Virus record (IMG/VR): IMGVR_UViG_3300028405_000014
Location: 1 to 29,655 of that record
Reading direction: 5' to 3' (one strand)
DNA length: 29,655 nucleotides
Source of the DNA: a virus
Lineage: Duplodnaviria > Caudoviricetes
This document shows positions 1 through 29,655 of the stretch, one piece after another. Both the position numbers and the translations under genes were made by a program. The notes beneath the pieces were generated by a model that had not been told where the DNA came from, did no database searches, and saw only the letters and a list, made by a program, of their open reading frames with translations. Each line of letters begins with the position of its first letter. The first letter of the stretch is position 1.

Positions 1-45
1 CTCGCCTGTTGTATGTTGGTAGTATTTGCCGATTTGGAATTTCAT
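1..45 (-). CDS. 5' part of a probable cassette ORF running off the window (MKFQIGKYYQHTTGE...)
   Basis: ATG at 45 follows the attC-like site at 67-129 and the frame is open to the window edge. Manual translation; GKYYQH resembles the N-terminus of small SH3-like DUF1653-type phage proteins (weak). Confidence 0.5.
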   Translation of the reverse strand, partial: MKFQIGKYYQHTTGE

Positions 46-66
46 AGTTTTCGTTAGCGTTAGAGG

Positions 67-129
67 TGAGAACCAGTCAGCTCTCACAATTCGTTCGTGC
101 CTCACTTGTGGCAGTGCTCCACGTTCTAA
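67..129 (-). mobile_element. attC-like recombination site (imperfect hairpin), site B
   Basis: Minus strand TTAGAAC-GTGG-AGCACTGCCACAA-GTGAGGCACGAACGAA-TTGTGAGAGCT-GACTG-GTTCTCA. Terminal AGAAC/GTTCT boxes, inner arms AGC/GCT, CT/AG and CACAA/TTGTG with bulges, 63 bp. The stop codon of the upstream ORF lies inside the first box. Confidence 0.65.
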
Positions 130-260
130 TTTAGGGCGATTGATAGTATGATCGCTATTAGATAGGCCAAGATCATAAACCATCCTGTGACTTCCTTCTT
201 TAGTGTGGTTGCGATTGCGAACGCCCATGCGCCCGCTAGAATTATTTCTGTTTTTTCCAT
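126..260 (-). CDS. 44-aa two-helix membrane peptide, cassette-borne
   Basis: Manual translation MEKTEIILAGAWAFAIATTLKKEVTGWFMILAYLIAIILSIALN*. Two hydrophobic stretches; the TAG overlaps the TTAGAAC box of the downstream site. Below the ORF-track cutoff. Confidence 0.65.
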   Translation of the reverse strand: MEKTEIILAGAWAFAIATTLKKEVTGWFMILAYLIAIILSIALN

Positions 261-293
261 TATTTTTATTTGGTTGATTTAGTGTTTGTCGAA

Positions 294-347
294 TTAGAAC
301 CATGCGATTGTAGCAACGGAAGACCGCGCTACATCTTCGCGTTCTGT
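294..347 (-). mobile_element. attC-like recombination site (imperfect hairpin), site A
   Basis: Minus strand ACAGAAC-GCGAAGA-TGTAGC-GCGGTCTTCCGTT-GCTACA-ATCGCATG-GTTCTAA. AGAAC/GTTCT ends, GCGA/TCGC, TGTAGC/GCTACA and CGG/CCG arms, 54 bp. Same end architecture as 67-129 but a different interior. Confidence 0.65.
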
Positions 348-361
348 AAATAACATAAACT

Positions 362-868
362 TTATCGTTTTTTAAAAATTCCCAACGCTCCGACTTGATC
401 AATCTTATTCATAAAATTTTCGATCCAGTGGTAATTAGTTCTTTGCGGTGTATAATCATGTAGAAATACAATACCATCATTTTTCAATTTGTCAAGACCT
501 TTTTCAATACAAAATATTCTCGCCCTGCCATCAGCGAAGAAAACGTCAAAATGTTCATTTTCGAAGCTCTCAATAAAATTTATGTAATCCCTAAACTCTT
601 CTGCCTTTGTGGGTTTTGTTCGCGGTTTGTTGTTTTTAACAAGATGAAGGCGGCAATTTGTTTGTTTGTTTTTTTCTTTAGTTTTCAGATACCAACCCTC
701 ATTATGTTCTAGGGAATCATAGCTTTTACAATATTTGGGAAATCTAAGGGTGCTCGTTCCCATACCCCACTCAAATACAGTCGGGTTATTTTTTTTCATG
801 TATGCTTCAATGTAATCGACTTCTATTTTTTGTAAACCGCCAGCATAATCTTCTTTGTTTTTTGCCAT
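362..868 (-). CDS. class I SAM-dependent methyltransferase
   Basis: Motif I VFEWGMGTST, acidic SLEH, FDVFFADGRAR, LKNDGIVFLHD. The likely start is the ATG at 868, just after the upstream stop; the ORF track extends to 901. Confidence 0.8.
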   Translation of the reverse strand: MAKNKEDYAGGLQKIEVDYIEAYMKKNNPTVFEWGMGTSTLRFPKYCKSYDSLEHNEGWYLKTKEKNKQTNCRLHLVKNNKPRTKPTKAEEFRDYINFIESFENEHFDVFFADGRARIFCIEKGLDKLKNDGIVFLHDYTPQRTNYHWIENFMNKIDQVGALGIFKKR

Positions 869-869
869 T

Positions 870-1340
870 TTATTGTTTTTTAAATTTTCGTGCAGATTCA
901 ATTAAATTTTTTAAAAATAATGTCGGAACTTCTATTTCAATTCCGTCTTTGCATTTATCATAAGTAAGAATTTTTTGTTCTTTTTGGCAGGGATCAGATT
1001 TTCTTAGGATTTTAATATAATCGTCGTCATTTAATTTTTCTTCTACACCCCATAATCTTAAATTACTTTCATTGATTGGTTCTCCGCATTCGTGAGAAAA
1101 ACCAATAAAAACATCTGTGTAATTGCCCATTTCATAAGTTCCGCCTTTATAGCCATAAAATGAAGATCCATTTGCTAATTTAGCTTGTTTTAACATTTCT
1201 TTTATTGTTGTCTCTTTGACTGGATCAAAAGCGAGATTTTCATAAAAACCTCTATCACAATGCGGCTCTCCGAATCCATTTTGCACAATTGTATTTTCGT
1301 CTTGGCTTTCGAGCCATTCTATTAGTCTTTTTAGTATCAT
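870..1340 (-). CDS. hypothetical phage protein
   Basis: 156-aa ORF with an ATGA overlap to the upstream gene; GFGEPHCDRGFYENLAF and YGYKGGTYEM look like conserved phage-protein motifs. Confidence 0.7.
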   Translation of the reverse strand: MILKRLIEWLESQDENTIVQNGFGEPHCDRGFYENLAFDPVKETTIKEMLKQAKLANGSSFYGYKGGTYEMGNYTDVFIGFSHECGEPINESNLRLWGVEEKLNDDDYIKILRKSDPCQKEQKILTYDKCKDGIEIEVPTLFLKNLIESARKFKKQ

Positions 1341-2557
1341 AATTTAAAAAATATATTTTGTAATTCTGCTTGTGAGATTGGAAAAGAAAGTTTTTCAACC
1401 CTATCTTTATCTTTTACTCCGAAAAAATCTGCCATTTCAAGAGCTAATTTTTTATCAGCGTATTTTAATTCTTTCTTTACGTCAAATCTTCCGTCTCTTA
1501 TTAAAGCTGGATCTAAATTTTCGTAATAATTTGTTGTGGCAAAAATAACTGTTCCATCAGGCAAATCGTCACCATCCAATAAAGAAAGAAGGCTCTGCAA
1601 GCTAATAGAGGAGCTATTATCGGATTTCAATTTGTTTTTTGTTTCTTCTCTTTTTTCTGTTGCGCTCAAAATATCAATATCTTCAAAAACGATAAAAACA
1701 TTTTCTGCCAAATCAAACAATAGGTTTTTTAGTTCTTTAATACCATCGATTTCGCTCAAATTAAAATAATAAAGCCTTTTATTATAGTAATTAGCCAAAG
1801 CTTTTATAAAACTTGTTTTACCAGTTCCCGGTTTACCGTAAAATAGATAGCCCCTTTTATAATTGAAAGAATGGTCCTTGTATTTATTTTCCTCAGAAAA
1901 GAAACAATCTAGGTCTTCTAATACCTCTTTTTTTACATTGTTATTTAAAAATATTGAATTTATCTTTCTATTATTTTCTTTTTTGATTTTTCTAAAGTAA
2001 TCATAATCATGAATATAGATTCTATTTTCTTTGTTTGTTTCTTTGAAATTTTCTTCTATAGTGTTGTATAGGTCATTAAGTTCATTTTGATTGCGGCAAA
2101 AGAACTTAATGACTATATATTCTTTTCTTTCAATCATGTTTTCCGCGTTTTCCAAGTTGCAAGAAATTGACAAAAATCCATTTCTAGAAAAAGAATAATG
2201 GGTTCCGTAATTAATTGTTTTCGAAAAAGAACTTCCGTTGGAAGATTTTTTTGCTTTACCAGTTCTTGGGGGCGAGTATGGGTTATCGTCTACTTGTTCA
2301 GATGGCCTTTTTCTAACAAGTTTTATTCTTTTTGTTTGCCCCTCTGTTTTTTTTGAAACCCAATCAGAAACAAAATTGTAAAGTTCTGTATCACTGTTGT
2401 TTACTCTAATCGTATAAATTAGATGTGTATTCACCAAAGAGCTTATTTTTGCTGGCAAATTTCTCAATAAATACAAAGCAGAAGTAAAAATAGCAATACT
2501 TATGCCACCAGAAAAAAACTGGTTTGTTTGGAACTCGTTTATTATCCACTCAATCAT
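1337..2557 (-). CDS. BCS1-like membrane-anchored AAA+ ATPase
   Basis: N-terminal TM segment NQFFSGGISIAIFTSALYLL; YKRGYLFYGKPGTGKTS (Walker A), FEDID (Walker B), TTN sensor, LDPALIRDGRFD (second region of homology). Confidence 0.85.
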   Translation of the reverse strand: MIEWIINEFQTNQFFSGGISIAIFTSALYLLRNLPAKISSLVNTHLIYTIRVNNSDTELYNFVSDWVSKKTEGQTKRIKLVRKRPSEQVDDNPYSPPRTGKAKKSSNGSSFSKTINYGTHYSFSRNGFLSISCNLENAENMIERKEYIVIKFFCRNQNELNDLYNTIEENFKETNKENRIYIHDYDYFRKIKKENNRKINSIFLNNNVKKEVLEDLDCFFSEENKYKDHSFNYKRGYLFYGKPGTGKTSFIKALANYYNKRLYYFNLSEIDGIKELKNLLFDLAENVFIVFEDIDILSATEKREETKNKLKSDNSSSISLQSLLSLLDGDDLPDGTVIFATTNYYENLDPALIRDGRFDVKKELKYADKKLALEMADFFGVKDKDRVEKLSFPISQAELQNIFFKL

Positions 2558-2718
2558 TTCTTTATATTGTCTATACTAATTTGCGTAACATAGTGACCGT
2601 TCCGACTTGTCATTTCACAAAGGTATTCATCTGCGCCAAGGTAAGACTTGATTACGCCTTTTGTTCCGCCGTTGGTTGTAATCTTGGTTCCTTTTTCTAG
2701 CTTTTTATTTTTAGTCAT
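2554..2718 (-). CDS. 54-aa small beta-barrel protein (YajC cytoplasmic domain / SH3-like)
   Basis: Manual translation MTKNKKLEKGTKITTNGGTKGVIKSYLGADEYLCEMTSRNGHYVTQISIDNIKK*. Its TGA overlaps the ATPase ATG (ATGA). Confidence 0.65.
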   Translation of the reverse strand: MTKNKKLEKGTKITTNGGTKGVIKSYLGADEYLCEMTSRNGHYVTQISIDNIKK

Positions 2719-2849
2719 TTTATTATAGTGATTCGTAGGTTAATTGTGATATTTCTTTTTTTTGGTTTTTTTATTTCGTTTTTATGGGCAATTATTTTTA
2801 ATCTTTTTTCTTCGTGTGTAAACACCTTCACCGCAATCTGCAAAACTTA

Positions 2850-3410
2850 TCATAAAATTCCCAAACCATTTATTTTAGTAGAAATATAATCTTTGTCTAA
2901 TTCTTTTGTCCATTTTAAGAAAAGCAATTCATCCGCTTCTCTTCGCAAATCATTTTCACAACGTATTTCTTCATTAATTACTGGCAAAATTGGTTCGCTA
3001 TTTTCTATTCTTACGATATGAAATGATAATACCTCGGAAAATACTTTTTGTTCTCTAATAAAATTTTTAATATACGCTTTTTCTCCAGTTCTTCCGCCAA
3101 ATCGGAAATCAGTAATTAGATAATTTTTTTTAACATCATAGGCGTTTATAAATTTTTCAACCCAATATTTGCCTTGCGTTTCGTTTCTTTTCCCACAGCC
3201 GTATTCTATCAATTCATCTCTGAATAAATGTTTTTGTTGGTCATCCCAAACAGATACGCCATATTTTTGTTCAATTGTTTCCTCTAACTCTTTTTTTAAT
3301 TCTTTTGCAAAAGCAAATCGCTCGAAGTTATATTGGGGGTATTTTTCTAGTATTATGTCCGCAACAGTATCTTTTCCAGATCTTGCTGGACCGCTAAGTA
3401 ATAAAATCAT
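2850..3410 (-). CDS. deoxynucleoside monophosphate kinase-like P-loop protein
   Basis: LSGPARSGKDT P-loop, FAFAKELK, R..L..YG, ITDFRF motifs typical of phage dNMP kinases. Confidence 0.8.
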   Translation of the reverse strand: MILLLSGPARSGKDTVADIILEKYPQYNFERFAFAKELKKELEETIEQKYGVSVWDDQQKHLFRDELIEYGCGKRNETQGKYWVEKFINAYDVKKNYLITDFRFGGRTGEKAYIKNFIREQKVFSEVLSFHIVRIENSEPILPVINEEIRCENDLRREADELLFLKWTKELDKDYISTKINGLGIL

Positions 3411-3416
3411 TCCGCA

Positions 3417-3444
3417 ATAATGAGATTTTTCAGAGAAATGTCAA
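3417..3444 (-). promoter_or_regulatory. host sigma70-like promoter, probably leaderless
   Basis: TTGACA-N16-CATTAT ending 6 nt before the ATG at 3410. Confidence 0.55.
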
Positions 3445-3563
3445 GCAATTAATAAAATTTTAGTGATTCTTTTGCCCAAAGCGGAGCATTCTCTATGTTA
3501 GCCATAATAGTTATGTTCCGTCAATAATTGATGGGTCGTATTTTGCTGGTGTTTTCATTGATT

Positions 3564-3704
3564 TTATTTTTTTATTATTGATGATTGCAAATTGGGAACT
3601 TTTTTTGGTATATTTATTTCTCCTTTGGGTGAATACCCGCCTCTTCGCTCTTTTATTTTGATATCGCAAAGAGCAAAAATAATTATGAATAATATTATAT
3701 ACAT
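3564..3704 (-). CDS. 46-aa small protein with hydrophobic N-terminus
   Basis: Manual translation MYIILFIIIFALCDIKIKERRGGYSPKGEINIPKKVPNLQSSIIKK*. Co-oriented with its neighbours. Confidence 0.4.
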   Translation of the reverse strand: MYIILFIIIFALCDIKIKERRGGYSPKGEINIPKKVPNLQSSIIKK

Positions 3705-3853
3705 TATTAACTAATTAAGTGTTTTATCTATTATAGATAAACATTTTTTTCGAGTTTCTGAATGGAGGTTTATTTTTTTCAAAATTATTTTGAAACCATT
3801 CCCATTTTCCAAGAGATTCAGGCCATCTAGTTGAACTTTATAGGCTTGGAGAA

Positions 3854-4087
3854 TCATACTAATTTGTAATAGAAATATTCACCAACATTAACACTCTTAC
3901 CTTTCATTCTACTAAAGCTAGAGTTTCCTGATGATATAATTTCCCTACCTGTATATTTAATATTTATTACTTCTTCGTTATCCGTAGAATTAACACCATT
4001 AATATTCATAAACCATGAACAAGGAAGTCCATCTGCCAAAGGTTGGTTTGGATTTTTTTCTTTTGATTCGCTATTATTTTCGACCAT
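3854..4087 (-). CDS. hypothetical protein
   Basis: 77-aa ORF directly downstream of a TTGACT promoter-like element; no recognisable motif. Confidence 0.4.
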   Translation of the reverse strand: MVENNSESKEKNPNQPLADGLPCSWFMNINGVNSTDNEEVINIKYTGREIISSGNSSFSRMKGKSVNVGEYFYYKLV

Positions 4088-4097
4088 GATTCATCCA

Positions 4098-4125
4098 ATA
4101 AGATATTTTTTATTGGGAAAGTCAA
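4098..4125 (-). promoter_or_regulatory. host sigma70-like promoter
   Basis: GCTTGACT-N16-TCTTAT. Shares GCTTGAC and an identically placed TTATTG with the 3417-3444 promoter. Confidence 0.45.
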
Positions 4126-4133
4126 GCAAAAAA

Positions 4134-4346
4134 TTATTTTTTTCTCGATAATCTTTTGATTTCTAAATCCAGTATATCAATAATAGGCTTCAAATTATTA
4201 GAAATAAAAAACTCACTGGGTCTTCTATTTTTTAATTTTTTGTTGGATTTACCCAACCATTCGACTACTACATAGGGGCTAGTTTCTTCGCAAAGCTTAT
4301 TGAGTATATCCATTTTTTTATAATAGCTTTTATTTTCCATTATCAT
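4134..4346 (-). CDS. stand-alone Xre/MbcA/ParS C-terminal (toxin-binding, DUF2384-like) domain protein
   Basis: WLGKSNKKLKNRRPSEFF...IIDILD fits the WLxxPNxxLxGxxPxELL pattern. Real start may be the ATG at 4340. Confidence 0.55.
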   Translation of the reverse strand: MIMENKSYYKKMDILNKLCEETSPYVVVEWLGKSNKKLKNRRPSEFFISNNLKPIIDILDLEIKRLSRKK

Positions 4347-4348
4347 TG

Positions 4349-4386
4349 TTTACACAAAAATTCTGTTTTTTAAATTAAAGTGTAAA
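4349..4386. promoter_or_regulatory. divergent pair of GTGTAAA phage promoter motifs at the strand switch
   Basis: TTTACAC at 4349-4355 (GTGTAAA on minus, 8 nt before the ATG at 4340) and GTGTAAA at 4380-4386 (9 nt before the phoH ATG). Confidence 0.7.
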
Positions 4387-4395
4387 TTAATTTGT

Positions 4396-5139
4396 ATGCC
4401 AAGAAAAAACAATTCTAAAAATACGTCTAAAGAAGAAGAAATAGTAATCCCGCAAATTAAAAGCGACTTTAAAATTAAAAAGTTTGATCTTACAGATAAG
4501 CAAAAAAACTTTTTAAAATTATCTCTAAACAATAAAACAAATATATTCTTTATAAGTGGTGTTGCAGGAAGCGCAAAAACATTTATATCAGTATTATCAG
4601 CACTAGAATTAATGAAAGTTCATGAGGAACTAGAATTAGTTTATATTAGAAGTTTAGCTGAGAGCGCGGATAAAAGTATTGGGGCTTTACCCGGATCTAT
4701 AGATGAAAAATTTGATCCATTTTTATTACCACTAAAAGAAAAACTAGAAGAGCTTTTGAGCCCAGATGATATAAAAGAATTATTAAAAAGCCAAAGAGTA
4801 ACTGGGATACCAGTGAATTTTTTTAGAGGCGCGAGTCAAAACAAAAAAGTGGTTATTGTGGACGAAGCTCAAAATATGACTTTCAATGAATGTCAAACTA
4901 TCATAACAAGAATAGGAAAGCATAGCAAATTCTTCTTTTGTGGAGATCCAATGCAATCTGATATTGGTAGTAAAAGTGGTTTTGAAAAAATGTATAACAT
5001 ATTTGATAGCGAAGACGCGCAAGAATGGGGCATTCACTGTTTTGAATTTAATGAAGAAGATATTAAAAGAAGCGAAATATTAAAATTCATTATTAAAAGC
5101 CTTAAATCTCACAAAAAAATAAGTTGTAGTGTAAACTAA
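4396..5139 (+). CDS. phoH: PhoH family protein
   Basis: GVAGSAKT Walker A, GALPGSIDEKFDPF, FFRG, IVDEAQN, TRIG, GDPMQSD, EDIKRS are PhoH signature motifs. Confidence 0.95.
   Translation: MPRKNNSKNTSKEEEIVIPQIKSDFKIKKFDLTDKQKNFLKLSLNNKTNIFFISGVAGSAKTFISVLSALELMKVHEELELVYIRSLAESADKSIGALPGSIDEKFDPFLLPLKEKLEELLSPDDIKELLKSQRVTGIPVNFFRGASQNKKVVIVDEAQNMTFNECQTIITRIGKHSKFFFCGDPMQSDIGSKSGFEKMYNIFDSEDAQEWGIHCFEFNEEDIKRSEILKFIIKSLKSHKKISCSVN
5107..5135 (+). promoter_or_regulatory. phage promoter motif upstream of the Zn-ribbon/sigma operon
   Basis: TCTCAC-N17-TGTAAA (GTGTAAA at 5129-5135) at the end of phoH. Confidence 0.55.
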
Positions 5140-5168
5140 TTGACCAAAAGTTTTTATTTATTTTTATT

Positions 5169-5561
5169 ATGAGTCATATATATTGCAGTAACTGCGCAGA
5201 GAAAATACAATTTTCAAGTAAAAAGCCAAAAGTTTGTCCATTTTGTGAAACCAGAATAGGCGAAACATTAATAAAAACACAAAAAAGTACATCTAGATCA
5301 GAAGAAATTAAAGACAATGAATTTGATATTGATATTGATAATTTAAAAATTGATTTTTCATCTGCCAATGTTATTATAGATGGAACAATACAACAAAGAA
5401 CAACTTTACAGTCAGCATTAAACAAATCCTCTGAACAGGGGAACAGCCAATTTAAGATGGGCAAAAGGAAAAACAAATCGGACATAATTGATTACGGGGA
5501 GTTTTCTAAAAACATGACAAAAGATTGTTCTCCCGCCTCAAAGTCTAAAGATATTTCCTAA
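5169..5561 (+). CDS. zinc-ribbon protein
   Basis: N-terminal CSNC...CPFC followed by a low-complexity tail. Confidence 0.75.
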   Translation: MSHIYCSNCAEKIQFSSKKPKVCPFCETRIGETLIKTQKSTSRSEEIKDNEFDIDIDNLKIDFSSANVIIDGTIQQRTTLQSALNKSSEQGNSQFKMGKRKNKSDIIDYGEFSKNMTKDCSPASKSKDIS

Positions 5562-5570
5562 TCCCTTCTT

Positions 5571-6299
5571 ATGCAAGACAGAAAAAGGAAAAGAATCTTC
5601 GAGGAAAATTACGAAGAAATAAATAGAGTCGTAACCTCCAAAAGAAACAAGTGGAATCTAAAGGCGATCCCTTGGATGAGTTTCGAGGATGTAAAACAAT
5701 TAATATTTTTACACATATACGAAAAGCTGCACCTTTGGGACGAAGAAAAGGGAAAAATTGGCCCTTGGGTAAACGTAATAGCCCATAATAGAATAAAAAA
5801 TATTCTCAGAGACAATTATTATAATTATGCGAGGCCATGTTTGGGATGCGAATTTAATTCCAGCAAAAAAGGCGGTAAATTTGTTCTTAATTCAGAAGAA
5901 AATGGTTGTACACTAACAAAATCTGGAATCCAATGTGAAGAGTGCCCAATGTATGCTAAATGGATAAGATCAAAAAAACAAGCATACAACATTAAATTAC
6001 CCGTCCCCATCGAAACACAGGAAATTCCAATAGAGAATAGAAATACCACATATATAGACTACGAGGCTTCTGAAAATCTTTTGCACAAGAAGATGAGGCG
6101 TTCATTGACGATAAAAGATTATAAATGTTATGATTTATTATTTATACAAAAATTACCAGAGAAAATAGTTGCGGAAAAACTTGGATACATAACAAACGAA
6201 AAAAACAGACCCGCTGGTTATAATACAATAAAAAAATTAAAAAAGAATTTCCTTATTAAAGCAAAAAAAATAATGGAAGATGAGGATATAATAATTTAA
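5571..6299 (+). CDS. phage sigma70-family (ECF-like) sigma factor with Cys-rich insert
   Basis: Region 2-like FEDVKQLIFLHIYEKLHLWDEEKGKIGPWVNVIAHNRIKNILR; region 4-like HTH LTIKDYKCYDLLFIQKLPEKIVAEKLG. Confidence 0.8.
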   Translation: MQDRKRKRIFEENYEEINRVVTSKRNKWNLKAIPWMSFEDVKQLIFLHIYEKLHLWDEEKGKIGPWVNVIAHNRIKNILRDNYYNYARPCLGCEFNSSKKGGKFVLNSEENGCTLTKSGIQCEECPMYAKWIRSKKQAYNIKLPVPIETQEIPIENRNTTYIDYEASENLLHKKMRRSLTIKDYKCYDLLFIQKLPEKIVAEKLGYITNEKNRPAGYNTIKKLKKNFLIKAKKIMEDEDIII

Positions 6300-6300
6300 T

Positions 6301-7347
6301 ATGACCACTTCAAAGGAACATACTCTTTCAAAAGAAGAAGAAGAATTTGTTTTGGCAAATTGTAAAAAGAACCCAAACATCAGTTATTTGGCAAAAGAAT
6401 TAAGTGGCGGCAAGTATGACGGAAGAAGCAAACTCGGAAAAGCCATAGCTAAATTTTTAGTAGATAGAAATATTGATTATAAAACTACTAAATATAAAAA
6501 ACTAGATTCTATAAAATTTAACCAAGACCAAATAAATTTCATTACCGATAAAGCTAGAAAAGGAATGAATAGTTTAGAAATAGCTACGTTAATTTTCCCA
6601 AATAAAAATATTAAGCCGCTTTGTTTTGAACAAAAAGAAATTGTTAGGGTTGTAAGAGAGCTGGGTATAGATTCTAATGAAATATTTGATAAAAAGTATT
6701 CCGCTCCAAAATCAATGGGCAAAGTTATACAAAAAATCAACAAATATGTGAATGTTTCTCTTGAAGAAAACAAATTATCGCCAAAATACAAAAAGTCTAT
6801 TGAAAATTTATTAAACTCAATGAACTCGCCGCGATTTGTTTATATGATGAACTCCTATGAAACAATTGAGGATAGAGAAATTTTTGAAAGCAATTTAGTA
6901 AAATCAGTTTGGGACCAGCATGATATAACGGCAGATGAATCAAATCTTTATTTAAATTTATCGGCTGATTATGTTATGCTTAAAGATTTAGAAAGGCACA
7001 GAAAAAAGCTGACTAGATTATTTGATGAAGCAGAAGAAAAAGAGCACTCTGTAAAAATGGCGGAAATGCTTAAAGCAAAAAGTGGGGAATATGCTTCTTG
7101 CGCAGATAGAATCGAAAAATTAATCAACAAACTCAATGGTTCCCGCGCACAAAGAAAACAAAAACAATTGCAATCCAATGAAAGCATTTTGTCTTTGGTC
7201 GAGGCTTTTCAAGATGAAGAGGATCGAAAAAATATCCTCAAACAAGCCAAGATATATGAAAGAGAAAAACAAGACGAGGTGCAAAGACTTGAAACAATCG
7301 ATGAATTTAAAGCCAGATTGTGGGGAATAGATACAAGCTTAATTTAA
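6301..7347 (+). CDS. probable terminase small subunit / HTH DNA-binding protein
   Basis: Two N-terminal HTH-like repeats (LSKEEEEFV...YLAKEL; FNQDQINFI...EIATLI), a C-terminal coiled coil, and a position upstream of TerL. Function inferred from gene order. Confidence 0.45.
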   Translation: MTTSKEHTLSKEEEEFVLANCKKNPNISYLAKELSGGKYDGRSKLGKAIAKFLVDRNIDYKTTKYKKLDSIKFNQDQINFITDKARKGMNSLEIATLIFPNKNIKPLCFEQKEIVRVVRELGIDSNEIFDKKYSAPKSMGKVIQKINKYVNVSLEENKLSPKYKKSIENLLNSMNSPRFVYMMNSYETIEDREIFESNLVKSVWDQHDITADESNLYLNLSADYVMLKDLERHRKKLTRLFDEAEEKEHSVKMAEMLKAKSGEYASCADRIEKLINKLNGSRAQRKQKQLQSNESILSLVEAFQDEEDRKNILKQAKIYEREKQDEVQRLETIDEFKARLWGIDTSLI

Positions 7348-7348
7348 A

Positions 7349-8272
7349 ATGTTAGTTCCAAAAGAAGTGCAGGAAAATATCTGCAAAGAATGTAGAAAAA
7401 AGTTTGATTCCAGAAAGGATCTTCATATGCACTTAAAAGAACATGATATGATAATGGCTGGTTATTATACAAAACATTATCCCAAATACAATCTTTTAAC
7501 TAGGGAGCCAATGCCATTTAAAAAATTAGAATCTTATTTTGCAAAAGATTTTGATAGTAGAGATCAACTATTTGCTTGGCTAGAAAAACAAAACGATAAA
7601 ACAGCAAAAGAATATCTATTCAGTGTCTTAAAAAAAGAAAGGGAATATCGGGAATCAGATATCGCGCCTAATTTTCTTGATTTGCAATTTTCAGAAAGGT
7701 TGCCGCAATTAAGCGTTTACCAAGAAAGCTTTGGTTCTTATATGAGAATCGCAGAAGAAGCTGGTTTTAATATATTTTACGACAAAAAATTACCAAAAAA
7801 TTTTTTCACAAAAGAAATAAACGAAGTAATACAAATAGACACTAGAGAACAATTAGTTTTGGAATTTGAAAAATCTTTCTCAGAAAAACTTGATTATGGG
7901 GATTACTCCTTCTTGGATAGCAAATATTCTGTTGAAAGAAAAAATCTTGCGGATTTGCTTCAAACTCTTGGCAAAAATTTACCAAGATTCAAAAAAGAAA
8001 TAAACAGATGCGTAAAAAACGAAGGCTATATGTTTATAGTTGTTGAGTGCGAGCTTGATGATCTGATTAATTATAACGAAGTAAACAATTTCCCTATTAA
8101 TTTAAAAGCTGTGTATGCAAAAATAAGAGCTTTAACTGATGAATATAGAGAGAATATCCAATTTGTTTTTTCTGGCGGTAGAGAAGAATCTAAATTTTTA
8201 ATACCAAGGTTATTGGATTTTGCCGAAGATTTAAAAAAAGTAGATTTGCAATACTTTATATCAAAATGTTAG
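7349..8272 (+). CDS. C2H2 zinc finger-ERCC4 (XPF/Mus81-type) nuclease
   Basis: CKEC...HMHLKEH finger; IDTREQ, LDYGDYS and VERK...DL are ERCC4 catalytic motifs. Confidence 0.85.
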   Translation: MLVPKEVQENICKECRKKFDSRKDLHMHLKEHDMIMAGYYTKHYPKYNLLTREPMPFKKLESYFAKDFDSRDQLFAWLEKQNDKTAKEYLFSVLKKEREYRESDIAPNFLDLQFSERLPQLSVYQESFGSYMRIAEEAGFNIFYDKKLPKNFFTKEINEVIQIDTREQLVLEFEKSFSEKLDYGDYSFLDSKYSVERKNLADLLQTLGKNLPRFKKEINRCVKNEGYMFIVVECELDDLINYNEVNNFPINLKAVYAKIRALTDEYRENIQFVFSGGREESKFLIPRLLDFAEDLKKVDLQYFISKC

Positions 8273-10191
8273 TAGTAGGAGAACAGAAAAGAAGAAACCC
8301 AAGATTTCATAATATAAATGATGAAATAGAATCTATCGATGGCTATATAGAAGAACATAAAGCCAAAGTTCTCTTGTATAAATTCATGTATCATAACATA
8401 AGATGGACAACAAAGATGATAATGGATGTTGATTTGTATCCTCTACAAGAAATAATGATTAAAACGATGTTTAATACTGATTATACTATTGGTGTTATTT
8501 CGCGAGGTGGAAGTAAAACTTACTTGTCATCTATTTATGCTGGTCTTTATGCTTTGATGAATCAAGGTGTTACTGTTGGTATTCTCGCACCCTCATTTCG
8601 TCAATCAAAAATGATGTTCACAAAATTAGAGGATATCATGAACAATAAAAAAGCTGGCCCATTCAAAAAATGCGTAACAAAAGTCAGCAAAGGAAGCGAC
8701 CAGTGGATAATGGAAATAGGAAGAAGCAAAATTCTTTCTTTGCCGTTGGGAGACGGGGGCAAGCTCCGTGGTTTTCGTTTTAATGTTATTATCTGTGACG
8801 AAATGTTGTTGATGCCAGAAAAGATTTACAATGAAGTTATAGTTCCCTTCTTAGGGGTTGTAGCCGATCCTAGAGAAAGAGAAAGAATCACAAAAATAGA
8901 AGATAAGTTGATAGAACAGGGCCAACTTACCGAAGAAGAAAGAACTGATTTCCAAAACAACAAATTAGTGAGTTTATCATCTGCGGGTTATACTTTTGAT
9001 TTCTTTTATAGACTTTATTCTACATACATAAATTTTATTGAAGATCCTAATGAAGCATTAAAAAAAGCCAAAGAAGCGAATCCAGACAAAGAAATCAATG
9101 ATACCGCAACAAGAGCAGTTTTTCAAGTTGCCCATGATGCTTTACCAAAAGGTTTGCATGACCAAAATCTTTTGAATCAATCCCGCGCAACAATGACAGA
9201 AGCCCAATTTAAAAGGGAGTTCGGCGCTGAATTTACAGACGATAGTTCTGGATTCTTTAATTTAAAAACAATAAAAGAGTGTGCGTTAAACATAGGTGAA
9301 TATCCAATGGTAGAATTAAAAGGGGAGGGTGGAGCAAAATACATTATTGCTTTTGACCCATCTTGGGCTGGTAATGATACGTCAGATGATTTTGCTATTC
9401 ATGTTATAAAACTTGTAGAAGAAAAAAAAGCGGGGATAGTTGTCCATAGCTATGCTTTGAGAGGCCAACAATTAGAGTCCCATATGAATTACTTCTTGTA
9501 TTTATTGAAAAATTTTAATGTTGTCGGGATTATAGGCGACTATAACGGCGGGGATCAATTTATAAAAGCTTGCAATGAAAGCGCTTTATTTAAAGACCAA
9601 AATATTAATCTTGGAATATTTCCTTCTGTCAAAACAGAGAGTGACAATTCTGACGAAGGCAAAAGAGAGAGAAAAAAAGAGCTGCAAAAATTAAAAAGAT
9701 TCTACAAGCCAGACTATAAAGATTATGTGTTTTTAAGAACTCCTTCTTCAAATTGGATAAGACAATCAAATGAAATGTTATCCAAAAGCTTTGAAAAACA
9801 AAAAATACTATTTGCTTCTAGACACAATCTGGAAACAAATATGAAAGAGCTGAAAAAAATAGATCTAAAAAACATAAAATTTGACACAGAATTAAAATAC
9901 AACGACAAAATTGAAGAACAAAGTAAAGTGGTTGATTTCCTCGAAAAGCAAAGCGACAATATAGACTTAACCATAAACGAGACGGCTTTAATTATACAAA
10001 AAGTTTCTGCGCTTGGAAATAGAAGCTTTGACTTACCTGATAGTTTGAAAAGAGACAAAGGTAAGTATAAAACCCGTAAAGACTCCTACTCTGCTTTGGT
10101 GCTTGGGAATTGGTTTGTACAATTATATTATGAGATGAATAATATGTCAGACGAAGAAGAATACGGTGGTTTTACTCCAGTTATGTTTTAA
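8266..10191 (+). CDS. terL: terminase large subunit
   Basis: LYPLQ Q-motif, SRGGSKT Walker A, APSFRQS, LRGFRFNVIICDE Walker B, FKREFGAEF, RNase H-like IAFDPS...DDFA and KDSYSAL. Confidence 0.93.
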   Translation: MLVVGEQKRRNPRFHNINDEIESIDGYIEEHKAKVLLYKFMYHNIRWTTKMIMDVDLYPLQEIMIKTMFNTDYTIGVISRGGSKTYLSSIYAGLYALMNQGVTVGILAPSFRQSKMMFTKLEDIMNNKKAGPFKKCVTKVSKGSDQWIMEIGRSKILSLPLGDGGKLRGFRFNVIICDEMLLMPEKIYNEVIVPFLGVVADPRERERITKIEDKLIEQGQLTEEERTDFQNNKLVSLSSAGYTFDFFYRLYSTYINFIEDPNEALKKAKEANPDKEINDTATRAVFQVAHDALPKGLHDQNLLNQSRATMTEAQFKREFGAEFTDDSSGFFNLKTIKECALNIGEYPMVELKGEGGAKYIIAFDPSWAGNDTSDDFAIHVIKLVEEKKAGIVVHSYALRGQQLESHMNYFLYLLKNFNVVGIIGDYNGGDQFIKACNESALFKDQNINLGIFPSVKTESDNSDEGKRERKKELQKLKRFYKPDYKDYVFLRTPSSNWIRQSNEMLSKSFEKQKILFASRHNLETNMKELKKIDLKNIKFDTELKYNDKIEEQSKVVDFLEKQSDNIDLTINETALIIQKVSALGNRSFDLPDSLKRDKGKYKTRKDSYSALVLGNWFVQLYYEMNNMSDEEEYGGFTPVMF

Positions 10192-10192
10192 T

Positions 10193-10220
10193 TTCTACTT
10201 TCAAAGTAAAATTGTGTAAA
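10193..10220 (+). promoter_or_regulatory. phage late promoter motif
   Basis: TTCTAC-N16-TGTAAA (GTGTAAA at 10214-10220), 7 nt before the portal ATG. Confidence 0.7.
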
Positions 10221-10227
10221 AATATTT

Positions 10228-12246
10228 ATGCCTGAAAAGACAAAAAGACCTTATAAAAAAAAGAATTTAGATTACTGGAACAAGAGATTGGGTAAAGAAA
10301 CCCCTTCAAATACACCTAAAGTTTCTCATTCCGTGTCTTTCGGCGAAGATTGGGAGCCAATGGGTGATGATTCGCCGAATTTATTTAATTCTAATCTCTC
10401 AAAAGCAAGAAGAAACAACTCTACTGGAACAACTGGTTCAAGATTTAATCAGGTTTTTGTTGATAGCAAAGATGCTAGATATCATAATATAGACCAATTA
10501 AATATGCCTTTCAGTACCACAAAACATGGTATAACAATGAGAAAGGCTATTGAGCTTACACAAAAAGCTTATGCCAATATTTCTATTGTAAGAAACACAA
10601 TCGATATTATGTCTGAATTTGCGAATTCAGAAATGTACCTAGAGGGTGGAACAAAACAGAGTCGCGAATTTGTTAAATCTTGGCTAAAAAGAATAAACAT
10701 AGAAAGCTTAAAAGACCAATTTTTCAGAGAATTTTACCGTTCTGGCAATGTTTTTCTTTATAGAATAAACGCAAAATTTTCTTTAGAAGAAATCGCACAG
10801 ATTTCAAAAATTTACAATGTAAAAAGTTTAAATATTCCAATAAGGTATTTGTTATTAAACCCTTATGAAATTTCTTTGTATCACTCGTCTTCTTTCCATA
10901 ATGGTAATTACCAAAAAGCTTTGTCTCAATACGAGTTAGAAAGACTTAGAGATCCAAAAACAGACAGGGATCAACAAATTTTCGATGCACTTCCAAAAGA
11001 AACGCAAAGGCAAATCAAAGAAGGAACTTGGTTGGATGATGGCCTTTATATTGAATTGGACCCAGAAAAGATAAGGTATTCTTTTTATAAGAAACAAGAC
11101 TATGAGCCATTTGGAGTCCCTTTTGTTTACCCAGTATTGGATGATATAAACTGGAAATTAGAGCTTAAAAAAATAGACCAAGCAATATGCCGAACAGTAG
11201 AACAAATTGTTTTGCTTATCACAATGGGTAATGAACCAGAAAAAGGCGGTGTTAATCCTAAACACATCAAAGCTATGCAAAGCCTTTTCTTGAATCAAAG
11301 CGTTGGCCGTGTTTTGGTTTCTGATTATACAACTAAAGCTGATTTCGTTATTCCAGATTTAAAGAAAGTCCTTGGGAAAGAGAAGTACGAGATCGTAAAC
11401 GAAGACATTAAAGAGGGCTTGCAAAACATTATTCTTGGAACTGGTTCTTCTAGTGAGGGTAAATTCGCTAATCAAATGATTAAAACAAAGATATTCTTAG
11501 AAAGAATCAAAGAACCAAGAGCTAATTTTAAAACTTTTATTCAACAAGAAATTGATGATATCTGTGAACAAGCTGGATTTCAAAAGTCTCCTACAGCGGA
11601 ATTTCAAGAAATGAACCTAAAAGATGAAAATGTTGTCAATAGAGTCGCACAAAGGTTAATGGAGTTGGGGATATTAACACCAGAGACTGGAATTGAATTC
11701 TTAAAAACAGGGGTTTATCCTACAAAAGAAAAATTAGAAGAATCACAAAAAGAATTTTTACAACAAAGAGAAGAGGGACTATATAATCCTATTGTTGGTG
11801 GAACTCCAGTGGGGAAAGAAGAAAATGGGGGGGCTGGCGGTGCTAAAAAACCACCTATTTCATCTTCTGGCCGACCTTCTGAATTAGCACAAAAATCTTC
11901 TGCGAGTAAAAAAGAAGTTCTTTATAAAAAAGACATTGCTGATGTTGTTTTTGCAATTTCTGAATTAGAAAAATACGGAAAAGAAAAATACAAACAAAAT
12001 CAAGCAAAAAAAAGAATTACAAAAAAAGATCAAAAGTTTATAGATCATATGGTTGAATCTGTTGTCGCTTCTAGTGAAAACAAAGATTGGCACAAAAATA
12101 TAGAGAAAGTTTCTAAAGACATTAATTTGTTAACATCTTTTGATACCAATCCAGAAATATATAATATCGCCGAAAAATACAATGAAAATATATTCAATTC
12201 CGCTATTATATATCACAGCAAAAAATTTCACAATAAAGATAAATAA
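10228..12246 (+). CDS. portal protein
   Basis: Follows TerL. Portal-like motifs IVRNTIDIMSEF, EFYRSGNVFLY, YEPFGVPFV, LMELGILTPET; extra C-terminal domain after a Gly-rich linker. Confidence 0.85.
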   Translation: MPEKTKRPYKKKNLDYWNKRLGKETPSNTPKVSHSVSFGEDWEPMGDDSPNLFNSNLSKARRNNSTGTTGSRFNQVFVDSKDARYHNIDQLNMPFSTTKHGITMRKAIELTQKAYANISIVRNTIDIMSEFANSEMYLEGGTKQSREFVKSWLKRINIESLKDQFFREFYRSGNVFLYRINAKFSLEEIAQISKIYNVKSLNIPIRYLLLNPYEISLYHSSSFHNGNYQKALSQYELERLRDPKTDRDQQIFDALPKETQRQIKEGTWLDDGLYIELDPEKIRYSFYKKQDYEPFGVPFVYPVLDDINWKLELKKIDQAICRTVEQIVLLITMGNEPEKGGVNPKHIKAMQSLFLNQSVGRVLVSDYTTKADFVIPDLKKVLGKEKYEIVNEDIKEGLQNIILGTGSSSEGKFANQMIKTKIFLERIKEPRANFKTFIQQEIDDICEQAGFQKSPTAEFQEMNLKDENVVNRVAQRLMELGILTPETGIEFLKTGVYPTKEKLEESQKEFLQQREEGLYNPIVGGTPVGKEENGGAGGAKKPPISSSGRPSELAQKSSASKKEVLYKKDIADVVFAISELEKYGKEKYKQNQAKKRITKKDQKFIDHMVESVVASSENKDWHKNIEKVSKDINLLTSFDTNPEIYNIAEKYNENIFNSAIIYHSKKFHNKDK

Positions 12247-12253
12247 ATGTAAA
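12226..12253 (+). promoter_or_regulatory. phage late promoter motif
   Basis: TTTCAC-N16-TGTAAA, 10 nt before the ATG at 12264. Confidence 0.7.
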
Positions 12254-12263
12254 ACATATAGAT

Positions 12264-12698
12264 ATGAAAATTAAATCAGACTTTTTAACAGAAAAAATGG
12301 CTCAAAAATATGCCGATGGGGTCAAAGAAAAATTCGGTTGCGAGCCAACATTAAACAAAGCTTCTGTAGAATATGACATTTCCTATTGGAAAGAAAACAA
12401 AGCGTCTGACATGACAGAAGAAGAAGTTATGGCTTCTACTCCAACTTACGAAGAAATGGATAGAAGTATTTCCTATGTTTACGATCATATGAATTATAAA
12501 TTTGACGCAGTTAGAGAAGAAATGGGCTACTTCATGAAAATCCTCCAAAATCACATGAAAGGACATCTGCCGAACGTAAAAAGTAACGAACAATTATCGA
12601 AAGCTATTAAAGCTCTTGGTTTAGAAGGGGAATACGAAGTTTATAAGCCAATAATTTCTGTGGCAAACAAGAAAACTGGCGAAATCATTGTTGGTTAA
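12264..12698 (+). CDS. hypothetical head-module protein
   Basis: 144-aa ORF with its own promoter motif and a TAATG overlap with the protease gene. Confidence 0.75.
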   Translation: MKIKSDFLTEKMAQKYADGVKEKFGCEPTLNKASVEYDISYWKENKASDMTEEEVMASTPTYEEMDRSISYVYDHMNYKFDAVREEMGYFMKILQNHMKGHLPNVKSNEQLSKAIKALGLEGEYEVYKPIISVANKKTGEIIVG

Positions 12699-14335
12699 TG
12701 TTTGATGAAATTCAAAGAGCGGTATTTAAAAGTAATATCGCAAAAATTGAAGACATTCATTCGAAAGAAGAATTGTGTGATTTTTCTTGTGCAAACTTAG
12801 ATAACATACAAAAAATTGTCGGCAATGAAATAGACTTTTCTAAAAATGTCGATTTGTTGTCTGTGGCCTTCCCAATTACTGTTGTTAATCAAATTAATGA
12901 AAATGGCGAGGCTTTAATTAGCCCAATTGCAACAGAAGTAATCGATTACTTTAAACACAAACCAACAAATATAGAACACAAGCCACAAAAAGTTGTTGGT
13001 CATATGATTGATGTTTCTTTTAATGAAATGGAAACATATGATATCTTAAAACCAAAAGATATTAAAAAAAGAAAAGACCCTTTTTATTTAAGCGCGTCTG
13101 CTGTATTATATAAACTTGGAAACCCAAATTTTATTGATTTAATTAAAAGGTCTTCTGATCCAGAAGATTCAATGTACCAAGCTATATCAGCAAGTTGGGA
13201 AATTATTTTTAAATATTATGCAATCGCAGTTGGCAGCAAAAACATAGAAGAATGCGAAATATACACGGAACCAAAAGACATATTAAAATATAAAAAATAT
13301 TTGAAGAAATTTGGGGGATCTGGAAAACTTAGAGACGGAACTCCAGTGGGGAGAATTATTTTGGGGCCAGCTTTACCAGTTGGGATTGGTTTTACTACTA
13401 ACCCAGCGGCTAATGTTAAAGGCGTATCTGTAAATATTGGCGAAGAAGATTTGATAGAATTAGTAGATAAAAAAACATTACTAAGCATAGATGGAGAAGA
13501 AATAGAAAGTATATTTAATACAGCTAAAAGCGACTCTTGTAAAGAAGAAAATAAAGAATTATTACAATTTTTTGATAAACCAGAAAAAAATATTTCACAT
13601 AATAATAAAAACACTGTAAATAACAACAAATCTAAAAATATGGAACTCGAAAAACAAATCAAACTATTGTCGTCTGAACTTGATAAATTCAAAGATGCCT
13701 TCAAGACTGATAAAGCTGAAGAAACAAAAGCGAATTTAATTAAAGTTGTCGAATCAACTCTTAAAGAAAAAAATCAAGAGTGGGTAGAAAAAATCGAAGC
13801 TGAAAAATCTGCAAGAGAAAATGAAAAAGCTGAAAGACAAAAACTTTCAGACACAGTAGATTCTCTTAAAGAAACAATTGATTCTCTTAAAACAGAAAAA
13901 GCTCAAGCTAATCAAGAAGCTTTGGTTACATCAAGAATGGACGAAATTCTTGAAAAATACGAATTATCGACTGCCGCTAAAAAACAAGTTTTGAATCAAA
14001 TCAAACAAATCGGCGAATCTGACGAAGATTTCGAAAACTATAAAAAAGACACTTTAGAAGTTATTTTTGCATCTTTTGATAAAGAAGCAATTGAAAACGC
14101 TAAAGAAGAAAGAATCGAATCTATTAAAGTAGAAGCTAAGAAATTAGTCGAAGCTGAAACAGAAAAAATTAAAGCTGCTGCTGAAAAAGTTTCTGGCCTT
14201 ACTTTTGAAGAAATTCTTTCTAAAGCAAGCGAAGAAGGAACAGACCTTCCAAATTCACAAAGGGTTGAAGAAGAAGGCGATCTTGTTGATAAGATCGTAT
14301 CAAATCTTAAATCAGAAAACGTAAACGTAAAATAA
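12698..14335 (+). CDS. prohead protease-scaffold fusion
   Basis: N-terminal domain with NENGE, PTNIEH, VVGH, SASWE and GFTTNPAA (His/Ser phage maturation protease pattern); C-terminal E/K-rich coiled coil; lies between portal and capsid. Confidence 0.75.
   Translation: MFDEIQRAVFKSNIAKIEDIHSKEELCDFSCANLDNIQKIVGNEIDFSKNVDLLSVAFPITVVNQINENGEALISPIATEVIDYFKHKPTNIEHKPQKVVGHMIDVSFNEMETYDILKPKDIKKRKDPFYLSASAVLYKLGNPNFIDLIKRSSDPEDSMYQAISASWEIIFKYYAIAVGSKNIEECEIYTEPKDILKYKKYLKKFGGSGKLRDGTPVGRIILGPALPVGIGFTTNPAANVKGVSVNIGEEDLIELVDKKTLLSIDGEEIESIFNTAKSDSCKEENKELLQFFDKPEKNISHNNKNTVNNNKSKNMELEKQIKLLSSELDKFKDAFKTDKAEETKANLIKVVESTLKEKNQEWVEKIEAEKSARENEKAERQKLSDTVDSLKETIDSLKTEKAQANQEALVTSRMDEILEKYELSTAAKKQVLNQIKQIGESDEDFENYKKDTLEVIFASFDKEAIENAKEERIESIKVEAKKLVEAETEKIKAAAEKVSGLTFEEILSKASEEGTDLPNSQRVEEEGDLVDKIVSNLKSENVNVK
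13593..13620 (+). promoter_or_regulatory. internal late promoter for the nested scaffold gene
   Basis: TTTCAC-N16-TGTAAA in the Asn-rich linker, 19 nt before the in-frame ATG at 13640. Confidence 0.7.
13640..14335 (+). CDS. nested in-frame scaffolding protein (231 aa, MELEKQIK...)
   Basis: In-frame Met315, A-rich leader, dedicated promoter motif, entirely coiled-coil composition. Confidence 0.65.
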   Translation: MELEKQIKLLSSELDKFKDAFKTDKAEETKANLIKVVESTLKEKNQEWVEKIEAEKSARENEKAERQKLSDTVDSLKETIDSLKTEKAQANQEALVTSRMDEILEKYELSTAAKKQVLNQIKQIGESDEDFENYKKDTLEVIFASFDKEAIENAKEERIESIKVEAKKLVEAETEKIKAAAEKVSGLTFEEILSKASEEGTDLPNSQRVEEEGDLVDKIVSNLKSENVNVK

Positions 14336-14367
14336 AAAAACACAAAAAATTAAATTTATAAAAAATC

Positions 14368-14964
14368 ATGAGTAAAAGACTAAAACCATATCGCCAAGTA
14401 GCGGAAGAGAACATCATTAACGGATTGTTCTCTGCTGATACACAGACTCTTGATCAAGGAGTTCTTGTTTCTATCTCAGCATCAGACGGCTCTAAAGATC
14501 CTGTTGAGTATGTTGATTCTTCACAACTTGGAAAAACTGATTACGCGCATATCGGTGCAGACATGTATCCTGTTGTTCCTAATAAGTTCACAACCGCAGC
14601 TAGTGGGGCAAGAGCAGCAGACGTTCTTGGTATCACACTTTTCGAAGTAGCATATACTGACGAAAACGGAGAAAAATACCTTTATTACAAGCAAAAAAGA
14701 ATTGAAAATCAAATCTGCTTGAGTGGTGAAGCTGTCCCGGTTGCATCAAGAGGTGTCTTTGAAATTACTAGCGGTAATTACGCTGGGACACCAACTCACG
14801 AAACTTACGCAATCGTAGGCGACGATGGTAAACCAGAAGCTGTTACATACGTTGGTCTAACAGGAATGGGACTAACAATGGAAAACGTAATCGGCAAGTT
14901 CTTGTCAACACCACAAAGCGGTTCTAAACAAGACAACTCGGTTCTATTGAAATTGAACATCTAA
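14368..14964 (+). CDS. probable head decoration / cement protein
   Basis: 198-aa Gly-rich beta-type protein directly before the capsid gene (VLGITL, GEAVPVASRG, VIGKFL). Confidence 0.65.
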   Translation: MSKRLKPYRQVAEENIINGLFSADTQTLDQGVLVSISASDGSKDPVEYVDSSQLGKTDYAHIGADMYPVVPNKFTTAASGARAADVLGITLFEVAYTDENGEKYLYYKQKRIENQICLSGEAVPVASRGVFEITSGNYAGTPTHETYAIVGDDGKPEAVTYVGLTGMGLTMENVIGKFLSTPQSGSKQDNSVLLKLNI

Positions 14965-14987
14965 TTTAAAAAAGGAAATTTAAAATA

Positions 14988-16157
14988 ATGAATATTACAC
15001 TAAAACACACAAAAGATCATGTAGAGCTAGTTAAAGCTATGGCTAGTAACGATATTGCTCTTGCCAACAAAGCTCAATTGGCTGTTGCAGAATTTATTGA
15101 ACCAGTTCTTAACGAGGTTATCAATAAAGCCCCAACCGTTTCAAATCTTTTTGCGACAGAAACTTTTAATGAAGATAGTTCACCAAGTCTTCCTTTGGAT
15201 CTTTATTCCGATATTGAAACAGAGGATCACCTAAGAATTTGGTCGCAAACACAACCGGGCGGGTTGGCAACTAACATGGTACTTCCCCCTCAACAAGAGT
15301 TGAAGTTCATGACTTACTCTCTTGATAGTGCTTACGGTTTCGACAAGAAATACGCAAGACAATCTAGATTAGGGGTTGTTGGAAAAACATTCACAAGAAT
15401 GTTGCAAGAAGTAATGATCAAAGAGGAAAAGACAACTGCTTCTCTTATCATGAGCGCTTTGGCTAATGCCACAACAAACGGTTCAAAACACGTTTTCAGA
15501 ACTGGTATCAAAGGAAGATTTCTTCCTGACGACCTTAACAAGCTTAGAACTCTTTCTAAAAGAATCAACTCTGCTTGGAATAGAGGTACACCAGAAACTC
15601 GTGTAGGTCGTGGTTTCACAGATTTGATTCTTTCGCCTGAAATGATCGAAGAAATCTACGGAATGGCTTATAACCCAATCAACACTAAAGGTAGTATTTA
15701 CACTTCGATTGGAACTCCTAATAACACAACTGCTGGTGACGCCGCAATTGCGGCTCCTGATAGCGTTAGAGAACAAATGTTCAATGCTTCTGGTCTATCA
15801 GAATTCATGGGCGTTTCTTTGATGGAAATCAATGAGTTGGGTGTTGGACAAAGATTCAATGATATCTTTGTAGCAAAAGCTGGTGCGACAACATACGCAG
15901 ACAACTATGCAACCCCAGAAAATGGTGGGAGTGCACAAGCAATCCAAAGTGATGAAGAAATCATCCTAGCGATTGACTTGGGAAGAGACTCACTATTCAG
16001 AATGGTCGCCGTTGATGCAGATAAGGGTTCGCAATTCACAGTTTCACCTGACAATCAATTCATCGTTGATCGTAGAGGTAAGATTGGATTCTACGGGGGC
16101 AGAGAAGCGGGACACGTTATCTTGGATGACAGAGTTCTTACTGGACTTATTTCCTAA
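14988..16157 (+). CDS. major capsid protein (HK97 fold inferred)
   Basis: 389 aa, positioned after protease and decoration genes. TDLILSPE, FMGVSLME and KIGFYG...GHVILD patterns; followed by a strong terminator. Confidence 0.85.
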   Translation: MNITLKHTKDHVELVKAMASNDIALANKAQLAVAEFIEPVLNEVINKAPTVSNLFATETFNEDSSPSLPLDLYSDIETEDHLRIWSQTQPGGLATNMVLPPQQELKFMTYSLDSAYGFDKKYARQSRLGVVGKTFTRMLQEVMIKEEKTTASLIMSALANATTNGSKHVFRTGIKGRFLPDDLNKLRTLSKRINSAWNRGTPETRVGRGFTDLILSPEMIEEIYGMAYNPINTKGSIYTSIGTPNNTTAGDAAIAAPDSVREQMFNASGLSEFMGVSLMEINELGVGQRFNDIFVAKAGATTYADNYATPENGGSAQAIQSDEEIILAIDLGRDSLFRMVAVDADKGSQFTVSPDNQFIVDRRGKIGFYGGREAGHVILDDRVLTGLIS

Positions 16158-16178
16158 GCTAAAAAACAAAACATTTAC

Positions 16179-16206
16179 AAACCCGCCTATTAAGGCGGGT
16201 TTTTTT
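16179..16206 (+). terminator. rho-independent terminator
   Basis: AAACCCGCCT-ATTA-AGGCGGGTTT followed by a T-run. Confidence 0.9.
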
Positions 16207-16226
16207 ATCTCTAATAAACCGAAAAA

Positions 16227-16233
16227 GTGTAAA
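16227..16233 (+). promoter_or_regulatory. phage late promoter motif
   Basis: GTGTAAA just after the terminator, 7 nt before the ATG at 16241. Confidence 0.7.
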
Positions 16234-16240
16234 AAATACT

Positions 16241-16582
16241 ATGGAAAAAAATATTGGCAAAAAAATAAATTCAGATAAAGAATCAATAGATTCCATTCTT
16301 TATACAAACACTAAAAATAGGCTTTTAACTTATTCAGTTTCTTCATTCAAAGATTTGGTAAATAGATCTAGCAATGTCGAATTGGATGAATTATGTGCAA
16401 AGTTTAGGGTTTCGATTGGCCTACCGAATCAATTAAAAAGAGAAAAACTAAACAAAAGCTTTGTTTCTGAAAAATCAAAATCTAATATTGATCAATCTGA
16501 AAGCGGTGGGAACCTTTTTGACAAAGACGGTGTTTTGCCTGTTGAAAAAAGAAGGGATTTGGAAAACTGGTTGAGATCATAA
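16241..16582 (+). CDS. hypothetical protein (neck module)
   Basis: 113-aa ORF with a promoter motif, co-oriented with the structural genes. Confidence 0.7.
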   Translation: MEKNIGKKINSDKESIDSILYTNTKNRLLTYSVSSFKDLVNRSSNVELDELCAKFRVSIGLPNQLKREKLNKSFVSEKSKSNIDQSESGGNLFDKDGVLPVEKRRDLENWLRS

Positions 16583-16585
16583 ATT

Positions 16586-17035
16586 ATGTCTTTGAGCGGA
16601 TATGCAAATCAAATCTGGGAAAATGAGTTTGATTCCAACACTGGAATTTCTGAAACTTATATTTTTTACTGGTTACAAAATAATATCGGCAATCTAAATG
16701 TATTATTAAATACTGAGTTTGTGGTTAGCGGGGATAATTTTGAGCCTGTTTTTTGCGCAGAAGAAAGCGGAATTTATACCCAATACTTTTTAAAAGAATA
16801 CTACAAGAAAGAGTCTAGAAAGGTCTTACAAAATATAACCTCACCATTGGGCCAAGTTGATTGGATATCGCTTTCAGAAGGCGATACTACAATTAAAAGA
16901 AATAATAGAAATGAAGTTGCTAAAACCTTAATTCAACAAAGCAAAGACGCTGGAATAGAATTAAAAGATTTGGTTTTCCAATATAACTATTATAAAAGCG
17001 GGCCAAGACAAGTTGCTGGCGTTGATGGAAACTAA
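16586..17035 (+). CDS. putative head-tail adaptor
   Basis: 149 aa, helical, with a SLSEGDTTIK hairpin typical of adaptors; position after the capsid gene. Confidence 0.6.
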   Translation: MSLSGYANQIWENEFDSNTGISETYIFYWLQNNIGNLNVLLNTEFVVSGDNFEPVFCAEESGIYTQYFLKEYYKKESRKVLQNITSPLGQVDWISLSEGDTTIKRNNRNEVAKTLIQQSKDAGIELKDLVFQYNYYKSGPRQVAGVDGN

Positions 17036-17037
17036 TA

Positions 17038-17478
17038 ATGTCATTGTTAACTGCACAGCAAAAATCAAGTATCCAAAGCGTATTTGACAAAATTCATAAT
17101 ACGTTCAAAATACCTATTTCTATATACAAAAAAGAAAAAGTGGTATTTATAGCAACAAATGATACTTATAATGCTTTATATGATAGAGAAAGGAACTCCC
17201 CGCAACAAAGAGAACAAGTTAAAAAATATGATAAATTTGCGCGGGTTTTATATGACCAAAAGCAAGAAAAAATATTTTTAAATTCCCAAACAAATGTTGG
17301 TATACCAGATCCTTTGGGCGAAGTTAGATTAAAAGTTGATGAAGAAACTTATAATTTAATAAATGGATCAGAAAGAATCGAATTAGACGGAAGATCTTGG
17401 AATTTACATGGAGATCCAGCTAGAACTGGCCCTTTTGATTCTCAGTATTATGTTTTATATTTAAAAAGAGAGGAATAG
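17038..17478 (+). CDS. putative head closure / stopper protein
   Basis: 146-aa beta-rich protein (RIELDGRSWNL, YYVLYLKR); gene order. Confidence 0.55.
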   Translation: MSLLTAQQKSSIQSVFDKIHNTFKIPISIYKKEKVVFIATNDTYNALYDRERNSPQQREQVKKYDKFARVLYDQKQEKIFLNSQTNVGIPDPLGEVRLKVDEETYNLINGSERIELDGRSWNLHGDPARTGPFDSQYYVLYLKREE

Positions 17479-17479
17479 T

Positions 17480-18073
17480 ATGAAATACAAATTTGGAACA
17501 TTGAAAGCGACTCTCGAAAGAAATATTAATAAACAAGGCAAAGAAAAAGTTCGAGGAATGGTTGTTGGCAGAGTTAATTCTGCCCAGAAAAAAGCATTAA
17601 AAGCATTTGACGATAATCCATACACAAAAGAAATAGAGGCTGGTGCGTTTGCTAAGAGTGGGATTTTAAATACGGGAAATTTATACTCATTTCTTGGTTT
17701 TCCTTATAACCCAATTCCAACAATTAGAGCTATTTTAGAAAAAAAAACTAGGGTTTCTAAGGGGAGAAAGATAAATTCTAAAAACAGATACAGATTTATA
17801 ATTACTGGCCCACAAATAGAAGATGTTTATTCTGTCACAGACAATCAATTACCTTGGATTAGCGGAAGAAGTTGGGTCGAGATGTTAGACAAGGGAATAG
17901 GTAATTATTCTAATTATTTATTTAGCCCGGGGAAAACATTTCCAAAATCAATTTCTGGAACAGGTATACAAACAAAAACAACAAAAAGAGGCGGCAGCGA
18001 ATCAGTTCAAAGTTCTTATATAAAACAAATATTAGAAAATTATAAACAAGATATATTAAAAGCTTCATTATAA
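17480..18073 (+). CDS. putative neck / tail-completion protein
   Basis: Basic 197-aa protein with a NTGNL motif reminiscent of HK97 gp10-like proteins; gene order. Confidence 0.5.
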   Translation: MKYKFGTLKATLERNINKQGKEKVRGMVVGRVNSAQKKALKAFDDNPYTKEIEAGAFAKSGILNTGNLYSFLGFPYNPIPTIRAILEKKTRVSKGRKINSKNRYRFIITGPQIEDVYSVTDNQLPWISGRSWVEMLDKGIGNYSNYLFSPGKTFPKSISGTGIQTKTTKRGGSESVQSSYIKQILENYKQDILKASL

Positions 18074-18930
18074 TGAAAACTCAATATTCACATACAATTC
18101 CCGGTTCCATTTATTTATGGGCAGATAAGCTTTTGAACGAAAACGAAGGTTACTATGCTAAAGACACTTATATTTTTGAAAAATATTCTGGTGGAAATGG
18201 TTATACAGAATATTACGCTCCATATAAAAATTTTAAATTTAATAATGATCAAGGTTATTCATATTCAGGCATTTACATAGATGATCAATTCGTCAACTTC
18301 GGCGAATCTGGCATTATAATCGATAATGAAAAGGGTAGAGCTTTGATTCCCGATCCATTGGTTTCTTCAAACGAATCAGTTAGCGGAGAATTTTCCTCAA
18401 GAGAATTTGGTATATATTTTTCAAACGAATCAGAAAACGATTTGCTCATAAACAAAAACTTTTATTTAATAGACCAAGATCAAACATACTTTGATTATCT
18501 AAACAAGCAAGATAAATACGATTATACATATCCATCTATTTTTATTGGTTATGATGGAAATCAAAATTTTGGATTTGCTTTAGGGGGAATGAAAGACACA
18601 AAATCTTACATTAGACTTGTTGTTCTAAGCGAAAATCAATATCAATTAGATGGCGTTTTATCTGTTTTTGATGATGAATTGCATAGTTGTATAAAAAAAA
18701 TTGATTTTGACGATTTTCCCTTGGGTTTTTCAGATTCCTTGAAAACTGGCGAATATCCTTTCAATTATGGAACCTATTTTTCAGAAAGAGAAAACAACGA
18801 AAATCTATTCATCGAGTCAATAAATACTGCAAAATTAAAGGATAACACTATTATATCAAAACAAAGTGTTCCAAAATTTTATGTTGGCTTTGTGGATATA
18901 ACACTTTCTAACCCAAGAAACATAATTTAA
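18073..18930 (+). CDS. putative tail terminator / structural protein
   Basis: 285 aa with YPSIFI followed by a beta-alpha pattern; immediately before the tail tube gene. Confidence 0.5.
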   Translation: MKTQYSHTIPGSIYLWADKLLNENEGYYAKDTYIFEKYSGGNGYTEYYAPYKNFKFNNDQGYSYSGIYIDDQFVNFGESGIIIDNEKGRALIPDPLVSSNESVSGEFSSREFGIYFSNESENDLLINKNFYLIDQDQTYFDYLNKQDKYDYTYPSIFIGYDGNQNFGFALGGMKDTKSYIRLVVLSENQYQLDGVLSVFDDELHSCIKKIDFDDFPLGFSDSLKTGEYPFNYGTYFSERENNENLFIESINTAKLKDNTIISKQSVPKFYVGFVDITLSNPRNII

Positions 18931-18931
18931 T

Positions 18932-18959
18932 TTTCACAAACAAAGAAAAAAACTGTAAA
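18932..18959 (+). promoter_or_regulatory. phage late promoter motif
   Basis: TTTCAC-N16-TGTAAA, 19 nt before the tail tube ATG. Confidence 0.75.
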
Positions 18960-18978
18960 ACAAGTTAGTAAATATATT

Positions 18979-20067
18979 ATGGCTACAAGAAAAAGATTTT
19001 ATTATAATAACGCGGTTGTTTACGCTTCTTCTGGAGGTGCAACAGGCGATCACTTTAACAGCGGAACAAGCGGGGTAAACCTTCTTAGACAAATTCACAG
19101 AGCGCAAAGTGTTAGTACTGATATCACTATCAATAGACAGGATATCAATCAATTGGGTGAGCTTGCTGGTAAAAGAAAAATTATCGATCCTGCTACAGTT
19201 GGTTTCAACTTTGCTTATTATTTAACAGACGGCTCAAACGAATCAAAATTGGGATTTTCGACTGTAAATACACAAAGTTGCATAGCTGATATTATCAGAG
19301 GAACAAAAGAAGAAAAAAATTATTTCATTCTTCAAGTCGGCGAGGGTGAAGATGCAATGAAAACATCTGATTATACACCAACAGAAAGAAATGCCCATAT
19401 TGTTGCCGCTCTTGGTAATGGATTTATTAATTCTTGGGCTTTAGAGGCTTCTGTCGGCGGAATTCCAACAGTTACAATCGGAGGGGATGCTTTAAATGCC
19501 GCTTTTTATACTGGTTCTACTGATCTAGCAAGCCCAGCTATTAATCCTTCTGACGGATCTCAAATAACTGGAAAACCATTTACAATTCCATTTGCAACAA
19601 CTGGTGCTATGGTTGATTGTTTAAGACCGGGCGATATGGTTTTAAGTTTGGGCGGGAGCCTTCCTTTCGGTGGTCCAGAAATTAATACTTTGAATGTTCA
19701 AAGCATTTCTTTGAATGTCCCACTTGATAGAGAAGACCAAAATAAAATTGGAAGTAATTTTCCTAACGCAAAACTAATAACTTTTCCTTTGACTGCAACA
19801 TTGGATATTACAGCAGACGTAACAAATTTCACTACTGGTAATTTGGCTAGCATCTTTTGTGCAACAGAATCAAGAGATGTGAGCGTTACATTCAAAAAAC
19901 CATGTAATGGTCCAGTTCAATTTATATTGGAAGGAAAAGGAATGGAATTAGACAGTCAAAGTGTTTCACTTGATATTGGTTCTAATGAATCAGTCGATAT
20001 TTCATTCTCAGTTCAAATTGGTGGTCCTAATGATACTGGAAAGGGAATCTTCTTTTCTGGAATATAA
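18979..20067 (+). CDS. major tail (tube) protein
   Basis: 362 aa, S/T/G-rich beta protein with two related halves (QSVSTDITINRQDINQLG / QSISLNVPLDREDQNKIG). Has its own promoter and terminator and precedes the chaperones and tape measure. Confidence 0.75.
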   Translation: MATRKRFYYNNAVVYASSGGATGDHFNSGTSGVNLLRQIHRAQSVSTDITINRQDINQLGELAGKRKIIDPATVGFNFAYYLTDGSNESKLGFSTVNTQSCIADIIRGTKEEKNYFILQVGEGEDAMKTSDYTPTERNAHIVAALGNGFINSWALEASVGGIPTVTIGGDALNAAFYTGSTDLASPAINPSDGSQITGKPFTIPFATTGAMVDCLRPGDMVLSLGGSLPFGGPEINTLNVQSISLNVPLDREDQNKIGSNFPNAKLITFPLTATLDITADVTNFTTGNLASIFCATESRDVSVTFKKPCNGPVQFILEGKGMELDSQSVSLDIGSNESVDISFSVQIGGPNDTGKGIFFSGI

Positions 20068-20101
20068 TTAACACCAAATTGGGGAAAATAGCCACAACTT
20101 T

Positions 20102-20131
20102 AAAACCCTGCTCAAAAGGCGGGGTTTTTTT
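20102..20131 (+). terminator. rho-independent terminator
   Basis: AAAACCCTGC-TCAAAAG-GCGGGGTTTT followed by a T-run. Confidence 0.85.
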
Positions 20132-20170
20132 GTGTATTTTATTTAAATTCTTTTTATTTATAGTAAACTA

Positions 20171-20177
20171 GTGTAAA
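20171..20177 (+). promoter_or_regulatory. phage late promoter motif
   Basis: GTGTAAA 12 nt before the ATG at 20190. Confidence 0.7.
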
Positions 20178-20189
20178 AATATATAAATT

Positions 20190-21026
20190 ATGAAATTAAA
20201 AGATAAACAAATACTCCACAAGTATATTCACAGAGACTTCGAGGAAAAAGAAGTAACTGTAATAGAAAAACAAGAAGACGGTTCCGAAAAAAAAGTTTTA
20301 GAAACAAAAAAGATTCCAGTCGAAAAAGAATTTGTTTTTAAATTGCCGAATCGTTTAGAAATGGAAGATTTAGAAATGTTTTATTCTATAAAGGTCAATG
20401 AATTCGTAAAAAAGGGATTAATGACTAAAGATATGATAATGAAGCAATATCTGGATAATGGCGGAGAATTATCAGATAAAGAACAAATGGAGTATCTTGA
20501 AAAATCAAAAGAATTATTCGAGGTCCAAAACGAATATTACTTAATAGCTTCTAAAGATGAAAAAACGGAAATAGAAGAAAAAAGAGAAGAAGAACTTTTT
20601 GATAAAATTTATATTTTAAGAAGAGAGCTTGTGGCTTTTGAAGAAATCAAAAATAACATATTTAATCATACTGCTGATAATAAAGCAAGAAACAAAACTA
20701 TACTTTACTGCATTCTATTCTTTACTTATGAAAAGGGCGAAGACGAGGATTTTAAAAGCTTTTTCAAGGGAAGGGATTTTGATGGAAAACAATCTTCTTT
20801 TTATCAAATGGAAGACAATTCTTTTGAAGAAGAGGGGACTAACGAAAGCATATTATTTAAATCTATTTTCGATAGAATGAGTACTGTGGCTTTATTTTAC
20901 TTCTTGCATAATATCACAGATAGAAAAGAAATGGATGATGCCATAAACGACCTCAACAAACAAAGCGAAAGAGAAGAAGAATTCGACAACAAAGTTTCGG
21001 AAGGCATTGATAAAGAAAATGAATAA
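20190..21026 (+). CDS. putative tail assembly chaperone 1
   Basis: Acidic, helical 278-aa protein between the tube and tape measure genes. Confidence 0.6.
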   Translation: MKLKDKQILHKYIHRDFEEKEVTVIEKQEDGSEKKVLETKKIPVEKEFVFKLPNRLEMEDLEMFYSIKVNEFVKKGLMTKDMIMKQYLDNGGELSDKEQMEYLEKSKELFEVQNEYYLIASKDEKTEIEEKREEELFDKIYILRRELVAFEEIKNNIFNHTADNKARNKTILYCILFFTYEKGEDEDFKSFFKGRDFDGKQSSFYQMEDNSFEEEGTNESILFKSIFDRMSTVALFYFLHNITDRKEMDDAINDLNKQSEREEEFDNKVSEGIDKENE

Positions 21027-21934
21027 TGCATTCAAAAAAAGAAATATATTATTCTATAATGCTGTCTGAAATATGTAGCGGATATACTAAATTCAACTTC
21101 CAGAAAAAATTAATCTTCTATAAGCACCCAAATTGTTTTGATATCGCGAAGTTAAAAGAAAAATATCTGTATTTTTTAAATCGCGCTAAATCTGCTGAAA
21201 AGAAAACAAACGAAGAACTAGAAAAAGAATTTAAAGAAAACGGCCTTTGGGGGATCGAACAAGAAAAAAAAATAAAAGAAAAAAGAAATTATTTAGAGGG
21301 CTTAAAAGATAATCTTGAAAAAGCAAAAACAAAACAAGAAGAAGAAATAATAGAAAAAAATATTAAAGAAACAGATAGAGAAATTTCTCTTTTATTAAAT
21401 GAAAAGGACAAATTATTTTCTGATTCTTTGGAAAATTACGTTGAAAAAAAAGTAAAAGAATATGAGCTTTTCTATTTATGCTTTAATGATAAAAATTTTA
21501 AAGAAAGATATTTCGAAACAGAAGAAGATTTCAACTGCTTGAATATAAATGAAATAACAGAATTTAAAATAAGCGTATATTCAGAATTAAGAAGTCTTTC
21601 TGCAAAAAAAATTGAGTTATTGATATTGTCTAACTACTTTCAACCTATATTTGGAAGTAATACAAAAGAAAGTATCCCTTTTTATTTTTCTACAAAACAA
21701 GAAGATAGAACCTATTTTCAAAATATTTTTACATATTATTGGCAAATTTATAATGGTGTCATAGAAGCTGATACCCCAAATTATATAAGGGAAGACCCAA
21801 ATAAATTAATAAAATACATAAAAGCAAAAAATAATAAGGAAAAAAGGAAAATGTCGCCGAAAGACAAAGATTCTCAAGAAATGAATATAAATCAAGTTGA
21901 TTTTTCAAAAGTTAAAAATGCAAATGATTTATAA
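21026..21934 (+). CDS. putative tail assembly chaperone 2
   Basis: 302-aa coiled-coil protein with a TAATG overlap, directly before the tape measure gene. Confidence 0.55.
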   Translation: MHSKKEIYYSIMLSEICSGYTKFNFQKKLIFYKHPNCFDIAKLKEKYLYFLNRAKSAEKKTNEELEKEFKENGLWGIEQEKKIKEKRNYLEGLKDNLEKAKTKQEEEIIEKNIKETDREISLLLNEKDKLFSDSLENYVEKKVKEYELFYLCFNDKNFKERYFETEEDFNCLNINEITEFKISVYSELRSLSAKKIELLILSNYFQPIFGSNTKESIPFYFSTKQEDRTYFQNIFTYYWQIYNGVIEADTPNYIREDPNKLIKYIKAKNNKEKRKMSPKDKDSQEMNINQVDFSKVKNANDL

Positions 21935-21964
21935 TAAAAAATATTAACCTAATATAGTGTTTTG

Positions 21965-21971
21965 GTGTAAA
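21965..21971 (+). promoter_or_regulatory. phage late promoter motif
   Basis: GTGTAAA 8 nt before the tape measure ATG. Confidence 0.7.
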
Positions 21972-21979
21972 AAATAAAA

Positions 21980-24900
21980 ATGCCAAATGATATAATACTT
22001 GATACTTCTTTAAACCTGTCTTCAGCTAGTGTTGCTAGGGTTGATGCCAAGCTTAGAGGTTTGCAATCTAGGATTAATCCCATTAATCTATCTATTAATT
22101 CTAGAAAGTTTACAGAACCATTGGGTAGAATAAGTTCTAGCGTTGATGAATTTAATAAATCTCTTGATGCTTCGAACGCTCGTGTTATTGCTTTTGGGGC
22201 TTCTGTCGGTATAATTTATTCGATACAAAGAGCCTTTAAAGAATTGCTTGTTACAGTTGTAGACGTAGAACAAAGAATCGCGGATATTCAAGTTGTTTTT
22301 AACTTGCCTACGCAAAAATTAGAAGAGTTCAAAAAAGGTCTTTTTGATGTAGCTAAAAATACTGGGCAATCTTTTGCTGTTGTTAGCGAGGCCGCAACAG
22401 AATTTTCTCGTCAAGGTTTGAGCGCTGTAGAAACTTTAAAAAGAACAGAGCAAGCTTTGATATTAACAAGACTATCTGGATTAGATGCCGCCAAATCTGT
22501 TGAAACTGTTACTGCCGCAATAAACACTTTTAAAAATGAAGCTCTTGATGCAACCACGATAGTAAATAAATTCGCCGCTGTTGATGCTGCTTTTGCTGTT
22601 AGTTCTGCTGACTTGGCACAAGCTATTCAAAGATCTGCCGCCGCTGCTGAAGGGGCCAAAATATCTTTTGACCAATTGCTATCCGCGACAACAGCAATCC
22701 AAGAAAGAACCGCTCGTGGTGGTAATGTTATTGGTAACTCATTAAAAAGTATTTTTACAAGATTGCAAAGGTCTAGAGTTAGAGAAGTAATTGAGGGATT
22801 GGGGGTCGCGACTACAGAAACAAACGGAAGTCTTAGAAATGGTATAGACATTTTAAGAGATTACGCTAATATATATGATACTCTTAGCGACCAAACAAGG
22901 GCTTATACTGATGAGCAAATTGCGGGTCTTTTCCAAATTAACAACTTGAAAGCTTTGGTTTCTGACTTAAAAAATGAATTTAGTTCTTACAATGGGGCTT
23001 TAGAAAAATCTATTTCTGCAACAGATGAGGCTCAAAAAAGAAATGCGGAACTTAATAAAACAATTCAATCTTTGGGAACAATATTGCTCAACCAAATAAG
23101 AGAATTGTTTAGTAAAATAGGTGAAAGCGGATTAGGAGATTTGCTAAAAACAATAACAAAAGCCGCGATTGGTCTTTTTGGCGTTTTATCGGAAAATGCG
23201 GGGTTGATAACTAGTACTTTGGGGCCACTAATTTTAGGTGTTGGTTCTTCTTTGGCTATAAATATATTATATAAAACTGTAACTTTCATAAAACAAATTG
23301 TAACATCATTTTCTATATATGGTAAAAGGCAAGTACAAGTAAGAAATGTACAGCAACAAATAAATAATTTATTGGCTGAAAATCCAGCTTTATACAGTAA
23401 AATAATTCAATTAGAAGGAAATGTTTTAGCCCAAAGCAGATTAATTAGTTCTGAATTAGAAAAACAATTATTGGTAAGGCAAAGAATGTCTAATTTAACT
23501 CTTGGTATAGCTGGATCTGTCGCTGGGAGAAGGGTAGCTGGAGGGGGAAGAGTTGGTGGGGGTTCTAATTTTGCCGCTGGGAGAAATCCACTTGTGGAAG
23601 AATTAATTGCAATCGAAGCTGGCGTAGGCGGAGCTAGAAATTCTGCTATGCCAAAAATAATAAAAGACTTTAATTACAGTAAAAATAAAAAAGGTACTGC
23701 TGTTGTCAATACTGACGAATATATAGTTAAAAATTATAAGGGGACTGGGGCTGATGCTGTTTTCAATAGAGACATGATCAGAAAAATGGGTTTCCCGATT
23801 GGTGCAAAAAAGGTTAATTTTGGTTTTGGTAATATGTCTAATATTGTTGAAAATATGGCTGGTGGATTTTTAAATTCTAATGACGTAGAAAGAATAATAG
23901 AAAAAGAAAAAGTGGGTCAAACATTAACTAAAGGCGAGATATCAAAATTAAATAATTCTGTATCGACAAATGGAAATTTTTACAAAAATCTCCCAACAAA
24001 TACAAGGCAAGCTTTATCTAGAATAAATAATAATTATTCTGAAAAATTTAGACAAAATTTGCCATTTGGTCCAACTGGCGGTGAAAATAGACCCGTAAAA
24101 GGGGGTTTTAACCCGCTTGTTTCTGGCGAGACTAGAAGATCTGAAGCCCGAGGAATATTATTAAAAAGAAAGAGAGCAAAAGATAAAAAAGATAGGGGAG
24201 AACAAATAAGAAGATCTACAAGAACAAAAGTATTAGGGAATATAGGAATAACTAGATTGGGCACGAGAACATCTGGTGATGAACAAATATCAAGATCGAG
24301 GGAAAGGTTGTCTGGCGGAGGCTTTAATAATTTTAGCCAAAGATCTGATGAAAATTTTAAAAATTATAACGTAAAACGGGCTACAGGCAGAATAGAATCA
24401 AATCTTGGAAAATTTGATCCAAATTCTGAATCAATATCTAATATTTTAAAAGGAAATATAAGTCTTGAAGATGAAAGCAAATTAAAAGCTGACCCTAAAT
24501 TTTTAAGAGAATTAACTGGAAGAACACAATCTTTAAAAAACACCCAAGAAGAAAGATCTTTAAACGCATCAAGTTTATCAACAGTAAAATTACAAAGAAA
24601 ATTAAAACAAGCAGAAATAGATGATTTTAATGAATCTAAAGCTTTCGGCAAAAAGATAACTAATGTAGCAGAAATAAAAAATAAAGAAAATATCAAAGAT
24701 TTAAATGCGCTTCAAGAAAAAGAAATAAGTTTAAAAAAAGAAGGAAATAAATTACTATCTGTAGAAAGAAGACAAAGAGAAAGCCTAAATAGATCAATCC
24801 CAAAAACACAAAAATTGTTGTCGCAAGGTTTTATAAAAAGAAATGTTAAAAAGGGGGCTGGAGCCGTTTCTAATTTTGTTACTGGAAGAAATCTAAATGA

Positions 24901-27616
24901 AGACCAAAAAACAAGAAGAGCAGGTAAAATTTTTGGGGGAAGTTTACTTTTGTCCGTTGGGGCTGGCTTTCTTGCCGATAAAGTAGAAAATGAATCTGTT
25001 AGCGGTGGCTTGAGTGGTTTCGCCGCTGGAGCTTCCTTCGGTTCTCTTTTGGGCCCAATCGGGACAGTGGTTGGCGGGGCTATCGGGGCTCTTGCTGGGT
25101 CTGGGGTCGCTGGGGGAGCTATAGATGTTATTTCAGATGGCTTTTTTGGAACAACAAAAGGGGAAGATAAAAAATCAGATGAAGAACTAGACCAATTCAA
25201 TCAAAAAGCTTCTGAAGAATTAAAAACAAGAGAACAAGATTTTAATGCAAGTAGGGAATATTTAAAAACTATTGAACAATATAATAGGGCAATCGAAAAT
25301 GGTGATGCTGGGAAAGCTAAAAAATTAATGAATGAAGCCAACTCATTTTTGAGTACAATTTCGAATGAAAAGCTTGTTGATGGTTTAAAAAAATCTGGTA
25401 AAAATTTAGAAGATCTATCAGAAAGCATTAGTTCTTTTCAAAAAGTAAGCCAAAAAAAATCTATTTCATTGGATTTAGTGAATCAAATAAATGGTTTCAA
25501 CGAAGGAGATACAACTGGTTCAAAATCTGGAATAGATGCTTTCATTAAAAGCATAAATGGATCTCTTTCGACTCTTACGGCTGGTTCTAATTTAGACGCT
25601 CTAAAAGATTCTATAGATAGATCATTTGACTCAGAAAATGTAATTGATTCTTTGTCGGGTGTTTTTTATGAATTAACAGGCGGAAATTCTGAAACTACAG
25701 TGGAATTAACAAACAAAGTTAATGATATTTTCAGAAATGAAGGCCCAGAAGCCGCTGCCCGTTTAGCAAAAGAAATAGTTGAATCTATTTCTAGTAGTAT
25801 AGATGGAATAAAATTCTCTAACGAGTCTATTGAAATAGAAAGTGAGATAGCTAAAAAAATAGCTAAATTTAGAAAAAGAACAGAAGATTTCTTGGACGAT
25901 TCTTTCCGATTTTTTACAAATAAAATTAGAAGGTCTGAATTAAATGATCAAATTTCTTCATTTGGAGAAGAACAGCAAAGATCTTTTAGGGTTTCTTCAG
26001 GAAGTTTAACTTCTGAACAATCGAATATAATAAATTTAGAAAATAAAAAATCACAAGTTGGTAAAAATTTAAATTCTGATGTAAGAGATGAATTGATAAA
26101 ATTTGTTGAAGTCAAAGCAAATGAATCTGAAATAGGGGGAAGAGGTAAGATATTTGCTGAAAACATAACTAGGGGTTTGGTTGACGGGGATATTAGCGGG
26201 GTAGAAGAACTTAAAAAAGCAATCGAAGAGTCTGATTTCAATAAAGAATTCGACACAAGAGAATTGCAAGATAAAATAAATGAATTAATAATAGGAAGCG
26301 AGAAAAATTTCAAACAATATTCTATAGAAATTCAAAGGGCTTTAAAAGAGCAAACGATTCAACAAGTAAGATCTTTATCTAGTAATTCTGATGAAGAATT
26401 GAATAACTCTTTTTCTGGCCTTTTTGATTCTACAGAAAGAAAATCTGGCGTCAATGATCTGGACGCGGCAAGAAATCAATTTGAAGCCCTTAGAGATGTT
26501 GGATCAAAATATGGAGTAAGTTTGCTTGATGAAGAAGACGTTGCTACGGAAGCGAGATTAACAAAAGAAAATGGTTTAGAAGAATTATCAAATTCATTTT
26601 TTAATAGTCAATTACCAGCAGGCGGTACAGATATAGGGGAAGAACAAAGAAGGAAAGAAAAGGCTCGAAGAGAATTGCTTGTAAAAAGGGCTTCGTTAAC
26701 AGATGAGGAAGTTGATTCTGGTGTTATTATTAATGATAGTGGCGAAAGAGAAATTATTAAAAATAAATCTCGTGCTAGAGTATCAAGGAATGCGTCTAGA
26801 AGCCGATTAGCAAGAGAATCTGGTAGAGTAAATGATGATTCGTTAGTTGGTTCTTTAAAATTTTATAATAAAGTTAGAGAAGGTATTAGCGGAATAGATA
26901 CAAATATACTGCAAGCCCAACCAGAAGATGCTGCTGTAGATGATGGTGGGTTTCAAAATCAATATGGTATTGAAGAAAAAACTAGAGAGGAATTACAAAA
27001 TGATAGTTCTAAACTTGGTTCTGGGGAATTGCAAAATCAATTAGTTGAAAATTCCAAAAAATTTCAATCCGATTTGCTTGAAACAGATAACGAAGCGGAA
27101 TTATTTACAAAATTACAAGATAATTTAGCCGAATATGAAAAAATACTAGGAGAGACACTTGTTCCGACTGATTTATTTGAACAAGTACAAAAAGAGATTG
27201 GAAAAGGCAAAGATTTCAAAGAATCGGTTTCTATTGTAGAACAAAGACAAAGAAGTAATGTTTTCGACCAATTAGAAAATGTTGATCCAAATAATATAGA
27301 ATTCACAGACGCCGAAAAAGAATTACAAAGAAAAAGAAGAGGCGCTGTAGATGAAACCAAAAATGAATTAATACTAGACGAAATAGAAAATGCTTTTAAT
27401 TCTTTACCGGGAATATTGCAACAAGCATTTTTAGATTTAAATGCTATTGTGAGCATAGAAGATTTTACAATCGATGTTAATGTTCCAGATGAATTAAAAG
27501 CTGATGCTTTAGCTATCGTCATTAAAGCAGAAATAGAAAAACAAATGAACACATTTACAGATCAGAGGGGCAATAATTTACCAGACGATGGTCTTAACTC
27601 TCCACCCGCTGGATAA
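21980..27616 (+). CDS. tail tape measure protein (TP901-like core)
   Basis: 1878 aa. N-terminal AATEFSRQG...ALIL...GNVIGNSLKSIFTRL core, hydrophobic Gly-zipper segments and long helical regions. Confidence 0.92.
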   Translation: MPNDIILDTSLNLSSASVARVDAKLRGLQSRINPINLSINSRKFTEPLGRISSSVDEFNKSLDASNARVIAFGASVGIIYSIQRAFKELLVTVVDVEQRIADIQVVFNLPTQKLEEFKKGLFDVAKNTGQSFAVVSEAATEFSRQGLSAVETLKRTEQALILTRLSGLDAAKSVETVTAAINTFKNEALDATTIVNKFAAVDAAFAVSSADLAQAIQRSAAAAEGAKISFDQLLSATTAIQERTARGGNVIGNSLKSIFTRLQRSRVREVIEGLGVATTETNGSLRNGIDILRDYANIYDTLSDQTRAYTDEQIAGLFQINNLKALVSDLKNEFSSYNGALEKSISATDEAQKRNAELNKTIQSLGTILLNQIRELFSKIGESGLGDLLKTITKAAIGLFGVLSENAGLITSTLGPLILGVGSSLAINILYKTVTFIKQIVTSFSIYGKRQVQVRNVQQQINNLLAENPALYSKIIQLEGNVLAQSRLISSELEKQLLVRQRMSNLTLGIAGSVAGRRVAGGGRVGGGSNFAAGRNPLVEELIAIEAGVGGARNSAMPKIIKDFNYSKNKKGTAVVNTDEYIVKNYKGTGADAVFNRDMIRKMGFPIGAKKVNFGFGNMSNIVENMAGGFLNSNDVERIIEKEKVGQTLTKGEISKLNNSVSTNGNFYKNLPTNTRQALSRINNNYSEKFRQNLPFGPTGGENRPVKGGFNPLVSGETRRSEARGILLKRKRAKDKKDRGEQIRRSTRTKVLGNIGITRLGTRTSGDEQISRSRERLSGGGFNNFSQRSDENFKNYNVKRATGRIESNLGKFDPNSESISNILKGNISLEDESKLKADPKFLRELTGRTQSLKNTQEERSLNASSLSTVKLQRKLKQAEIDDFNESKAFGKKITNVAEIKNKENIKDLNALQEKEISLKKEGNKLLSVERRQRESLNRSIPKTQKLLSQGFIKRNVKKGAGAVSNFVTGRNLNEDQKTRRAGKIFGGSLLLSVGAGFLADKVENESVSGGLSGFAAGASFGSLLGPIGTVVGGAIGALAGSGVAGGAIDVISDGFFGTTKGEDKKSDEELDQFNQKASEELKTREQDFNASREYLKTIEQYNRAIENGDAGKAKKLMNEANSFLSTISNEKLVDGLKKSGKNLEDLSESISSFQKVSQKKSISLDLVNQINGFNEGDTTGSKSGIDAFIKSINGSLSTLTAGSNLDALKDSIDRSFDSENVIDSLSGVFYELTGGNSETTVELTNKVNDIFRNEGPEAAARLAKEIVESISSSIDGIKFSNESIEIESEIAKKIAKFRKRTEDFLDDSFRFFTNKIRRSELNDQISSFGEEQQRSFRVSSGSLTSEQSNIINLENKKSQVGKNLNSDVRDELIKFVEVKANESEIGGRGKIFAENITRGLVDGDISGVEELKKAIEESDFNKEFDTRELQDKINELIIGSEKNFKQYSIEIQRALKEQTIQQVRSLSSNSDEELNNSFSGLFDSTERKSGVNDLDAARNQFEALRDVGSKYGVSLLDEEDVATEARLTKENGLEELSNSFFNSQLPAGGTDIGEEQRRKEKARRELLVKRASLTDEEVDSGVIINDSGEREIIKNKSRARVSRNASRSRLARESGRVNDDSLVGSLKFYNKVREGISGIDTNILQAQPEDAAVDDGGFQNQYGIEEKTREELQNDSSKLGSGELQNQLVENSKKFQSDLLETDNEAELFTKLQDNLAEYEKILGETLVPTDLFEQVQKEIGKGKDFKESVSIVEQRQRSNVFDQLENVDPNNIEFTDAEKELQRKRRGAVDETKNELILDEIENAFNSLPGILQQAFLDLNAIVSIEDFTIDVNVPDELKADALAIVIKAEIEKQMNTFTDQRGNNLPDDGLNSPPAG

Positions 27617-27618
27617 TA

Positions 27619-29265
27619 ATGAACCTTATATTAAATGACGCACAACTATTAGATTACAATATAGAAAACCAGTTTTTTGATTCGGAATTTAGACTTAATC
27701 AATTAAAAACGCTTTCTATACAAGGTAATATATATGATACCACCCAAACAAGCGGGGTAAAAATAATAACTTCTGGGATAGAAGTTTTTAGGAGCGGCTT
27801 GACTGGTGATAATCAATACATATATATGAACGGTCATAATTTTGGAAGAGGTAAAATAACATCTTTTTCTTTTCCAGAGGGAATCCAAGTCCAACAAGCC
27901 CCTTACAACCTAGAAATAGAAATAAGGGATACTGGAAATCTAGAATATATAACTGGAGACTATTTTAGCGGCCTAAAAAGTATATTCGAAGAAGTGGCCA
28001 ATCCATCAACTTTTATCAAAGGTTTTTCTGAAAGTATATCTGTTTCTAGATCTTCAATAGATACTGGTGTTTCTTTGGGAAATAGAAATTTGGGCGATTT
28101 TTCTTATAACCATGATTTAGATGTTTCTTTTGATGTGGGAAGTGGCAATTTATATCCAAATGTTAATATGGCTCATAAAATTACCAAAGAAATTTTTCAA
28201 AAAAATATAGACTTTGGATTTTTAGAAACTGGGTGTTATGGTTTATTTGGCGCAAACTACAAAAGATTAAAAAACCAAAACATAGATATAATCAATGGAA
28301 CATTTTCTATATCAGAGTCTTTTTCTTCGCAAAATTTTAATCCATCAAAAAATTATGGGATTGTAGAAAGTGTTTCATTAAAAACTCAGGATAATGGGTA
28401 TTTAGATGCGGTATATAATGCGTCCATAGAATCTTTAACATCAAATTACGAAGACGATATTTCTGGCGCTTTAAGTTACACAAAAACTGGAGCTTATCAT
28501 GTTGCTTCTGGTATTTTTGAAAAATATTATTCCGGCCCAACTATAAGTGGCTTGATAAATTCAAAGATTTCCGAATCAATAAACAAAAACAAATTTGACG
28601 GAAATACAACTTACTCTGCTAATTTTACAAACAACCCATCTTTAAACAAACATTATACTTTTACATATACAACAGTTATTTCTGAAGACCAAGACCAAGT
28701 TGTTACTATTTCAGAAAATGGAAATTTTGTTGGAAAAGGCGACAATGCATTTGAATATGCGAAAAGCGGATACAACGATTTAGCTACCACTGGCAAAGCT
28801 TTTACCAGAATGACTGGTTTGTATTTTGAAGAATATGGCGTTTTGTATGATTTATTCGCAAACAGCAAAACATACGAAGAGTCTAATTTAGATAATTCAG
28901 TAAGTTATTCATACTCTTATTCTGATAAGGATATCGGCGCAAATGATGTTATACAAACAAAAAACCTTGAAATATCAATAGATTACCCTGTATTATTAAA
29001 AAATGATTTCTTGATATTAGGACAAAAATCTATATACCAAAGTGTTGGAAATATAGAAATAAAGACTTTGCCGAAAAAAAATGTTTCTCTAAATTTTACA
29101 GCAAAAAAGGATAAAACATACTCTGAAATATTAACAGAAATGCAATCACAATTAAACGCATGCAAGCCAAGCGAAACAGACGCATTCATAGAAAATTTTA
29201 CTTACGGTTACAACGAAAACAATAATAGTTTAAACGCAAATATATCTTGGAAATGGACTAATTAA
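27619..29265 (+). CDS. putative distal tail / tail-tip structural protein
   Basis: 548-aa S/T/N/Y-rich protein with repeated beta-alpha-beta units, immediately after the tape measure gene. Confidence 0.6.
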   Translation: MNLILNDAQLLDYNIENQFFDSEFRLNQLKTLSIQGNIYDTTQTSGVKIITSGIEVFRSGLTGDNQYIYMNGHNFGRGKITSFSFPEGIQVQQAPYNLEIEIRDTGNLEYITGDYFSGLKSIFEEVANPSTFIKGFSESISVSRSSIDTGVSLGNRNLGDFSYNHDLDVSFDVGSGNLYPNVNMAHKITKEIFQKNIDFGFLETGCYGLFGANYKRLKNQNIDIINGTFSISESFSSQNFNPSKNYGIVESVSLKTQDNGYLDAVYNASIESLTSNYEDDISGALSYTKTGAYHVASGIFEKYYSGPTISGLINSKISESINKNKFDGNTTYSANFTNNPSLNKHYTFTYTTVISEDQDQVVTISENGNFVGKGDNAFEYAKSGYNDLATTGKAFTRMTGLYFEEYGVLYDLFANSKTYEESNLDNSVSYSYSYSDKDIGANDVIQTKNLEISIDYPVLLKNDFLILGQKSIYQSVGNIEIKTLPKKNVSLNFTAKKDKTYSEILTEMQSQLNACKPSETDAFIENFTYGYNENNNSLNANISWKWTN

Positions 29266-29272
29266 GTGTAAA
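29266..29272 (+). promoter_or_regulatory. phage late promoter motif
   Basis: GTGTAAA 8 nt before the ATG at 29281. Confidence 0.7.
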
Positions 29273-29280
29273 AACTAGAA

Positions 29281-29655
29281 ATGTCCACAATTATAAAATA
29301 TAATGGTAAAAATCCATTCTTATTTGATTCTGAGCAATATAGCCCTTTAATATCAAGGGATACAACTATTACTCAGTTAGATCAAAGGTGGAACTCTGTT
29401 GACCGTTATGTTTTAAACGGCTCTGTACACGCTTGTGGGGGATTTTCAAAGCTGTTAGAGTATCAGAGGCAGATAATTAACGGATTCAACGCTGATTATA
29501 AAACTTTAGAAATTGATCAAGAAACAGATTTTTATAATTCAAATGATACTTTTTCTAATTGGGTGGTCCTTGGTACGGGGGCGAAGTCAATTATCCAATC
29601 TGGAATGTTGGTCGGAACAACTTTGATTGGGGACGGAGTAGAATTAAGTGGTTAT
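29281..29655 (+). CDS. tail-tip structural protein, 5' part (truncated by the window)
   Basis: Manual translation MSTIIKYNGKNPFLFDSEQYSPLISRD...; open for 125 codons to the window end; promoter motif upstream. Confidence 0.75.
   Translation, partial: MSTIIKYNGKNPFLFDSEQYSPLISRDTTITQLDQRWNSVDRYVLNGSVHACGGFSKLLEYQRQIINGFNADYKTLEIDQETDFYNSNDTFSNWVVLGTGAKSIIQSGMLVGTTLIGDGVELSGY

Follow-up and report, generated by a model that had tools for sequence, protein, structure and literature searches.

The window, by which we mean the whole 29,655-bp stretch of DNA analyzed here, is an entire IMG/VR virus record, so no extension to the left was possible within its own record. It is estimated to be 21% of the phage genome. 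Its phage genes encode a large terminase, a tape-measure protein, PhoH, a BCS1-like AAA ATPase, and a nucleotide kinase, and those in positions 1 to 4350 are on the minus strand. No tRNA or tmRNA was found in the window, and no phage GenBank record matched positions 1 to 3000. Rfam gave no match in positions 1 to 360 and four at chance level in positions 1 to 1500 (E values of 2.8 to 9). The features at the left end of the window, together with the insertions and deletions found in related phages, are listed in Table 1. The left end is rich in GC. Positions 1 to 360 have 42.2% GC, as the earlier note had estimated (about 42%), although the whole window has 32.2% rather than the roughly 30% assumed there. 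Only 7 of 587 frames of 343 nt were as GC rich as positions 1 to 343.

Table 1. Features at the left end of the window and indels among related phages
Feature	Position	Strand	Description
Type B island, part in the window	1-341	minus	Cut off by the contig end
Second cargo ORF, 5' part	1-45	minus	MKFQIGKYYQHTTGE...; ATG at 45-43, 15 codons, runs off the contig
Site 2	69-127		AGAAC...GTTCT ends in common with the hairpin at 296-345; two small stem-loops on the minus strand
Probable 44-aa cargo gene	126-260	minus	Predicted small membrane protein, two hydrophobic stretches
AT-rich leader, hairpin to cargo ATG	261-295	minus	35 nt, 100% identical in both island types
Hairpin (site 1)	296-345	both	5-bp foot AGAAC/GTTCT plus 4-bp, 6-bp, and 3-bp stems between bulges; 4-nt loop
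TTCT (AGAA on the minus strand)	342-345		4 nt present at both island junctions, once in the empty site
Spacer after stop codon of upstream gene	346-361	minus	Conserved in all three states
Conserved upstream gene, anchor for relatives	362-901	minus	179 aa as listed
Indel, island			3,074 bp; 51% GC; repeat AGAA (4 nt)
Indel H1	L008:5925-6873; window 4024-4028		949 bp; 40% GC; repeat ACTTC (5 nt)
Indel H3	L008:15031-15327		297 bp, AT rich; 28% GC; imperfect repeat of about 13-14 nt
Indel H4	L006:13124-14466		1,343 bp; 45% GC; repeat of about 3 nt

Small co-oriented ORFs had been said to alternate with two hairpin sites, and the ORF list confirms two on the minus strand (126-260 and the one with its ATG at 45-43). 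For the first, one homologue was found elsewhere, which is also 44 aa long, with 35 of the 44 residues identical (80%) and 40 similar. At this level of identity, the ORF is probably a real gene, and its predicted product is a small hydrophobic protein. The protein matched no Pfam or PHROG family. When it was aligned with its homologue and the alignment was used as a query, viral contigs gave no match. The same alignment had three weak hydrophobic matches in genomes (45 to 64% over 21 to 38 residues), which we judged to be noise. We also considered a 134-aa frame (1-402, minus strand) that is open through both sites and overlaps the end of the 362-901 gene. Its arginine- and asparagine-rich, junk-like translation led us to judge it spurious. 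It matched no Pfam or PHROG family and is broken in relatives with the type A island described below. Therefore, it is probably not a gene. The stop codon of each ORF had been placed in the first box of the site that follows. This is correct for the TAG at 126-128, which is within the TTAGAAC of site 2, but the TAA at 362-364 is 16 nt outside the box of site 1.

The hairpin at 296-345 is real. Folded as RNA, it has a predicted stability of -22.1 kcal/mol on the minus strand (z = -3.86) and -20.0 kcal/mol on the plus strand (z = -3.79), and none of 200 shuffled sequences was equally stable on either strand. Folded as DNA, its z scores were -2.72 and -3.34. It ranks second in stability among the 56-nt folds of the window, on either strand. 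Site 2 gave two separate small stem-loops when folded as minus-strand RNA (z = -1.65; 15 of 200 shuffles as good). As plus-strand RNA, it had a z score of +0.45, with 126 of 200 shuffles as good, and as DNA, its z scores were -0.68 and -0.03. Therefore, of the two imperfect hairpins that had been described from the sequence (294-347 and 67-129), the first beats all shuffles but the second does not form a single hairpin and folds no better than shuffles.

A sequence check bore out the claim that the two sites have the same ends. On the minus strand, both start with AGAACG and finish with TGGTTCT, which makes 13 terminal nucleotides in common. Against an expectation of 0.88, the window has three occurrences of AGAAC-N35-65-GTTCT, a count that 5 of 100 shuffles reached. 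We also asked post hoc how often any 5-mer inverted pair occurs twice. Among simulated sequences of 360 nt, 46 of 1,500 had such a repeated pair, as did 57 of 163 real frames of that length from the AT-rich window. With three further matching bases, the shared ends of sites 1 and 2 are suggestive but not compelling.

Intrinsic termination was considered for the 296-345 hairpin and rejected. The native terminators of this phage, at 16160-16215 and 20080-20135 in the structural gene block, have GC stems flanked by A and T runs. A T run is missing after the stem of the hairpin, which is thus not of this type and was not called in a terminator scan. That scan returned one terminator-like site, on the plus strand at 107-123, within site 2. 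On the coding (minus) strand of positions 1 to 361, there was neither a consensus promoter nor a T-run terminator, and a promoter scan of the minus strand of 258-361 made no sigma-70-like call. The 23-nt core of the hairpin was absent from other IMG/VR contigs and from 185,579 species genomes. A second copy of the whole hairpin-leader module was not found in the window or in the related contigs L005, L006, L008, and L009, where the best other match was 13 nt (E = 0.59). Neither the module nor site 2 recurred in the window, in the related loci, or in about 50 unrelated viral loci. Elsewhere in the window, a near-perfect hairpin of about 23 bp (2065-2120, plus strand; -21.4 kcal/mol at 29% GC) sits within the coding sequence of the BCS1-like AAA ATPase (1337-2557, minus strand).

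Relatives of the phage were found via the 362-901 anchor gene and then lined up on its end. This gene is 99% identical in two viral loci and five metagenome loci (two of the latter are the same contigs as the two viral loci), and the flanks are 99.1 to 99.8% identical among contigs. The seven loci and the window share this site, which has three states: an empty site, a type A island, and a type B island. The empty site is represented by two loci from one contig (L002, the same as L006). There, the flanking genes are joined directly, and the sequence ...TATTTACAGAA|AGAGTAAAAAAC... leads directly into the conserved gene that follows. The type A island is represented by three loci from two contigs (L003, the same as L008, and L009). 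After ACAGAA, these contigs have the hairpin and leader of the window, followed by an island that ends with ...AATAAAGAA|AGAGTAAAAAAC. Type B comprises the window and L007, which have the hairpin and leader and then, from the ATG on, sequence unrelated to type A.

The hairpin, the 35-nt leader, and the ATG (258-341 of the window) are all that types A and B have in common. They align over 168 nt (99.4% identity), with the single mismatch directly behind the ATG, and nothing significant was found to match beyond it. The part specific to type B, positions 1 to 253, has 44.7% GC. A 49-kb contig (L005) terminates precisely at this ATG, the point of divergence between A and B, as would be expected of an assembler where two variants coexist. 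Logan contigs, which are independent assemblies of public lake-water runs, confirm both types: X1, X2, and the shorter X3 pieces have type B, and an X4 contig has type A. Run X4 also has contigs of about 100 kb. (X1 and X2 may be the source samples of the window itself.) The X2 and X3 contigs extend 267 nt past base 1 of the window, and we infer a total length of only about 0.6 kb for the type B island. The start of the X2 contig coincides exactly with a different indel junction, at window position 4028.

The type A island spans 3,074 bp with 51% GC and has nine co-oriented ORFs, including genes for a phage-type DNA methyltransferase (phrog_757, E = 2e-61), a DUF551 protein, and a phrog_1229 protein. 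Its first gene was found within IMG/VR only in the source contig and had six protein relatives in a large protein collection. Relatives of the methyltransferase were found in 49 viral loci, with up to 77% identity outside the source contig. In the 48 loci other than the source contig, no other island protein had a match at an E value of ≤1e-3. The type A island is thus itself a mosaic. The right-flank gene, used as a query, retrieved only the two known contigs, and no outgroup phage was found. Relatives thus differ by presence or absence at this locus (empty, A, or B), in agreement with the proposal that it holds an exchangeable block of accessory genes. In positions 1 to 341, the window contains the upstream portion of an accessory-gene island that varies among strains of an uncultured lake phage and is flanked by two of its conserved genes.

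The junctions can be read to the base. The empty site reads ...TTTACAGAA|AGAG..., and the filled form reads ...TTTACAGAA|CGCG... at one end and ...AATAAAGAA|AGAG... at the other. At the hairpin foot, the filled form has one AGAA more than the empty form; if one mismatch is allowed, the repeat is 7 nt long (TAcAGAA/TAaAGAA). On the plus strand of the window, the left junction is CGCG|TTCT|GTAAAT, in the 3' foot of the hairpin. A breakpoint at this position fits the G|TT crossover that the earlier note had predicted for changes in gene content, which genuinely counts in favor of the note. Types A and B part at the ATG (258-260), and the right junction has no site. The last 141 nt of the right end of the type A island formed no hairpin (z = -1.6 and +0.4), and its junction window does not fold at all. 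The AGAA junction is also just what a deletion between short direct repeats classically leaves behind.

The contigs share about 15 kb, in which there are four indel sites, the island included (Table 1), and the extra segments have 28 to 51% GC versus 32% for the phage. H1, H3, and H4 have short-repeat junctions without a hairpin. When the eight junction windows were folded, one came near the top of its shuffles, the left end of the island (z = -2.44; 3 of 200 as good). The next best had a z score of -2.04, and the other six ranged from -0.59 to +1.42. Repeats that vary in length across several sites argue for illegitimate recombination or slippage and against one site-specific enzyme with a fixed core.

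Some other observations concern these variable sites. Window position 4024-4028 is a second indel hot spot. The H1 segment, in L008, includes a fragment of a D12-class adenine methyltransferase. At about the same position, the near-identical phage of L006 contains an IS607-type element (L006:5077-6928), in which the gene for a serine recombinase of 189 aa (Resolvase domain, E = 1.8e-14) precedes that for a TnpB-like protein of 429 aa (Cas12f1-like TNB domain, E = 1.2e-9). This element is part of a segment of ~2 kb that is missing from the window and L008. The H4 segment of L006 has three opposite-strand ORFs of no known family, and it removes the last codons of a small phage gene. Downstream of the island, L003:11355-12535 has three successive small ORFs with similar C termini (...FLEKIQSYREL, ...FLEYILAYQQL, and ...EFVYDMREY...), which suggests a tandem paralogous family. 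One of these ORFs is truncated in L006 by the 1,343-bp segment.

The reading that we favor, and whose chances we put at about even, is that foreign phage DNA was acquired, that its cargo was replaced, that deletion occurred at short repeats, and that the hairpin acts on RNA, with no part played by attC recombination. The island DNA would have come from other, GC-richer phages, and a second recombination event would have swapped the cargo behind the shared leader. The empty form would have arisen by a putative deletion between the two AGAA (TAcAGAA/TAaAGAA) repeats. The hairpin, located after the stop codon of the upstream gene and before the start codon of the cargo, would likely act on the transcript, as an attenuator, a processing site, or a stabilizing stem-loop that insulates the cargo from the upstream operon. 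So stable a hairpin may also have favored breakage or slippage at its own foot. One point against this reading is that, if breakpoints fell purely at random, the exact match of one with the foot of the strongest intergenic hairpin would be a coincidence. (Only one of the eight junctions has its breakpoint at a hairpin foot.) The fit of this breakpoint to the predicted G|TT crossover and the 13 terminal nucleotides common to sites 1 and 2 also speak against it. In addition, the presence of two cargos behind a 100% identical hairpin-leader module suggests recombination targeted to the module.

Targeting of this kind is at the center of an alternative that we regard as unlikely but worth weighing, in which the locus resembles the PeSL (promoter-early stem-loop) cassettes of T4-type phages. 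The stop codon, stem-loop, AT-rich leader, and start codon would together be a conserved regulatory unit (a terminator or attenuator, perhaps with a promoter). The unit would also serve as a patch of homology through which ORFan cargos are swapped in, swapped out, or excised as circles, a role that we consider similarly doubtful. The module is an intergenic unit with a stem-loop and an AT-rich stretch, and its exact limits are the stop codon of the upstream gene and the ATG of the cargo. Two unrelated cargos are preceded by 100% identical copies of it, and the indel directly adjoins it. For T4-type phages, such a motif has been described next to 10 of 14 differential ORFans, with recombination proposed to occur in its AT-rich part (PMC2839356). 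PeSL cassettes of these phages are reportedly also treated in PMC4122927. However, PeSLs are a dispersed repeat family with a sigma-70 promoter, whereas the lake phage module is single copy in the sequence examined (no second copy at an E value below 0.5 in the window, L005, L006, L008, or L009), with no such promoter called on the minus strand of 258-361. The stem also has no T run after it, and the H1, H3, and H4 indels have no module. Finally, the empty-site junction is at the foot of the stem and not in a second copy of the module.

The earlier note had proposed an integron-like cassette array. In this reading, the hairpin is a noncanonical attC-type site, defined by its structure, and some recombinase whose gene lies elsewhere, in the host or the phage, placed a cassette there at G|TTCT. 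If this were true, the locus would be an example of integron-like, or other single-strand hairpin-guided, capture in which AGAAC/GTTCT boxes replace the classical R boxes. We consider it very unlikely. The consensus of the attC R'' box is RYYYAAC. Here, the boxes are TTAGAAC/GTTCTGT on the plus strand and ACAGAAC/GTTCTAA on the minus strand, which match RYYYAAC/GTTRRRY only in AAC/GTT. The R' box is given as 5'-G|TTRRRY-3' in a study of virulent phages, which documents attC clusters without an integrase and reports that, of six sites assayed, five underwent recombination with IntI1 at G|TTRRRY (PMC9892861). With such clusters already described in that study, the integron idea is not new in kind. 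Several features of the lake phage locus are as expected of phage attC clusters (CALINs): an imperfect hairpin that ends in AAC...GTT, a breakpoint that fits G|TT at its 3' box (CGCG|TTCT|GTAAAT), AGAACG/TGGTTCT ends that recur on site 2, sites that alternate with small co-oriented ORFs, and a DNA methyltransferase in the cargo, a class also noted in phage-borne attC clusters.

Even so, the locus fails most of the defining features of phage attC clusters. Only one site folds, since site 2 does not do so above chance, and the many genes of the type A island are siteless. A scan of this nine-ORF, 3,074-bp island for AGAAC-N30-90-GTTCT found no further site; the AGAAC...GTTCT matches outside the island in L005 and L008 fall in conserved phage sequence. 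The boundary between island types is the ATG of the first cargo gene, where cargo is exchanged, and not a box. The other end of the island is without a hairpin, and junctions of the same short-repeat type also occur at indels that have none. The 23-mer from the hairpin was found nowhere else in IMG/VR or the 185,579 genomes. A search for IntI-like recombinases in the phage found no PF00589 protein, and no PF01797 protein either, in any of the three contig fragments searched, which are only 16 to 21% complete. Together, the nonconsensus boxes, the ATG boundary, the hairpin-less far end, and the absence of a tyrosine recombinase from these fragments argue against an integron-like mechanism.

The locus has some likeness to an IS200/IS605-type element. 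Elements of this type have hairpins at both ends and a Y1 transposase. Here, there is a subterminal hairpin beside a short, target-like tetranucleotide, with no terminal inverted repeats. However, the other end of the island is without a hairpin, no PF01797 Y1 transposase is encoded in any of the three fragments, and there are no other copies of the hairpin in IMG/VR or the 185,579 genomes.

That the assembler simply joined a GC-richer foreign left end to a phage contig is hardly credible: the window contig does end within the island, and contigs do break at variable junctions, but the type B junction is also present in L007, in an X3 contig piece spanning 231-620, and in the X1 and X2 contigs (possibly the sources of the window), and type A has phage sequence on both sides within single contigs.

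Among known kinds of locus, the best fit is most likely a moron or ORFan island of the variable regions of phages, in line with our favored reading of acquisition, cargo replacement, and deletion at short repeats. The moron concept is reportedly that of Hendrix and co-workers. Like a moron, the island separates two genes that directly adjoin each other in a close relative (L002/L006), and its composition deviates from that of the phage (43 to 45% GC in the type B part and 51% in type A, versus 32%). Its cargo consists of small ORFs of unknown function and a methyltransferase, and a block of this kind can be lost spontaneously. For cyanophage S-PM2, one report describes the deletion of an "ORFanage," a spontaneous loss of such a block (PMC4503421). 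The lake phage island differs in that one of its ends is the foot of a strong hairpin and two cargos lie under an identical hairpin-leader head.

The locus is a clean natural example of the turnover of accessory genes in uncultured lake phages. One intergenic site has three alleles with base-exact junctions, in several lake-water metagenomes, among phages that differ by less than 1% elsewhere. If it is just an ordinary variable region, its interest is modest. It would matter more if the breakpoint at the hairpin foot and the shared hairpin-leader head mark a targeted exchange, which could be PeSL-like outside the T4 group or integron-like with new boxes.
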